From Chthoniobacteraceae bacterium (GTDB lineage: Bacteria; Verrucomicrobiota; Verrucomicrobiia; Chthoniobacterales; Chthoniobacteraceae): a DNA stretch of 64,000 nucleotides. Positions 1 to 64,000 of this stretch are shown piece after piece. The stretch lies in NCBI GenBank assembly GCA_031409335.1, contig JANNWY010000193.1, positions 32,001 through 96,000 on the forward strand, given 5' to 3'. Numbering within the stretch: position 1 is the stretch's first letter; the number at the start of each line of letters is the position of its first letter. The position numbers and the translations under genes are program-made. Below the pieces are notes generated by a model, which saw only the letters and a list, made by a program, of their open reading frames with translations, ran no database searches and was not told where the DNA came from.

Positions 1-741
1 GCTCACCATCTTCACGCCCGCCGGATACGGATACTGCCGGTATTGCGCGACCCACATTCGCCCGCGTTCGTCGAAGCTGATGTGCGTCGGCTGCGCCACG
101 TCCGGTTCGTTCGCGATGAGGTCCACGACGAGATCGGAAGCGGTCGTCATTTTCGCCAGCGACTCCGCGGGTGAAAGTCGCGCGCCTGGCATCTGCTCAG
201 GGTTTGCGGACAGCGGCGTGGTCGAATGACGAAAACCCGCCTCGGTGAAAAACGCGGTCGGGGGCTGCGCGGCGACGGCTTTCAAATTTGCGGGCGCAGG
301 CTCGCCCGCGTTCATTTCCCACGTGCCTTCCAGCAGCAGCTCGTCAAAATATCCGGCAAAGATTGGCGCGGCGTTCACGCGCTTGGCGGGATTTTCCAAA
401 CGCAGGGCGAAGACGTTGAACGCCTTCTTTTCGAGAATGCCTTTCGGGACTTTGAAGCGCCGCCGCGCGTCGTTCGCGAGCGCATCGGCGCCGCCGATTT
501 TTTGTCCGTTCAGCCAAACCGAAAACGGCCCGCTGATTGCGCCAAGACTCAGCGTCATCGAGTCGCGCCAGAGATCTCTTTCCTGCGGCGTCACCATCTC
601 ATCCGGCACGCGCACGAAACACCGCAACCACACGGGACCGCTGGCTGGGAGATCGTTTGCGGTCGGGATGGTGACGGGCTGCCACGCGTGGGCGAGGAAG
701 GGAAGTGCGGCAACCAGCGCGAAGACGGCGGGAAATTTCAT
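1..741 (-). CDS. PVC-type membrane-bound dehydrogenase / heme-binding-family protein, N-terminal part (runs off the window)
   Basis: Not in the ORF track because it is truncated. Manual translation from ATG 741 gives signal peptide MKFPAVFALVAALPFLAHA and later LSPAESLAKM...LIANEPDVAQPTHISFDERGRMWVAQYRQYP, typical of the PVC dehydrogenase beta-propeller N-terminus. Confidence 0.75.
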   Translation of the reverse strand, partial: MKFPAVFALVAALPFLAHAWQPVTIPTANDLPASGPVWLRCFVRVPDEMVTPQERDLWRDSMTLSLGAISGPFSVWLNGQKIGGADALANDARRRFKVPKGILEKKAFNVFALRLENPAKRVNAAPIFAGYFDELLLEGTWEMNAGEPAPANLKAVAAQPPTAFFTEAGFRHSTTPLSANPEQMPGARLSPAESLAKMTTASDLVVDLIANEPDVAQPTHISFDERGRMWVAQYRQYPYPAGVKMVS

Positions 742-790
742 GGGGACTGGGCTGCCAGTGTGAACCCTGTGGCGCGGGGAATCTTGGACC

Positions 791-2473
791 TCAGCCGGGC
801 CGATCGACTGGTGCGGCGAGAACGCTCCGCGCCATCGCGCGCCGGGCTGACCACAGCCGCGCGACGAGCCACATCATCACCAGCGCGCCGACCATCAGCC
901 AAAAATAGAACGCGCGGGGAATCGCGCGGGCGACTTGGGCAGGGATATCGGCGATCGGGAGCAATGTGCCCGCGGCATAGACCGGCAGGCTGATCGGGGA
1001 AATCGCGATGAGCCACGAGGCGAGCGGCCTCAAGCGTTCGGTGATGCCAAACACCACTCCGAGCAAGATCGGCACGACGCCAATCAGGATGACCAAGAGC
1101 CCGACGGTGCGTCCGCCCTTTTGCTCGAGCAGCGCCTGAAAGCCGACGCCGCCCGTCACCATCACCATGATGAAAAAGCCGAGGTCGCGCAGTGGCAGCG
1201 AGTAGCCGGGAAACCAGTGGCTTTCCACCAAAGCGCGGGAAAACATGAACCAGCCTGCCGCTCCGGCGATGGCCATGATCGCGACCCACCAAAAGGCCGT
1301 GGCGGCATCCGCGAGCAGCGGGAGGGCTGACGCTCCTTGTTTGCGCGCGCGACGCCAGCCGCGGATCTGATTTTCCGCCGATGGCGTGATGATGCCCGCC
1401 AGCACAAAGATCAGCGCCATCGTGACGAGACCGTAAACTCCCGAAAGCGCGACGGCTTCCATCGGGTCCGGATCCCAATTCGGCCCGATGCGGATCATGC
1501 GCATGAAGGCGCGCGAGGGAAAAAGGTTGCCGGGTTCGATGAGCGGCAGCGCATTTCCGAGCAGGACGATTTGCACCCAGATGAAAAAGCCGGTGGCCCA
1601 GATTTTTCCCAAAAGATGCGACTCCGCGCGCCGCCATTTCCGGCAGAGCATGATGATGAAAGTGAGGATGAAGCCGCCTTGCGAAAAGGCGGTGAAGACG
1701 GCTTCGGAAAAATCGAGGCCGAAAAATTTCACCGTCGGGAAGAGCCGCTCGGCGAGCCTTGAGAATCTTGCGGCGTCAGACGGAAGAATGCCGGGAAGGC
1801 TTTCCTCAAAAACGGGCGTGATGGTGAGGTACTTGAAAAAGACGAGGCCGAATTTCGCGGTCTGCGGGATGACGGTGTAGAGCGCGAAGACAAGGGCGAT
1901 GGAGACAAGAAAGGCCCAGCGGCGATTGCGCACGACGGTGCCGGTGACGAGGCCGGTGAAGTGGTAGAGCAGCGTGGATGAAATCATGACGCTGTAGAGC
2001 GGCAGCCAGACATGCCAGTTCACCTCGCCGCGCCAGAGCGACCATGCGGTGAATGGCAGCGTTGTGAGAAACAGGACGTATTCGCGGACCGGGAGGCCGA
2101 CTAGGTAGCCGATGACTTTCGACAACGGCGACATCGGGATGAGTCGCTGGTAGTCGATCACACCTTCATCGCGCTCCGCTGTCATGCCGCCCGCGACCTG
2201 CGCCGTGCCAACGACAAATAGGATGAGGCCCTGGAAAACGAGCAGCGGAATTATGCCCAGGCGCGCCCCATCCGCCGGGGTCAGGTGCTGGTTTTCGCCG
2301 ATGGTATGCACGAGCGCGACGATGAAGCCGCAGACAATCACGACGGTCAGCAGCGAAATTCCGAGGCCCTGCAATCGCAGGCGCGACTGGCAGTAGCGGC
2401 GGAAGATCGGATTCACCCAGAAATTCCAGGCGGAATGCCGGACTGGTGCGGCGAGGGATGCGGCTGAGTTCAT
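791..2473 (-). CDS. ABC-2-type transporter permease-like multi-pass membrane protein
   Basis: 560 aa with many TM segments. N-terminal NPIFRR and GGMTAERDEGVIDYQRLIPMSPLSKVIGYL resemble the ABC-2 permease motif. Confidence 0.7.
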   Translation of the reverse strand: MNSAASLAAPVRHSAWNFWVNPIFRRYCQSRLRLQGLGISLLTVVIVCGFIVALVHTIGENQHLTPADGARLGIIPLLVFQGLILFVVGTAQVAGGMTAERDEGVIDYQRLIPMSPLSKVIGYLVGLPVREYVLFLTTLPFTAWSLWRGEVNWHVWLPLYSVMISSTLLYHFTGLVTGTVVRNRRWAFLVSIALVFALYTVIPQTAKFGLVFFKYLTITPVFEESLPGILPSDAARFSRLAERLFPTVKFFGLDFSEAVFTAFSQGGFILTFIIMLCRKWRRAESHLLGKIWATGFFIWVQIVLLGNALPLIEPGNLFPSRAFMRMIRIGPNWDPDPMEAVALSGVYGLVTMALIFVLAGIITPSAENQIRGWRRARKQGASALPLLADAATAFWWVAIMAIAGAAGWFMFSRALVESHWFPGYSLPLRDLGFFIMVMVTGGVGFQALLEQKGGRTVGLLVILIGVVPILLGVVFGITERLRPLASWLIAISPISLPVYAAGTLLPIADIPAQVARAIPRAFYFWLMVGALVMMWLVARLWSARRAMARSVLAAPVDRPG

Positions 2474-2530
2474 GGGCGGCGGTCGTTGTCTGCCACCATC
2501 CGCCGCCGTGCAACGCTCAACGTTCGCTGA

Positions 2531-3139
2531 TCATTTTTCCAGGACTTCGTAATACCGCAATTCGAGACCGGCGATGGTGACGGCTGCTTCGCGCGTCGGC
2601 ATGTCGGGCGGCGTTTCCACCCGCGCCGCGGCGGTCAGCAGGATCTGACCTTTGTGCGCGATGTCTTCGCCAAGTTTCGCGGCGAGATTCACTTCGCTTC
2701 CCTGGACGTGGCCGGGGCCGATGCACAGGATTTCGCCAAAGCCGATGCCGATGGAACAGAATAGTCGCTCGTCTTCCGGCAGCGTTTCATTCGTTGCCAC
2801 CGCGCGGGCGCTGGCCGCGCGACTCGCGGCGATGGCGTCGCCGGGCGTGGCAAAAAGGTAGAGCAAATTGTCCGCGTTCGCCTCGATGAATTCCCCGCCG
2901 TGCTCGCGAAAACACGGATCGCAGATGCGCCGGGTCCGGTGAATCATCAAGAGAAACGCGACGATCCCGAGCCGGTGCGTGGTGCGCGTGAAGCCGCACA
3001 TGTCGAGAACGAGAACCGCTTTTCGGCGCGAGTACCCGGCGTGAATCCGCGCGGTGATTTCGCCGCGGCGGTCGGGAAATTCGATCATCTCATCGAGCAG
3101 CCGCTCGAAGTCGGGAGGAATGTCGGAGCGCGCAGCCAT
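2531..3139 (-). CDS. class III adenylate/guanylate cyclase domain protein
   Basis: Motifs LVLDMCGFT, EANADNL, SIGIGFGEI, GSEVNLAAKLGED. Confidence 0.85.
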   Translation of the reverse strand: MAARSDIPPDFERLLDEMIEFPDRRGEITARIHAGYSRRKAVLVLDMCGFTRTTHRLGIVAFLLMIHRTRRICDPCFREHGGEFIEANADNLLYLFATPGDAIAASRAASARAVATNETLPEDERLFCSIGIGFGEILCIGPGHVQGSEVNLAAKLGEDIAHKGQILLTAAARVETPPDMPTREAAVTIAGLELRYYEVLEK

Positions 3140-3229
3140 TGCTCACTTTTGTAGTGCTTCGCCCCGCACAACGTCGAGCCGCCAGCACTCACTGGACACG
3201 GCGCGACTTCACCGCTTTTCTCTGCGCAC

Positions 3230-3520
3230 ATGGCCGCGCGCAACTATACCAAAATTTTCTCCATCGCTGGCATCGTCCTTGGCGAAATCTACATGCTCTA
3301 CGCCGTGCTCGCGCCGTATCGCAAAGGGCCGCCCATTCCCATCAGCGTCCCGATGCCGCCCGACACGCTGCCGATCGACGCCGTCGTTCCGCTCTGGGCG
3401 CTGGTTTTGAAATTGGGACTTAGTTCGGTCTTCTTCGGCCTCTTTGGCGCGCTGGTGGGTTTGGGAATCGGCCTGCTCGTCACCGGCCTGATGCAGAAAC
3501 GCCAGCCGCCAGCGAACTGA
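3230..3520 (+). CDS. small hypothetical membrane protein
   Basis: 96 aa, two hydrophobic segments, host-like codon usage, fills the intergenic gap. Confidence 0.6.
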   Translation: MAARNYTKIFSIAGIVLGEIYMLYAVLAPYRKGPPIPISVPMPPDTLPIDAVVPLWALVLKLGLSSVFFGLFGALVGLGIGLLVTGLMQKRQPPAN

Positions 3521-4214
3521 CCGCGGCTTCGAGTCGCGCCGTGATTTCCATCCAGCCGCGGCGATCATCGGAATGGTCGGTGAACGTGAGCGGCTCGCCG
3601 ATGTGCAGCGTCAGTCGCACGGGCTTCGGCGCGCGGCTGCCCGGCGGCAGCGCGCGGAAGGCGCCATCGAGATAACACGGCACCACCGGCACGCCGGTCC
3701 CGGCGACCATGCGACCGAGCCCTGGCTTGAACGCGCCCATCTTTCCATCGCGCGTCCGGGTTCCCTCGGGAAAGAGAATGTAGATCGCCGGCTCGCCGAC
3801 GAGTCGTTCGCGCAATTCATCGAGCGCGTGGGTGCCGCAGCGTTTGCGCCACATCGGCAGCGCATTCAGCGCGAGCGCGGAGAAGAAGGAGGACGCGGTG
3901 GTTTGAAAAAACACGTCGCCCGCCGCGATCGGGAATGCGCGCTGGCGCAAATGCCACGGCAGCGCGGCTGCGAGCGTGAGCGCGTCGAGATGGCTGGAGT
4001 GATTCGCGATCACTACGAAAGGCGCGGTGCGCGGCATCCGCTGGCCGCCGATGACGGTGAGCCGGTGATAGATTTTCAGATAACTCCGCGCCGCAAAACG
4101 CCACGCCGCCTGCGCGAGAAAGGCGAGCAATCCGATCTCGCGCTGGAGACTTTTCAGGCGCTCATCGGGCGGGAGATGGCGGTCGCGCGCGGGCTGGTAA
4201 TTCCAATCGTCCAT
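3480..4214 (-). CDS. lysophospholipid acyltransferase (PlsC family)
   Basis: NHSSHLD (HxxxxD) and FPEGTRT motifs. Confidence 0.9.
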   Translation of the reverse strand: MDDWNYQPARDRHLPPDERLKSLQREIGLLAFLAQAAWRFAARSYLKIYHRLTVIGGQRMPRTAPFVVIANHSSHLDALTLAAALPWHLRQRAFPIAAGDVFFQTTASSFFSALALNALPMWRKRCGTHALDELRERLVGEPAIYILFPEGTRTRDGKMGAFKPGLGRMVAGTGVPVVPCYLDGAFRALPPGSRAPKPVRLTLHIGEPLTFTDHSDDRRGWMEITARLEAAVSSLAAGVSASGR

Positions 4215-4223
4215 TACCGATCC

Positions 4224-4311
4224 CTCCTGCTCCTGCTCCTGCTCCTGCTCTTGATCTTCTGTAGGTGGCGATCGGAGGGATTAAGATCAAGAGCAAGATC
4301 AAGAGCAGGAT
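4224..4311. repeat. hexamer-tandem palindromic intergenic repeat (copy 1)
   Basis: (CTCCTG)4-CTCTTG-ATCTT ... AAGAT-CAAGAG-CAAGAT-CAAGAG-CAGGAT; the two arms are complementary. Confidence 0.85.
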
Positions 4312-4329
4312 TGCGGATTGTGGAGCGAA

Positions 4330-5262
4330 TCATATTCCGCCGAAGAAACGGATGTAGTGAAACATCGCTGGACCGACAAAAAGCAAACTGTCGAAACGAT
4401 CCAGCAATCCACCGTGGCCGGGGATCGTCGTGGCCATGTCCTTGATGCCGAGATCGCGCTTGATGCTCGACATCACGAGATCGCCGCACTGCCCGGTGAG
4501 CGAGAGCAGCGCGCCGAGGGTGATGAGGTGAATCGGCTGATCGAGCGCGGTGCCCGCGAAGATGAAATGCGCGAGCGTGGCGAACAGCGCAGTCGTCAAC
4601 ACCAGCGCGCCGAGCGCACCGCCGATGGTTTTTTTCGGACTGGTCTGCGGCGCGAGTTTTCGCCGGCCAAACGCCTTGCCGGTGCAGTAGGCGAAGATGT
4701 CGTTCAGCTCCACGCAGAGCAGAATGGCGAGCTGGATGGCTGCGCCGGATTTGGCATTCGCGAGATAGGAAAAATGGCCGAGGCAAACGCCGAACAGCAG
4801 GAAGCAGAAAATGCCAAGCGCGACGCGTTGAATGTAGCCTTTCGGACTGTCCGCAAACAGCGCGCCGATCACGATCGCGCACACGCACAGCGACGTGAGG
4901 GCGTGAAAGACTCCGTACCATTGCGCCGCGATCGCGAACGTGATGAGCAACCCGCCGAGCGACACGATGCCGCTCACCGCGCGGTGCCGGAACAGGCCGA
5001 TCACGCGCGCAAATTCCCGATAACAAACTGCCGTGAGCACGAGCACGCCAAGGATCGCGGGAAGCCGCCCTGCGAGCAGCGGCACGACCATCAGCGGCGC
5101 GAGCACGAGCCACGATCGGTAGCGCGTCCACAGGTCGCCGCGCAGTTCGGGTGAAAGTTTTCCCGCAGTTTGCAGCGCGAGAAAAATCAGCGGCGTGAGC
5201 GCGAGCGCGGCGGCGATCCCAGCGGCGATCCAGAACGCGACGGGATGGATTCCGAGAATCAT
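4330..5262 (-). CDS. phosphatidate cytidylyltransferase (CdsA/YnbB family)
   Basis: SPKKTIGG and GDLVMSSIKRDLGIKDMATTIPGHGGLLDRFDSL signatures. Confidence 0.92.
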   Translation of the reverse strand: MILGIHPVAFWIAAGIAAALALTPLIFLALQTAGKLSPELRGDLWTRYRSWLVLAPLMVVPLLAGRLPAILGVLVLTAVCYREFARVIGLFRHRAVSGIVSLGGLLITFAIAAQWYGVFHALTSLCVCAIVIGALFADSPKGYIQRVALGIFCFLLFGVCLGHFSYLANAKSGAAIQLAILLCVELNDIFAYCTGKAFGRRKLAPQTSPKKTIGGALGALVLTTALFATLAHFIFAGTALDQPIHLITLGALLSLTGQCGDLVMSSIKRDLGIKDMATTIPGHGGLLDRFDSLLFVGPAMFHYIRFFGGI

Positions 5263-5299
5263 TTCACTCCTCTTCCGCGTGGATCATCCACCCCGCGCT

Positions 5300-5854
5300 T
5301 CAGAAACGAATCTCCCGCGGAAAATCCGGGCACAGCTTCGACGATTTTTGCCCGCGCGAATTTGCGCCGGTATAAAAAATCATCCGGCCATCGCGGTCGC
5401 ACAGCCAGACTTCGCGGGCGCCCGCGGCAAAATACAGCGCGCGTTTTTCCGCCATCTCGATCGTTGTGTTATCCGGTGAAAGCACTTCGACGCAAATTTC
5501 CGGGGCGGCGGTCAACAGGCTTTGGCGATGCGTCGTGGTAAACCGCGCACGGGAAGCCCACGCCACGTCCGCACCTTTCACACCGTCCGCAGTTGAGACG
5601 GGGCACTCGGTTATCACTCGTCCTTCCGGCAGCAGGGTGCGGAGAAGGTATGCGATCTCTGATTGAAAGTTGCCGTGGGAAGGACCGGGAGGTGGGAGCA
5701 TAACGATGTGGCCGTGACGATCGGTTTCAATGCGACCGCGCACCTTCGCCAGATCGCTGAGAATGTGGGGATCGGTGCGCAGGCGCGACCAGCAACGCAT
5801 GTTGAACGCCGTTTGCTTGGCCTGCGCCGGGAGATCGATGGTCAGTGTCGGCAT
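5300..5854 (-). CDS. Uma2 family (DUF820) putative endonuclease
   Basis: ADVAW, APEICVEVLSPDNT, EKRALYFAAGAREVW. Confidence 0.9.
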   Translation of the reverse strand: MPTLTIDLPAQAKQTAFNMRCWSRLRTDPHILSDLAKVRGRIETDRHGHIVMLPPPGPSHGNFQSEIAYLLRTLLPEGRVITECPVSTADGVKGADVAWASRARFTTTHRQSLLTAAPEICVEVLSPDNTTIEMAEKRALYFAAGAREVWLCDRDGRMIFYTGANSRGQKSSKLCPDFPREIRF

Positions 5855-5908
5855 GGGAAACGGATACGCTGTTTCGACTTTCTTGCCAACAGCGCAGCGA
5901 GCCGCAAA

Positions 5909-6583
5909 TCAGCGCGCCGTTTTCCCTCGCAAAAACGCCGCGATCCGCGCCATGCGCCGCCATGCGGTGATGACGCAGCCAACGGTCACAAACCACAGCG
6001 CGATTTCCATCAAAGGCAGCGGCTCCACTCCCGCGCGCGAACGCATCTCCGGCACTGCTGCCAGCACCAGTGCGGCCAGCGTCATCACAAACATCCGATG
6101 CGGCTTCGCCTGCGGACCGATGAAAATCTGCCCCGCGCCCACGCTCGCCCCCAGCGCCCGCACATACGCGACAAACACCGCCGCGAGCGCCGCCCCGAAT
6201 CCCAGCATCGCATCGCTCCCCGCCGCGAACCCTGCGCCAATAAAGATCGCCGCATCCGCCACACGATCCGGCGCTTCATTCCAAAGCTCGCCGGTCGGTC
6301 CACCCTTGCTGCCTTCCACCGCCACCATGCCGTCGAGCATGTTTGCCAGCAGTCGCATTTGGATGAAAAACGCCGCGCCCAGCCAGTGCAGCCGCAGCGG
6401 CCAATCTGCCCAATCCTTCGTCCCGGAAAACGACAGCGCGGCGAGAATCGCAAACACGATGCTCAGAAACGAAATCGCATTTGGCGAAATGCCGGCACGC
6501 ACGCACCACGCAGCGAGTGCGCGGAAAAGTGGCACGTCGCGGCTTTTGAGCGGACGACGACTGGCGGGATTCGCGTCACTCAT
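5909..6583 (-). CDS. CDP-alcohol phosphatidyltransferase (YnbA-like)
   Basis: ISPNAIS and NMLDGMVA...G..WNEAPDRVAD motifs. Confidence 0.9.
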   Translation of the reverse strand: MSDANPASRRPLKSRDVPLFRALAAWCVRAGISPNAISFLSIVFAILAALSFSGTKDWADWPLRLHWLGAAFFIQMRLLANMLDGMVAVEGSKGGPTGELWNEAPDRVADAAIFIGAGFAAGSDAMLGFGAALAAVFVAYVRALGASVGAGQIFIGPQAKPHRMFVMTLAALVLAAVPEMRSRAGVEPLPLMEIALWFVTVGCVITAWRRMARIAAFLRGKTAR

Positions 6584-6593
6584 CGCGTGATCG

Positions 6594-6989
6594 CTACCCT
6601 TTCAGCGAACGCCACGGCTCCTCCGTCGAGTGATCCACGCTGAATGGCCCCGTGATTTTCGACGGCGTCAGGATCGCGAGAAATTTGCACTGCGCGTGGC
6701 TCTCGTTGTAGCAGCCATGCACGACGCCGCGCGGGATGAGCAGACTGTCACCCGGTTTCATGATCCGCTTTTCCTGCTCGATCCACTGCTCCATTTCGCC
6801 TTCGAGAATGTAGATGATTTCATCCATCTCCGGGTGCGTATGAAACGGATGCCCCGCCCCGTGCTCAATGTGCGCGCGGACAAACACGAGCGAGTCGGCG
6901 TCACTCAGACCATCCTTGAAATACCAGTGATTGATCTGACCGGGAAGTTCCTGGTTTTCGGTTTCATCGGCGGACACAAAGCGGCGCAT
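6594..6989 (-). CDS. cupin domain protein
   Basis: HPFHTHPEMDEIIYILEG and PGDSLLIPRGVVHG cupin motifs. Confidence 0.9.
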   Translation of the reverse strand: MRRFVSADETENQELPGQINHWYFKDGLSDADSLVFVRAHIEHGAGHPFHTHPEMDEIIYILEGEMEQWIEQEKRIMKPGDSLLIPRGVVHGCYNESHAQCKFLAILTPSKITGPFSVDHSTEEPWRSLKG

Positions 6990-6992
6990 GGA

Positions 6993-7078
6993 ATTTAGGA
7001 TTTAGGATTTAGGAATTAGGATTTATCCCTCCTTCGTGTGCCAGCACCCGCGCCCCACGCAAATCCTAAATCCTAATT
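6993..7078. repeat. heptamer-tandem inverted repeat
   Basis: (ATTTAGG)3-AATTAGG-ATTT ... AAAT-CCTAAAT-CCTAATT, between divergent genes. Confidence 0.85.
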
Positions 7079-7090
7079 CTTCATTCCCAA

Positions 7091-8305
7091 ATGCCCACCA
7101 TCGCCCTGCTCGGAACCATGGACACCAAAGGCCACGAACACGCCTTCGTCGCCGCACAAATCCGCGAGCGTGGCCACCGCACGCTCATCGTCGATCTCGG
7201 CACCGACGGACCGCCGCAAATCGCGCCCGATGTTTCACGCGAGGAAGTCGCCGCGCTCGCGGGCATCGATCTCACCGCGATCCGCGCGCGTCATGATCGC
7301 GGGGAAGCCGTCGCCGCGATGTCGCGGGCCGCGCCGCTGATTTTGGAGAAACTGCGGAGCGAAGGAAAAATCGACGGCGTCATCTCGCTCGGCGGCGGCG
7401 GCGGCACCGCTATCGCGACTGCCGGGATGCGCGCGCTGCCGCTCGGTTTTCCAAAGCTCATGGTGTCCACGCTGGCGAGCGGCAACACCGCGCAATACGT
7501 CGGCGTGAAAGACATCGTGATGATGCCCAGCATCGTCGATGTCGCCGGGCTCAATCGCATCTCGCGGCAAATCCTCACGCGCGCAGCGGGCGCAATCTGC
7601 GGCATGGTCGAGTCGCGTCCGCCCGCCGCGGGCGACAAGCCGATCATCGTCGCGTCCATGTTTGGAAACACGACTGACTGCGTGCAGCACGCGAAGGCGA
7701 TCCTCGAAAACGCGGGCTACGAAGTCCTTGTTTTCCACGCGACTGGCACTGGCGGAAAAACGATGGAATCACTCATCGAAAGCGGCCTCGTGTCCGGCGT
7801 GCTCGACATCACGACGACGGAATGGGCCGACGAACTTTGCGGCGGATTTCTCGGCGCGGGACCGACTCGTCTCGAAGCCGCCGCACGCCACGGCATCCCC
7901 GCCATCGTCGCGCCCGGCTGCCTCGACATGGTGAATTTTCACGCGCCCGAAAGTGTTCCCGCCAAATTCGTCGGACGCACTTTTTACAACCACAATCCGC
8001 AGGTGACCCTGATGCGCACGAACGCTGAAGAGTGCGCGCAACTCGGCAAAATCCTCGCCGAAAAAGTGAACCTCTCCACCGGCCCCGTCACCGTCCTTCT
8101 TCCCAAAAAAGCGATCAGCGCAATCAGCGCGCCGGGGCAGCCATTCTACGACGGTGAGGCTGACGAAGCCCTCTTCGACACGCTCAAATCGCACCTGAGA
8201 AAAGACATCCCCATCATCGAAATGGACGCCGCCATCAACGACCCCGCCTTCGCCGAAGCCTGCGCCCGCACGCTGCTCAATTCCATCCCGACCACCGCCG
8301 CATAA
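7091..8305 (+). CDS. Tm-1-like ATP-binding protein (UPF0261)
   Basis: GTMDTKGHE, GGGGGT, ALPLGFPKLMVST, SMFGNTT, VFHATGTGG. Confidence 0.92.
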   Translation: MPTIALLGTMDTKGHEHAFVAAQIRERGHRTLIVDLGTDGPPQIAPDVSREEVAALAGIDLTAIRARHDRGEAVAAMSRAAPLILEKLRSEGKIDGVISLGGGGGTAIATAGMRALPLGFPKLMVSTLASGNTAQYVGVKDIVMMPSIVDVAGLNRISRQILTRAAGAICGMVESRPPAAGDKPIIVASMFGNTTDCVQHAKAILENAGYEVLVFHATGTGGKTMESLIESGLVSGVLDITTTEWADELCGGFLGAGPTRLEAAARHGIPAIVAPGCLDMVNFHAPESVPAKFVGRTFYNHNPQVTLMRTNAEECAQLGKILAEKVNLSTGPVTVLLPKKAISAISAPGQPFYDGEADEALFDTLKSHLRKDIPIIEMDAAINDPAFAEACARTLLNSIPTTAA

Positions 8306-8309
8306 ACTC

Positions 8310-9359
8310 ATGCCGCAATTTCTTTTCAGCGCCCTTTTCTCCATGTGCCTGCTCCCTCTCGCCGCCCGCGCGATCACACTCGATGAGGCACTGGATGGCA
8401 TCGCGCCCGACGTGAAAAAATGGGCGTCGGTCTGCATCATCACCGACCGCGCGGATGGCACGCCGCAATTCGCCTGGCACGAATACCGTGGCAGCGGCGG
8501 GGCGCGCGATTTCTGGCCGGCGAGCGCGATCAAACTCTACACCGCCGTGGCCGCGCTGGTGCTGCTGGCGGAGCGTGATTTTCCGCTCGATACCACGCTG
8601 ACCTTCGAGCATCGCGAAGGCGCGGGCGTGTGGACGGTCGATTGCGCGCGCACGATGCGCGAGATGCTCGGCGAAGTCTTCCGCCGCTCGTCCAATGAAG
8701 ACTACACGCTGCTGTTGCGGCTCGTCGGGATCGACCGCATGAACACGCGGTTTCTCATCCCGGAAAAAGGCTTCCCGAATTCCGCGCTCATGCGCGGCTA
8801 CGTGCTCGGGCGACCCTACGGCTACACGCGCGAGGAGCCGCAACGCATCACGCTGCGCGTGGCGGATCGCAGCGCGACGGTCGAGCACACTTGGAGCGGG
8901 CGCTTTCACGCCGAGGAACGCGGCGCGACGGTGATCGACGCGCGCACCGGCAACGTCACCAGCCCGCGTGAACTCGCCGAATGCCTGCGCCGCGTGCTCT
9001 TTCACGAACGCCTGCCAGAGTCCGAGCGATACGCGCTGACGGCGGAGCAGCTCGACTTCCTCCGCCACGGCGGCGCCGGACAGCGCGGGCTGGAAAACAA
9101 AGACGCCGACTCCGATCCGCTCGCGTGGAAAGGCGCGCTCGACGCGGTCTTTCCAAAGGCGCGCTTCTTCCACAAATGCGGCTGGATCAGCAGCCACGCG
9201 CTCGAGGTCGCCTATCTGGACGATACCGCGCAGAGCGGGCGGCGTTTCATCCTCGTCCCAGCCATCGCCGCTGGAGACGACACCCGTCCCGAGCGCGGCC
9301 AGGTGCTCATCGGAAAAATGGCGCGCGCCATCGGCGAGTGGGTGCGCACGCTGCCGTGA
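8310..9359 (+). CDS. secreted serine hydrolase, class A beta-lactamase-like fold
   Basis: Signal peptide; FWPASAIK (SxxK), SSN, HKCG (KTG-like). Confidence 0.7.
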   Translation: MPQFLFSALFSMCLLPLAARAITLDEALDGIAPDVKKWASVCIITDRADGTPQFAWHEYRGSGGARDFWPASAIKLYTAVAALVLLAERDFPLDTTLTFEHREGAGVWTVDCARTMREMLGEVFRRSSNEDYTLLLRLVGIDRMNTRFLIPEKGFPNSALMRGYVLGRPYGYTREEPQRITLRVADRSATVEHTWSGRFHAEERGATVIDARTGNVTSPRELAECLRRVLFHERLPESERYALTAEQLDFLRHGGAGQRGLENKDADSDPLAWKGALDAVFPKARFFHKCGWISSHALEVAYLDDTAQSGRRFILVPAIAAGDDTRPERGQVLIGKMARAIGEWVRTLP

Positions 9360-9411
9360 AGCTGCCGCATTTGAGCTTCCAACGCAGACCGATTTCGACG
9401 ATTTTTAACTA

Positions 9412-10185
9412 ATGCACCCTCGCATCCCTCGCCCGCTCCTCATCCCGCTCCTTGTTCTGGCAACAATCACTGGAGGATGCGAGCGAGGTCCCGATGCCAC
9501 GCTCACTGCCGAAATCCAGCGGCTGAATTCCGAACTCGAGGAAACGCGTGTCAGGCTCGAATCCGCGGAAAAGGTGAATAGCGCGAAACGAGCGCAGCCC
9601 GTCGCTACCACCCCACAGGAAACCGGGGCCAGCAAACCACCGGGACCGACCGCCGACAGCATTCAAAAGGACGATCAGATCACGGCACTGCAGGTGGAAC
9701 TCGCGGAGATAAAGAAACGCGATGCGTTCGCCTTTGCGGAGGCCAGCGCCACGCTGCGCTCGGGCACTGCCGGTGCCGCACTGGATCGTTATGAGAAATT
9801 TCTGAAGGATTTTCCGAACAGCCCAATGGCCGCGGATGCCGATCGCGCGATCACCGAACTCACCGCCGCTGCCCAGCGCGAAGCCCGCTCGCGCGCGACG
9901 CTCGTCGATCCGCGCCGGGCGCTTCGCGAGGCACTGGAGCATTTCAATGATGGCACCGTCACCGTGCAGGAAATCGCGCCATTGCTGAAAAACCGCAGTG
10001 CTGCGGATGTCGTGAAGCTGCTCGGCCCACCGAACCAAACCTACCGCGACGGCAAGGAAATCGGCTACACGGACAAAGTGATCGACACCAGCACGGGCAA
10101 CAAGGGAACGCTCGTCGTCGGATTCGACGCGGACGCCGTTGCCACCCTGCGCGTGGGCTATCTTGGGAAACCGATCAAGCCCTGA
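9412..10185 (+). CDS. hypothetical lipoprotein with coiled coil and TPR/BamD-like segment
   Basis: Lipobox-like ITGGC; YEKFLKDFPNSPMA. Confidence 0.65.
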   Translation: MHPRIPRPLLIPLLVLATITGGCERGPDATLTAEIQRLNSELEETRVRLESAEKVNSAKRAQPVATTPQETGASKPPGPTADSIQKDDQITALQVELAEIKKRDAFAFAEASATLRSGTAGAALDRYEKFLKDFPNSPMAADADRAITELTAAAQREARSRATLVDPRRALREALEHFNDGTVTVQEIAPLLKNRSAADVVKLLGPPNQTYRDGKEIGYTDKVIDTSTGNKGTLVVGFDADAVATLRVGYLGKPIKP

Positions 10186-10193
10186 GCCTTGCG

Positions 10194-10595
10194 CTACTTC
10201 GGTTCAGGAACGGGGAGCACTTCCACCATCGGGCTGTCGTCCGCCGGGATCGCTGAAAAATCGCCCTGGATCACTTCGGGTGCGTTTTTCTTTTTGCTCC
10301 AATAGATCGTCGTCAGTTTTCCGTCGGGCTTCTGGCTCACGGTGTAACGTTTGTTCTCGTCGTCTTCGGCGACCATTTGAAACTGACCTGCCCCGGCCGT
10401 GACCATCATGCTGGCAGCCGCGCGGGTCGGATTGTTTGCCGCTTCTTCGATGAATTTTTTCGCCCTCGGACCGACGACCATTGCGAACACGGCGAACGCA
10501 ATGATCCCGAGAACGATCAGGCTGCCACAACCGATGCCAACCCATGCCAGGGGACCGAGACCTTTTTTCTGAGGAGCGGGAGATGATGAATCCAT
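10194..10595 (-). CDS. hypothetical single-TM protein
   Basis: KKGLGPLAWVGIGCG followed by a TM helix. Confidence 0.7.
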   Translation of the reverse strand: MDSSSPAPQKKGLGPLAWVGIGCGSLIVLGIIAFAVFAMVVGPRAKKFIEEAANNPTRAAASMMVTAGAGQFQMVAEDDENKRYTVSQKPDGKLTTIYWSKKKNAPEVIQGDFSAIPADDSPMVEVLPVPEPK

Positions 10596-10680
10596 AGGGG
10601 CGGGACGCTAATCGGATCACATCGCCAACCGCAAGCAGGACCGCTCGCGAATTTCCCGGGCACGGCCGAAGCCGATCGGC

Positions 10681-12183
10681 TCAGCCCTTGGTAAACAGAT
10701 CCATCACCGGCTTCCCGAGCCCGTCCTTGGTCACGTAAAACGGACGCTCTTCGATCAAGTAGGAGAGCTTCGGCGAAACGCCCATCGCGCGATAGATCGA
10801 CGCGTGCAGGTCTTCGATGGAGACGGGATCGACCACCGCCTTGCACGGACGCTCATCCGCGGTGACGCCGTGGACGTGCCCGCGTTTCATGCCGCCACCG
10901 AAGAGCAGCACGCTGCCGGCGTCGATGAAATGCCGGTGCATTCCGTAGTGCAGCGGCAGCTCGATTTTGTCCGGCACACGCGCCTGGTCGCGGGTCTTCG
11001 AGCCTTCGCGGCCCTCGATCATCATGTCCCGCGAAAACTCACTCGCGAGCACCACGAGCGTGCGATCGAGCAGACCACGTTCTTCGAGATCGAGCACGAG
11101 TTGCGCGATCGGCGCGTCGATCATCTTCTTCATGTTCACCAGCCGCGCGTGCCCGTTCTCGTGCGTGTCCCAATTCAGGAATGGAATGTATTCCGTCGTC
11201 ACCTCGACGTAGCGCGCGCCCACTTCCGCGAGCCGCCGCGCGAGCAGACAGCCGAGCCCGAAGCGCCCGATCGTCCCCGCCTCATAGTCACCGTCACGAT
11301 TCTGTTTCGCCGAATTGATCTTCGCCGGATCGAAGCCCGCGGGAACGTATTTCGCCACGTTGTCCTTGGGCTCGAGGGAAAGATCGAACGCCTTCGCCGC
11401 GGGCGAACCGAGCAGACGATGCGCATTGTCCATCGCCCGCACGAAAGACTCGCGCTGATATTCGCTGCCGACTTTCCCCACCGGACTCGCCTCCAGCAGT
11501 CGCTTGTAAAATTTGTTCCGATCCTCAAACCGACCCGGCGTCATTCCCGCAGGCGGGCGCACCGCCGTCGCGGCGTCGTGCGGAAAGGGAATGTTGAACG
11601 GCCCATATTCACTCCCGAGAAATCCCGCGGTCGTGAATGCCTTGAGTTCCTCGGCTTCACCCAGATCGAAGCGCTGCCCGATATTGATAAACGCAGGCAC
11701 CGCCGGATCGCGCGGCCCGAGCGTGCGCGAGAGGAATGCGCCGAGATGTGGCGCGGCCACGGATTGCGGCGGCACGTAGCCCGTGTGCCAGTGATACTGA
11801 TGCCGCGAATGGAGGATGAATCCAAGGTCCGCAGCCTGCGCCGTGCGGATCAGCGACCCGCGATCCATCACGCTCGCGACTTTCTCCAGCCCCTCGGAAA
11901 AGCGCACGCCATCCACCGCCGTCGGGATGCTCGGGAAAGTGGAGAGCACCCCTTTCGGATCCATCCCCTTTTCAAACGGCGCGTACCGTTTCGGATCGAA
12001 CGTCTCCGTGTGCGCCATGCCACCCGCCATCCACAGCACGATCACCGTATCCGCAGTCGGCGCGATTTTTTCCAATTCTCCAGCGGCAAACAATCGCGGT
12101 GCCCGTGCCCCGAGCGCGGCAAGCGTCGCGGCGGATGCGGTTTTGAGGAAGTCACGGCGGGTGTGGGCGGATGGGATGTTCAT
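10681..12183 (-). CDS. DUF1501 domain protein (Tat-exported)
   Basis: TRRDFLK Tat motif; LWMAGGMAHTETFDPK, WDTH, GLLDRTLVVLASEFSR. Confidence 0.92.
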   Translation of the reverse strand: MNIPSAHTRRDFLKTASAATLAALGARAPRLFAAGELEKIAPTADTVIVLWMAGGMAHTETFDPKRYAPFEKGMDPKGVLSTFPSIPTAVDGVRFSEGLEKVASVMDRGSLIRTAQAADLGFILHSRHQYHWHTGYVPPQSVAAPHLGAFLSRTLGPRDPAVPAFINIGQRFDLGEAEELKAFTTAGFLGSEYGPFNIPFPHDAATAVRPPAGMTPGRFEDRNKFYKRLLEASPVGKVGSEYQRESFVRAMDNAHRLLGSPAAKAFDLSLEPKDNVAKYVPAGFDPAKINSAKQNRDGDYEAGTIGRFGLGCLLARRLAEVGARYVEVTTEYIPFLNWDTHENGHARLVNMKKMIDAPIAQLVLDLEERGLLDRTLVVLASEFSRDMMIEGREGSKTRDQARVPDKIELPLHYGMHRHFIDAGSVLLFGGGMKRGHVHGVTADERPCKAVVDPVSIEDLHASIYRAMGVSPKLSYLIEERPFYVTKDGLGKPVMDLFTKG

Positions 12184-12335
12184 CTAAAAGGATAGTTGCG
12201 AGAGAAGATCGCGGAGTGGTGTCCGCGCAAGCGCGACTCGGAAATCACGTGCGCATGGCGGTCTTCATTAGGTCATACGTTACCAGAATCCACCGCCGAC
12301 GGCGAAATTTTATGCCGCGACCGCTTGCTCCCTCG

Positions 12336-13160
12336 CTAAGGGCTTTGCAGCGGTTCGGCATCGTCTTCGTCGTCCACTTCCTCCTCGATCTCCTGCTTCA
12401 TCTTCCGCGAGAGGAACGGGCGCAGGAAGCCGTAGAGCAGATAGGAGACGAAAATGACCGCGGGCATCCACTGGTAATTCATTACCGTCAGGATCAGCAC
12501 GACCACGATCGCGATGAACTTTGGCAGCGAGCGCGTGCTGCGCCAGTTGAGCGATTTGAAGCTCGGGTATTTGAAGCCGCTGAACATCATCCACGCGAGG
12601 AAGAGCAGCAGCGGCGGGAGCACCCATTTTCCGTTGCCGATGTCGCGCCCGCGTTCGTCGAACCACAGCATCGCCAGCGTGAGCGAGGCGATGACTCCGG
12701 CGGCGGCGGGGATGGGGAAGCCTTTGAATTCCTTGTTTGCGGCGACCGAGTTTGCGGCGGCGAGGCAGTTAAAACGGGCGAGGCGGAGCGCGCCGCAGAT
12801 GAGGTAGATCGACGCGATGACCCAGCCGGTGCGAGGAAATTCGTGGAGGATGATGCGATAGACCATGAGCGCCGGGGCGACGCCGAATGAGACCACATCC
12901 GCCAGCGAATCGAACTCGCGTCCGAACGGGCTTTCATTGCCGCCGAGCCGGGCGAGGCGGCCATCCAGCGCGTCGAAAATGCAGGACGCAAGGATGTACC
13001 AGATCGCGTAATGAAATTTGTCCGCCGCGAGATCGGCATCGCTGTTTTGCAGGAGCGCGCCTTCGAGAATCTTCAATATCGCGGCGAAGCCGCAAAAGAG
13101 ATTTCCCGCCGTCATCAGATTCGGCAGGAGGTAGATTTTCGGGGAGCCGGGATCGCTCAT
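12336..13160 (-). CDS. pssA: CDP-diacylglycerol--serine O-phosphatidyltransferase
   Basis: LLPNLMTAGNLFCG, DALDGRLAR, FDSLADVVSFGVAP, LRLARFN, FKGFPIP; adjacent to psd. Confidence 0.92.
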   Translation of the reverse strand: MSDPGSPKIYLLPNLMTAGNLFCGFAAILKILEGALLQNSDADLAADKFHYAIWYILASCIFDALDGRLARLGGNESPFGREFDSLADVVSFGVAPALMVYRIILHEFPRTGWVIASIYLICGALRLARFNCLAAANSVAANKEFKGFPIPAAAGVIASLTLAMLWFDERGRDIGNGKWVLPPLLLFLAWMMFSGFKYPSFKSLNWRSTRSLPKFIAIVVVLILTVMNYQWMPAVIFVSYLLYGFLRPFLSRKMKQEIEEEVDDEDDAEPLQSP

Positions 13161-13164
13161 GGGA

Positions 13165-13809
13165 TCATTTCAGGATCGCGATGGCGGTCGCGCCACCGAG
13201 GACTTTGTCGCCGATCTTCACGGTCACCTCGGCATCGAGCGGGAGATAAATTTCGGTGTATGAGCCGAAGCGAATCATACCGAAGCGGAAGCCCTTTTCG
13301 ACGACATCATTGAGCTTCGACCATGGCACGATGCGCCGGGCGATTTTTCCGGTGATCTGCCGCACGACGAGCGTGGCGTTTGCCCCTTCAAAAGCCCAGG
13401 TGAGCGCTTCGTTGAACTTTGAAACGTCGGGGTGGCGGGCGTCGAGGTATGGGCCGGGATAGGTGCCGGGATAGTGTTTTGTGTAAGTGATTTTGCCCGC
13501 GATCGGCGCTTTGTTCACATGCACATCCACCACGGAAAGGAAGATGCCCACGCGGCGGCATTTCTTTTTCAAGACCTCGGTTTCCTCGACTTCCGCGATC
13601 TCGGCGATGTGTCCGTCCGCCGCGGCGACGACGATGTTTTCACCCGGCGGGATGTCGCGAGTTGGGTCGCGGAAGAAATTGATGCAAAACAGGGTGAGCA
13701 GTGAGGCAAGGACGGTGAGCCAGCGCCAGTGCATAAAAAGGCCCAACGCAAGGAGCACGAAGATGACGGTGAAAATATACCGACCTTCGAAGAGAGTCTG
13801 AAAACGCAT
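13165..13809 (-). CDS. psd: phosphatidylserine decarboxylase
   Basis: FFRDP, AADG, IFLSVVDVHVN, GMIRFGS cleavage motif. Start placed at MRFQTL. Confidence 0.92.
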   Translation of the reverse strand: MRFQTLFEGRYIFTVIFVLLALGLFMHWRWLTVLASLLTLFCINFFRDPTRDIPPGENIVVAAADGHIAEIAEVEETEVLKKKCRRVGIFLSVVDVHVNKAPIAGKITYTKHYPGTYPGPYLDARHPDVSKFNEALTWAFEGANATLVVRQITGKIARRIVPWSKLNDVVEKGFRFGMIRFGSYTEIYLPLDAEVTVKIGDKVLGGATAIAILK

Positions 13810-14017
13810 TCGGCGCACTGTCCGTGGGCGCGGGGAAACGATCAAGCGTGTTCCAAGGAGATTGCCGTGTGGAATCCAGGCATCTACGATCGGGGCGATG
13901 ACATCTGTGACCAATCCGACTTTGCCGGAGTATGAACTGGAGTGATTTACGCAACACTTGGAATAGCCAAATTAAGTGATGAACTGCACTGACTTGACGA
14001 CGCCAACCCCGCTCTAA

Positions 14018-15208
14018 ATGCCCCGCATCCCCATCATCATGCCGCAGCTCGGCGAATCCATCGCCGAGGCCACCGTCGTGCGCATTCCCTTCCAGGTCGG
14101 CGACGCCATCGAGAGCGATCAGGACGTGCTCGAAGTCGAGACGAACAAAGCCACGATGGGCGTCACCCCGCCGTGCGGTGGGCGCATCGCGGAATGGCTC
14201 GTCGAGGTCGGTCAAAGCTATCCCGTGGGCGCGACGCTCGGCTTTCTCGAAGTCAGCGCGGAAGACGCCGCCCGCATCGGCGTGGATGCACCGGCTCCTG
14301 CTGTGGCCGTGGAAAACGGAAAACCTGCCGCGGCGCCGGAGACCTGGCGCTCCAGCGTCGAGCCCACCGTGCGCGGCCTGCCGGTGCCCGCTTCCGCCGC
14401 AGGTGCGAGCTACCTTTCCCCGCGCATGAAGGCGCGCATGAACGAACTCGGGATGCACGCCGCCGACCTCGCGGGCATCCCCGGCAGCGGCGCGGCGGGC
14501 CGCGTGACGATCGACGACTTTGAAAAATTCGTCGCCCGCCTCGACGAACACAAACTCAGCCCCGCCTCCTCCATGCGCGTCGCCGTCGCCGACGCCATGC
14601 GCCGCTCGTGGACACGCCCGCTCGCGACCGTCGGCATGTCCGTCGTCCTCGATCCGATGCTCGCGCACCGCAAAGCCAGCGACCCCAAACCCGGCCCCGC
14701 GCTTTACGCCCTGCGCGCGCTCGCCCTCGCCCTCGCGGAAAACAGCGCCCCCGCCGGCCGCCTCATCGGCGACAAAATCGTGCATCCCAAAGCGATCGAC
14801 ATCGGCTTCGCCGTGGAAGCCGCCGACGGCGTGCTCGTCCCCGTCCTCCGCTCTGCGGAACGCACCACGCTTTCCGAAATGGTCGTGCGCTACAACGAAC
14901 TCGTCGAACTCGCCCGCCAGCGCCGGCTGCCCGCGACCGCGCAGGGCGGCTCGATCGCGACCGTGACGAACTTCGGCACCTTCGGCCTCGAATGGGCCAC
15001 GCCGATTCCGCTGCCCGAACAAACGATGGTGCTCGGTCTTGGGGCAGGCCGCGTTGTGCCGAGTTGGGATAAGGCGAAGCAGCAATTCCTGCCCGTCACC
15101 GAAGCGTATCTCACGCTCAGCTTCGACCACCGCGTCCTCGATGGCGGTGGCGCGGGCCGGTTGCTTCAGCGCATCTCCGCGCTGCTGCAAACGCCCGAGA
15201 CGCTGTAG
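14018..15208 (+). CDS. 2-oxoacid dehydrogenase E2 dihydrolipoamide acyltransferase
   Basis: Lipoyl domain (MPQLGES, VETNKA), E3-binding GSGAAGRVT, catalytic SFDHRVLDG. Confidence 0.9.
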   Translation: MPRIPIIMPQLGESIAEATVVRIPFQVGDAIESDQDVLEVETNKATMGVTPPCGGRIAEWLVEVGQSYPVGATLGFLEVSAEDAARIGVDAPAPAVAVENGKPAAAPETWRSSVEPTVRGLPVPASAAGASYLSPRMKARMNELGMHAADLAGIPGSGAAGRVTIDDFEKFVARLDEHKLSPASSMRVAVADAMRRSWTRPLATVGMSVVLDPMLAHRKASDPKPGPALYALRALALALAENSAPAGRLIGDKIVHPKAIDIGFAVEAADGVLVPVLRSAERTTLSEMVVRYNELVELARQRRLPATAQGGSIATVTNFGTFGLEWATPIPLPEQTMVLGLGAGRVVPSWDKAKQQFLPVTEAYLTLSFDHRVLDGGGAGRLLQRISALLQTPETL

Positions 15209-15219
15209 CGCAGCGCCTC

Positions 15220-15352
15220 GGAACCCGGGTAGCACGCTCGTCCCGCCGAAACGAACTTTCATCACGCATCGCTGGTAAAACTGTGAACGAGTTCCGTGAC
15301 GATGCGTCAGGAAAGTCCGTCGAGGCGGGACGAGCGCGCTTCCCGGAGTTCC
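15220..15352. repeat. REP-like long palindrome, family CGTCCCGCCGAAACGAACTTT (copy A, overlaps the efflux gene 3' end)
   Basis: Arms share CGTCCCGCCGAAACGAACTTT and GAAAGTCCGTCGAGGCGGGACG with 48602-48766. Confidence 0.8.
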
Positions 15353-18300
15353 CGTTCGCGCAGCCATGCGAAAATGACCGGCGTCACAATGAGAATATGA
15401 AGGAGACTTGAAACCATCCCGCCGATCACGGGCGCGGCGAGCGGCTTCATCACCTCCGAGCCGACGCGTGTGCTCCACATGATCGGGAGCAGGCTGGCGA
15501 CGATCGTCGCCACGGTCATTACTTTTGGGCGAAGGCGAAGACGTGCGCCTTCCTTGATCGCGTCGAGTAAATCGGCGCGCGAAAAATTTTCGCCGCGCTC
15601 GCTGCGTTTGCGCGCGAGGGCTTCCTCGAGATACACGACCATTACCACTCCCGTCTGAATCGCCGTGCCGAAGAGCGCGATGTAGCCGAACCACACGGCG
15701 ACGCTGAAATTGTAGCCGAGCAGGTATTGCAAGAACACGCCGCCGGTCAGCGCGAAGGGCACGGCGAGGATGACGTGCGCGGCTTCCTTCACGCTGCCAT
15801 AGACGAGGTAGAGCAGCAGGAAAATGATCGCGAGCACGGCAGGCACGATGAGTTGCAGCGTGCGCTTGGCGCGGATTTGGTTTTCGTACTGGCCGCTCCA
15901 TTCGATCGTCATGCCGTCGGGAAGTTTGACGTCGCGCGCGATTCGCTGGCGCGCTTCATCCACAAAGCCGCCGAGGTCGCGGCCCTGCACGTTCGCCTGC
16001 ACGAAGACCCGCAGCCGCCCGTTCTCGCTGGCGATTTCGCTCGGGCCGGTGTTGCGCGAAATCGAGGCAAGCTGGCCGAGCGGGATTTGTTTCCCCGCGG
16101 GCGTCGCCACGAGCACGTCACCGAGGCGTTCGATGTCGTCGCGCTCGTCGCGCGCGACCCGGACTTGGATGGGAAAACGCTGCCGTCCCTCAATGGTCGT
16201 CGTCACATTTTTTCCGCCGAGTCCCGCTTCTACCACATCGAGAATCTGCTGCGCGCGCAGGCCGTAGCGCGCGGCGGATTCGCGGTTCACCGCGATTTCG
16301 AGATACGGCTTTCCCTGCACCCGTGAAGGCGCGACGCCGACCGCGCCGGGGATTTCGCGCACGATTTTTTCGATCTCGAACGCCTTCGCCTGCAACGCAT
16401 CGAGATTCGCACCGAGCACCTTGATGCCGACCTGTGCGCGGATCCCGGTCGAGAGCATGAGGATGCGATTTTCGATCGGCTGGAGAAAGCCGGGCACGTA
16501 GCCGGGGACTTGCGTGAGCTTTTGCGTCAGCTCGGCGATGAGCGCGCCCTTCGTCATGCCCGCGCGCCATTCGTGCTCCGGTTTGAGCATGATCGTCGTC
16601 TCGATCATCTCGACCGGCGCGGGATCGGTGGGCGATTCCGCGCGTCCGAGTTTGCCCGCTGCGGAGAGCACTTCCGGCGTTTGGGAAATGGCGGTGTCCT
16701 GCCACGACATGATGCGTTTCACCTCGGTGAGGCTGGTGCTCGGCAGCAGCACGGGCATAAAAAGCAGCGAGCCTTCGTTGAGCGGCGGCATGAATTCCCG
16801 GCCCATGCGTGGGATGAGCGCGAGCGCGCCGACGAGCATGAGCGCGGCGCAGGCGAGGACGGATTTGCGATGCGTGAGCGCCCAGTCGAGCGTGGGATTG
16901 TAAATCGCGAGCAGCCCGCGCATGACCCAGTTTTTTTCCTCGGAATGGAACGGGCCTTTGACCAGCAGCACGCAGAGCACGGGGACGATGGTGACCGCGA
17001 GCAGCGTGGAGCCGATCATCGCGAAGGTCTTCGTGAAGGCGAGGGGATGAAACAGTTTCCCTTCCTGGCCGGTGAGCGCGAACACTGGCACGAACGCGAG
17101 AATGATGATCGCCATCGCGAAGAAGATCGGGCGGCCGACTTGCTTCGATGCGGCGAGGACCACATCGAATGTTTCACCACGGGTCAGCGCCGCGCCCTTT
17201 TTCCCCTCCGCCTCCTCGCAATGCCGGATCACATTTTCCGTCATCACGATCGCGGCATCGACGAGCACGCCAATGGCGATCGCGATGCCGCTCAGCGACA
17301 TGATGTTCGACGTGATGCCGAACTGCCGCATGAGGATGAACGAGATGAGAATCGAGACCGGCAGCGGAAACGTGACGATGAGGATGCTGCGGAAATGGAA
17401 CAGGAAAACGATGTGCGCGAGCGTGACGAGGATGATCTCCTCGGTAAGCGCGTGCTTGAGCGTGGCAATGGTGCGGTCGATCAATTCGCTGCGGTCGTAG
17501 AACGATTTGATCGTGACACCCGGCGGCAGGCTCGGCGCGATTTGCGCGATTTTTTCCTTAATGCGAGCGATCACTTCGCGCGCGTTTTCACCGGTGCGCA
17601 TCACCACGATGCCACCGACGACTTCGCGCCCGTTCACATCCAGCGCGCCGCGGCGGAAGTCGCCGCCGATCTGCACGGTGGCGACATCGCGCAGGTAAAT
17701 CGGCGTGCCTTCGCGCTCGGCGAGCACGGTCTTTTCGAGATCGGCGGTGGACTGAATGAGGCCGATCCCGCGCACCACGAATTCCATGCCGTTTTCCTCG
17801 ATCACCTTGCCGCCGACGTTGAGGTTGCTCTGACCCACGGCTTCCATCACTTCCTGCAGCGACACTTTGGCCGCGCGCATTTTCATCGAAGAGACCTCAA
17901 TCTGATACTGCCGCACGAACCCCCCGACACTCGCGACCTCCGCGACGCCGGGCACCGCATTCAGTTGATAACGCACAAACCAATCCTGCACCGCGCGCAG
18001 TTCGCCGAGGTCGTGGCCCTGCTTCGCATCATCCACATCGAGGTAATACTGGAAGACCCATCCGAGCCCGGTCGCGTCCGGGCCGAGCTTCGCGGTGACG
18101 CCGGCGGGCAGGATGTCGCCGAGATAATTCAGTCGCTCGAGCACGCGCGTGCGGGCGAAGTAGTTGTCGATCTTGTCGTCGAAAATAATCGTGAGCAGCG
18201 AGAAGCCAAACATCGAATTCGCGCGCACCGTTTTCACTCCGGCGAGGCCCTGGAGATTTACGGAAAGCGGATACGTGATCTGATCCTCGACCTCCTGCGG

Positions 18301-18471
18301 ACTGCGCCCCGCCCAGTCGGCGAAGACGATGACTTGGTTTTCGCTGAGGTCGGGGATGGCGTCGATCGGCGTGCGGCGCAGCTCGAAGATGCCGAGCGCA
18401 ATGATGAAGAGCGTGGCGCACGCGACGAGGAAACGGTTTCGCAGCGACCACTCGATGAGGCGCGGGATCAT
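15307..18471 (-). CDS. cusA: CusA/CzcA family heavy-metal RND efflux permease
   Basis: [60 protein letters not shown] overlap with the upstream adaptor. Confidence 0.92.
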
Positions 18472-20159
18472 GGCTTCACCTCGCCGCCGCATTCGAGCAT
18501 TTCGCGGCCAAAGTACGGATTGCGGATGGGCGCGGAGAGTTGCATCCATGCGGCTTTGGCGGGCGCGCCGGGGAAGGAGTCGGCGGTCATCGGGCAGCGG
18601 TAGATTTTCACCGTGGCGAATGCCGGATCGCGCGCGCGCAACTGCGCGACCCACGGGACCAGCGCATCGCCGAGCGGCTGGAATGCCTTGCGCGCCATCG
18701 GCAGGTCGGGCGCTTCCCGCAGGTCGAGAGTGCTCGCGACTGCCGGCACTTCGTCGCCGAAAACGGCGGTGAGCCGCGCGCGATTCTCCGCCGCAGTCTT
18801 CGCGAGTTGATTGAAACCGGCGAGGTCATCCGCGGCGAGCCGTTGCGCCAGCGCGTCGGCGAAAACGAAAAATTCCCGCACGGCTTCGCGCTGCGTGTCG
18901 GTGAGATCGGATGTCATTGTCCGCGCGGGCGCCACGGATTCCCCACCCCGATTGAGCTGCGCCTGCGCATCGATCAGCAGGTTGCCATTGGTCACGACGT
19001 TCTCGCCTTCCGCCAAGCCGCTCGCGACCTCGTAAAAGTCGTCACCCACACGCCCGAGCTTCACTTCGCGCGGTTCGTACACACCCTCCGCTTTCACCAC
19101 ATACACTAGCGGATTCGCGCCGGTAGCGAGGACCGCGGATCGTGGCACGGTCAGCGTTTCCGGCGTTTCGACGCGGATCACGCCGTTGGCGTAAACGCGA
19201 TGCAGCAGCTCGTGACGATGCCTCGCGGGGTCGCCGACGTGCGGGTTGTCGATGACCACGCGGATGCGCGCGGTGCGCGTGTCCATCATCACGTTCGGAT
19301 CGATGAATTCGATCGGCGCGGTGTAGGTTTTTCCTGGCACGGTGGGCGTCGAAATCTCGACCGTCTGGCCGATCTTGATCCACGCGAGATCGCGCTCGTA
19401 CACGTCACCGACGAACCACATTTTCGCGAAGTCCGCGATCTCGAAGAGCACGTCGCCCTCCTTCACATACTGGCCTTCATAGACCTTGCGCTCGACGACG
19501 GTGCCCGACTTGGGCGCGAGCAATTCGATGTTGTCGCCGGTTTGCTCGGGGAGCTTCTCGATCTGCGCGAGCGTGAGGCCCATGCGGCGCAGTTTTTGGC
19601 GGCTGCCAGCGAGGCCGGCTTCGCGTTCGGGTGAGGGCGGCTGCTTCAGCGCGAGCAGGTATTCCCCGCGGGCGACGATCAGTTCGCGGCTGAAAAAGGA
19701 GACGAGCGGCTGGCCCTCGGTCACTTCCGCGCCGACGGAAGGCACGAACAGTTTTTCGATGCGGCCCTCGACCGTGGCAGACAGTCGGCGATGCGCGGAA
19801 TCGTCGTCGTCGATCTGTCCAGCGACGTGCAGCGAACGGCGCAACGGCTCGCGCTTCACGGGCGCGGTCGCGACGTGGAGCACGTTGATGCTTTGCGCGC
19901 TGAGCGTGACGAGATTTCCGGCAGCGGGCTCCGCCGCCGCACCTTCGTACACCGGCACGAGTTTCATGCCGCAGATGGTGCAGTCGCCCGGTTTGTCGGA
20001 TTTTATCCACGGGTGCATCGGGCTTTGGTAAAATAGGACACGCCGCTCGGCAGAGGGCGTGGAATCAGGCTTTGCGGGCAGTGTGCGCGCGGCGATCCAG
20101 CCGGCGGTGGCGGCGGCGGCGACGAGGAGAATGGTGCGGATGGAGTTTGGAAAAGACAT
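18468..20159 (-). CDS. cusB: CusB-type RND periplasmic adaptor with N-terminal heavy-metal-binding domain and C-terminal DUF3347-like domain
   Basis: YQSPMHP...[14 protein letters not shown]-terminal YRCPM...WMQ...[14 protein letters not shown]. Confidence 0.88.
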
Positions 20160-20251
20160 GGCATTGGAGAGTTGAAGTGGAGCCGCGTTCCGATGGAGCG
20201 CGGCATGTTTGTGTGCCCGGACGCGGGCACACCACGGGCGTCAAGCCCCTC

Positions 20252-20581
20252 TCAAATGAGCCGGATGCAGGTCACGTCCAGGCGAGGCTGGACGGGCAGA
20301 CGCGCGCGCGTGCGCTGCTGCGTGGACGCTGGCGGAACGACGAATTTCGGCTGCGCACCGAGGCAGACGAGGACGGGGACGACGGCTTGTTTCAAGTCCA
20401 CCGAGCCGGTCGCTGCTGGCGGTGTTTCATCGGTTGGGGCGTTTCCTTTCGCGCAGCAATCCGCGGAGGGATCGGCGCAGCAGTGGCCGCACTCCGTTTC
20501 CCCGCAAGCGGGCGCGCAGCAGACCGGGCCGGTGGCAAGACCGGAGCAGAGCAGAAGCAGCAGGAGCAGGCGGAGAAACAT
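20252..20581 (-). CDS. small secreted Cys-rich protein upstream of the Cus genes
   Basis: Signal-like LLLLLL; VCCAPACGETECGHCCADPSADCC. Confidence 0.6.
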   Translation of the reverse strand: MFLRLLLLLLLCSGLATGPVCCAPACGETECGHCCADPSADCCAKGNAPTDETPPAATGSVDLKQAVVPVLVCLGAQPKFVVPPASTQQRTRARLPVQPRLDVTCIRLI

Positions 20582-20640
20582 CGGTGTAAAAGATTTCAGC
20601 AAAGACCAAGCTGGGTCAATGGGCGTTCAAAGGTGCTTTC

Positions 20641-20750
20641 GCGCTAAGCGCTCTCGGACTGCGGCGATTCCTTCGCCGCCTTTTTTCCGTTGCGCGGACG
20701 TTATCCCGAAAGCGGCAAAGGAATTGCCGCAGTCCAAGGGCGCTTAGCGC
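20641..20750. repeat. REP-like double-hairpin palindrome, family GGACTGCGG...CCGCAGTCC (copy A)
   Basis: GCGCTAAGCGC..GGACTGCGGCGATTCCTTCGCCGC ... GCGGCAAAGGAATTGCCGCAGTCC..GCGCTTAGCGC; homologous to 60709-60819. Confidence 0.8.
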
Positions 20751-20943
20751 GGCTCCGTCTCGCGCGTCCACTCGGTCCGCTGTTTTAGGAGGTAAAGCAT
20801 CTCACTGGCCATAGTCATCCACCCAGACTGCCGCGGGATCGCGACAACCGATGCGGCGGATATCGCGTTGCGGAAGGAAAATTGCAGCCGTTCGTAGTCG
20901 GCGGAATTCGACTATCGCGGAGAACCGATTCCCAAAGACTAGG

Positions 20944-20993
20944 GATGGTGCGCGGTACAGGGTTCGAACCTGTGACCCCTACCGTGTCAAGGT
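20944..20993 (-). repeat. att site: duplicated 3' half of tRNA-Val(GAC)
   Basis: GATGGTGCGCGGTACAGGGTTCGAACCTGTGACCCCTACCGTGTCAAGGT, identical to 29338-29387. Confidence 0.97.
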
Positions 20994-20999
20994 GAGGGG

Positions 21000-21905
21000 T
21001 TACACTGTAGCCGCGTCTTCGTTGCCGTTTCGTTGCCGTTTTTCCCGCGCCCACTTCCGCTTCCGGGAGCGAATTGGCGGCTTCGATTCTGCCGATACGG
21101 CCTTCGCGCCGACGATCGCGGAAACACGGCCCTCGTTCTCAATCGGGATGTGAAAGCGAGTCCCGGCAACGTCCACTGTCAGCTCGCGCCTCCACACAAC
21201 CGCCGATGTGGCGAACCCGCGCGCTTGTTCCTCGCCCTGCTTGAGCGTGATGACACCGCAAAGGGGATTCCAAAGCCGATAATGCAATTGCGTGGCCGTG
21301 GCCGATTCATCGTCGCTCCATGCGGGATTGTCTTTCGCCGCAAACGCCGCATTGCCGCGCATCCCGGCCCGCAGCGCTCCCATCACAACGTCGGACGTTT
21401 TAGTTTGTGCCGTGGCATTGCGCAGTAGCGCCGCCGTCGTCTCCTCAATCCCGAACTCGGCGCGCATCTCCTCGATCCATTGCGAGAGGACGCACACGAA
21501 CGCCCTCAGCTTCGCAGGAGTCTTTTTCGTTTCTGAGCTATTCTCTCGGGACGCCCTGAGCATGAAGATGATCGCATCGGAGGCGCGTTTCTCGATGTGC
21601 TCGAATTCCCCATCGCTGTATTCCATCGCCTGCCACGCCTCCCACGTCTCCGACGTGTAGGGCTCGCCATTAAGTGCAACTGGCACGCCATCGGGCTTGA
21701 GTAGTGAGGCCGGGTCAACGCCAGTAAATGCCGCGATGCGGTTTGCCAGCTCTGCCGACATCAGTGACAGATACCCTCTGCTTTCGATGCTTTGGACTGT
21801 AGGACATGAGCATCCAACCAGAGCGGCGAACCCTTGCTGCGTTAGTCCCGTGGCCTTACGCAAGGCTTTGAAGGCTAGCTTTAGATGGGGATTGGTCACA
21901 GGCAT
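21000..21905 (-). CDS. XRE-family HTH repressor with extended C-terminal domain
   Basis: LRKATGLTQQGFAALVGCSCPTVQSIES HTH; divergent from the excisionase-like gene. Confidence 0.8.
   Translation of the reverse strand: MPVTNPHLKLAFKALRKATGLTQQGFAALVGCSCPTVQSIESRGYLSLMSAELANRIAAFTGVDPASLLKPDGVPVALNGEPYTSETWEAWQAMEYSDGEFEHIEKRASDAIIFMLRASRENSSETKKTPAKLRAFVCVLSQWIEEMRAEFGIEETTAALLRNATAQTKTSDVVMGALRAGMRGNAAFAAKDNPAWSDDESATATQLHYRLWNPLCGVITLKQGEEQARGFATSAVVWRRELTVDVAGTRFHIPIENEGRVSAIVGAKAVSAESKPPIRSRKRKWAREKRQRNGNEDAATV
21020..21041 (+). promoter_or_regulatory. putative integrase arm-type sites (left end)
   Basis: CGTTGCCGTTT x2 tandem next to the att core; matching pair at 29205-29224. Confidence 0.65.
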
Positions 21906-21906
21906 G

Positions 21907-21923
21907 ACTTGTATAATACAAGT
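21907..21923. promoter_or_regulatory. palindromic operator overlapping -10 elements of the divergent switch
   Basis: ACTTGTAT-A-ATACAAGT. Contains TATAAT (+) and TATTAT (-); the latter lies 7 nt before the repressor ATG. Confidence 0.65.
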
Positions 21924-21986
21924 TTAGTTAGTCACCACAATAACATTCTCGTTGTGATTACTTACAATGCGCGCCCATTAGTCGTC

Positions 21987-22175
21987 ATGCCAACTAAACA
22001 ATACAGCAACATCGAGCAGCTATCCGAGAAGACCGGCATAGCGAAACGCACTATTCGTTCCCTCTATCAGCAGCGCAAAATCAGCGGGATAAAAGCCGGG
22101 CACCGCACCCTGCTCTTCGATGCGGAAAAGGTCTGCGCCGAACTCGCAAGGTTCGAGGTAAAGGCCGTCCAGTAA
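21987..22175 (+). CDS. excisionase / AlpA-like HTH DNA-binding protein
   Basis: 62 aa: NIEQLSEKTGIAKRTIRSLYQQRKISGIKAGHRTLLFD. TAATG-coupled to the next ORF. Confidence 0.8.
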   Translation: MPTKQYSNIEQLSEKTGIAKRTIRSLYQQRKISGIKAGHRTLLFDAEKVCAELARFEVKAVQ

Positions 22176-22375
22176 TGCGCGCCATAATTAAACCCGTCAT
22201 CCCAAAGATTGCCCACGAGCGCGGATACGTGCCAGTAACCGTCCCTTACCGCCCAAATGAGCGGGACGCCCTACGCAGGGCATTGGAAGGCATGAAGGGC
22301 GTGCGTTACCTCTGCGTCGAGTCAACCAAAGGCCGGGGAATCTCCATTTGGCGTTTAGCCAGTGAAGTGAAGTAA
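22175..22375 (+). CDS. hypothetical satellite protein
   Basis: 66 aa; start overlaps the upstream stop (TAATG). Confidence 0.6.
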   Translation: MRAIIKPVIPKIAHERGYVPVTVPYRPNERDALRRALEGMKGVRYLCVESTKGRGISIWRLASEVK

Positions 22376-22421
22376 CCGCAGAACAGAAAGCCGCTTCGCA
22401 TCTATCACGGATTTTTAAGTC

Positions 22422-23258
22422 ATGAATTACACAAAACTTTTCGCATCCATCATCACGTCAACCATCTGGACGGAAGATGACACGACGCGAATCGTGTGGA
22501 TCACAATGCTCGCCAGCGCCAGTAAGGATGGGGAGGTAATGGCGAGCGTCCCGGGACTGGCACGGATAGCCGGGGTATCAATGCAAGCGTGCGAGGCCGC
22601 ACTGAATAAATTCCTATCGCCGGACCCACACTCAAGAACGAAAGACGATGAGGGTCGAAGGATCGAGGTAATTGACGGCGGTTGGCAACTGCTGAATCAC
22701 AAGAAATACCGCGAGATGGCCAGCAAGGAGGAATCCAGAGAGGCGGAAGCGAATCGCAAAGCTCGCTACAGGGCGAAGCTAGCCAGAAACGGAAAGTCCG
22801 GGATGTCCCACAATGTCCCGGACATGTCACATGAAGTCCCAAAAAACCGGCACATAGCAGAAGAAGATACAGAAGAAAAAGCAGCAGCAGCAGCGATCGA
22901 CCTTTTCTCCGATCCCGAAAGCCCCAGCTCGGAAAACGACTTCGTGCAATCATGGAACGCACTCCCAGAGCCGTTCGCCAAAATCCAAGAAATGACCGAA
23001 GATATGGGAACTAAACTCAAGGCGAGGATGGCAGATAGGTTCTGGCGTGAGAATTGGCGAACAGCCGTGAAACAAATCCCGCAAAGTCCGTTCATGCGAG
23101 GGGAGGGCGAAAATGGATGGGTTGCAAGCGCGGACTGGTTTCTTAAACCCGATTCCGTGGATAAAAGCATTGAGGGTAAATACCGCAACGGCGCAGGACG
23201 ATCAAAAGCCCGCCCCAAGCCACTGCCAAGCGCAGCGGACGCCAGAAAGGGGCGGTAA
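22422..23258 (+). CDS. phage-type replication initiator (replisome organizer-like)
   Basis: N-terminal YTKLFASIITSTIW...VWITML...LARIAGVS HTH; C-terminal SPFMRGEGENGWVASADWFLKPDSVDKSIEGKY resembles phage Rep C-termini; internal repeats. Confidence 0.75.
   Translation: MNYTKLFASIITSTIWTEDDTTRIVWITMLASASKDGEVMASVPGLARIAGVSMQACEAALNKFLSPDPHSRTKDDEGRRIEVIDGGWQLLNHKKYREMASKEESREAEANRKARYRAKLARNGKSGMSHNVPDMSHEVPKNRHIAEEDTEEKAAAAAIDLFSDPESPSSENDFVQSWNALPEPFAKIQEMTEDMGTKLKARMADRFWRENWRTAVKQIPQSPFMRGEGENGWVASADWFLKPDSVDKSIEGKYRNGAGRSKARPKPLPSAADARKGR
22794..22840 (+). repeat. iteron-like repeats (putative ori) inside the rep gene
   Basis: AAGTCCG, ATGTCCC, ATGTCCC, ATGTCAC, AAGTCCC at 9-11 bp spacing, followed by an A-rich tract. 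Confidence 0.6.
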
Positions 23259-23542
23259 TGAAAAGAGCCATGCCCCGACCCACTAAAAAGCAGCTTGCTG
23301 AGTTATTGGATGAGCCCACCCACGAAGGCGTCACGTTACGCCAGCGACTTGAGCAAACGGAAGCCATCCTGAACGCGACTGACTCACGCGGAAGGCTGTG
23401 CGTCACGCGCTCTCAAATCTCCACTTTGCTCATCGGCCTTCGATCCTACGCCGGGAGGCATCCACTGTCAGACGCGATGATTGCGAGGCTAAAAGCCACC
23501 AATGGCCTAGCAGCCAGTCACTTAGTTCAAAGAAGATACTGA
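23258..23542 (+). CDS. hypothetical satellite protein
   Basis: 94 aa, TAATG-coupled to rep. Confidence 0.6.
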   Translation: MKRAMPRPTKKQLAELLDEPTHEGVTLRQRLEQTEAILNATDSRGRLCVTRSQISTLLIGLRSYAGRHPLSDAMIARLKATNGLAASHLVQRRY

Positions 23543-23626
23543 CATATATGTAAGCCGCTCCTGCCGTTACGGTTATTCTCCCGGCGGGAGAAATTCCATT
23601 CACTCACGAACTCATCACCCACTACC

Positions 23627-23983
23627 ATGAAAAAAAGCAGACTCGATCAAATCGTCGGTCCCGAACACTTAACCGAAGACCAAGCGCGGGCGGTAGGTAA
23701 TGCCGTCGTCCGCTTCTTCTATGCTGAATACGAAGCATTCGGACCACGCATCAAAGCCGCTGCCACCGCGCAAGATCGCGATGCGATGGCCGCTCTTCGC
23801 TTAGAGGCAAAGGGGAACACGGCTTACCTTTGCAACTGGAATGCCAGAACTAAAGCGAAGTCGGAAAAGCTGGAACTCCTCGAAAAGTATTGGGGCGACA
23901 CCGCCGATAGCTTGACCGAAGCACTTACGCGAGACTTACCACCAAAGGAAGATTCTGAGGGCGGGGAATGGAAGCAATACTAA
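23627..23983 (+). CDS. hypothetical satellite protein
   Basis: 118 aa, ATG start after a C/A-rich leader, same strand as neighbours. Confidence 0.65.
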   Translation: MKKSRLDQIVGPEHLTEDQARAVGNAVVRFFYAEYEAFGPRIKAAATAQDRDAMAALRLEAKGNTAYLCNWNARTKAKSEKLELLEKYWGDTADSLTEALTRDLPPKEDSEGGEWKQY

Positions 23984-24013
23984 CTTGACAAGTTAAAAGC
24001 TCTGCCATTTACT
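23981..24013 (+). promoter_or_regulatory. putative capsid-operon promoter with palindrome over -35
   Basis: TAACTTG-A-CAAGTTA contains a perfect TTGACA (23985-23990); weak -10 TTTACT 17 bp downstream. Confidence 0.5.
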
Positions 24014-24145
24014 CGCATTCAGACAGACGAACCTTCCGTGCCTTATGGGTGCCGTTGGTTTGAAAGTTCGGCAAGCCTCACGCTCGTTGCGCATTCGCGC
24101 TGCCAGCCGCGCCAAAGAGGCAGAAAAGTGCGGCGGCTCTCTCAT

Positions 24146-24176
24146 CCCGGTAGCGGACTACCGGGCACCCTTTCTT
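24146..24176 (+). terminator. strong hairpin, possible terminator/attenuator before the capsid gene
   Basis: CCCGGTAG-CGGA-CTACCGGG followed by CACCCTTTCTT. Confidence 0.45.
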
Positions 24177-24210
24177 GCTCCCGCAAATCAAGCTCCTACT
24201 GAGTAAATTC

Positions 24211-26013
24211 ATGCCTATTCGCACCCTAAAGATACCAGCAACCCTCTACCGCTCGGCGACGATCGAGAGCAAAAAGGGGAAGCTCTCCATGAGCATTTCC
24301 AGTGATGCCCCCTGCCTTCGCGATGACTGGACCGGCGAAAGATATTGGGAAGTTTTAGACCATAGCCCCGGCGGATTCGCCGATACCCGCCTTCGCACTG
24401 GCTTGCCACTCCTGTTTAATCATAACAGGGACCAACATCTAGGACGCGCGAAGGGTTTTCAATGTGACGGCCACAAAATAACTGTCACGGCCCACGTCTG
24501 GAATCGCAGTGCCTTCGCACAGGGAAAGAAGGCGGACATGGAGGCTGGGAGCCTCGTGGACACCTCCATTGGCTACACGATCTTGGACGAGGGAAAGCAA
24601 ATCGGAAGGAAGGATGGACACCCAATCTATCGGTTCAAGTGGGAGCCGCATGAGCACAGCCTTGTAACCGTTCCCGCGGATAGCTCGGTCGGAGTAGGCA
24701 GAAGCCACAATCCCGCCGAGTTCATCGAAATTTCAATTCAAGATAACCAAAACCAAAACCAAATAGATACCAACTATATGCCAGCACCTACAACACAAAC
24801 CCGAGAGAGAATGAGTCACGAACAGCTTCTTGAGCATCAAAATAAGATGCGCCAAACGGTCGCCGGAATCTCGAATCCCCAGTGGCGGGAGCAAGCGTCG
24901 GGATTTATAGACGAGGCAATTCTTAACCAGCAAACCTTCGGCGAGTTTATCGTGCGTTGTCGGGATAGCTTCAAGACCTCCAGCGTGGCGATCGACTGCG
25001 ATACTTACGGATCAAGGGACTTCTTTGAAGCCCGGAACGGCAGTCGGCGTTCAATCGGCGAGCAAATCGCGCGGCATCCCGATATGCTCCAGTTTAGCAA
25101 AGGCGGGAAGCGGGCGGTCGCGTTCGATTTGAAAAACGTCCGTGCGTTCAACGAACTCCGCCAGCGCTCCACAACTACCACGACAAACGCTGGCGTTGTC
25201 ACTGAACAAATGCCCGGCATTCAAGGGATGGCGTTTGAAACACTGACAGTCGCCGACTTGCTCATGCCGGGAGTGACTAGCGGCGGGGCTGTGTCGTTTG
25301 CGAGGGAGGACAGCTTCACAAGTGAAGCGACCACAGCGGGCGAAGCATCACTAGCCACTGAGCAGACGTTCTCTATCTCGCCAGACACGGCCCCGGTAAA
25401 GAAGGTCAGCGCGTGGACCAAGATAAGCGATGAGCTGTTGGCCGACAGCCCGGCCTGCGCGGATCAAATCGGAAACCGCTTAGGGTTTGCTGTGAACAAG
25501 GCTAGCGACCTCCAACTGTTGTCAGGTGATGGCATGGGAACCAATATCAAGGGGATTCTCACAACCGCTGGCATCCAGACGGTTCACAAAGGAGCAGAGT
25601 CCGCGCTTGATACCATCAGGCTTGGGATTGGCGCTATTGATAGCAATTCCGATTACCGCGCAACCGGCCTTGTCATTCATCCAACGCAGTGGACAACGCT
25701 TTCTTTAATCAAGGACACGACGGGCCGATATATCGTTGGACAGGTGTTAATGCCAAACGAGTTCGGGATCATTCTTCGCATTCCTACACTTTGGGGCCTG
25801 CCTGTCTCCGTGTCCAAATCAATGGCTACAACTTCGGTGCTGGTAGTCAGCCGCGATGCCGGGTCCGTATTCCGCAGGCAGGGGTTGAGCGTGGAAGCGA
25901 GTAACAGCAACGAGAACGACTTCCTCAAGGGCTTGATTACCATTCGCGCCACTGAGCGCCTAGCCCTTGCCATCTACAACGCAACCGGGTTCTGTGAAGT
26001 CACCGGCCTGTAG
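24211..26013 (+). CDS. fused HK97-family prohead protease and major capsid protein
   Basis: Protease part: LPLLFNH, TSIGY, EHSLVTVPADSSVGVGRS. Capsid part: KKVSAWTKISDELLADS, QLLSGDG, VIHP..W..L..IKDTTGRYI, LWGLPV, NDFLKGLITIRATERL. Confidence 0.9.
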   Translation: MPIRTLKIPATLYRSATIESKKGKLSMSISSDAPCLRDDWTGERYWEVLDHSPGGFADTRLRTGLPLLFNHNRDQHLGRAKGFQCDGHKITVTAHVWNRSAFAQGKKADMEAGSLVDTSIGYTILDEGKQIGRKDGHPIYRFKWEPHEHSLVTVPADSSVGVGRSHNPAEFIEISIQDNQNQNQIDTNYMPAPTTQTRERMSHEQLLEHQNKMRQTVAGISNPQWREQASGFIDEAILNQQTFGEFIVRCRDSFKTSSVAIDCDTYGSRDFFEARNGSRRSIGEQIARHPDMLQFSKGGKRAVAFDLKNVRAFNELRQRSTTTTTNAGVVTEQMPGIQGMAFETLTVADLLMPGVTSGGAVSFAREDSFTSEATTAGEASLATEQTFSISPDTAPVKKVSAWTKISDELLADSPACADQIGNRLGFAVNKASDLQLLSGDGMGTNIKGILTTAGIQTVHKGAESALDTIRLGIGAIDSNSDYRATGLVIHPTQWTTLSLIKDTTGRYIVGQVLMPNEFGIILRIPTLWGLPVSVSKSMATTSVLVVSRDAGSVFRRQGLSVEASNSNENDFLKGLITIRATERLALAIYNATGFCEVTGL

Positions 26014-26113
26014 CTTGTCCTAGGCTTTGCTCGCGCCGTTTCATCGCGAGCTTGCACCGACCGCTGGCGGTGGGGTTTACCAGCGGGCTCCCCTTCCTCG
26101 CGGATTAGGGAGC

Positions 26114-26161
26114 GGGTCCTTCCCAAAGGTGAGGGCATTAGCAGGTTCCTCGGGTGCCCTC
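26114..26161 (+). other. putative lambda-type cos packaging site (cosQ-like motif plus dyad)
   Basis: GGGTCCT at 26114-26120 (the lambda cosQ heptamer), followed by dyad GAGGGCA-N17-TGCCCTC, just upstream of the terS-like gene. Confidence 0.55.
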
Positions 26162-26209
26162 TGTCGCCGGTTATCACACTTTCCATAGTGGCAACAGCAC
26201 GTCTTTTCC

Positions 26210-26680
26210 ATGAGCCTCCTATCCATAAACCAGCTTTCCAGCCTCACCGGACACAGCCGCGAACACGTAAAACGCTCGCTGTCGGACCTGCCATTTACCG
26301 AGGGCGCGAAGGGTGCGCACCTATACGATGCAACCCGCGTCCTAACTCTCAGGCTTAACGCTCACGGCCAGCTACTTGCCACCGAGCAGGAAAGCAGACG
26401 CAGTTTGAACGAGGCTAAAAAGCGCGTCCTTGAGTTGCAGGAGCAGTCGCTTAGGAAAGAGCGAATTCCGCTCAGTGTAGTGCAGAGAATCAATTCCCGC
26501 GTCTTGGATACAGTCGCCCACATATTAAAATCCCGGCGCGGTAAAGTTCTGGATGAGCACACCATGAAGGACCTATTCCACGAGCTATCCGCCGCCGGGG
26601 ATGGGGTAGATGGCTTTGTGAATCCGCCCGCCTCCATGCCTCCCACTAAGCCAAAGAGTAAGCCACGCCGAAAGAAATGA
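26210..26680 (+). CDS. small terminase / packaging-redirection protein (Nu1/DUF1441/Rpp-like)
   Basis: LLSINQLSSLTGHSREHVKRSL...GAKGAHLY winged HTH, then coiled coil ESRRSLNEAKKRVLELQ...ERIPL. Confidence 0.7.
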   Translation: MSLLSINQLSSLTGHSREHVKRSLSDLPFTEGAKGAHLYDATRVLTLRLNAHGQLLATEQESRRSLNEAKKRVLELQEQSLRKERIPLSVVQRINSRVLDTVAHILKSRRGKVLDEHTMKDLFHELSAAGDGVDGFVNPPASMPPTKPKSKPRRKK

Positions 26681-26862
26681 GCCCGAAAGACGACCGCCGC
26701 TGCGAGCGCCTGCTCCTAAAGATGTTCGCGGAAGTCATCCGCGAAATCTTCAAAACGCCGATTCAGTGGGATTCCGAGCCATCCATTGCCAGCGCCGTTA
26801 AGCGCAGCGCACCGCCACGGCTCACGAAAGGCAAATCCAAGGGGATGGGTGCGCCCCGGTAG
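26677..26862 (+). CDS. small basic hypothetical protein
   Basis: 61 aa; ATGA overlap with the terS-like gene. Confidence 0.4.
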   Translation: MSPKDDRRCERLLLKMFAEVIREIFKTPIQWDSEPSIASAVKRSAPPRLTKGKSKGMGAPR

Positions 26863-26937
26863 CAATCAAGGGCCGTGGCGGGCATCCTCGCGCAAAGCGA
26901 TCATCTCAGTTCGCCCGTATTGGAGCCATGCCAGCCT

Positions 26938-27270
26938 TCACCTTGGCGGGCATTGGAAACATTCCATCACCTTGCGAAACAGCGGCAGCCTTCGCGCCGT
27001 CGAAACCACTCCGCGCCGGGCACCGATGAACTCCCGGCGAATCACGTAGAGATGATCGCACCGAACCGCCGTTGCGTTGTCCAAACCGTCTGCTTTATCC
27101 AACACGAAATGGATCGCCTTCGGTTGGAAATTCGGGCGCACCGAGCGGCAGAAAAGCCCGTTCACTTCCGCAAAGTCCGCATTCTCAGCGCGGGCGGGAT
27201 TCGAGAGAATCAGAACGGGGTGACTTCCTTCCTTCTCGAAAGGGTAGTCATAGATTTCCCATTGCCTCAC
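26938..27270 (-). CDS. PemK/MazF family toxin
   Basis: MRQWEIYDYPF...HPVLILSN...GLDNATAVRCDHLYVI...RRGVV. GTG start overlaps the upstream stop (GTGA). Confidence 0.8.
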   Translation of the reverse strand: MRQWEIYDYPFEKEGSHPVLILSNPARAENADFAEVNGLFCRSVRPNFQPKAIHFVLDKADGLDNATAVRCDHLYVIRREFIGARRGVVSTARRLPLFRKVMECFQCPPR

Positions 27271-27443
27271 CGAGCGTGCTGGCGGCATACCGCCTCACCG
27301 ATGCGGTTCGCTTCCTCGATGTCCTCCGCGTCATACCGCAGCGGTGAATGAGTCGCGCCCGCTCCACGAAGCATCCGCACCGGAAGAGCGGGTTTCTTTC
27401 GCGCGAGCTTTTTGGGGGATAGTTTCGCAACGGTGGTTTTCAT
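27267..27443 (-). CDS. putative antitoxin
   Basis: 58 aa, basic N-terminus and acidic C-terminus; coupled to both neighbours and directly upstream of the toxin. Confidence 0.55.
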   Translation of the reverse strand: MKTTVAKLSPKKLARKKPALPVRMLRGAGATHSPLRYDAEDIEEANRIGEAVCRQHAR

Positions 27444-28039
27444 CACACGGGAACAGACCACAGGGCGTGCTGACGCGCAATCAAATCGAACTCGGCGAGA
27501 TGCTGCGGCTTGAACTTCAAAAGTCCGTCCACACGTCCCGCCCGGTATGAGCGGCCCCGCCGATGGATCATCAAGCCCTCGCCTCCTTTCGACACAACAC
27601 GCTCCAACATCTGCGGGAGTGAATCCATCGACGGCAAAACTTCCATCGGCACCACTTCCGCGAATTCGCCTAGATCAAGCCGCATCATTGCCGCATGTCG
27701 CAACGCGAAATCTCCCGCCACAGTCGGCGCATCAAAGATCATCAAACGCAGTGAACGCCAGTTTCCGGCCTTGCTCGCGACCGCACGGGAGACTTCATCC
27801 CGCGCGCCACGGCCCGCCCACAGCTCGCAATCGAGAATTCGGCGGGGAAGCCCCTCGGTGAACCAATCAGGGGCATTCACGGCCTTGCCAGATCGCAGGA
27901 AAAGCCGCGTGCCAGTCCACCGAACGCGCCAGCCATCTAGCTTTTCCACGACGTAGGAGCCGGAAAGATCGCCGTCGTTTCGGTCGAAATCGAAACCGTG
28001 CATCAACTTGTTAATGGACCTTAACATTTGTCCTGGCAT
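27443..28039 (-). CDS. ATP-dependent ligase adenylation (nucleotidyltransferase) domain lacking the OB domain
   Basis: Motifs I EKLDGWR, III LDCELW, IIIa IFD, IV EGLM, V LLKFKP; ORF ends 20 aa after motif V. Confidence 0.85.
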   Translation of the reverse strand: MPGQMLRSINKLMHGFDFDRNDGDLSGSYVVEKLDGWRVRWTGTRLFLRSGKAVNAPDWFTEGLPRRILDCELWAGRGARDEVSRAVASKAGNWRSLRLMIFDAPTVAGDFALRHAAMMRLDLGEFAEVVPMEVLPSMDSLPQMLERVVSKGGEGLMIHRRGRSYRAGRVDGLLKFKPQHLAEFDLIARQHALWSVPV

Positions 28040-28053
28040 CGCTATTTACCGAG

Positions 28054-29196
28054 TCACGCGGCGCGGGAAATCGAGACAACCTTTCCGTCCCGCGCTGGCG
28101 CGATCTTCCAAAAAGCTGCCGCGTCTTTCGGGCGAACAAGTTCGCGATAATGACGGAAGACAATCGAAGGGCTGTTGCCCATCTCCAAAGCGAGCCGTGC
28201 CGTGTCTCCAATGACGGGCAGGCGATATGATCCAAAACTGTGACGCAGCGCGTTCTGTGGCCAGTTCTCGCGCATCCCGGCCCGGTCCCTGTCCGCCTCA
28301 AGTTTCTTCCGCGCTCCAATCGGGAGAACGGGGCCGGATGCCTTCGCGTGTGCCATCAGCCATTCCCGCAGGTTGTCGGAAATTGGAATCAGTCGGCGGC
28401 TTCCCGTCTTCGCCTTCGCGGCCTTCACTTCGATCAAGCCCGCTTCCAAATCGACTTCCGCCCAATCGAGCCTTTCGAGTTCTGCGGATCGTAGGCCGGC
28501 AAATGCACCGATGGACCAATACGGCAGAGTTTCCGCGCTCGCCGATTCGAGAAGCCGCGCCGTCTGCGCGACCGTCAGAATCCCAATCTCGCCGGATCGC
28601 TCCTTTGCCCGCTCCACGTCCTCAATCGGATTGCGCTCGGCGTAACCCTGTCGCCGGGCAAAGCTGAAAAGCGTTCCGAGACGGCTGCGCGTCGTGTAGC
28701 GGGAAACCGCTCCAACGGAGAGCCCGCGAAGCCAGTCATGAACTTCTTTCGCTGTGATGTCCGCCACCATGCGCTCGCCAAACGTCCGCGCGAACGCATC
28801 GAACTTTAGCCGGATGTCCCGCAGATAGTCCGCGCTCGCACCATCGGCCTTGCGAGTCGCCAGCACTTCCGCCGCAACGTCGGAAAACGAGCGGCTTCCC
28901 GTCACCCGTCGCAAGTGCGCCGCGAAAAACTCCGCCGCATCCAAAATCGTTTTGCCAAACGGTGCCACGATCGCATCGGCCTTTTTTGCCAGAACGCGCA
29001 ACTCGGTTGGAAATTCCGCGCCCTCCGTTCCCTGATTGATCGTCTCAATCGTCTTTTGTTGAGCGAACGTCTCTGCCTCCTTTTTCGTTCCGAAAAACCG
29101 CCGGGCTCGTTTCCCGTCATCCTTGAAATTGACGACGAACTTGAGCAAGGGCCGGTTGGAATCGGCGTATGAGCGAATCTTGAATTGGGTTCTCAT
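28054..29196 (-). CDS. tyrosine recombinase / phage integrase
   Basis: AGLRSAE, KAKT, NALRHSFGSY, EMGNS, RHY; adjacent to the target tRNA. Alternative start at 29223. Confidence 0.93.
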   Translation of the reverse strand: MRTQFKIRSYADSNRPLLKFVVNFKDDGKRARRFFGTKKEAETFAQQKTIETINQGTEGAEFPTELRVLAKKADAIVAPFGKTILDAAEFFAAHLRRVTGSRSFSDVAAEVLATRKADGASADYLRDIRLKFDAFARTFGERMVADITAKEVHDWLRGLSVGAVSRYTTRSRLGTLFSFARRQGYAERNPIEDVERAKERSGEIGILTVAQTARLLESASAETLPYWSIGAFAGLRSAELERLDWAEVDLEAGLIEVKAAKAKTGSRRLIPISDNLREWLMAHAKASGPVLPIGARKKLEADRDRAGMRENWPQNALRHSFGSYRLPVIGDTARLALEMGNSPSIVFRHYRELVRPKDAAAFWKIAPARDGKVVSISRAA

Positions 29197-29204
29197 GTGG
29201 CGAC

Positions 29205-29224
29205 CGTTGCCATCTGTTGCCATT
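29205..29224 (+). promoter_or_regulatory. putative integrase arm-type sites (right end)
   Basis: CGTTGCCATC-TGTTGCCATT, same consensus and orientation as 21020-21041. Confidence 0.65.
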
Positions 29225-29339
29225 TTTTCAACGAAAAACGCGCAAAAATGAGGATTTACCCGTCAGCATGAGTCACAGCGTTTTTTACCTCCAATCGCCC
29301 GCGCCCCCTGTATTTATGCGGTTTCCAGAGTAATTGAGA

Positions 29340-29414
29340 TGGTGCGCGGTACAGGGTTCGAACCTGTGACCCCTACCGTGTCAAGGTAATGCTCTACCAC
29401 TGAGCTAACCGCGC
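29340..29414 (-). tRNA. tRNA-Val(GAC)
   Basis: 75-nt cloverleaf GCGCGGTTAGCTCAGTGGTAGAGC...TTGACAC...GGTTCGAACC...ACCA. Confidence 0.97.
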
Positions 29415-29625
29415 GTTTTAACGAGCGGAACGAATAGGCAACGCGGAGGCGGCTGGCAAGGGGAGTTTTTGACGCTGCTCCGAATTTTGCCGCGATCGAA
29501 TTTTGTGGCGATCCGAACGGAGAGTGCGTTGCAGGTTGCGTTGGCTGAAAGTGCGATTTAATCGTGGAAATGCGTTTGCGTCTCCCCGCTTCCATCCGGA
29601 TTCCGCCTGTTCCGTTTTTGTTGTT

Positions 29626-32118
29626 TTGAAAAAGTTTATCTTCGTTTTCATCGTGGTCGGTTTCGCTGCGGCGCGCGCGTCAAATGTGATGCTGGTGCCG
29701 CTCGGGGCGGACTGGCGTTTTTTCGCGACGGGCGAGGCGGCGGCGGCGAATTGGGCGGTGTCGGGATTCGATGATTCGGGGTGGACGAATGGGATCGCGA
29801 AAATCGGAATCGGTCACGCCGATCACGCGACCAGACTGCCGCCGCCGATCGTGGCACCGCGAATGACCGTGTATTTTCGCCGTCAATTCACGCTGCCATC
29901 GAGTCCGTCGGAATATACGGCGCTGCTCGCGCGGATGGTCTGCGATGCAGGCGCGGTGATTTATCTCAATGGCGTGGAAGCGGGGCGCGTCGGGATGCCG
30001 GCGGGGGCGGTCTCGGCCGCAACGCCAGCGAGCGCCGAGCCTTTGTTTCCGCAAGAAGGTTCGTTGCGCACGGTGCCGATCGCTGGCGCGGCGCTTGCCG
30101 CTGGCACGAACACGATCGCGGTCGAATTGCACGCTTCCTCGAGTTTCGATTTCGATCTCGATTTTGACATGGAACTGATCGCCAGCCGCAACGTGACGCC
30201 CGCGTTCGTGGTGCGCGGACCTTACCTTCAAAATGGCACGCCGACTGCCGTGACCGTGCGCTGGCGGACCGATGTGCCGACGTCCACTCGAGTCCGCGCC
30301 GGGGTTCTCACCGCTGATCTCAATCTCTCCGCATCGGACACCACGCCGACCATCGAACACGAGGTGCGACTCACCGGGCTTCAGCCCGACACGCGCTATT
30401 TTTATGCGATCGACGATGGCGCGGAGCTGATCGAGGGGCCCGGCGCGCAGTGGCAATTCCGCACGCCGCCCGCCGTGGCGACAGTGAAGCCAGTGCGCGT
30501 ATGGGTGCTGGGCGATTGCGGCACGGGGCGGTCGGGGACTGGACGGGCCGAGGCTGCCCGCGATGGCTACCTCCATTCGCCGCAATACCAGCCGCCGGAT
30601 GTGTGGTTGATGCTGGGCGACAATGCCTACGGAATCGGTGCCGATGATGAATATCAAAACGCGGTCTTCGACACCTATCGCTCGACGCTGCGCAGCTCCA
30701 TCCTCTGGTCCACTTTGGGCAACCATGAAACTTACAGCGCGGGCATTCCCTATTTCTCGATGTTCACCTTTCCGACGGATGGTGAAGCAGGCGGCGTGGC
30801 TTCGGGCACCGAGTATTATTACTCCTTCGACTACGCGAATATCCACTTCGTGTGTCTCGACTCGATGGAATCCGCACGCACCGCGCCCTCCGCGATGCTC
30901 TCGTGGCTGGAGGCGGATCTGGCGTCCACGTCCCAGCAGTGGATCGTCGCGTTCTGGCATCATCCGCCTTATTCGAAAGGAACCCACGACTCCGATTTCG
31001 AAATCGAACTGATCGAGATGCGGGAAAATGCGCTGCCGATTCTGGAGGAATACGGCGTCGATCTCGTGCTGTGCGGGCACAGCCATGTGTATGAACGTTC
31101 CCATCTCCTAGACGGACACTACGGCTACTCGTGGAACCTCAATCCGGCATCCATCAAGGACGCTGGCAGCGGACGCGCGGACGAGCCCGGCGGCGCGTAT
31201 GGCAAGGATCCCGGACCGCACAATGGCACGGTGTATTGCGTCGCCGGTTCCGCGGGGCAGCCAGGCGGCGGCTCGCTCGATCATCCGGTGATGTTTCTGT
31301 CGTTGGGCGAACTTGGTTCGTTGATTTTTGATGTGAATGGCGACCGTCTCGACGCGAAGTTTATCAATCATCAAGGCGTGATTCGGGACTACTTCACGCT
31401 GTCAAAGGCGCCGCTGGTGACGCTCTCCGCGCCACAGCCATCGCTGCGGGAAGGCATCGGCGGCCCGGCGCAGGTCCGCCTTTTTCGCGATCGCGAAATG
31501 GATCGCGCCATCGCGGTGCAGCTTTCGCTCGCGGGCTCGGCGACGGCGGGCAGCGACTACGGCGCGCCGCTGCTGCCAGCGGTGATTCCCGCCGGCCAGC
31601 AGACGCTCGATTTGTTCCTCGCCGCATTTACCGACACGATCGCGGAAGGCTCCGAGACCATTTCCGTCACGCTGGAGGAAGACAGCGCCTACCGGCTGCC
31701 GAAGGTCGTTCGCAGTATCACGCTGTCCCTTGCAGACCGTCCGGTCGATGCGTGGCGTTTTGAAAAATTTGGCATTCAGGCGAATGATCCCGGCATCGCG
31801 GGAGATGCGGCGGATGCCGACGCGGACGGCCAAACCAACTTTTCCGAGTATCTTGCCGGCACGGAACCACGCGACGGTGCGAGCCAGTTTGCAGCGGCGG
31901 TGGCGCGAAATGCCGCCGGTCAATTCGTGGTTCGTTTCCTGGCGCGAAAAGGCCGGGGCTACACCGTGCTTCACCGCGCGGCATTCACCGCGGGCGACTG
32001 GCAGATTCTCGCGACGATTCCCCCGCCTGCGGCGAATCAGATCATCGAAATCCCAGACCCTTCCGCGGCGATTTCACCGCAGCGTTTTTACAAAGTGACG
32101 ACGTCCGGTCCGCCGTGA
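29626..32118 (+). CDS. secreted purple-acid-phosphatase-like metallophosphoesterase with accessory (FN3-like, Calx-beta-like) domains
   Basis: GDCG, LGDNAY, GNHE, HHPPY, GHSH motifs; C-terminal DADADGQTNFSEYLAGTEP. TTG start inferred. Confidence 0.88.
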   Translation: MKKFIFVFIVVGFAAARASNVMLVPLGADWRFFATGEAAAANWAVSGFDDSGWTNGIAKIGIGHADHATRLPPPIVAPRMTVYFRRQFTLPSSPSEYTALLARMVCDAGAVIYLNGVEAGRVGMPAGAVSAATPASAEPLFPQEGSLRTVPIAGAALAAGTNTIAVELHASSSFDFDLDFDMELIASRNVTPAFVVRGPYLQNGTPTAVTVRWRTDVPTSTRVRAGVLTADLNLSASDTTPTIEHEVRLTGLQPDTRYFYAIDDGAELIEGPGAQWQFRTPPAVATVKPVRVWVLGDCGTGRSGTGRAEAARDGYLHSPQYQPPDVWLMLGDNAYGIGADDEYQNAVFDTYRSTLRSSILWSTLGNHETYSAGIPYFSMFTFPTDGEAGGVASGTEYYYSFDYANIHFVCLDSMESARTAPSAMLSWLEADLASTSQQWIVAFWHHPPYSKGTHDSDFEIELIEMRENALPILEEYGVDLVLCGHSHVYERSHLLDGHYGYSWNLNPASIKDAGSGRADEPGGAYGKDPGPHNGTVYCVAGSAGQPGGGSLDHPVMFLSLGELGSLIFDVNGDRLDAKFINHQGVIRDYFTLSKAPLVTLSAPQPSLREGIGGPAQVRLFRDREMDRAIAVQLSLAGSATAGSDYGAPLLPAVIPAGQQTLDLFLAAFTDTIAEGSETISVTLEEDSAYRLPKVVRSITLSLADRPVDAWRFEKFGIQANDPGIAGDAADADADGQTNFSEYLAGTEPRDGASQFAAAVARNAAGQFVVRFLARKGRGYTVLHRAAFTAGDWQILATIPPPAANQIIEIPDPSAAISPQRFYKVTTSGPP

Positions 32119-32156
32119 AGTTTGCCTCCGGCGGCTCCGCCTCGTACGTTCCCGAA

Positions 32157-32804
32157 ATGAAGTTTCGCCTTCCGTTCTTCCTGCTTGCCGTGCTGGTGAT
32201 TGGGCTCGCGACATACTTGATCCGGAACGATTTCAACGGACCCGTTGAACCGCCGATTTCTGACAGCGGCCCTCCGATCGAGGAGCAATTGCGGGACGCG
32301 ATCCGAGTTCCCGCAGCCACTGAAATGTCGGTGACCGTCGTTGAAAAAGAGGAGCCCGCGTCTGGCCCAACGCTGGAACTTTCGCGCGGCAAACTCGCGT
32401 GGGAAGCGACGATCGAAAGCGTCACGAACGCACAAGGCGTGAGCGACGCTGAGAAGGCGCGGCGATTGTTTGCGATGGTCGCGACCCTGCCGGAACCGGC
32501 GATGACCACCGCCACCGAGGAAGCAGTGAAGCGTCTGCCCGATGCGGACTACGACGCGGTCGCGCTGCCGCTGATCGCGAATCCGCAGACGCATGGACTC
32601 GTCGAGAGTGTGCTGTTCGACGATGTGATGCGGCGACCCGATGCGATCGCGCTTCCGGCGCTGTTGCTAGTCGCGCGCGTTCCGAATCATCCATACGCAA
32701 AATTCGCGCGCGAAAATCTCGATCTGCTCATCGGCGAGGACTTCGGCGTGGATTGGCCGAAGTGGGAAATCGCGGTGAAAAACGCGCTGGCGGCGGAGAA
32801 GTGA
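32157..32804 (+). CDS. hypothetical membrane-anchored helical protein
   Basis: N-terminal TM segment, host-like codon usage. Confidence 0.7.
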   Translation: MKFRLPFFLLAVLVIGLATYLIRNDFNGPVEPPISDSGPPIEEQLRDAIRVPAATEMSVTVVEKEEPASGPTLELSRGKLAWEATIESVTNAQGVSDAEKARRLFAMVATLPEPAMTTATEEAVKRLPDADYDAVALPLIANPQTHGLVESVLFDDVMRRPDAIALPALLLVARVPNHPYAKFARENLDLLIGEDFGVDWPKWEIAVKNALAAEK

Positions 32805-32880
32805 TTTCGTGAAATGCAACGACGCGAACACGGAGCCCGTGTTCGCGTCGCGCGAAGTTTGGTCTTGGAAAAGCGGCTGC

Positions 32881-33120
32881 CTATTCGCCGTCGTTGGCGA
32901 TCGCGGCTTGTGGGCAAACGGCGATGGTTTCCTCGGCAACGGCAAGTTCAGCGCCTTCCGGTTGCTTGTGGAAATACACCTTCGTTTCGTCGTCGTTGTA
33001 TTTCAGGAATGCGTCGGCTCCGGCGACCTCAAGACAGGTGCGGCACGGGGTGCAGAGTTCATCATCGACGTACCAAGCTCCTGGGACGTTTTGCGGTACT
33101 TTTTTCGTTTTATCAGCCAT
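32881..33120 (-). CDS. single-cluster ferredoxin
   Basis: CTPCRTC...CPQAAI. Confidence 0.9.
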   Translation of the reverse strand: MADKTKKVPQNVPGAWYVDDELCTPCRTCLEVAGADAFLKYNDDETKVYFHKQPEGAELAVAEETIAVCPQAAIANDGE

Positions 33121-33140
33121 GGGTGTTTGCGGGTTGGTGG

Positions 33141-36100
33141 TTAGTTTTGCGGTTTATCAGCATCTGCATTTTCAACTGCGTCTGGTGATTTTTTCGGTTC
33201 CTCCGGGATAGCCGGTTTCGTGCCGCCAGGTGCGGGAGCCGAGCGCAACTCCGGCGGCAGGACGAGCGGATCAAAGCCCGGAATGATTGGCGTCGCGGGC
33301 GCTGTCGGCGGCGGCGGCGGCGGTGGTGGATTCGGGTCCACGAGTTCGCGCCCGCCTTTCGTGAAGACTCCGAGGCGCGAAAACTTCTGCTTCTTGCCGG
33401 CGATTTCCTTCTCCTCGACGACCGCCTTATTCACCACATCCTCGACGCGATACATATCGCCATCTTTGTGACGCAGGAAGGGCTGCATCTCGCTGACCTT
33501 GAAAGGGCGTGAGCCACGGCGTCCGAATACCACGGTCTGATTCCCCGTCTCATCCACGACGCGATCGCGATCGAGCCCGCGCGAGACTGCGAGCATCGGA
33601 CTGTGGGTGTGATACGTGGCGATCAGGCGCGGCTCGGGGCGCGGGCTGAAGCCAGCGGCGCCATCTACAGTGTCGGGCGAGATCAGTTGCAAAATGCGCA
33701 GCCCGTTTTTCCCATCGGCCACGTGTGCATACATCGAAGCGGCCACGGAACCGATCTGCACGGCGCGCGTGTCGTTGAGCTTTCCGTCGGCGTTGTACAT
33801 TTGGTCGAGCCGCGGACGCTCGGGATTTTCGATGTCGATGATCGCGAGCCCTTCCGCGCCGTTGGCGACGTAGGCATAGGTGCGGGCGACGTAAAGTTTG
33901 CGTGCATCGCCAAGCCGGACCGTCGCGCCGGGCATCGCGCGTGGCCGCGTCGGCTCGCTGATGTCGATGACTTTCAGCCCTTCATCATCCGTGACGAATG
34001 CGTAGCGGAACTGGATCGCCAGCGCCTTCGGATTTTTCAGGAAGCCGGTCGCGAGTTCACCCACGAGCCGCGGTTGCTCTGGCTTGTCGATATCGATCAC
34101 CGCCAGCCCGCGCTTGGTGCAAACGTAGAGCCGGTGTCCGGCGACCAGTCCATACTCGGCACCGTCGAGCACACCGTCTGGATTGAACGCATCGCCCTCC
34201 GGGAGTTTTGCGCGACGCAGGAAATTGTCCTCCGGGTTGCCATTGAAAAGGCACGCGACATTCACGACCACGAGCCCCTCCTCGCGATCGGTCACGAACA
34301 CATATCCATACAGCGGATGAATCGGCTGCTCTTCATTCACCGGCAGCCGCACGCGCATCGGATCGTTCAGCAGCGTGCTCGGCAGCGCGGCGGATGTCGC
34401 AAATTTCGTGCGCACATAAGTCCGCTGCCCGAGTGGTGAAACTGGCGCGCTGAGGAACCGTTCCGAGAATCCCTTCTGGTCGATGTTGGCCACGTCGAAG
34501 ACCTCCAGGCCCGCCTTTCCATTCGCGGTATAGACGTATTCGCTGCGCAGCGTGATGTCGTTGATCTCCTTTGCGTGATGATGAAATGCGATGCGCTCCA
34601 GCCCATCCTGCTCGGTCGGTTTCAATTCGCGGCCGCGATCGAGATGCGCCTCCCAGTTCCGCGGATACGCGACCTTGTGAAAGGAGCTGCCGATCGGCGA
34701 CTGCGGTTCTTCCGGCTCGGTCCATTGCACGCCATACAGCGCGTGCTCGCCGCCGATCCACGTGTAGCGCCCGAAGAAATTCACCGTCCCCGTGCCGAAG
34801 CCGAGCAGTTGCGTCATCCACGCATTGTTGTCGTTCGATTTGGAGAGGTGGCAGTCGGTGCAGCCTTTCGTCGTCCCCTTGCCACTCGTCGTGTGGGGAA
34901 AGTGCGGATTGAAAGCCTGCCCCGCGTAGCCTTCGCCACTCACCGTTTGCTGCTGCGAATAGACCCACTCGCGATTCGCATTTTGCGAGCCGACCACGAC
35001 GGCGCTGGATGAACGAATCACCGCCATGCGGTTCTTTTTCACCGAGCCATCGATGCCGAGCATGAAGACATCGTCGCGCACCACCTGCGGATTGTAGGTG
35101 ATGAAATTTCGGTCGATCACGCCTTCGTATTTGTTCTGCGCCACACGCGAATTGGCCTTCATTGGCAGATGGCAGCCGAAGCAACTCGTCGCCCACGAGC
35201 TGTGGCAGATCTGGCAGTCCATGTTTTCGTTGCTGTGCGCGAGCTGCGCTTTGCACTCCTCGGGCGACATCGGCACTTCGCCCCACTCAGTTCCGTCGCG
35301 TTGCAGCGTCTTTGCGTAGCGCGCCTTCGCATTGTAGCTCGGCGAATAGGGATCAATAATGTCCACGACTTGCGGCACCTGCCAGTGGATGTCCGGCGAC
35401 ATCACCGAGTGCTGGGTGAGCTTGCGCTTTGGGATTCCTTTCTCGTTCTTCGCCGGTTTCCCTTCGGGATCGAGGATGTCCTGCCACTCGAAGCGCGGAC
35501 CCCACGGCGTCACGCCTTCCGCGAGATTCACCGGCCTCGTCTTCGTCGGCGACGAAGGATCGTAGTGGCCCGAAACGCCACTCGTCATCAGCGTTGGCCG
35601 TGCGTTCACCGTGCCGTGGCAATCGATGCACCCGATCGTCGTCGCATTCCGCGGCTCGCCGTAGAGCAGCCCATTGCCGTGGACATCCACCTCGAAATGG
35701 CAGTCGCCGCACTGCATTCCGCGTTTGATGTGAATGTCGTTGAGATGGACCGCGTTTTTGAAATCACCATGCGCGACCACCTTGTCGTCGAGGTCGAGCA
35801 GGTTGCCTTTTTTGTCCTTCTTGAAGACCGCTTTGAAGACCCAGCCGTGGCCGTGGTAGTCGGCAAATTGGGTGTGCTTCAGCTTCGGATTCAACTCCGC
35901 CACCTTCTCCAGAAAGTCGAGATCGCCCCACTTCCCGCGCGCCGCCGCAGCCTCGGGATTTGCCACGGTTGCCTTGATCAAATCCGCGTCGGTCGGGTCT
36001 TTTTGTTCCTTCGGATACATGTGCTCCGCGTCCGTCTCCTGATCCCACCATGTGTAACCGAGATACGGATTCACGAAGAGATTTCCCTGATGCATGTGGC

Positions 36101-37403
36101 AGTTCATGCACTGCGAAGACGGGATGGAGCGGGTGAATTTATGCATGACCGGATGGCCGCGCTCATCCTTCGGAATGGTGGGATCTTTCGAGAAGCTCAG
36201 ACCCTGGTGCCCATACTTGCTCCACCAGCCCGAGTTGGTCGGCGAACGATCATTCGCATACACCACGTGACATGCCGTGCAGCCGCTCGAGCGGTAGTCG
36301 CCGGGCCGGTCGTTCGAGCCCATGAAGCCGAGCAGCGGATCGTGCAGCCGCGTCTTTTGCGCGCCGAGCACCACCGGATCGGTGCGGTTCGATGTGCCGA
36401 GGCCGCGATCGGAAAGGCGGCGCTCCGGCTTGCCCGGCGGCTCGTCGAGCGTCGAGATGCCGAGTGAAAGCGGCAGCATTCCGCCCTTTTCAAAGATGCG
36501 GAAAAGATTGCCCGGCTGGCTGCGGTTGAAGCGCGGGATTGGGATGATGTAAGGCAGGATTCCAAACTCCTTCGTCTCCGCTTTCGTCGGCACGAACGGA
36601 TTTTCCAACTTCAACGGCAAACCATCGAGCCCATAGGCCTGGCCGATGATCGGGTCCTTCAAATTGATCGCGCCGTTGTTATAGGCGGCGGCATTCCACA
36701 GCATCGCGCCGTGATTCATCATCGAGCTGCGCACGCGCTTCACGATGTCGCCGTGGCAAAGCCCGCACGCCACATCCGCCACGCGCAGGTCGCCCGGATT
36801 CACAAACCGGATGAACTCTGCCGACTCGTGATTGAGCAGCACCGTCGAGTTATGCGGATTCGCCGAAGTTTCCCACAGCTCCGGATTCTGCGGCAGCACA
36901 TGCGCGTCGCTGATGCCGAGGCCGCGCGCGGGATTTCCGCCGTGGCAATCCGTGCAGCCGAGCACGACGTTTGGCGATTCGTGCATCGTGTGCGCGTCCG
37001 TCGTCTTGTGGCAATCCATGCAACCGATGCTCTTGCGCTGCGCATCCTCGGGCGTCTGGTCGATCCAGTTGCGCGGTGGCAGCTTCACATTTGGGCGGGG
37101 AAATGGCGGCACCGAAACGCTCGGCCCGATGCCATTGAGCGCCTCGGGAAAGATGTCGAGCGCCTCCGTCATCTGCGGCACCGACATCTGCGGCCCGAGC
37201 CCCGTCGCGGGCAATGGCATCGCTGGCGGTGGCGCGACTTGTTTGATGCCAGTCTCCGAGCCAGGCACCGTCGGCAGCTCGGGTGGCAGCACCAGGGGCT
37301 TCGCGCCAGCGGCGGGCTTCGGAGTATCCTGGCTGCGGAGTGCAGCGGGGATGGCGACAGCGAACCAGACAAAAAGTAGAGCGGGCAGCCAGTGTTTGCG
37401 CAT
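33141..37403 (-). CDS. secreted decaheme c-type cytochrome with C-terminal LVIVD-like repeats
   Basis: Signal peptide; 10 CxxCH motifs; repeats such as YAFVTDDEGLKVIDISEP and YAYVANGAEGLAIIDIENP. Confidence 0.88.
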   Translation of the reverse strand: MRKHWLPALLFVWFAVAIPAALRSQDTPKPAAGAKPLVLPPELPTVPGSETGIKQVAPPPAMPLPATGLGPQMSVPQMTEALDIFPEALNGIGPSVSVPPFPRPNVKLPPRNWIDQTPEDAQRKSIGCMDCHKTTDAHTMHESPNVVLGCTDCHGGNPARGLGISDAHVLPQNPELWETSANPHNSTVLLNHESAEFIRFVNPGDLRVADVACGLCHGDIVKRVRSSMMNHGAMLWNAAAYNNGAINLKDPIIGQAYGLDGLPLKLENPFVPTKAETKEFGILPYIIPIPRFNRSQPGNLFRIFEKGGMLPLSLGISTLDEPPGKPERRLSDRGLGTSNRTDPVVLGAQKTRLHDPLLGFMGSNDRPGDYRSSGCTACHVVYANDRSPTNSGWWSKYGHQGLSFSKDPTIPKDERGHPVMHKFTRSIPSSQCMNCHMHQGNLFVNPYLGYTWWDQETDAEHMYPKEQKDPTDADLIKATVANPEAAAARGKWGDLDFLEKVAELNPKLKHTQFADYHGHGWVFKAVFKKDKKGNLLDLDDKVVAHGDFKNAVHLNDIHIKRGMQCGDCHFEVDVHGNGLLYGEPRNATTIGCIDCHGTVNARPTLMTSGVSGHYDPSSPTKTRPVNLAEGVTPWGPRFEWQDILDPEGKPAKNEKGIPKRKLTQHSVMSPDIHWQVPQVVDIIDPYSPSYNAKARYAKTLQRDGTEWGEVPMSPEECKAQLAHSNENMDCQICHSSWATSCFGCHLPMKANSRVAQNKYEGVIDRNFITYNPQVVRDDVFMLGIDGSVKKNRMAVIRSSSAVVVGSQNANREWVYSQQQTVSGEGYAGQAFNPHFPHTTSGKGTTKGCTDCHLSKSNDNNAWMTQLLGFGTGTVNFFGRYTWIGGEHALYGVQWTEPEEPQSPIGSSFHKVAYPRNWEAHLDRGRELKPTEQDGLERIAFHHHAKEINDITLRSEYVYTANGKAGLEVFDVANIDQKGFSERFLSAPVSPLGQRTYVRTKFATSAALPSTLLNDPMRVRLPVNEEQPIHPLYGYVFVTDREEGLVVVNVACLFNGNPEDNFLRRAKLPEGDAFNPDGVLDGAEYGLVAGHRLYVCTKRGLAVIDIDKPEQPRLVGELATGFLKNPKALAIQFRYAFVTDDEGLKVIDISEPTRPRAMPGATVRLGDARKLYVARTYAYVANGAEGLAIIDIENPERPRLDQMYNADGKLNDTRAVQIGSVAASMYAHVADGKNGLRILQLISPDTVDGAAGFSPRPEPRLIATYHTHSPMLAVSRGLDRDRVVDETGNQTVVFGRRGSRPFKVSEMQPFLRHKDGDMYRVEDVVNKAVVEEKEIAGKKQKFSRLGVFTKGGRELVDPNPPPPPPPPTAPATPIIPGFDPLVLPPELRSAPAPGGTKPAIPEEPKKSPDAVENADADKPQN

Positions 37404-37628
37404 GAGTCAAATATTCAGGAGTCGGGTGCGCGGCATGTCGGAAAATCCGCGCGAGGAAATGCCATGCTGGTTTTTTCGGAGCAGCTTCATGATGGTGCGA
37501 GATTGCCGGGCAGCTCCGCGCATGACAACTCCATTTCCACTCAGCCCACAAATTCCCGCGGAGTGGACAATTGACGCTTGGTGCCGCGCGCGTCCTCGTC
37601 CATATAACCGCTCCCGAACCAGGGCCAG

Positions 37629-38516
37629 ATGGAGTTCGAGATCACACACGTCACCAACTACAAATACGGACATCCCGCCGCCGAGGCGTACGGCGAGGCG
37701 CGTTTGACGCCGCCAAATTTGCCGAGCCAGCGGGTGATCAGTCACAAGATCATGCTCGATCCCGAAGTCGCCACTTCGAGCTATGACGATCACTACGGAA
37801 ATCGCGTGGATTTCTTTTCGCTGCCGTTTCGCCACGATCGCCTGACGGTGCGAAATGAGTTGTGCGTCGAGACCAGTCCGCCCGAGCGGCCTGCGGAAAG
37901 CATGGCGCTGAGCATTCAGGAAGCGCGCCAGATCATGCACTCGGCGCTCGCGGATATTTTTCAGTTCACGCAACCGACACCCGTGATCGAGATCACCCGC
38001 GAAAGTGTGCAGTGGGCCAGGAAATATCTGCGCCCGGGGCTGCCAATCGGCGAAGGGCTGGTGGCGTTGAGCGATGCGATTCACGGTGATTTCAAATACC
38101 AGTCGGGCTCGACCGAAAACACGACATCGCTCGCGACGATCTGGAAAAAAAAGGAAGGCGTCTGCCAGGATTTTGCACACATCGCCCTGAGCATCCTCCG
38201 CGCCGCTGGCCTGCCTGCGCGCTACGTTTGCGGCTATATCGAGACTGATCCGCCGCGGAATCCCGATGGCTCGATTGGCCGTCTCACCGGCGCGGTCGCG
38301 ACCCATGCGTGGATCGAGGCGCTGGTGCCGGGAATGTCGTGGGTGGCGATCGATCCGACCAATAGACAATGGGTCAACGAACGTTACGTCGCAGTGTCAT
38401 TCGGGCGCGACTACCGCGATGCGACGCCGCTGCGCGGCACCTTCAAAGGCAGCGGCGGCCAGGAGATGAAAGTCCGCGTGACCATGAAGCGCCGGGGAGG
38501 GAAACTGCGCGCATGA
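37629..38516 (+). CDS. transglutaminase family protein
   Basis: HVTNYKY N-domain; GVCQDFAH, ARYVCGY, HAWIE, DPTN, GRDYRD. Confidence 0.92.
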   Translation: MEFEITHVTNYKYGHPAAEAYGEARLTPPNLPSQRVISHKIMLDPEVATSSYDDHYGNRVDFFSLPFRHDRLTVRNELCVETSPPERPAESMALSIQEARQIMHSALADIFQFTQPTPVIEITRESVQWARKYLRPGLPIGEGLVALSDAIHGDFKYQSGSTENTTSLATIWKKKEGVCQDFAHIALSILRAAGLPARYVCGYIETDPPRNPDGSIGRLTGAVATHAWIEALVPGMSWVAIDPTNRQWVNERYVAVSFGRDYRDATPLRGTFKGSGGQEMKVRVTMKRRGGKLRA

Positions 38517-39358
38517 AAATCCGGATCCTCTACCAGGCGGAATACAGCTACTCGGACAGCGTCACGTTTTCCCCGCATCTCTTCCGGCTGTTTCCGAAAG
38601 TCGATCACAACGTCCGCGTCCACAGCGCGGAATTTCGGACCAATCTCGACGCCTCGGTGAACTTCCGCCGCGATCTTTTCGACAACGAAATCGCCTCCTG
38701 CTTTTATCCCGCGCCATCGTCGCTCCTCACTGCGAGCCTGGACATCGAACTCGAAGTGCAGTCGAAAAGTGCCTTCGGCTTTCTGCTCGACCGGCACGCC
38801 CTCGCACTCCCGCTCGTTTACCAGCCAGCCGAATCGCGCGTGCTGGCACCCTACCTGCAAACGAAGGCCGCGCTCGCATTGCCATTCTGGAAGGTGCCGG
38901 CGACGCCCCAGCCCACGGCCGAGACACTCGTCGCGCTGAACTCGGCGATTCACGAAAACCTCGGCTACGAACGGCGCGATGAAGGCGAGGCGTTTTCACC
39001 CGCGGAAACGCTCCAGCGCGGCAGCGGTGCCTGTCGGGATTTCGCGGTGCTGCTCGTGGAAACACTGCGCGGCATGGGTCTCGCGGCGCGATTGGCGAGC
39101 GGCTACCTCTGCGAATTCGGCGACGGCGAAAGAATCGCCGAGAGTGCGCTGCACGCCTGGGTTGAGACTTATCTCCCCGGCGCAGGCTGGATCGGGCTCG
39201 ATCCGACCAACGGCACCTTCTGCGATCACCATCACCTCACCGCAGCCGTCGGCCTCACAACCGCGGACATTTCACCGATGCTCGGCAACTACTTCCACCC
39301 GACCCAGCCTCCGACTCAAACGATGAGCGCCACCCTCAGCATCCTGCCGCATGACTAA
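38513..39358 (+). CDS. transglutaminase family protein
   Basis: GACRDFA, ARLASGY, LHAWVETYLPGAGWIGLDPT; ATGA overlap. Confidence 0.92.
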   Translation: MKIRILYQAEYSYSDSVTFSPHLFRLFPKVDHNVRVHSAEFRTNLDASVNFRRDLFDNEIASCFYPAPSSLLTASLDIELEVQSKSAFGFLLDRHALALPLVYQPAESRVLAPYLQTKAALALPFWKVPATPQPTAETLVALNSAIHENLGYERRDEGEAFSPAETLQRGSGACRDFAVLLVETLRGMGLAARLASGYLCEFGDGERIAESALHAWVETYLPGAGWIGLDPTNGTFCDHHHLTAAVGLTTADISPMLGNYFHPTQPPTQTMSATLSILPHD

Positions 39359-41369
39359 AGCAACACCGCTCGCCGCGGTCGCAGCGAAAATCGAGGCATC
39401 GCTGGCTGCGTCGAAGGTCCAGCTCACTCTTGGCGGCGAACCCACCTATGTTCCCATCAATCCCGACGGCCAGGAATGGAACATCACCGCGCTCGGGCCC
39501 ACCAAACTCCGCTACGCATACGCGCTCGCCGATGCCTTGATCGCGCAGTCCCTGCCCGGAGCCGTCACCTTTTTTTCCCCAGGAAAATACTACCCTGGTG
39601 AAGGCAACCCACGGTGGGCGCTGAACCTGGTCTGGAACACGGATGGAAAGCCCTTGGTCCCCGCACTGGCAAAGGCATTGCCTGCGAAACTGCCCAACCC
39701 AGGAGACATCGAAGCGTTCAAATCGACCCTGCTGAAAAGCCTTAAACAAAAGGCAAACTGGCTGCGCGCCGCCGATCCACTCATCCCGCGCCACTCCGCA
39801 TGGGTGCTGCCATTGGATCACGACGGCAAGCATTTCCGCAGCGATCACTGGAAGCTGGGAAGGCGGATCGAACTACTGCGAACCGAAGGCCCGGCTGGTC
39901 TCCGGCTGCCGCTGGATCTCCTGCCAAACGATGTCGGCAAACGCGCGCTCACCATCGAAGTCCGCGACGACCAATTTCACGTTTTCCTGCCGCCGCTCTT
40001 GCAGCCAGCCTTTCTCACCCTGCTCGAAAAGATCGTGTCCGCCCTTCGCAAAGCGGGCATCGGTCCGGCTATTTTTTCCGGCTATATCCCCAGTGATGAC
40101 TCGGATCGCTGGTGCAAACTCGGCATCGCCGCGGACCCCGGCGTGATTGAAGTAAACCTTCCACCCTGCCTTGCCTGGGTGGACTACGATGGGTGGCTGC
40201 ACAGACTTGAGAAGGCATGCGTTCCAGTTGGCCTGCGTTCGTTCAAAGAAACCCCGGACGGTCAATCGCTGGGAAGTGGCGGAGGCAATCACGTCCTGTT
40301 CGGAGGCCCGACGCTGGATACCAATCCACTCTTTACCCATCCGCGATGGGTCACGTCGATCCTTCGCTACTGGCAGCACCACCCTCCGCTTGCCTACCTT
40401 TTCACCGGTCAATACGTTGGCGCATCGTCCCAAGCGCCGCGGCCCGATGAATCAAGTCGGTCGCTCTATGATCTGGAGATGGCCTACCAGTTTCTCGAGA
40501 CGCTACCCGAAGGCGATCACCGTTTCCTGCTAAGTGAAACCATCCGCCATCTGCACACCGATGGCAGCGGCAATACCCATCGCAGCGAAGCCAGTTTCGA
40601 TAAGTTTTGGAATGTCAGTTTCGAGGGCGGCTGTCGCGGATTGCTGGAGTTTCGAGCCATCGAAACGTTTCCGCACGCCAGTTGGATGTCGGCGATCTGC
40701 CTGCTCTGGCGCGCGCTGGCCTCATGGCTGCTCGATCATCCCTTCTCGAAGCCACTGATCGACCACGGCGAAAAGCTGCATGACTACTACTTCCTGCCGA
40801 CCTGCCTGTGGGCGGATTTTGAGATCGTGCTCCGGGATTTGCGAAAGGGTGGCTTTGCCATGCCTGTCGATGTCTTTCGCGCCATCGCAGCCTGGCGCTT
40901 TCCCACCCTGCTTCACTTTTCAAATGGTCCGGCCACCCTCACGATCCGCAAGGCACTCGAAGACTGGCCGCTTTTGTGTGAAACACCGCTTGAAGGCGGA
41001 ACCACGAGTCGATTCGTGGATACTTCGATCGAACGACTGGAGTTTGTCGCGAATCGGGACTTCGCCCACTCGTACGAAATCCGCGTCCAAGGTCGGCGAC
41101 TGACCCTCGACCGTTTCCCCGGCAATCAATTTGGAGCCGGCCTGCGCTATCGTCGTACCGCGCTCCACCCTTCTCTTCATCCGGGAATGCCTCCGCAAAT
41201 TCCGCTGGTGTTGTCCATCAAAAGCGATGAGGCGACCGCATTCTTCCAACTCGAAACGGGTCGCCGGATCTTTACCGCCACCTCTGCAAAGACCGCGAGC
41301 CGCCCCAGCCTTCGCCCATGCAAAAGCCTCCACCCAGGCCTGCTCACCCGCGATTTGCGGCTGGCTTGA
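39351..41369 (+). CDS. DUF2126 putative amidoligase
   Basis: LTLGGEPTYV, GKYYPGEGNPRW, DPGVIEVN, GGGNHVLFGG, SQAPRPDE, GNTHRSE, GLLEFRA. Confidence 0.88.
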   Translation: MTKATPLAAVAAKIEASLAASKVQLTLGGEPTYVPINPDGQEWNITALGPTKLRYAYALADALIAQSLPGAVTFFSPGKYYPGEGNPRWALNLVWNTDGKPLVPALAKALPAKLPNPGDIEAFKSTLLKSLKQKANWLRAADPLIPRHSAWVLPLDHDGKHFRSDHWKLGRRIELLRTEGPAGLRLPLDLLPNDVGKRALTIEVRDDQFHVFLPPLLQPAFLTLLEKIVSALRKAGIGPAIFSGYIPSDDSDRWCKLGIAADPGVIEVNLPPCLAWVDYDGWLHRLEKACVPVGLRSFKETPDGQSLGSGGGNHVLFGGPTLDTNPLFTHPRWVTSILRYWQHHPPLAYLFTGQYVGASSQAPRPDESSRSLYDLEMAYQFLETLPEGDHRFLLSETIRHLHTDGSGNTHRSEASFDKFWNVSFEGGCRGLLEFRAIETFPHASWMSAICLLWRALASWLLDHPFSKPLIDHGEKLHDYYFLPTCLWADFEIVLRDLRKGGFAMPVDVFRAIAAWRFPTLLHFSNGPATLTIRKALEDWPLLCETPLEGGTTSRFVDTSIERLEFVANRDFAHSYEIRVQGRRLTLDRFPGNQFGAGLRYRRTALHPSLHPGMPPQIPLVLSIKSDEATAFFQLETGRRIFTATSAKTASRPSLRPCKSLHPGLLTRDLRLA

Positions 41370-41375
41370 AGAAAC

Positions 41376-41450
41376 TGGTAGGCAGTGAGGGATTCGAACC
41401 CCCGACCAACAGTGTGTAAAACTGCCGCTCTACCACTGAGCTAACTGCCC
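41376..41450 (-). tRNA. tRNA-Val(TAC)
   Basis: 75-nt cloverleaf GGGCAGTTAGCTCAGTGGTAGAGC...TTTACAC...GGTTCGAATCC...ACCA. Confidence 0.97.
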
Positions 41451-41508
41451 GAACGAACCGCTACTATGGCGTGCTTTGCCCCGACGGCAAGCCTTGACTC
41501 GCCATCGC

Positions 41509-42072
41509 TTAATACTGAAGAACGACTGGCGTGCCAATCTCCGCATTGGCGAAAAAGTGCATCGCCATTTCGCGCGGCAGACGCACGCAACCATGCGAAG
41601 CGCGATGACCGGGAACCCGGCCGGCGTGCAATCCATACCCAGCGTGGAACCGCAAAAAGTATGGCATCTTTGCCCCCTTGAATTTCGCCCCGGCCGGCGC
41701 GCGATCTTTGGTAACGTCCACATTGCTGCGCACCACATCCCCGCCGTCGCCGACAAACTGCCCATACAGATTCGAGGCGTGATCCTTGTCTTTCTGGATC
41801 ACCTTGTAATCACCCGGCGGCGTCTCAAATCCCTTCTTCCCCGTGGATGTAACCGACTCGCCAACCAAGGTGCCATCGCGAAAGAAATACACCCGTTGCC
41901 GGCTCAGATCGATCACGATTTTTGGTTCGCCCGGAACGTTGTCCCCTTTCCAAAAGCTCTGCTTCTTGATTGGGAGCGCTTTCTTGACCACAACTGGCTT
42001 TGGCGGCGGCGGAGTCACGCAGCCGGACAGTGCTAGCGTCAGGAAGAGTGCGGCAAATAGGGCGGGTTTCAT
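41509..42072 (-). CDS. L,D-transpeptidase (YkuD family) lipoprotein
   Basis: LSGC lipobox; MPYFLRF, GLHAG, ASHGCVRL. Confidence 0.92.
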   Translation of the reverse strand: MKPALFAALFLTLALSGCVTPPPPKPVVVKKALPIKKQSFWKGDNVPGEPKIVIDLSRQRVYFFRDGTLVGESVTSTGKKGFETPPGDYKVIQKDKDHASNLYGQFVGDGGDVVRSNVDVTKDRAPAGAKFKGAKMPYFLRFHAGYGLHAGRVPGHRASHGCVRLPREMAMHFFANAEIGTPVVLQY

Positions 42073-42454
42073 TGGAGACTGGAAAAGATTGGACGGGGGA
42101 GAGTAGGTATGAACTTCATGCTGGCAAGAAAATCATGCCGCGACACGCAACAGATTGATCTCGCGACAGTTTCGAGTCTTGAGTTAGTGCTTGCGATTAG
42201 CCAATCCACCTCCAAAAGCGGTCGCCATGAAGCCAGTCAATCCCCGAATCGCAGCCTTGGAAAAACTCATCACCTGCGAGGAAGAACGGGCAATCGCCCA
42301 AAGTCAGTGGGACGCCATCGATTGGCGTGTCCCCGCACTGAGAACGCATCCGGAAAGGCGATTTCACACGCTCTCGTGCCGGGGCGATCTCCTGTGCGAG
42401 ATCGCCGGAAGCAAGGCAGCCCTGAATGGGCGGGACACCCAGGTGCCTGTTGGA

Positions 42455-42539
42455 TGCGCCGCCCTTTCAGGGCTGAGATGTTCTGGTTACTGTTACCCAG
42501 GGCGTTGCCCTAGGCTGTGTTGTTTCAGCCTTTCAGGCT
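42455..42539. repeat. REP-like repeat (CCCTTTCAGGGCT / CCCAGGGCGTTGCCCTAGG type)
   Basis: Short hairpin units GCCCTTTCAGGGC, CCCAGGGCGTTGCCCTAGG, AGCCTTTCAGGCT in an intergenic region. Confidence 0.6.
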
Positions 42540-42567
42540 TGGGAAGGACAGAGTTTGCAAACAGGTT

Positions 42568-42727
42568 CTAGCTGCCTGTTGAAGAAGTCGCGGATTCCCA
42601 TTCCGGACTCCTGCTCTTGCTCTTGCTCTTGATCCTCTGTGCCACGGAGTCATCAACCCTCGGGATCGCGATCAGGAGCAAGAGCAGGATCAGGAGCCCA
42701 CCCGGATGTTTTTCAACAGGCTGCTAG
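42568..42727. mobile_element. MITE-like element with 15-bp TIRs, CTAG flanks and an internal hexamer hairpin (copy 2, 42608-42696)
   Basis: CTAG-CTGCCTGTTGAAGAA ... TTTTTCAACAGGCTG-CTAG (13/15 inverted match). Confidence 0.65.
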
Positions 42728-43048
42728 GGCCTGGTCTGGGTGGATAGGTCAGCCTGACTGATGTGCCACCGGAAATCCGACCGGTCGCGTTTCATCCGCA
42801 TTGGCAGACGCTCAGTCCCAATGAGATGTGGTCGGGCGGGTTTGCAAGATGTCGCGATGCGAATGTCTTTTGCGGATGTTACGGCCGCGCGATTCCTTAC
42901 GAAAAACGAGTTGGCGTGAGGACGGGAAGTGGAAGATGGCGCTCGACGCATCATGCATCGTTCCGCCGCGAACCGCACTCGGCTCACGCGTTTGTTGCCG
43001 GCCTCTGGCTTTTCGCCTATGTCACCGCTTCTAAAAATTCCGCGAACC

Positions 43049-43774
43049 TTGAAAATTACTCTCTTCATCCCGTGTTTTGTGGACCTCTGCTTTCCGAAAG
43101 CGGGCATTGGCATGGTGAAAATCTTCGAGCAACTCGGGCACGAGGTGGAATACAAACCGGAGATCACGTGCTGCGGACAGCCGGCGTTCAATTCGGGATA
43201 TTGGGAAGAAGCGCGACCGGTCGCGGAGCGGACGCTCGATTTGCTCTCAGACGCGGATGTGGTCGTGAGCGCATCCGGCTCGTGTGGGGCGATGCTGAAG
43301 GTTTTTTACGGCGACCTGTTTAACGGAACCCCGCGTGAGGCGTCTGCGAAGCGGCTGGCTTCGCGCTGCTTTGAGTTTTCCGAATTCCTGGTCGATCAAC
43401 TCGGCGTCACCGACCTCGGCGCGCGGTTTCCTGGGAAGGCCACCTTTCACGATGGCTGTCATGGGATGCGCGAACTCGGCGTGAAATCGCAGCCACGCAA
43501 GCTGCTGGAGAAAGTGGTCGGGCTCGAAATGGTCGAGATGAAGGAGGCGGAAAGCTGCTGCGGCTTTGGCGGCACTTTCGCCGCGAAATTCCCCGCCATC
43601 TCCACCGCCATGGGCGAGGTAAAGTGTGCGTCCGCCGTGGAGACCGGCGCGGACTTCATCATCTCGAATGATTCGAGCTGCCTGATGCAAATCCAGGGTC
43701 TGCTCGACCGTCAGGGAAAACGAATGAAGACGCTCCACCTCGCGGAGGTGCTCGCGAGCCGGGCGGGCGATTGA
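43049..43774 (+). CDS. (Fe-S)-binding CCG-domain protein, LutA/YkgE family
   Basis: LFIPCFVD, TCCGQPAFNSG, SGSC, HDGCH, CCGFGGTF, SCLMQI. Start uncertain (43019 or 43049). Confidence 0.9.
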   Translation: MKITLFIPCFVDLCFPKAGIGMVKIFEQLGHEVEYKPEITCCGQPAFNSGYWEEARPVAERTLDLLSDADVVVSASGSCGAMLKVFYGDLFNGTPREASAKRLASRCFEFSEFLVDQLGVTDLGARFPGKATFHDGCHGMRELGVKSQPRKLLEKVVGLEMVEMKEAESCCGFGGTFAAKFPAISTAMGEVKCASAVETGADFIISNDSSCLMQIQGLLDRQGKRMKTLHLAEVLASRAGD

Positions 43775-43867
43775 CGCTGCCATGTGGCAGGCACATCGCC
43801 CATGCACCAATGAGCGCACTTGCCCGAAGCCGACGTTGATATTCGGCGCTCCACGCCCGGAGCGGCG

Positions 43868-45580
43868 TTAGTGATCCTCCGCAGTCACCTGGAGAACTTC
43901 CTCGAGCGTCGTGATGCCCTGTTTTGCTTTGTCAATTCCGACGACGCGCAGGGTTTTCATGCCCTCGCTGATTGCCTGATTTTTAATCACGGCGGCGCTC
44001 GCCCGTTTGATGATGAGACGCCGCACGGGCTCGGAAATAGGGAGCACTTCGATGATTGCCGCGCGGCCCGAATAACCGCGGCGTTTGCAGCGGTCGCAGC
44101 CCGCGCCGTGGTAGAAGGTGGTGCCGATCATTTCCTCGATGCCGAGCTTGGTGAAGAGTTCCGGGTCCGGCACGAACTCCTCCTTGCAGTTCTGGCAGAC
44201 GCGCCGCACGAGACGCTGGGCGCAGGTGAGGATGGTCGAGGAGGCGATGAGGAACGGCTCGATGCCCATGTCGTCGAGTCGCGCGATCGCGCCGGCGGCG
44301 TCGTTCGTGTGCAAAGTGGAGAGCACTTGGTGGCCGGTGAGCGCGGCTTTCACGGCGATGTCGGCGGTTTCGTTGTCGCGAATTTCACCGATCATCACGA
44401 TGTCCGGGTCCTGGCGCAGGATCGAGCGGAGCGCGTCGGCGAAGCTGAGTCCGATGTCCGCTTTCACCGCGACCTGATTCACGCCGGGAAGCTGGTACTC
44501 GATCGGGTCTTCGACGGTGACGATGTTGTAGTTCGGCGAATTCAACTCCTGGAGCACGGAGTAAAGTGTGGTCGTTTTTCCCGAGCCGGTCGGGCCGGTG
44601 ACGAGGATCATCCCGTGCGGCGCGGCGACCGCTTTTTTGAAAACGTTCACCGTGTAGTCGTCCATGCCGAGCGTATCGACTGAGCCCGAGAGCGCGCCTT
44701 TGTCGAGAATACGGATGACGATCTTTTCGCCGTAAACGGTGGGCAGCAGCGAGATGCGGAGATCGACTTCTTTTCCCGAAACGCGAATGCGGAACCGGCC
44801 ATCCTGCGGCAGACGACGCTCGGCGATGTCGAGGCCCGAAAGAATTTTGATGCGCGATGCCATCGCGAGCTGGAGCGCCTTGGGCGGCGAGCTGGCCTCG
44901 ATCAGATTGCCATCCACGCGGTAGCGCAGCTTCACGGTTTTTTCGAAGGGCTCGATGTGAATGTCCGATGCCTTTTCCTTGAGCGCCTGCACGAGGATCA
45001 GGTTCACGATTTTCACCACGGGCGCGTCCTCGGATTCGACGGCGAGCTTGTCGAGGTCGATGTCCTCACGCTTCAACTTCACTTCCTCGACGCTGTCGGC
45101 CTGGGCCTGCGCGTCCTTCAGCACTTGCTCCATCGAAGTTCCCGAAGTGCCGACGCCACTGAGCGCCTCGGTGATGCTCCGCTCAGTCGTGATCATCGGC
45201 ACGATTTCGAGCTTCGTCCGCTGACGCAGGTCATCGAGTGCCAGCACGTTTAGCGGATCGGCCATCGCCACGAACAGCTTGTTCCCGAGCTTGCACACCG
45301 GCGCCAGTTTGTGTGTGCGCGCCATGTCCTTTGGCACGAGTTCCTGCAGCTCTTCCGGCACGCGGACTTTCGACAAATTGATCGGCGGCGTATCCAGGCA
45401 GCGCCCGGTCGCGATCACCATGTCCTGCTCGGTGACGTAGTTTTTGTCGGTCAGGATTTTCAGCAGTCTGCCGCCCTGCTTTTTCTGCAATTCCGTGGCT
45501 TCCTCAAATTGATTGGGGAGCAGCAGTCCATCTTCGATCAGGACATCCGCGATACGTTCACCGAGAGCTTTGACGGCCAT
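43868..45580 (-). CDS. type IV pilus assembly / T2SS ATPase (PilB/GspE)
   Basis: ASDIHIEP, RLPQDGR, GPTGSGKTT, LRQDPD, TGHQVLSTLHTN, Zn motifs CQNC/CDRC. Confidence 0.95.
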   Translation of the reverse strand: MAVKALGERIADVLIEDGLLLPNQFEEATELQKKQGGRLLKILTDKNYVTEQDMVIATGRCLDTPPINLSKVRVPEELQELVPKDMARTHKLAPVCKLGNKLFVAMADPLNVLALDDLRQRTKLEIVPMITTERSITEALSGVGTSGTSMEQVLKDAQAQADSVEEVKLKREDIDLDKLAVESEDAPVVKIVNLILVQALKEKASDIHIEPFEKTVKLRYRVDGNLIEASSPPKALQLAMASRIKILSGLDIAERRLPQDGRFRIRVSGKEVDLRISLLPTVYGEKIVIRILDKGALSGSVDTLGMDDYTVNVFKKAVAAPHGMILVTGPTGSGKTTTLYSVLQELNSPNYNIVTVEDPIEYQLPGVNQVAVKADIGLSFADALRSILRQDPDIVMIGEIRDNETADIAVKAALTGHQVLSTLHTNDAAGAIARLDDMGIEPFLIASSTILTCAQRLVRRVCQNCKEEFVPDPELFTKLGIEEMIGTTFYHGAGCDRCKRRGYSGRAAIIEVLPISEPVRRLIIKRASAAVIKNQAISEGMKTLRVVGIDKAKQGITTLEEVLQVTAEDH

Positions 45581-45589
45581 AAAATCGAA

Positions 45590-46561
45590 CTATGCGGAAG
45601 CTGCTGTGAGCTTGAATTCCGAGGGTTCCGGACCGCCGCCGATGATGCCCGGCGGCGCGACGCGATAGATTTCGCTCAGCACCTTGGTAACCGCGATCGG
45701 CGAGGCGAGATGCCATTGGATGTTAAAATCGAGCAGCTTCTGGACGGCCTCCTTGCCATCGGCATCGAAGGGATTCGCCATCGCGACCATCAGCGTCCGG
45801 CCCATGACATCGAATGGCACGATCAAGCGCCCGAGCGTGAGTGAATCCGGCAGCATCTTCACCACCTGGCGGTCCACCTCGTAGTATTCGAGGGGAATGT
45901 AGGCCAGTTTCGAGCGATCCACGATGGTGCAGAGCGTGGTTTCCAAATCCAGACCCGCCCGGCGCGCCACCTCATCGAGCAGCGAATGCGCCATCGTGTT
46001 TGCCGCGAGATCCTTGTTCTTTTTCGACACACGCTCGTGCGACGCCTTCACGATGTCCTGTGGCGCGATCCGGTGAATGAGCAGAAATTTCATGAGCAGC
46101 TCGTTGCCATCGTCCACGAGCAATCTCGTCGCCGCATCGATCGCAGCCGCGCTCCTCGACGGGGCTTTCATCGTGCTGCCGGTGGCGATGATCTGGCTGT
46201 TCCGAGTCGTGGTCACAGGCAGTTCCGTCTCCGCGATCGTCCCGTTCTCCCTGGCGATCCGTAGCTTTTCCTCCAGATCGCCGAACGCCTCCATCGCCTC
46301 CACATTGGCCGGGTCGTGTTCGAGGATGTATTCGTACTCCTTTGCCGCGCGGGGATACTGCTCCGCCTGAGTAAAGATTTCGCCTAGTTTACGCGCCGCA
46401 TCCACTGCCTCGGGCACCTGGCCGATTCTCACGAATGCATCTTTCAGAATCTCGAGTGATTGCGCGTCCTGGGGGGATGCCTGGACGATCACGCCAAACA
46501 TCTCAATGGTTTGCATGATTTGCTCCCGTTCTTCAGGAGTTGGCGGATTGATTTGGCTCAT
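45590..46561 (-). CDS. TPR plus GspE/PilB N-terminal-domain protein
   Basis: N-terminal TPR-like helices; C-terminal IVPF...LMVAMANPFD resembles the adjacent ATPase N-domain (VAMADP). Confidence 0.75.
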   Translation of the reverse strand: MSQINPPTPEEREQIMQTIEMFGVIVQASPQDAQSLEILKDAFVRIGQVPEAVDAARKLGEIFTQAEQYPRAAKEYEYILEHDPANVEAMEAFGDLEEKLRIARENGTIAETELPVTTTRNSQIIATGSTMKAPSRSAAAIDAATRLLVDDGNELLMKFLLIHRIAPQDIVKASHERVSKKNKDLAANTMAHSLLDEVARRAGLDLETTLCTIVDRSKLAYIPLEYYEVDRQVVKMLPDSLTLGRLIVPFDVMGRTLMVAMANPFDADGKEAVQKLLDFNIQWHLASPIAVTKVLSEIYRVAPPGIIGGGPEPSEFKLTAASA

Positions 46562-46730
46562 GGGCAGATTCTCAATCCGCATAGAGCTAAATGCGTGCCT
46601 TGGTTTGCATCGGAAAGTTCACGAATCGCAGTTCGCGGCACGCGATCCGCGCCCCCATGCGATCGGGCGCAAGCGGATACGAAGATGGGAGGAGGAACAC
46701 AAATCGATCCAAAAGCGGCGATGGAGATTG

Positions 46731-46858
46731 CCGCGGAGGCGACGGAGGACGCGGAAAACGCGGATGAGGAAGAGCTTGCGTTCGGTATTGCCGGGAGAGC
46801 TTCGTTCACCCAATCGGTGAGTGGCTCAAGGCTCGCAATCTCCGCGTCCTCCGCGGTT
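46731..46858. repeat. REP-like inverted repeat (CCGCGGAGGACGCGGA type)
   Basis: CCGCGGAG..CGGAGGACGCGGA ... TCCGCGTCCTCCGCGG. Confidence 0.65.
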
Positions 46859-46900
46859 CTCTTCGCCAAATCGAGGATGAAATTGGTGACTTTTCCATCA

Positions 46901-46932
46901 CAACCTTTTGTCGCATATGCAACAAAAGGTTG
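46901..46932. repeat. 32-bp palindrome (terminator, REP or operator)
   Basis: CAACCTTTTGT-CGCATATGCA-ACAAAAGGTTG. Confidence 0.7.
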
Positions 46933-46968
46933 CAGTGGCTTCGTGGCTCGCGTCCAGGTGCCGGGCGC

Positions 46969-48582
46969 TTACCGTCCCGCCCGGGCCAGCTCTGCTGTGC
47001 GCCGATACTGCGCCCGGAAACCATCCGCCAGCTCCTTCGCGAGTTGCACTTCCTTGATCCTCTTTTCCGGGCCGAGCGCCTGCTTGATCCGCCCGCTTGC
47101 GGCGTCGTAATCGACCGCGCTCACCTGCGCGAACGCTGCCATCGCCTCCGGCGGAAACCCCGCCGCGATCAGCGCGCCCCACGCTTCCTTCAGCTCATCG
47201 TGGGTGTCGATGCACATCACGCGGAAGATGAAGGCGATGCTGCGAAACAGCGGTGCGCTCCACTTTTCGTGGTAGGTGAAAGTCTTCGCGAGTTCATAGG
47301 GATTCACCTCGGGATCGCTCCGCAACTGCTTGAATTCCGGCGCGAAAAGCTGCGGCAAAATCGGCAGCCGGCGCAGCGCGTATCGTTGCGGCCCGCCGGG
47401 GGTGCCGATTTTCCAATTCCAAAGTTTCTGCCCCTCCGGCGACATCACAAATGCGATGAACTCCTTCGCCACATCCGCGTTTGGCGCGCCGCGGAAAAGC
47501 CCGATCGGATCGACGCCGACCGAGGTTCCGCCCGCCGCGTTAACGTATTGCACATGCGATGAGCCGTCCGGCTTCACCACATCCTCGCTCTGGAAACGCC
47601 CGTAAAAATCAATCGTCATCCCCGCCGCCGCCTCGCCCGCGGCGACGTCGATCGAGATTTTCGTCGAGGCATTGGTGAAGTAGCGCGAGTTCGCGCCGAT
47701 CCGCATCAGCAGCCGCATCGCCTGCGCCCAGCCCGCGCGCACCGCCTGCATTTCCTCGTCAGGTGAAAGTTTCCCGCCTTCGACCTTCGACTTTCGACCT
47801 TCGACCTCCGCCTGCATCTGCTGCTGGATCAGCATCTCGAAGGATTTGTTCACCGAACTGCTCTGCGTCGGATTCGCCAGCGCGATCTCGTGGAAGTAGG
47901 CGGGCTCGCCGAGGTCGTCCCATCGCGTCGGCGGCTGCGCGATGCCGAGGCGCGCGAGTGAGTCGGTGTTGTAAACGATGCCGAAGGACGACACGACATT
48001 CCCCAGCCAGCGCCCCTGCGGATCGTAAAATGGCTCGCCGCTCAATGTCTGCGGGACGGTCTGCTCATTGAAAATCTCGGGATGCGCCGCGACGAAACCG
48101 CAATCGACGAGGTAACCCGCCGCGGCTTGCGATTGGAAATCGAACGCGCCGCCGCCGAAAAACAAATCCATCTTGCAGGAAACGTTCGATGCCAAAAACG
48201 CGTTGCGCGCCTCCTGTGCGAGCGGGTCGTCCACGGGCGCTTTTGGGTTCGCGAAATTCCGCTCGACCGCCGCGCTCCATGGCCTGCCGAGCGTGCGCGT
48301 CCAGTAGTTTTGAAACGCGCCGACGTATTCCCCGGCCACGTATCGCCCGATCTCGCTCGTCCCGCCCGGCGTGCGAAAATCCATGTGAACGCGCCGCCCG
48401 AACTTCTTTTCGTAGTGGGCGGAAAACGCGCGCCCAAATTCTGCGCGGATCGCTTCATTGTGCGGCGTGATCAAAATCAGCGCGCGCTCACCAGCCTTCG
48501 GAGCCGCATCACGCTTGGGCCGCAGGGCGATCGGTCCGAGCAGAACGACAAGCAGGGCAAAGATGAGCGCGGCGTTTTTCAT
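46969..48582 (-). CDS. ABC transporter substrate-binding protein (Fe3+/AfuA-like)
   Basis: ITPHNEAIR, DLFFGGG, GIVYN, PTRWDDL, ANPTQSSS, FIAFVMSPEGQKLW. Confidence 0.85.
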   Translation of the reverse strand: MKNAALIFALLVVLLGPIALRPKRDAAPKAGERALILITPHNEAIRAEFGRAFSAHYEKKFGRRVHMDFRTPGGTSEIGRYVAGEYVGAFQNYWTRTLGRPWSAAVERNFANPKAPVDDPLAQEARNAFLASNVSCKMDLFFGGGAFDFQSQAAAGYLVDCGFVAAHPEIFNEQTVPQTLSGEPFYDPQGRWLGNVVSSFGIVYNTDSLARLGIAQPPTRWDDLGEPAYFHEIALANPTQSSSVNKSFEMLIQQQMQAEVEGRKSKVEGGKLSPDEEMQAVRAGWAQAMRLLMRIGANSRYFTNASTKISIDVAAGEAAAGMTIDFYGRFQSEDVVKPDGSSHVQYVNAAGGTSVGVDPIGLFRGAPNADVAKEFIAFVMSPEGQKLWNWKIGTPGGPQRYALRRLPILPQLFAPEFKQLRSDPEVNPYELAKTFTYHEKWSAPLFRSIAFIFRVMCIDTHDELKEAWGALIAAGFPPEAMAAFAQVSAVDYDAASGRIKQALGPEKRIKEVQLAKELADGFRAQYRRTAELARAGR

Positions 48583-48601
48583 GACGCGTGGAAGTCGAAA
48601 C

Positions 48602-48766
48602 TCCGGGGAGCGCACTCGTTCCGAGTGCTGGATTCGGCGTCCCGCCGAAACGAACTTTGAAAACCATCCGAATCCAATTTGCGGATCTCATTCCCTAAGA
48701 GCGCGCGGGAAAGTCCGTCGAGGCGGGACGCCGCGACCAGCACTCGGGACGAGCGCGCTCCCCGGA
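48602..48766. repeat. REP-like long palindrome (copy B, full length)
   Basis: TCCGGGGAGCGCACTCGT... / ...ACGAGCGCGCTCCCCGGA arms; homologous to 15220-15352. Confidence 0.85.
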
Positions 48767-48781
48767 TTCTTTGCGCCGCCT

Positions 48782-49852
48782 TCATCCCGGCAATGCCACG
48801 ACATCCTCCGGCTCCACTGCTGCGCGGAGTTCCCGATCCGCGCTCGAATCCACGAAGCGCGGATTCAGCTCATAGATTTTCAGCGAATGCGCGCCGTTCA
48901 CGAAGCGGTATTGCGCCATCTCGCCAAGATACACGCGCTCCTGCAGCCTCCCGGAAACCACGTTCACCGCAGCTGCATCCACGCCGAGTTTCCAGCTCTC
49001 AGGGCGGATCGAAAGCATCGCCGCGTCACCCGCAGTTGGCTTCCAGCCTTCGCCGCCGATCACTGCCTCGAAAGCGCGCAGCGGCGTCTCCACCATCACC
49101 CGCCCGCCGTTCACGGACACCACGCGGCCTTCGAGAAAATTCGTCTCGCCCATGAAATCCGCGACGAATTTCGTGTGCGGCGCGCGATACACCTCCGCCG
49201 GTTTTCCGACCTGCCGGATGTGGCCGCCTTCCATGATCGCCAGCCGGTCCGCGATCGACAGCGCCTCTTTCTGATCATGCGTCACGTAAATGGCCGTCAG
49301 CCCCGACTCCTTGCAGACGCGTCGAATCTCCGTCCGCATTTCGAGGCGCAATTTCGTATCCAGATTGGAAAGCGGCTCATCGAGCAGCAGACAGCGCGGC
49401 CGAATCACTAGCGCCCGCGCCAGCGCCACCCGCTGCTGCTGACCGCCGGAAAGCTGGTTGATCTTTCGCTCCGCATACGCACCCATCTTCACCGAATCCA
49501 GCGCCTGCCCCACGCGCTTCGTGATTTCGACTGCCGCGACGCGCCGCTCTTCCAAGCCGAACGCCACATTTTTCCCCACCGTCATGTGCGGCCACAGCGC
49601 GTAGCTTTGGAACATCATGCCAGTGTTGCGTTCGTGCGGCGGGAGGCGCGTCACATCGTCCTCGCCGAAAAGGATGCGCCCGCTTTCGGGAATGTAAAAA
49701 CCCGCGATCGAGCGCAGCAGCGTCGTCTTTCCGCAGCCGCTCGGGCCGAGCAGGAAAAAGATTTCGCCCGGCTCGATGCGCAGGTCGATCGCATTGAGCG
49801 CCACGGTTTCGCCGAAGCGTTTGGTGAGTTTTTCGATGGTCAGCGAGATCAT
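48782..49852 (-). CDS. ABC transporter ATP-binding protein (PotA/AfuC-like)
   Basis: GPSGCGKTT, LSGGQQQRVALARAL, LLDEP, VTHDQ; TOBE-like C-terminus. Confidence 0.95.
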   Translation of the reverse strand: MISLTIEKLTKRFGETVALNAIDLRIEPGEIFFLLGPSGCGKTTLLRSIAGFYIPESGRILFGEDDVTRLPPHERNTGMMFQSYALWPHMTVGKNVAFGLEERRVAAVEITKRVGQALDSVKMGAYAERKINQLSGGQQQRVALARALVIRPRCLLLDEPLSNLDTKLRLEMRTEIRRVCKESGLTAIYVTHDQKEALSIADRLAIMEGGHIRQVGKPAEVYRAPHTKFVADFMGETNFLEGRVVSVNGGRVMVETPLRAFEAVIGGEGWKPTAGDAAMLSIRPESWKLGVDAAAVNVVSGRLQERVYLGEMAQYRFVNGAHSLKIYELNPRFVDSSADRELRAAVEPEDVVALPG

Positions 49853-49921
49853 GAATCGGACGGGCGTTAGCTAATGCCCGATCGCCTCGAAATGACCAAG
49901 CGCGAATGCGCTACGCCAGTC

Positions 49922-50017
49922 ATCCTGCTCCTGCTCCTGCTCCTGCTCTTGATCTTGATCTTGATCTTGATCTTGATCTCAATGCGACCGTCGGATGATC
50001 AGGATCAAGAGCAGGAT
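49922..50017. repeat. hexamer-tandem palindromic repeat (copy 3)
   Basis: ATCCTG-(CTCCTG)3-CTCTTG-(ATCTTG)4 ... GAT-CAGGAT-CAAGAG-CAGGAT. Confidence 0.85.
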
Positions 50018-50021
50018 TCGA

Positions 50022-50804
50022 TCAGACCACTTCGCCCACCGCAAACCGCGGGCTGATCTCGCGCTGAGTCGCGCAAAAAACTTCCAGCGCTGCCGCTCCC
50101 GCCCGCTCGCGCACCACGCCCACGGCGAGTTCCGGGCTGTTGCAGTCGCGGCTCAAATGCCCGAGCACCGCGCGCCGCAGGTTCGCGTTCAGCAGTTCCG
50201 CGATCACGTCCGCCGCCGCCGTATTCGAGAGATGGCCGTGCCGCGAGGTGATCCGCTGTTTCACCGACCACGGCCGTTTCGTGCAGTTTTGCAGCAGCTT
50301 TTCGCAGTGGTTCGCCTCGATCACCAGCGTCTGCGCGGCGCGCACGCGCTCATAGACGAGCTTCGTGGCAAAGCCCAAGTCGGTCAGCATTCCGAGCGCG
50401 TGATTTCCGCAGTGCAAAACGAATCCCACCGGATCGACCGCATCGTGCGGCACCGTGAAGGTCTGCACGGTGATGTCCTTGATCGTGAATTCGCTCCCGG
50501 TTTGGAACACGCGCCAGTCTTTCAGCAATGGCGCGGAGTCGCGGCGCAGCACCTCGGCGGTCAGCGAGTTTGCGTAGATCGGCGTTGCGAATTGCCTGCA
50601 CCACACCTTCAGCCCGCCGGTGTGATCGCCGTGCTCGTGGGTGAGCAGGATGCCGTCGATCTCGATCGGATTCACCCCGCACAGCGCGAGCCGCGCGACC
50701 ATCTGCCGCGCGCTCAAGCCGCCATCGATCAGCAGCCGCGTCTTCCCCGTCTCGACCAGCGCGCAATTTCCCGCGCTACCCGAGCCGAGGATGGTGACGT
50801 GCAT
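50022..50804 (-). CDS. MBL-fold metallo-hydrolase (YycJ/WalJ-like)
   Basis: LGSGSAGN, THEHGDH, HDAVDP, TDLG, EANH, GHLSN, HLS. Confidence 0.9.
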   Translation of the reverse strand: MHVTILGSGSAGNCALVETGKTRLLIDGGLSARQMVARLALCGVNPIEIDGILLTHEHGDHTGGLKVWCRQFATPIYANSLTAEVLRRDSAPLLKDWRVFQTGSEFTIKDITVQTFTVPHDAVDPVGFVLHCGNHALGMLTDLGFATKLVYERVRAAQTLVIEANHCEKLLQNCTKRPWSVKQRITSRHGHLSNTAAADVIAELLNANLRRAVLGHLSRDCNSPELAVGVVRERAGAAALEVFCATQREISPRFAVGEVV

Positions 50805-50834
50805 TGTGGAAACCGGTCGTCCGTCAGGACTGCC

Positions 50835-51467
50835 TCACGGCAGCACCTTCACCATGATATTCTTGAAATGCACTTCGCTCCCCGGATCGTGGCCTTGAAT
50901 GGCGAACGTGCCGCTGGAAATCAGCCGCGTCTTGAACTGCCCTTCGCGCTTCGCGTTTTCCTCCTCGGTGTAATCGATGATCACCTTGTCATTCACCATC
51001 GTGATCACACGCTTGCCTTCGACTTTGATCGTCATCGTGTACCACTCGTCGTCCTTCGCCGGGGCCGTGAAATTGTCCTTGATCCCGTAAAGGCCCGCGC
51101 CCTTTTTTGCATCGCCGTGGGTGTTGTTCACCTGCACTTCGTAGCCCTTCGCCGGCCAGCCATCCGGTTGAAACGCGGTGTGAAAATACACCCCGGAATT
51201 CGCCGACTTCTTTGCCATGATGTCCGCCTTGAATTCAAAATTCTTGAAGTCGTGATTTGCCACCGGCCCCACGTAAAAAAGATGCGCGCGATCCCCGCGC
51301 ACCACGATCTCGCCATCCTTCACCGAGAAAGTCTCGGGCTTCTCATTGGCCTTCCAGCCATCGAGGGATTTTCCGTCGAACAGTGAAACCCAGCCGTCTT
51401 TCGAGTCGGCGGCGAGGGTGGGGAGGATGAACGCAAAGGCGATCAGCGGGGAAAGGAATCGTTTCAT
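50835..51467 (-). CDS. DUF1080 (3-keto-disaccharide hydrolase family) secreted protein
   Basis: WVSLFDGKSLDGW, NSGVYF, GYEVQ, IQGHDPGSEVHFKNI. Confidence 0.92.
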   Translation of the reverse strand: MKRFLSPLIAFAFILPTLAADSKDGWVSLFDGKSLDGWKANEKPETFSVKDGEIVVRGDRAHLFYVGPVANHDFKNFEFKADIMAKKSANSGVYFHTAFQPDGWPAKGYEVQVNNTHGDAKKGAGLYGIKDNFTAPAKDDEWYTMTIKVEGKRVITMVNDKVIIDYTEEENAKREGQFKTRLISSGTFAIQGHDPGSEVHFKNIMVKVLP

Positions 51468-51767
51468 GTGGGGACGTTACCGGATGCGGCGCAGCGGGCG
51501 CAATGCCGAAGCCGCCATCGCCACACTTCTTCCGATCCGCCGCAAAATGACGAAAGGGAGGCTAGCTGGGGAGATTCCAATTGACTTCAATGACTGGAAT
51601 TCTAATTTCGCTAACTCGTTAGGAATCCATTCTCCTTCCCCCTGCATGTCGCTTTCCATCCACCCGTGGAAGTACAGTGTACCGCCACTCGACGGTTCAC
51701 ACGGCCCGATTTTCCACCGGGCGCAGGCAATTTTCACTCCCGCACCTCCAGCAACCCCACTCCACTT

Positions 51768-54700
51768 ATGAAACCCACGCACAACATCCGCAAAATTCTG
51801 ACCACAAGCATTGCTGCCGCGCTGGCCACGTTCAGCGTTCCGCATGAGGCTGATGCGGCTACCAGCACATGGGGTGTGAATAACGCCGGCAATTGGAGCA
51901 CCACCACTAACTGGGCGGGCGGCATCGTTGCCGACGGTGCCACATTCACGGCGAACTTCACTTTCGACATCAATGCCGACCGCATCGTGACGCTCGATAC
52001 GGCTCGCACCATCGGCAATCTGTTGTTCACCGACGCGAGCAACAACTACACGATCGCCGGGGCCAACGTCCTGACGCTGTCCACGGGCGGCAATTCCTCG
52101 ATCTCGATGACGAATGCCGGGCGGACGGCGCTGGTGAACGTCCCGCTCTCGGGCACGAACGGCATCATCCTGCCCACGACGAGTCTCGGCATTGTTTCAC
52201 TTGGCTCCAATGCCAGTGATTTCACCGGACCTTTGACCATTTCCAACGGCGCGACGCTGCAACTCGGCGCGGGCGCGGCGACGCTGGGTGCGGCGGGCGA
52301 TGCGTCGGCATCGACGACTTCGCTGGGCGCGGGCCTTGCGGGCAACGAAACCATCGTGCAGGCGGGCGGCGCGCTGAATATCAACGCGCAAAACACCGGC
52401 AATCTCGAAATCATCCGCATTGCCGGTTTCGGCAACGCGACCATCGCGGGTGCGGCGCTCGTGAACAACGGTGGCGGCCAGCTCAACGCGTTAAGCACGG
52501 TGGTGCTCACCGCCGACGCGGCCATCGGTGGGAGCGGCCGCTTCGACCTGCGCAACAATGCGCCGTTGCTGGATCTCGCCGGTTTCCGCCTCTCGAAAAT
52601 AGGCGCGAATCAGATCAGCGTCGTCGGTGGCACGATTACCGATGGCAACATTGATGTGAGCGTGGGCACCTTTTCCGTTGAGACAACTGCGCTCGTGCAG
52701 GGCACGCGCACGATCACGGTCAATTCGGGCGCCACGCTCGGACTCTGGACGAACACCGCCGGGCAGTTTACCCGCCAGCTCGTGCTCGCCGGTGGCAGCA
52801 TCAACGAACTCGGCAGCGGGTCGGCAACCTCGACCGTCAACAGCAACATCGTGCTCGCCAACACGACCAATGTCGTCGTCAACGCCGCCGCCACGGTCCT
52901 CACGCTCACGGGCAATATTACCCAAGTCGGCGGCAACCTCGGCCTGAACAAGACGGCAGCCGGCACGCTCGTGCTCGAAGGCGTCCAATCCTGGAGCGGG
53001 CCGCTCACGATCGCGAACTCGGGCGGGCAGGTGCGGCTTGGTGCCGCTGCGGCGCTTCAGACGCGCAACATTTCCATCGGCGACGCGGGTTCTTTCGATG
53101 CCTTGGCGGCGGGCGGCCATGCGCTCGGAGCGGGCGGCTCGCTAGTGGTGGGCAGCAGTGCCGCTGCGAATGATGTGATCGGCAATTTCAGCGCCGGGAC
53201 CGGGTCCACGATCACGGTCGGTGCGAATTTCGCGTCGCGGATCGCGACGTTTGCAAACGACCTGTCGATCGACAACACCACCTTGAACATGGATCTGGAC
53301 GCCTCCGGAGGCGACACGATCAATGTCGGCGGTGCCTTTTCGGCAACCGGGGTCAATGCGATCAATCTTCGTCCGGCGAACAATTCCGGGTTCTTCTCGC
53401 CACAGTACACGCTGGTCACCGCCACGGGCAGCCTCACCGCGACCCCGGCGAATTTCGCCATCGCGAACGCCGGAAATTTTCGCCAGACTTTCACCATCGA
53501 CACGACATCCGTGGTCGGCTCGGTGCTCCTGAATGTGGCTGGTTCCGCCGCTGCGCTGACGTGGACTGGCGGCGGCGCTGGCAACGCCTGGGACATCAAC
53601 ACCACCAGCAACTGGAGCAGCCCAGGCCCCGACAAGTTTTACGACACCGATGCCGTCACATTCAACGACCTCGGTTCGAACAGCCCTGCCGTGAACATCA
53701 AGTCCACGGTGACACCGGGCATTGTCACGGTGAACAATTCCACCCAGGACTACGTTTTCAGTGGAAAAGGCCGCATCACGGGGCCGGCGGAACTCGCCAA
53801 GCAGGGAACGGCCAGGCTGACAATGACCAACGACAACCACGATTTCAGCGGTGCCGTAAATGTCTCCGACGGCGGCACGATCAGTGGCGGTCTGCTCTCG
53901 AACAATGGCGTCGCGGGATCCTTTGGCACGGGAACGATCAACCTCGATCAGGGCTCCACTCTGGAATATTCGGGCGGCACCTTCACCTCGAACCGGACGA
54001 TCATTCTCAACGACAGCTTGGCCACGGGGGCCAATAATTCGGTCCGCGTGGCGGAGCCGCTTGCCGTGCTCAACCTGAGCACTTCGATCAGCGGGGCGAG
54101 CGGGCTGATTAAGAAGGGTCCCGGCATCCTGACTCTCGGCGCGGCCAATGTAGTGCAGAGTTTCTTCGGCAACATCACGATTGAAGAAGGCGTCCTGCGT
54201 CCGGCTACGAACGCCACACTGGGCGGGAAAACGATCTTTGTGAACCCCGGCGCGACCTTTGATCCGAATGGGCAGAATGGTGCGAGCACGGGCGGACGGC
54301 CGACCCTGAACATCGCGGGCACGGGCATGCCCGGCGCGGCGGCGATCTGGAATGGCGGTGCCGCGCAAACCAACACGCCGCTCTATGGCACGGTCAACCT
54401 CACCGCCAACGCCACGATCGGGAGTCCCGTCCGCTATGACCTCAACGGACCCGTCGCAACCGGCGGCATGAACTTCAATGCCGGCACTTTCGACCTTACT
54501 TTGGTGGGCACGGGTGAAAAGTGGTGGGCACCCAATGGCGGCGCGGTCCTGAACAGTGTCGTGGTCCGACATGGTCGCTTTGGCGTGCAACTGTCGGACA
54601 ACATGGCGTCCGATCCCAGCATCACGAACAGCGTGATCCGCGTGCTACCGGTCGGTGAATTGGCGACGTTTGGTGATGCGATCACGAACACGAAAGCCGT

Positions 54701-57700
54701 CCTCTTGAGTGGCGGCACGCTCGCCTCGACCGGTGGTGGGGCGGCGAACGGCCAATTCTGGCGCGGTGGCGTCACCCTGTCTGAGCACAGCTTTTTCGAC
54801 AACCGCGGCACGACGGCGGCGAACCAAATTACCATCGACAATCTCGATGTCTCCGTGGCCCCGCTCGTCCTCGGTGGAAAGACCTTGGAAAAGCTCGGTT
54901 CCTCCGGTCTCCTCATCCTCGCCAATAACTTTAACTCGGCGACCGGCACCGGCGCGGGATCGCTCCGCATTTACAATGGCAATGTCACGCTCCAGAGCGG
55001 CTTCATCATGGACGGCGCGGGCCAGGTGCGCATCCAGAATTTCGGCCAGCTCAATCTGAACAACAACGGCACCGCGCCCGTGCTCACCAAGGAGGTGAGA
55101 CTCGATGGCGGCACGCTGAACAACGCGGTGGGCAACAACAGCGCCGGAACAATCGTCGTCGGCGCGCATGGCCGCGTCTTCAACAGTGCGGCGGGCACCA
55201 CGCTTTCGCTCGGCAGCATCGCTGCGCCGACCGCGAGTGGAGTGCAATTTGGGACGACCGGCACCATCACCGTGCCGACCATCACGGTGAACGGCTCTCC
55301 CATCGTGGTCGGCGCGGGCAATCGCCTCGGCGTCAACTGGACCGCCGGTGCCACGCCCGCCACGACTGGCTTTGCCACGTGGAATGGCAGCGCCGTCGGC
55401 GTCCTCGCCACGACCGCGACAAATCCGACCGCACCCACGGTGGCGGACGATTCCTTCTACGACGCCGTTGCCGGCACCACGCTGGCTGGAAGCGCCACCA
55501 CCAACACACTCATCACTTCGCGCGATCTCATCATCCCCAGCGGTGCCCTGCTTACCGTCGCCAGCGGCGGCATCGTCATGCGCGGCAACGACCATTCCAT
55601 CAATACTCCCTCCCTCGGCACGGGCCGGCTCACGACTGGCGCGGCGGATGGCCGGCTCGTCATCAACGCCCCCGAGGCGATCGACGCCCGCGGCGCGCTG
55701 CACATCCGCGCGCAGATGGTGGATACGCCAGTGGGCGCGGGATTCCGGCTGATGACCGTGCAAAAGAACGGCCCTGGCGGTGCCACGCAATGGGGCACGG
55801 ACAACGGCGGCAACATGCTGAACAACCTCTATTCCGGCGGCACGATCATCAATTCCGGACGCGTCGTCCCGAACGGAACGCTCGCGCTCGGCACCGGCAG
55901 CGTGACGATCAATGACGGCGGCCAGCTCGGCACATTCAACCTGACGGGAGCCGCGTCCCAGGCCAGTTTTATCCATAACAACATCACTCTCACCGGACGC
56001 GGCGCGGGTGAAAACGCGGGCTACTTGGGTGCCATCCGCGTGGGAGCAAACTCGAACCTGTCCGGCAAAATCACCATCTCGGACGTGACCCGGATTCACA
56101 ACCAAAACGGACAGGGTGCCATTGCCGGAATCATTCAGGGCACCGGCACCTTGCAGCACACGGGAAACAACAACACCTGGCTGACCAATCCCGCGAGCAC
56201 CTTCAGCGGAATCAATGAATTCGGCTTCCGCGACCAGACGGGGCAGATCCAAATCCTCGTCAGCAAACTGGCGAACGGCGGGCTGCCTTCGAGCATCGGG
56301 ATGTCGTCCAGCGCCGCGTCTAACATCGTCTTCAACATCAACCCGATCCTGCGCTACGTCGGCAACGGCGACAGCACCGACCGCCTCTTCACGCTCGCGG
56401 GCGGCTTCAATATCAACGCCAATGTCAACACGACACCCGGCGCGATCATCGACGGCTCTGGCTATGGCGCGATCAACTTCACGAGCACTGGCAACATCGA
56501 ATTCGGACCCGGCAGCTTCCGCCAGCTCACCCTGCGCGCCAGCACGCTCAGCACCGGTGCCACAGTCGTCGGCGGCGTGCTGCCGCTGAACGTCTTCTCG
56601 CCAAATCTCGGCGATCCGGCGGATCACGGCTTCGGGCAGCTCCTGAAGGACGGCATCGGTCGCTGGGCGATCACGGCCAATCACACTTACAGCGGCACGA
56701 CTGCGGTGAATGACGGCATCCTCATCCTCGGCAATGGCGGCACCACCGGCATGTTTGGCAATGGGGCAGGGGGTCTCGGACCAAACACAGTCACCATGGC
56801 GAACAATGCCGCCGTCCATCTCAACCGCACTGACAGCTACACGATTCCGAATACCATCAATTCGAGCAACGCGAACGGGAACACCGAAATCGTGCAACTC
56901 ACCGGCAGCACCGTCTCCCTCGCCGGGCCGAACGACAATTCCAGCACCCGCGTCCGGGTGGAAAGTGGTGTGATCGAACTCGCGAAGAAAAGCACAACGG
57001 CCGTCCACGCCACGGCGCTGCTCGCCACTATCGGCAGCGGCGGCACGCTGCGTCTCGGCGGCTCCGGCGACGATCAGATTTTCGACGGCGCGACGAATGG
57101 CATCTGGACCACCGTGCAGATGAACGGCGGCGTTTTCGACATGAACGGACGGGATGAAGCGGTCTATCGCGTGGAAGGCAGCGGCACGATCTCCAACAGC
57201 GCCGCGGGCACGGCCAGCACGCTCACCCTCGGCGGCAATCTCGCCCTGCTCGGAGGCGTGGGCAATGGCTCCAGCCGCAACGGCGGCGGAGTCGGCGCCA
57301 CCATCGCCGACGGCGCGGGCACGGTCGCGCTCGCGAAGACCGGCACCGGCACGATCGCGATCATCGGCGGCAGCAACACCTATTCGGGCACCACGACCAT
57401 CAGCAACGGCATCCTCAGCATCGGCAACGGCGGCACCACTGGCGCGCTCAGCAGCAGTCCGGTGAGCATCGCCTCGCTCGGCGCGCTCGCGGTGAATCGC
57501 TCGAATGCCTTCACCGTCACCAACGCGCTCAGCGGCGGCGGCGGACTCATCCAGCAGGGCACCGGCACGACGACGGTAAATGCGCCGCTCGGCTACACCG
57601 GCCCGACCACGGTGAACGCGGGTCTTCTCGATGTGAACCTGACCGCCAGCAACAACGTCCTCCCCGCCGCGGGCCGGCTCGTCTTAAATGGCGGCTCCGC

Positions 57701-60668
57701 GAGATTCACCGGCGGGCCGGGTGGCACTTCAGCGCAGACCGTCGCGGAATTCCACATCGCGGGCGGCGACGTAACGGTGAACGGCACCGCCGGACTCACG
57801 ACGCTCAACCTGCCCGCCACATTCACACGCTTGGCAGGCGGCAGCGTGAACTTCGCGACCAGCGGAGCGACGGCGATCAATACGTCAGTCGCCAATGTGA
57901 ACGCCATCCTCGGCACGGCCACGGCCGCGTATGCCACCGTCAACGGCACGAATTGGGCGACGGGAAGCGGCACCGTCGTCCCCTTCGCGGCCTACATCGC
58001 CGACGCCTACGCCTCCGGCAATCACACCGATGTGGTGACAGCGCTGGGCGCAGCCGTTCCCGCTGCCAGCAGCACGAGCACCATTCGCTTGAATAATCCC
58101 GGCTTTCCCGCGCTGACGCTTGGCGGGTCGCTGGTTGTCGAGCAGGGCGGCATCCTCATCACCCCGGCGATGGCCGCAGGAAGCGCGATCACGGGCGGCA
58201 CGCTCATCGGCGCAGCCTCTGCGGGCAGCGAAATCGTCGTCCATCAGCACACCACGGGTGGACTCGCGAGCCCAACGCAGATCAGCTCCGTCATCGCGAA
58301 CAACGGCGCATTTGCCACCGGCCTCACCAAAGCCGGCCCCGGCATCCTCGCCCTCACCGGAGCGAACACCTACAGCGGCGAAACGCATGTGAACCAGGGC
58401 ATCCTCGCCGTCGGCGCGGTTGGCACTACTGGCACGCTCGGCACCGGCGCGGTCTTCAACGATGCCATCCTCGCCTTCGCCCGCACCAATACCATCCTCG
58501 TGGACAACGTGATCAGCGGAAACGGCCAGGTCGTCCAGTTCGGCGGCGGCACCGTCCAGCTCAATGCCGCGAACTCCTACAGCGGCGGTCTGCTGGTCTC
58601 CGCGGGCATCGTCCGCTCCGACCGGGGCTTCGCGCCCGCGAACCCAACCACCGGCGTCTTTGGCCTCGGCGGCGGCTCGACGCTGGCGCTGGCGAATGTC
58701 GATACCGCAAGCGGCGCGGGCTCGGGCAACATCGTCCTCGGCGACTCCAACACCGGCGTAGCCAACGTCGCGTTCCTCTCGGATGGCGGCGCGGATTTCG
58801 CAAACCCGATCACCGTCACCAACAACGGCACCGGCACCGCGTCGATCGGCTCGAACTCCGGCCCGGTGGCGAGTGCAAATCCCGCAATGTTTGCCGGCAC
58901 GGTCACGCTCAACCGCGCGACCACGTTCCAGTCGAACAACCCGGATCGCACCAGCTACATCGGAGTCATCAGCGGCAATCCCGGCACGGTCACCATCAGC
59001 GGCGCCACCGCCGGCACGAATACCGGCAACCTGAATCGCACGACTTGGGAGAACACGAACACCTTCACCGGCACCGTCGTCGTCGCCGTGAACTCCACGC
59101 TGCAAGTCGGCACCGGAGCCTTCGCCGCGCCGCTCGATCAAATCCCGGACACCGTGGGCGTCACGCTCAATGCCACTTCGTTCTTCACCCTCAACGGCGA
59201 CAGCGAGACCATCAGCACGCTCAACAGCACCGCGACCAACTCAAGGGTCCAGTCCGCGGCGGGCGGTGGACAGTCGCTCCGCGTGCTCAATGGCGGCACC
59301 TACAACGGAACCTTTGATGGCGGACTGAACGGAGGCATGACCATCGAAGTCGCCGGCAGCACAATGACCTTCGGCGGCACCGCCGACAATGCCACCGGGC
59401 GCATCCTCGTTACCGCCGGCACTGCGGTGCTTGGTAAAGTAAGCGCGATCGGCGTTCACGCGAACGCCGTGGACCTCACCCTCAACACCGGCGGCACCGC
59501 GCTCATTGGCGGCACATACACCGGCGCTTTGCCGAACTACGGCACCGGCGTGGTCCTCCCCGCCAATTTCCGCGACCAAATCTTCGACGGCGCGAACGGC
59601 GCGAGTTCGTCGGTCGTGATGAACGGAGGCACGCTGGATCTGGGTGGTTTCAGTGAAGGCCTCGGTCGTCTCGATGGCTTCAGCGGCACCGTGACCAATA
59701 GCGTGGCGGCCACGACGAGCACGCTCTTCGTCGGCACCGCCAATATCAGCAATCTCTTCACCGCCGGCTTCTACGGAAATGTGCAAAACGGCTTGGGCAC
59801 CGTCGCCCTGGGCAAGGTCGGCAACGGCATCGCCATTTTTGCCGGTGACCTCCTCCACACCGGTGGCACGAGCATTTTCGCTGGCGCCCTCCAGGTCGGC
59901 AACGGCGGCACCACTGGCACGATCAGCGGCAATGTCGCGCTCGTGAACGCCAGCACCGCCAGCCTCATCTTTAATCGCGACGGCACCGCGCTCATCCCCG
60001 CGAACATCAGCGGCGGCGGCCCGGTGATTTCCAACGGGACGGGTCTCGTCAAACTGAGCGGCAGCAACACCTACACCGGCACCACCACGATCAACGACGG
60101 CATCCTGCAAGTCGGCGACGGCGGCACCACTGGCACGCTCGGCACGGGCAACGTCACCGTCCATGGCACGCTCGCCTTCGACCGCAGCGATGCGCTCACC
60201 GTCGCGAATGCCATCACCGGCCCCGGCACCGTGAATCAGGAAGGCACCGGAATCACCACCCTGAACGGGCCGCTGAATTTCCTCGTGGCTAACGTCAACG
60301 ACGGCTGCCTGGTCCTCGACAGCACCCTTGCCAACGCCACGATCAACGACAACAACGGCGTCCTCATCCTCAACGCCAACGCCACCAACTCCACCGTCAA
60401 CGTCGCCGACACCGCCTACTTCTCCGTCAGCCAGACTCTCGCCGCCCTGAACATCACTGGCGGCGGCATCGCCACGCTCGGCGCCGGAGCGCATCCCTCC
60501 CCGGCGTTTGTCCCAGAGGAGGGCGGCTTGCTGATCGTGGAGCAGGGCTTCGCGGGCGCACCCGCCGACGGCGGCGTGCAGGCCGTGCCGGAACCCGGCG
60601 CGATCAGTCTGCTAATGCTTGGCGTGCTCGGCCTGCTCGGCCGTCGCCGCCCGCAACGGCAATCCTGA
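51768..60668 (+). CDS. giant autotransporter-associated beta-strand-repeat surface protein with PEP-CTERM sorting signal
   Basis: ~2966 aa, G/T/N/A-rich; repeated K.G.G.L.L.G.NTYSG.T.(I/V)N.G.L units; C-terminal VPEPGAISLLMLGVLGLLGRRR. Confidence 0.92.
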   Translation: MKPTHNIRKILTTSIAAALATFSVPHEADAATSTWGVNNAGNWSTTTNWAGGIVADGATFTANFTFDINADRIVTLDTARTIGNLLFTDASNNYTIAGANVLTLSTGGNSSISMTNAGRTALVNVPLSGTNGIILPTTSLGIVSLGSNASDFTGPLTISNGATLQLGAGAATLGAAGDASASTTSLGAGLAGNETIVQAGGALNINAQNTGNLEIIRIAGFGNATIAGAALVNNGGGQLNALSTVVLTADAAIGGSGRFDLRNNAPLLDLAGFRLSKIGANQISVVGGTITDGNIDVSVGTFSVETTALVQGTRTITVNSGATLGLWTNTAGQFTRQLVLAGGSINELGSGSATSTVNSNIVLANTTNVVVNAAATVLTLTGNITQVGGNLGLNKTAAGTLVLEGVQSWSGPLTIANSGGQVRLGAAAALQTRNISIGDAGSFDALAAGGHALGAGGSLVVGSSAAANDVIGNFSAGTGSTITVGANFASRIATFANDLSIDNTTLNMDLDASGGDTINVGGAFSATGVNAINLRPANNSGFFSPQYTLVTATGSLTATPANFAIANAGNFRQTFTIDTTSVVGSVLLNVAGSAAALTWTGGGAGNAWDINTTSNWSSPGPDKFYDTDAVTFNDLGSNSPAVNIKSTVTPGIVTVNNSTQDYVFSGKGRITGPAELAKQGTARLTMTNDNHDFSGAVNVSDGGTISGGLLSNNGVAGSFGTGTINLDQGSTLEYSGGTFTSNRTIILNDSLATGANNSVRVAEPLAVLNLSTSISGASGLIKKGPGILTLGAANVVQSFFGNITIEEGVLRPATNATLGGKTIFVNPGATFDPNGQNGASTGGRPTLNIAGTGMPGAAAIWNGGAAQTNTPLYGTVNLTANATIGSPVRYDLNGPVATGGMNFNAGTFDLTLVGTGEKWWAPNGGAVLNSVVVRHGRFGVQLSDNMASDPSITNSVIRVLPVGELATFGDAITNTKAVLLSGGTLASTGGGAANGQFWRGGVTLSEHSFFDNRGTTAANQITIDNLDVSVAPLVLGGKTLEKLGSSGLLILANNFNSATGTGAGSLRIYNGNVTLQSGFIMDGAGQVRIQNFGQLNLNNNGTAPVLTKEVRLDGGTLNNAVGNNSAGTIVVGAHGRVFNSAAGTTLSLGSIAAPTASGVQFGTTGTITVPTITVNGSPIVVGAGNRLGVNWTAGATPATTGFATWNGSAVGVLATTATNPTAPTVADDSFYDAVAGTTLAGSATTNTLITSRDLIIPSGALLTVASGGIVMRGNDHSINTPSLGTGRLTTGAADGRLVINAPEAIDARGALHIRAQMVDTPVGAGFRLMTVQKNGPGGATQWGTDNGGNMLNNLYSGGTIINSGRVVPNGTLALGTGSVTINDGGQLGTFNLTGAASQASFIHNNITLTGRGAGENAGYLGAIRVGANSNLSGKITISDVTRIHNQNGQGAIAGIIQGTGTLQHTGNNNTWLTNPASTFSGINEFGFRDQTGQIQILVSKLANGGLPSSIGMSSSAASNIVFNINPILRYVGNGDSTDRLFTLAGGFNINANVNTTPGAIIDGSGYGAINFTSTGNIEFGPGSFRQLTLRASTLSTGATVVGGVLPLNVFSPNLGDPADHGFGQLLKDGIGRWAITANHTYSGTTAVNDGILILGNGGTTGMFGNGAGGLGPNTVTMANNAAVHLNRTDSYTIPNTINSSNANGNTEIVQLTGSTVSLAGPNDNSSTRVRVESGVIELAKKSTTAVHATALLATIGSGGTLRLGGSGDDQIFDGATNGIWTTVQMNGGVFDMNGRDEAVYRVEGSGTISNSAAGTASTLTLGGNLALLGGVGNGSSRNGGGVGATIADGAGTVALAKTGTGTIAIIGGSNTYSGTTTISNGILSIGNGGTTGALSSSPVSIASLGALAVNRSNAFTVTNALSGGGGLIQQGTGTTTVNAPLGYTGPTTVNAGLLDVNLTASNNVLPAAGRLVLNGGSARFTGGPGGTSAQTVAEFHIAGGDVTVNGTAGLTTLNLPATFTRLAGGSVNFATSGATAINTSVANVNAILGTATAAYATVNGTNWATGSGTVVPFAAYIADAYASGNHTDVVTALGAAVPAASSTSTIRLNNPGFPALTLGGSLVVEQGGILITPAMAAGSAITGGTLIGAASAGSEIVVHQHTTGGLASPTQISSVIANNGAFATGLTKAGPGILALTGANTYSGETHVNQGILAVGAVGTTGTLGTGAVFNDAILAFARTNTILVDNVISGNGQVVQFGGGTVQLNAANSYSGGLLVSAGIVRSDRGFAPANPTTGVFGLGGGSTLALANVDTASGAGSGNIVLGDSNTGVANVAFLSDGGADFANPITVTNNGTGTASIGSNSGPVASANPAMFAGTVTLNRATTFQSNNPDRTSYIGVISGNPGTVTISGATAGTNTGNLNRTTWENTNTFTGTVVVAVNSTLQVGTGAFAAPLDQIPDTVGVTLNATSFFTLNGDSETISTLNSTATNSRVQSAAGGGQSLRVLNGGTYNGTFDGGLNGGMTIEVAGSTMTFGGTADNATGRILVTAGTAVLGKVSAIGVHANAVDLTLNTGGTALIGGTYTGALPNYGTGVVLPANFRDQIFDGANGASSSVVMNGGTLDLGGFSEGLGRLDGFSGTVTNSVAATTSTLFVGTANISNLFTAGFYGNVQNGLGTVALGKVGNGIAIFAGDLLHTGGTSIFAGALQVGNGGTTGTISGNVALVNASTASLIFNRDGTALIPANISGGGPVISNGTGLVKLSGSNTYTGTTTINDGILQVGDGGTTGTLGTGNVTVHGTLAFDRSDALTVANAITGPGTVNQEGTGITTLNGPLNFLVANVNDGCLVLDSTLANATINDNNGVLILNANATNSTVNVADTAYFSVSQTLAALNITGGGIATLGAGAHPSPAFVPEEGGLLIVEQGFAGAPADGGVQAVPEPGAISLLMLGVLGLLGRRRPQRQS

Positions 60669-60708
60669 TCGAAGCAACGGTCTTTCAACCCCCGAAAAGG
60701 AAAGCCGA

Positions 60709-60819
60709 AGGCTCTGGGACTGCGGTGATTCCTTCACCGCTCTGGAGAAAACGCGCGGCTTTACATTGCAGCGCGACACCTCGCCAAAGCGGTGAAGGAA
60801 TCACCGCAGTCCAGAGCCT
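60709..60819. repeat. REP-like double-hairpin palindrome (copy B)
   Basis: AGGCTCTGGGACTGCGGTGATTCCTTCACCGCT ... AGCGGTGAAGGAATCACCGCAGTCCAGAGCCT. Confidence 0.85.
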
Positions 60820-60982
60820 GCGGCGTCCCTGCCGCGGGCCGTTGGAGATAGCGAGCACGCGCTCGTGCTCCCGAGCTGGGAAATCGGATGAATGAACTTT
60901 TCTCAAGCGGCATGTGGCATGACTTCAGGTCGGCGTGATTTTTTGATTGCGAGTCGCGCTGCTCCCGCCCCGAATAGTCGGC

Positions 60983-61909
60983 ATGTTTGATCCGAGTTTG
61001 GGAAAGATCGCGGTGATCGGCTCCGGTGCAGTCGGCTGCTACTACGGCGGCCTGCTCGCGCGCGCGGGGCGCGATGTGCATTTCCTGATGCGCGCGGATT
61101 TGGCAGCGGTGAAGGCGAACGGACTCACGATCGAGACGCGCGGGGAGACGGTGAAGATCCCCAACGTAAACGCTTTTGCGACGACGCCGGAAATCGGGCC
61201 GTGCGCCTTGGTGATCGTCGCGCTAAAGGCGACAGCGAATGCGGCGCTTGAAGATTTGCTGCCGCCACTGCTCGGGCCGGAAACGGTGGTGCTCACTTTG
61301 CAAAATGGTTTGGGCAACGAGGAGTTCATTTCCGAACGCTGGGGCGCGGAACGCACGATGGGCGCGCTTTGTTTTGTCTGCCTGAATCGCACCGCGCCCG
61401 GCGTGATCGAGCACTACGATCATGGCACGTTTTCGGTCGGGGAATACCGGCACCCGGCGACTGCGCGGACGGAGGCCATTGCGTCTGCGTTTCGCGAGGC
61501 GGGGATCGAGGCCACGGCGGTGGAAAATCTCGTGACCGAACGCTGGCGGAAGCTGCTTTGGAACATCCCGTTCAACGGCCTCGCGATCACGGCTGGCGGT
61601 GCGACGGTCGCGGATGTGCTCGCGGATGATGATCTGCGCTTGCTTGCGCGGCGGCTGATGGATGAAGCGCTCGACGCGGCGCGGCGACTGGGCCACGAAA
61701 TCCCCGACGAATTTGCCGACTGGCAAATCGAGCGCAGCTACAGCATGGGCGCTTACAAACCTTCGAGCATGCTGGATTGGCAGGCGCGGCGTCCGGTGGA
61801 AGTCGAGGCGATCTGGGGCGAACCGTGGCGGCAGGGAATCGCGGCTGGCGCGAGCATGGCGCGCCTGGAGACGCTTTACCGATTGCTGAAAAACTTGACG
61901 AAATTATGA
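60983..61909 (+). CDS. panE: 2-dehydropantoate 2-reductase
   Basis: VIGSGAVG, LKA, LQNGLGNE, WRKLLWN, PSSMLD, EVEAI. Confidence 0.88.
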   Translation: MFDPSLGKIAVIGSGAVGCYYGGLLARAGRDVHFLMRADLAAVKANGLTIETRGETVKIPNVNAFATTPEIGPCALVIVALKATANAALEDLLPPLLGPETVVLTLQNGLGNEEFISERWGAERTMGALCFVCLNRTAPGVIEHYDHGTFSVGEYRHPATARTEAIASAFREAGIEATAVENLVTERWRKLLWNIPFNGLAITAGGATVADVLADDDLRLLARRLMDEALDAARRLGHEIPDEFADWQIERSYSMGAYKPSSMLDWQARRPVEVEAIWGEPWRQGIAAGASMARLETLYRLLKNLTKL

Positions 61910-62703
61910 GCGACGAATTTGCAGAAATTCCAGCGGTGTTGCGGAACTTTCAACCCGAATGCGGCATCGTCCTCGGCTCGGGGCTCGGGCCATTTGTGGA
62001 CGCGATCGAGACGGAGGCGAGCGTGCCTTTTCACGAAGTGCCGGGTCTGCCGGAGTCGCGTGTGCCGGGTCACGCCGGGCGCTTCGTGCTCGGGCGCGTG
62101 GGTGGAAAGCGCGTGCTGATTGCGCAGGGGCGCGTGCATTTGTATGAAGGCCGGACCGCGCGCGAGGTCACGGCGTTTGTGCGCTTCATCGCGGCGGTCG
62201 GTGCGCGACGGCTGATTTTAACGAATGCGGCGGGGACGCTGAATCGCGAGTTCACGCCGGGGACGTGGATGATGCTGAACGATCATCTGAATCTCACGGG
62301 CACGACGCCGCTGCTTGGCGGGCCACACTTTGTCGATATGAGCGAGGTGTATTCGGCAAAGTGGCGCGCGCATTTTGCCGCCGTCGCGGCAGAGCAGGGG
62401 ATGCCGCTGCATGTGGGCGTGTATGCGAGTCTGCTCGGCCCGCAGTATGAGACGCCCGCGGAGATCCGCATGCTACGCGCGATCGGCGCGGATGCGGTGG
62501 GCATGTCCACCGTGCTGGAGGCTATTCAGGCGCGCGCGCTCGGGATGGAAGTCGCGGCATTTTCGTGCCTCACAAACTGGGCCGCCGGGATGCAGGCGAC
62601 GCTGGATCACCAGGAAGTCCTCGCGATGGGCCAAAAAGCAGGTGCGACCCTGGCTCACCTTTTCATGCGCGCGCTTCCCGCGCTGGGTCTGGAGCATCGC
62701 TAA
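61906..62703 (+). CDS. purine-nucleoside phosphorylase (trimeric type)
   Basis: IVLGSGLG, VPGHAG, QGRVHLYEG, TNAAG, GPQYETPAE, DAVGMST. Confidence 0.93.
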   Translation: MSDEFAEIPAVLRNFQPECGIVLGSGLGPFVDAIETEASVPFHEVPGLPESRVPGHAGRFVLGRVGGKRVLIAQGRVHLYEGRTAREVTAFVRFIAAVGARRLILTNAAGTLNREFTPGTWMMLNDHLNLTGTTPLLGGPHFVDMSEVYSAKWRAHFAAVAAEQGMPLHVGVYASLLGPQYETPAEIRMLRAIGADAVGMSTVLEAIQARALGMEVAAFSCLTNWAAGMQATLDHQEVLAMGQKAGATLAHLFMRALPALGLEHR

Positions 62704-62803
62704 AATCGCTGGCAAACGGACGCTTCGACCCGCCGCATTGGCTGCGAGGCTTTGCTATTTGAAATTGCTTGAGTTGAGTGGTTGGCGGGCGAGGAGTTTG
62801 CGT

Positions 62804-64000
62804 ATGCTCGATCCCATGTTTCACGCACCCTCCGCCGATTCGTCGGCTGTCATTCAGTTTCCCACGACGAACGCCGTCACCACCACGCTGCCGAACGGGC
62901 TCGGGATCATCGTGCAGGAGGATCGCAGCGCGCCGGTGGCGAGCGTGCAGTTTTGGGTGCAGACGGGCGGCATTCACGAAGGCGCGCATCTCGGCGCGGG
63001 CATCTCGCATTTGCTGGAGCACATGCTTTTCAAAGGCACGACGACGCGCGGGGCGAGCGAGTTTGCGCGGAGCGTGCAGGATGCGGGCGGCTATTTGAAT
63101 GCCTATACGTCGTTCGATCGCACGGTTTACTGGATCGACATCCCGTCAAAAGGCGCGGCGACGGCGATCGAGTTGCTGGCGGATGCGGTGCTGAATTCGA
63201 CGCTGCCGCCGGACGAATACGCGAAGGAGCAGGAGGTCATCCGGCGCGAATTTGCGATGTGTTACGACGATCCCGATCGCGTGAGCGGTCACGCGCTTTT
63301 CGCCACGGCGTTCCGCGAGCATCCGTATCAGCATCCGGTGATCGGGCATCTCGATGTGTTCAACACGCTGCATCGGGACGAGGTGATGGCGTATTACAAA
63401 CGGCGCTACGTCCCGAACAACATGTTCGTCGTGGTGGTCGGCGATGTGGATGCGGAGAAGGTGCGCGCGCAACTTACGGAGTTGTTCGCGCCGCATCCGC
63501 GCGCCGCGCTGCCGTCGGTGTTCATTCCCGCCGAGCCGCAGCAACTCGGGCGGCGCGATTCGCACGCGGAATTCGAGACGGAACTCACGCGGCTGCATCT
63601 CGCCTGGCACGTCCCGCCGCTCACCCACCCCGACATCCCGGCGCTCGATGTGCTCTCGATCGTGCTCGGCGGCGGACGCAGCTCGCGCCTTTACAAAAAG
63701 CTGCGCGACGAATCGGCGCTGGTGCATTCCATCGACGCGTGGTGCTACGCGCAGGGGCAGGCCGGACTGTTTGGCGTGGATGCGATCTTCGATCCGGGCC
63801 GGCGCGTGGAGGTCGAGGCCGAGGTGATGCGGATGCTGCATGAAATCCGCGATTTCGGGGTGACGCACGGTGAACTCGACAAGGCGCGCAAACTTTCACT
63901 CAGCCACCAGCTCGGCGCGCTCACGACGATGCGCGGGCGCGCTTCCGATCTCGGGTCGAACTGGCTGCTCACGCGCAATCTCGACTTTTCCCGCGACTAC
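62804..64000 (+). CDS. M16 family zinc peptidase (runs off the window)
   Basis: Not in the ORF track because it is truncated. Manual translation gives TLPNGL..., GISHLLEHMLFKGT (HxxEH), GGYLNAYTSFDRT. Confidence 0.92.
   Translation, partial: MLDPMFHAPSADSSAVIQFPTTNAVTTTLPNGLGIIVQEDRSAPVASVQFWVQTGGIHEGAHLGAGISHLLEHMLFKGTTTRGASEFARSVQDAGGYLNAYTSFDRTVYWIDIPSKGAATAIELLADAVLNSTLPPDEYAKEQEVIRREFAMCYDDPDRVSGHALFATAFREHPYQHPVIGHLDVFNTLHRDEVMAYYKRRYVPNNMFVVVVGDVDAEKVRAQLTELFAPHPRAALPSVFIPAEPQQLGRRDSHAEFETELTRLHLAWHVPPLTHPDIPALDVLSIVLGGGRSSRLYKKLRDESALVHSIDAWCYAQGQAGLFGVDAIFDPGRRVEVEAEVMRMLHEIRDFGVTHGELDKARKLSLSHQLGALTTMRGRASDLGSNWLLTRNLDFSRDY

Follow-up and report, generated by a model that had tools for sequence, protein, structure and literature searches.

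A putative PICI-type phage satellite in a Verrucomicrobiota bacterium, with capsid and small terminase genes of its own

Introduction

Is a short integrated element that carries a capsid gene and a small terminase gene, and no portal gene, a working phage satellite or what is left of a prophage? If it works, what does its capsid protein do? These questions are raised by a locus in a window of 64,000 nucleotides, the whole stretch of DNA analysed here, from a Chthoniobacteraceae bacterium. The initial annotation proposed a satellite that provides capsid and packaging specificity and borrows the rest, in a probable Verrucomicrobiota host. A match to TIGR02600 (Verru_Chthon_A) above the cut-off on the same contig agrees with this host.

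Results

The element is bounded by an exact 50-bp repeat (20944-20993 and 29338-29387, both on the minus strand) that cannot be extended, with a spacing of 8,394 bp, the size of the predicted excised circle. The right copy lies inside an intact tRNA-Val(GAC) gene (29340-29414, minus strand), spanning the anticodon loop to the 3' end, and the left copy is the displaced 3' half of tRNA-Val. Repeat, tRNA and circle size were as first annotated. Putative paired arm-type integrase sites (GTTGCCRTYT, twice) lie at the left end (21021-21041, plus strand) and the right end (29206-29225, plus strand); all four matches in the window fall at the two element ends, with 0.63 expected for a pattern picked post hoc, after it had been seen. 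The GC content is 56.4%, against 62.0% for the genome. The element has 13 open frames, and overlapping stop and start codons couple xis with orf3, rep with orf5, terS with orf9 and the ligase gene with the antitoxin gene. None of 14 frames scanned with Pfam, PHROG and other profiles matched a portal, TerL, head-tail, tail or lysis (including holin) family, in agreement with the initial annotation, and the integrase, repressor, Rep, protease-capsid fusion and TerS that it listed have open frames with family matches; that of xis is weak. A 43-bp inverted repeat at 20640-20751 was rejected as a part of the element, being a dispersed host repeat. Promoter and terminator scans of the element stayed at chance level.

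At the left end, a 301-aa HTH repressor (21000-21905, minus strand; PF13560 over cut-off, phrog_8), probably Stl-like, is divergent from a 62-aa excisionase/Cro-like HTH protein (21987-22175, plus strand), assigned by position, orientation and a TIGR01764 match (E = 0.002) below the cut-off. SatelliteFinder looks for an AlpA, MerR or Stl regulator; the matches here are HTH_31/HTH_3 for the repressor and, weakly, MerR/HTH_17 for xis. The repressor is 30% identical to that of the relative L299 and has no S24 peptidase match. Directly upstream of its start, a perfect 8-bp inverted repeat (21907-21923) is a candidate operator. Rightward follow orf3 (66 aa; 22175-22375, plus strand; no family match) and a 278-aa phage O-like replication initiator (22422-23258, plus strand; phrog_10469, E = 4e-22; phrog_345, E = 6e-13), whose N-terminus is 27-29% identical to the Rep of the full prophages L300 and L397. 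It occupies the place of the PICI primase-replicase module, which is absent; a phage-type initiator instead of a primase-helicase had been predicted. Neither orf5 (94 aa; 23258-23542, plus strand) nor orf6 (118 aa; 23627-23983, plus strand) has a family match. A weak homologue of orf6 lies at the same position in L299 (25% identity, pairwise E = 4e-5), and an orf6 search of the Atlas gave no usable match.

The right part is transcribed leftward. A 116-aa MazF/PemK-like toxin (26938-27288, minus strand; PF02452, E = 8e-4, under cut-off) is 44% identical to a host paralogue on contig C214, and its putative 58-aa antitoxin (27267-27443, minus strand; no family match) is assigned by position. The annotated toxin-antitoxin module thus keeps a sub-threshold toxin match and a positional partner. 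A 198-aa DNA-ligase adenylation domain without an OB domain (27443-28039, minus strand; positions 31-213 of 283 in PRK09125) was missing from the initial gene list; the short form is also found in P0034-P0036 and in mostly viral Atlas clusters of 178-216 aa. The tyrosine integrase (389 aa, or 380 from a second ATG at 29196; 28054-29223, minus strand; PF00589 and PF22022 over cut-off) has catalytic motifs resembling those of relatives. As had been noted, it sits at the end opposite the switch, reading inward from the tRNA, and adjoins the repressor only across attP, which is not the conserved PICI order. PADLOC found no defence family among eight element proteins, only a weak HTH match.

The largest gene encodes a 600-aa protein in one open frame (24211-26013, plus strand), comprising an S78 prohead protease (PF04586), a helical middle region and an HK97-type capsid (PF05065, E = 1e-38), both families over cut-off. 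The protease catalytic residues His71 and Ser119 are kept and are invariant across the alignment. In HK97 gp5, Glu363 is catalytic in cross-linking. When residues were mapped through the gp5 profile match (E = 2e-39), the cross-link positions Lys169, Asn356 and Glu363 corresponded to Ala382, Gly574 and Thr581 in the element. The 71 closest homologues retain the cross-link residues wherever they are covered, and simultaneous loss of all three occurs in other capsid lineages too. The HK97 cross-link is a Lys-Asn bond (PMC5701804). Judged by these residues, the shell protein is predicted to be unable to form a covalently cross-linked capsid of the HK97 type. An AlphaFold model of the fusion had a mean pLDDT of 46.6 with the capsid part unresolved, and a fold search with it supported the protease only (T4 gp21, E = 1e-4).

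The two domains have different affinities. The capsid domain falls into a group (support 99/98) with L299, L312 and ten proteins whose context is unknown; five of the ten lie on contigs of 8.5-10.3 kb. Among 53 tree rows, this group contains no portal-bearing phage. In the tree of the protease domain, the element falls within portal-bearing phages (99/94); this domain is 57-60% identical to that of L003, L007, L009 and L011. From its sequence, the fusion appears to join a helper-phage-like protease domain to a capsid domain of a satellite-like clade. Phages of a related lambda-like group swap protease domains as well, so the mosaic is not necessarily an adaptation.

Downstream lies a full-length, Nu1-type small terminase subunit (156 aa; 26210-26680, plus strand; phrog_141, E = 2e-5). 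Over its whole length it shares 27-40% identity with TerS from eight different phage loci of the GpA type, and its alignment with phage TerS proteins (134-161 aa) runs to their C-terminus. Compared by profile with the 144-aa EcCICFT073 protein that we take to be RppA, it scored a probability of 1%. This value and the phage-like length with a C-terminal region make the earlier label "Rpp-like" doubtful, as an Rpp is shorter than the helper TerS and, as proposed, lacks its C-terminal TerL-binding part (PMC9026076). A homologue search for TerS among 48 candidates returned only TerS itself, and a complex prediction for two copies of residues 50-135 with the N-terminus of a stand-in TerL (L011) scored 0.31 against a mark of 0.32. 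The next frame, orf9 (61 aa; 26677-26862, plus strand), has no family match.

Upstream of terS is the heptamer GGGTCCT (26114-26120, plus strand), presumably a cosQ, which precedes GpA-type TerL in 23 of 66 loci. It is followed by a predicted cos cut, GCA|GGTTCC (26141-26149, plus strand; nick 26143|26144), 66 bp before terS. The position comes from the contig ends of related phages, which turned an annotated cos-like site into a located one: (G)GTTCCG starts 6 of 36 related phage loci, the L032 record starts with GGTTCCG and ends with GCA, and the matching ends belong to lambda-like phages of about 40 kb. The motif also lies upstream of TerS in L299, L312 and L313. After GGTTCC the element has T, whereas the 15 sites seen in related phages and satellites have G. 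Of a lambda-type cos, the cosQ, the cut at a fixed distance and the TerS gene are present; cosB R sites are not among the identified parts. Across viral contigs, an unbiased scan for the bipartite motif gave 77 matches, of which only four lay upstream of GpA-type TerL (three within 3.5 kb), so the motif by itself is unspecific. Pairwise alignment of the regions upstream of terS gave no match exceeding shuffles.

Within the order of the host we found four relatives that lack a portal: L299 (46-bp att at tRNA-Arg, 9.15 kb), L301 (39-bp att at tRNA-Pro, 10.2 kb), and L312 and L313, whose extents are bounded by contig ends. L301 and L313 carry primases, and in L299 the integrase gene is beside the repressor. 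A 490-aa ORF of L299 looks tape-measure-like, without a PHROG, Pfam or PADLOC match. Because related portal-less elements sit at other tRNAs, a one-off prophage deletion, the outcome that would have overturned the initial satellite reading, is not borne out. A single-protein capsid search found nothing in viral contigs or in 150 family genomes, where an alignment-based search found 4/150. A phylum sample of 400 genomes gave five matches, all in the N-terminal, protease-side part of the profile, and no member of the capsid clade was found in those searched. The expected co-resident helper prophage with a GpA-type TerL did not appear: no portal or TerL of five families was found elsewhere in the 98%-complete host assembly, and therefore no resident helper was found.

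Discussion

The gene set supports a satellite with its own capsid and packaging specificity. It does not make the element an intermediate between PICIs and cf-PICIs, as initially suggested. In SatelliteFinder, capsid and TerS are two of the five PICI core components, a portal is forbidden, four of five components suffice and a primase-less variant is common; EcCICFT073 has a capsid gene and an Rpp gene without a portal, and phiRv1 has terminase, prohead protease and capsid genes. The element has an integrase with att sites, a capsid gene, a small terminase and no portal, head-tail, tail or holin gene, and its 8.4 kb fit a model size of about 9.5 kb. The portal, TerL, head-tail connectors and HNH gene of cf-PICIs are absent.

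EcCICFT073 (int-alpA-primase-capsid-decoration-Rpp, without portal or TerL) and other Gram-negative PICIs resemble the element in their size of about 8-11 kb, in having an integrase, a regulator and a replication gene followed by a capsid-cos-TerS-like order, in lacking portal, TerL, tail and lysis genes, and in a helper-like cosQ/cosN for a lambda-type terminase. Compared with EcCICFT073, the element has an O-like initiator instead of a primase, a Stl-like repressor with a divergent xis instead of AlpA, an HK97 gp5-type capsid fused to a protease instead of a gpE-type capsid with a decoration protein, a full-length TerS instead of a shortened Rpp, and an integrase gene inverted relative to the core. 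The packaging genes of the two are analogous, not closely homologous. SaPIbov5 is also a cos-type satellite with a capsid homologue, a helper-type cos and no portal; as described in PMC8569155, its Ccm has no protease and its cos is the helper's, whereas the element brings a protease domain and a TerS of its own. The putative PICIs phiRv1 and phiRv2 of the M. tuberculosis complex share a size of about 10 kb and integrase, excisionase, terminase, prohead protease and capsid genes, but replicate by a primase, have separate protease and capsid genes and belong to another phylum; no phiRv1 particles are reported. The cf-PICI EcCIEDL933 encodes both a capsid protein and a maturation protease; in some Firmicutes cf-PICIs the two are fused. 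Further environmental satellites that integrate at tRNAs are the PICI-like tycheposons, VEIMEs and EPIPs. Some VEIMEs occur in Verrucomicrobia, with TerS most like that of co-occurring phages, but have no capsid gene; tycheposons have capsid or TerS, but not both; EPIPs have TerS, capsid and tape measure genes and, unlike the element, a serine integrase and head-tail proteins. The overall design, with its PICI-type core, is therefore known. The host phylum, in which such elements are barely described, the located cos cut, the helper-like TerS and protease and the lost cross-links are new.

We consider it somewhat probable (roughly 0.55) that the element is a PICI-type satellite of lambda-like Verrucomicrobiota phages that helps to build its own head and recruits the TerL, portal and tail of a helper. 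Integration at tRNA-Val(GAC), the gene set, the phage-form cos and the kinship of TerS and protease to phages form the sequence-based part of this reading. The element would rest under a repressor without a self-cleaving domain until an infecting helper lifts repression. Int and Xis would then excise the circle, and the O-like initiator would replicate it with host or helper helicase loading. TerS would bind the element's own DNA beside cos and recruit a GpA-type TerL, as SaPI TerS recruits helper TerL (PMC6739421). The helper TerL would cut at the predicted site and pump DNA through the helper portal into heads whose shell consists, in part or entirely, of the protease-capsid protein; these heads would probably be small and lack covalent cross-links. 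Connector, tail and lysis would come from the helper, and MazF with its partner may stabilise the resting element or abort infections. As a precedent, Ccm of SaPIbov5 co-assembles with a helper capsid protein at 24% identity (PMC8569155); by itself it forms no capsids, which counts against a capsid-building role. The failure to find a resident helper, the phage-sized capsids in which EcCICFT073 is packaged, the long capsid branch, frameshifted capsid genes in two relatives and the altered cos base also weigh against this reading.

A possible but distinctly less probable explanation is a working satellite that travels as cos-cut concatemers in ordinary helper heads. TerS and cos would hijack the helper, directly or through an Rpp-like heterodimer with helper TerS, and the capsid protein would be an accessory or only disturb helper assembly. 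EcCICFT073, with the same capsid-cos-Rpp order, travels in capsids of phage size despite its own capsid gene (PMC6739421; bioRxiv 2022.09.08.507074), and about five copies of 8.4 kb would fill a 40-kb head. In two of the four relatives (L299 and L313) the capsid frame is broken while TerS-like genes and the cos motif are retained. The element's capsid, unable to cross-link by prediction, is the most divergent of 11 aligned clade members, on a branch of 0.66, with 18 of 67 positions fixed in ten clade relatives altered. These departures, however, centre on the cross-link triad and are not spread over the invariant positions; a 1.8-kb capsid gene has been retained in which the catalytic residues of the protease are intact, and several independent elements carry capsid genes of a single clade.

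It is unlikely that the element is inactive or decaying, left over from a satellite of this type or from a prophage after deletion, and now retained through its toxin-antitoxin pair. Four DNA runs of one study, one of them possibly the source, list no joint for either attP or attB, which is uninformative because only contigs are available and these break at the 50-bp att. Depth is level with the flanks (10.5 against 7.4-14.4 in X1; 5.5-8.4 against 5.8-8.1 in X2). The element's Rep has no DnaC-like loader behind it, unlike the Rep of prophage L300, the ligase lacks its OB domain, the capsid branch is long and the cos base changed, a decayed relative (L302) exists, and no close relative was found, the best full-length capsid match being 45% and the TerS search returning only itself. 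On the other hand, all 13 frames are open, with coupled junctions, identical att cores and arm sites at both ends, and the short ligase is a recurring form. The capsid phylogeny joins the element to portal-less elements, not to the order's three full prophages with HK97-type capsids. Three of four congeners have the same tRNA without the element, which fits recent mobility; the search found no empty site that shares the left flank, and the congeners have different genes behind the tRNA. It is very improbable that the element forms a shell without a portal and independently of a helper, or is a domesticated shell like an encapsulin, as has been proposed for HK97-fold mini genomes of about 8.75 kb. 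Size, integrase and lack of portal and tail match that group (PMC13669383), and the lost cross-links and a weak match to the family 3 encapsulin NF041188, well below the cut-off, point the same way, but those mini genomes are without terminases, the element's TerS and helper-type cos would be pointless without a TerL and a portal, and the best solved structure matches are phage capsids.

As a more tentative extension of the head-building satellite reading, doubtful in our own estimate, the element may represent a Verrucomicrobiota satellite lineage with its own capsid line that has repeatedly taken protease/scaffold domain, TerS and cos from the helpers it exploits. In this member the covalent chainmail would have been dropped so that a small head can be built, either on the portal of a helper that does not cross-link its capsid or jointly with the capsid protein of that helper. 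If true, the element would form capsids but steal portals, a combination with no experimental demonstration in the literature consulted.

The finding would extend PICI-type piracy to Verrucomicrobiota. It provides an element family, candidate helper phages and a packaging cut predicted to the base, and is therefore testable in virome reads. SatelliteFinder says of the capsid genes in portal-less PICIs no more than that they are "thought to" alter the capsids of helpers. With a helper-matched protease, and cross-links dropped where relatives keep them, this element may serve as a natural test of that role.

An intact element at a tRNA-Val gene

As read from its sequence, the element at 20944..29387 is real and intact. 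An exact 50-bp att repeat, covering the part of tRNA-Val(GAC) from the anticodon loop through its 3' end, bounds a unit of 8,394 bp, as the initial annotation had claimed, and the GC content is 56% versus 62% for the genome. A 10-bp motif forms a tandem pair just inside each element end and is absent elsewhere in the window (four matches versus 0.63 expected, for a pattern picked after being seen); paired motifs at both ends are as expected of putative integrase arm sites. The element has 13 open frames and four coupled junctions. Family scans of 14 frames identified an integrase, an HTH repressor that lacks an S24 domain, a weakly matching excisionase, an O-like initiator, a fusion of an S78 protease with an HK97 capsid (24211..26013), a Nu1-type TerS (26210..26680), a MazF-like toxin and the adenylation domain of a ligase, while none of the 14 frames matched portal, TerL, head-tail, tail or lysis families. 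The proposed gene set lacking these modules, and the phage-type initiator within it, were thus borne out. The ligase domain stands alone, without an OB domain (27443-28039), and is coupled to the antitoxin gene; this short form recurs elsewhere, mostly in viral sequences.

The suggested Verrucomicrobiota host was supported: the Verru_Chthon_A family is present on the element's own contig, and Chthoniobacterales records give the best full-length matches among named genomes. In the host assembly (7.9 Mb, 98% complete), two portal families and three TerL families found no match, and the element's copy is the only HK97-type capsid. Directly left of the element lie heavy-metal efflux genes, CusA/CusB-like by eye (15307-20159), and behind the same tRNA congeners hold other genes. 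A 43-bp inverted repeat (20640-20751) belongs to a host repeat family scattered over at least 10 other contigs. Two further host loci carry related integrases. A second small island (L204:13037-17424, G000 C316) has an integrase 36% identical to the element's, followed by two ORFs resembling primase and helicase parts, with no capsid match; at the other (L205:12575-17635, G000 C293), a related integrase is accompanied by xis, HTH and a relaxase-like ORF, possibly making up a mobilisable island.

Portal-less relatives

An 11-row capsid alignment was used to search for relatives in the host's family (all 150 genomes), a second family of the order (all 355), 400 genomes of the order (overlapping both family sets) and 400 of the phylum. 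The capsid domain was found at nine other loci: four small portal-less elements, three full prophages with GpA TerL and a lambda-type portal (L300, L314, L315), one remnant (L302) and one 2.2-kb contig (L310). Among the portal-less relatives, L299 has att at tRNA-Arg and carries int, repressor, xis, an HTH initiator, a TerS-like gene and a protease-capsid gene frameshifted near its 3' end. L301, with att at tRNA-Pro, carries int, xis, primase and a ClpP-capsid gene, with no TerS match. L312 carries int (37%), xis, initiator, TerS (33%) and protease-capsid on a contig that stops before the second att, and the contig-limited L313 carries primase, a TerS-like gene and a frameshifted protease-capsid gene. 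A one-off prophage deletion, the origin that the initial annotation set against its own claim, is ruled out because portal-less relatives recur and the same tRNA lacks the element in three of four congeners.

Several variants were observed alongside. In the att-bounded 9.15-kb L299, a 490-aa ORF after the capsid gene (L299:11813-13285, G365) is tape-measure-like by eye, though PHROG, Pfam and PADLOC gave no match for it; tape-measure-like proteins are reported from EPIPs and PLE11. A ClpP-type protease is fused to a related HK97 capsid both in the 10.2-kb satellite-like L301 (L301:5880-7856, G479), which additionally has an HSP90-like ATPase matching PADLOC MzaB, and in the full prophage L314. 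At L319:5435-6510 (G074), a cos motif and a TerS-like gene lie beside tRNA-Asp; this 8.7-kb contig also has a protease-capsid gene, from which the two point away. A distant parallel is L029, a circular 10.5-kb element (10,647-bp viral contig, 110-nt terminal repeat). It encodes an integrase, an excisionase, an S49 protease and an HK97 capsid, and the five frames scanned with PHROGs included neither portal nor terminase.

Comparison with known satellites

Identity with the cf-PICIs was rejected, portal and TerL not being found in the element. The SatelliteFinder PICI model (PMC10085698) comprises integrase, regulator, primase-replicase, capsid and TerS, with the portal forbidden. The element would work like a PICI, and of the five core features at least three and probably four are present, but it lacks the primase and the conserved gene order; because of these two we file it as PICI-like rather than as a strict member. 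EcCICFT073 likewise has a capsid gene without a portal, together with a decoration protein and Rpp. The terminase, protease and capsid genes described for phiRv1 (PMC12268328) are common to the element as well. The claimed novelty of a capsid and TerS without a portal did not hold, because all three show capsid and packaging genes, the PICI model and EcCICFT073 without a portal. VEIMEs have no capsid genes. Among the papers listed, none on capsid-bearing satellites in Verrucomicrobiota was found, and the tables of SatelliteFinder, the VEIME supplements and Fillol-Salom 2018 could list such hosts or fusions. Further literature for comparison comprised PMC9618062, PMC6739421, PMC8569155, bioRxiv 2020.12.28.424599, 2022.09.08.507074, PMC13669383 and PMC12822802.

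A mosaic head gene with lost cross-links

Trees of its two domains indicate that the head gene is a mosaic. In the capsid tree (53 domains picked from 154 matches), the element clusters (99/98) with L299, L312 and ten proteins whose context is unknown, five of these on 8.5-10.3 kb contigs, four on shorter ones and one on 624 kb. No portal-bearing phage has its capsid in the element's cluster, and most HK97-type capsids of such phages stand apart in a group of their own (100/100). In the protease tree (72 domains picked from 238 matches), the element is nested among portal-bearing phages (99/94), with the remaining members of its capsid group placed at three other positions; a single origin was rejected (p-AU 1.6e-62, 34-row subset). 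Phages of this group swap the protease domain too (L020 and L315 versus L300 and L021), so a mosaic gene need not in itself be adaptive.

In HK97 the Glu has a catalytic role in forming the chainmail cross-link. The bond itself is a Lys-Asn isopeptide (PMC5701804). Aligned to HK97 gp5 (E 2e-39), the element has Ala382, Gly574 and Thr581 in place of Lys169, Asn356 and Glu363. After removal of three duplicate rows, the 71 nearest other homologues retain Lys in 71/71, Asn in 69/69 and Glu in 68/68. The element departs at four of ten invariant columns, namely the cross-link three and a conservative Ala-to-Ser, an outcome with a probability of about 3% by chance. In a separate search the triad was complete in 130 of 149 other best representatives and four were truncated; in 13 of the remaining 15, Lys and Asn were lost together, one of them showing the element's A/G/T pattern. 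In each of the 21 closest representatives, whichever cross-link residues are covered are kept. Each of the three changes requires at least two base substitutions. The changed triad therefore reads as a probable abandoned cross-link rather than random decay, though the capsid branch is long, the element differing at 18 of the 67 positions that are fixed in its clade. In capsids of the candidate helper class the cross-link residues are absent at the aligned places, in alignments that are weak.

TerS, cos and the helper class

The element TerS is 27-40% identical, over its whole length, to TerS of lambda-like phages of up to about 40 kb with GpA TerL and a lambda-type portal, whose protease domains are mostly close to the element's as well. 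The initial annotation had called the gene TerS/Rpp-like. The first half stands; the second is doubtful, since the C-terminal region is retained, whereas Rpp is described as 30-40 residues shorter than helper TerS (PMC9026076). In two phages (L010:24-815, L012:25-816), the TerS C-terminal region is fused behind an HNH-like domain.

The interval from capsid to terS contains GGGTCCT, followed by 20 bases and then GCAGGTTCC. Of 66 loci, five of which had a mis-set window, 23 have the heptamer no more than 1.5 kb upstream of GpA TerL, and downstream control DNA lacks it. Among 36 related phage loci, 33 of which start at a contig end, five start with GGTTCCG and one with GTTCCG, two of these six being near-identical; L009, L011, L013, L022, L032 and L047 make up the lambda-like phage group with such starts. 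The 41,863-bp L032 record opens with GGTTCCG and closes with the heptamer, 23 bases and GCA, which places the predicted cos cut, and with it the claimed cos-like site, between positions 26143 and 26144; the cut lies 23 bases past the heptamer and 66 short of terS. In the L032 record the two ends abut exactly, so these phages may have an end chemistry unlike the 12-base overhang of lambda. The base after GGTTCC is T in the element versus G in its relatives. The cos motif also precedes TerS in L299, L312 and L313; alone it is unspecific, 4 of 77 matches across viral contigs standing before GpA TerL. Together, TerS and cos point to lambda-like GpA-TerL phages as the putative helper class.

Proposed working of the satellite

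Most likely, the element is a helper-induced satellite that would use the helper's TerL and portal and have its own capsid protein in the heads. Integration, gene content and the form of cos are read directly, and from them we infer every dynamic step. Helper infection would lift repression, and the circle would excise and then replicate. The element TerS would bring helper TerL to the element's cos, and the DNA would enter via the helper portal into heads containing the element's capsid protein. The chief alternative has the DNA packaged into helper heads that are left unmodified, for which EcCICFT073 is the precedent. The contribution of the element is not the overall design, which is known; it lies in the family of relatives, the helper class, the exact predicted cos and the lost cross-links.
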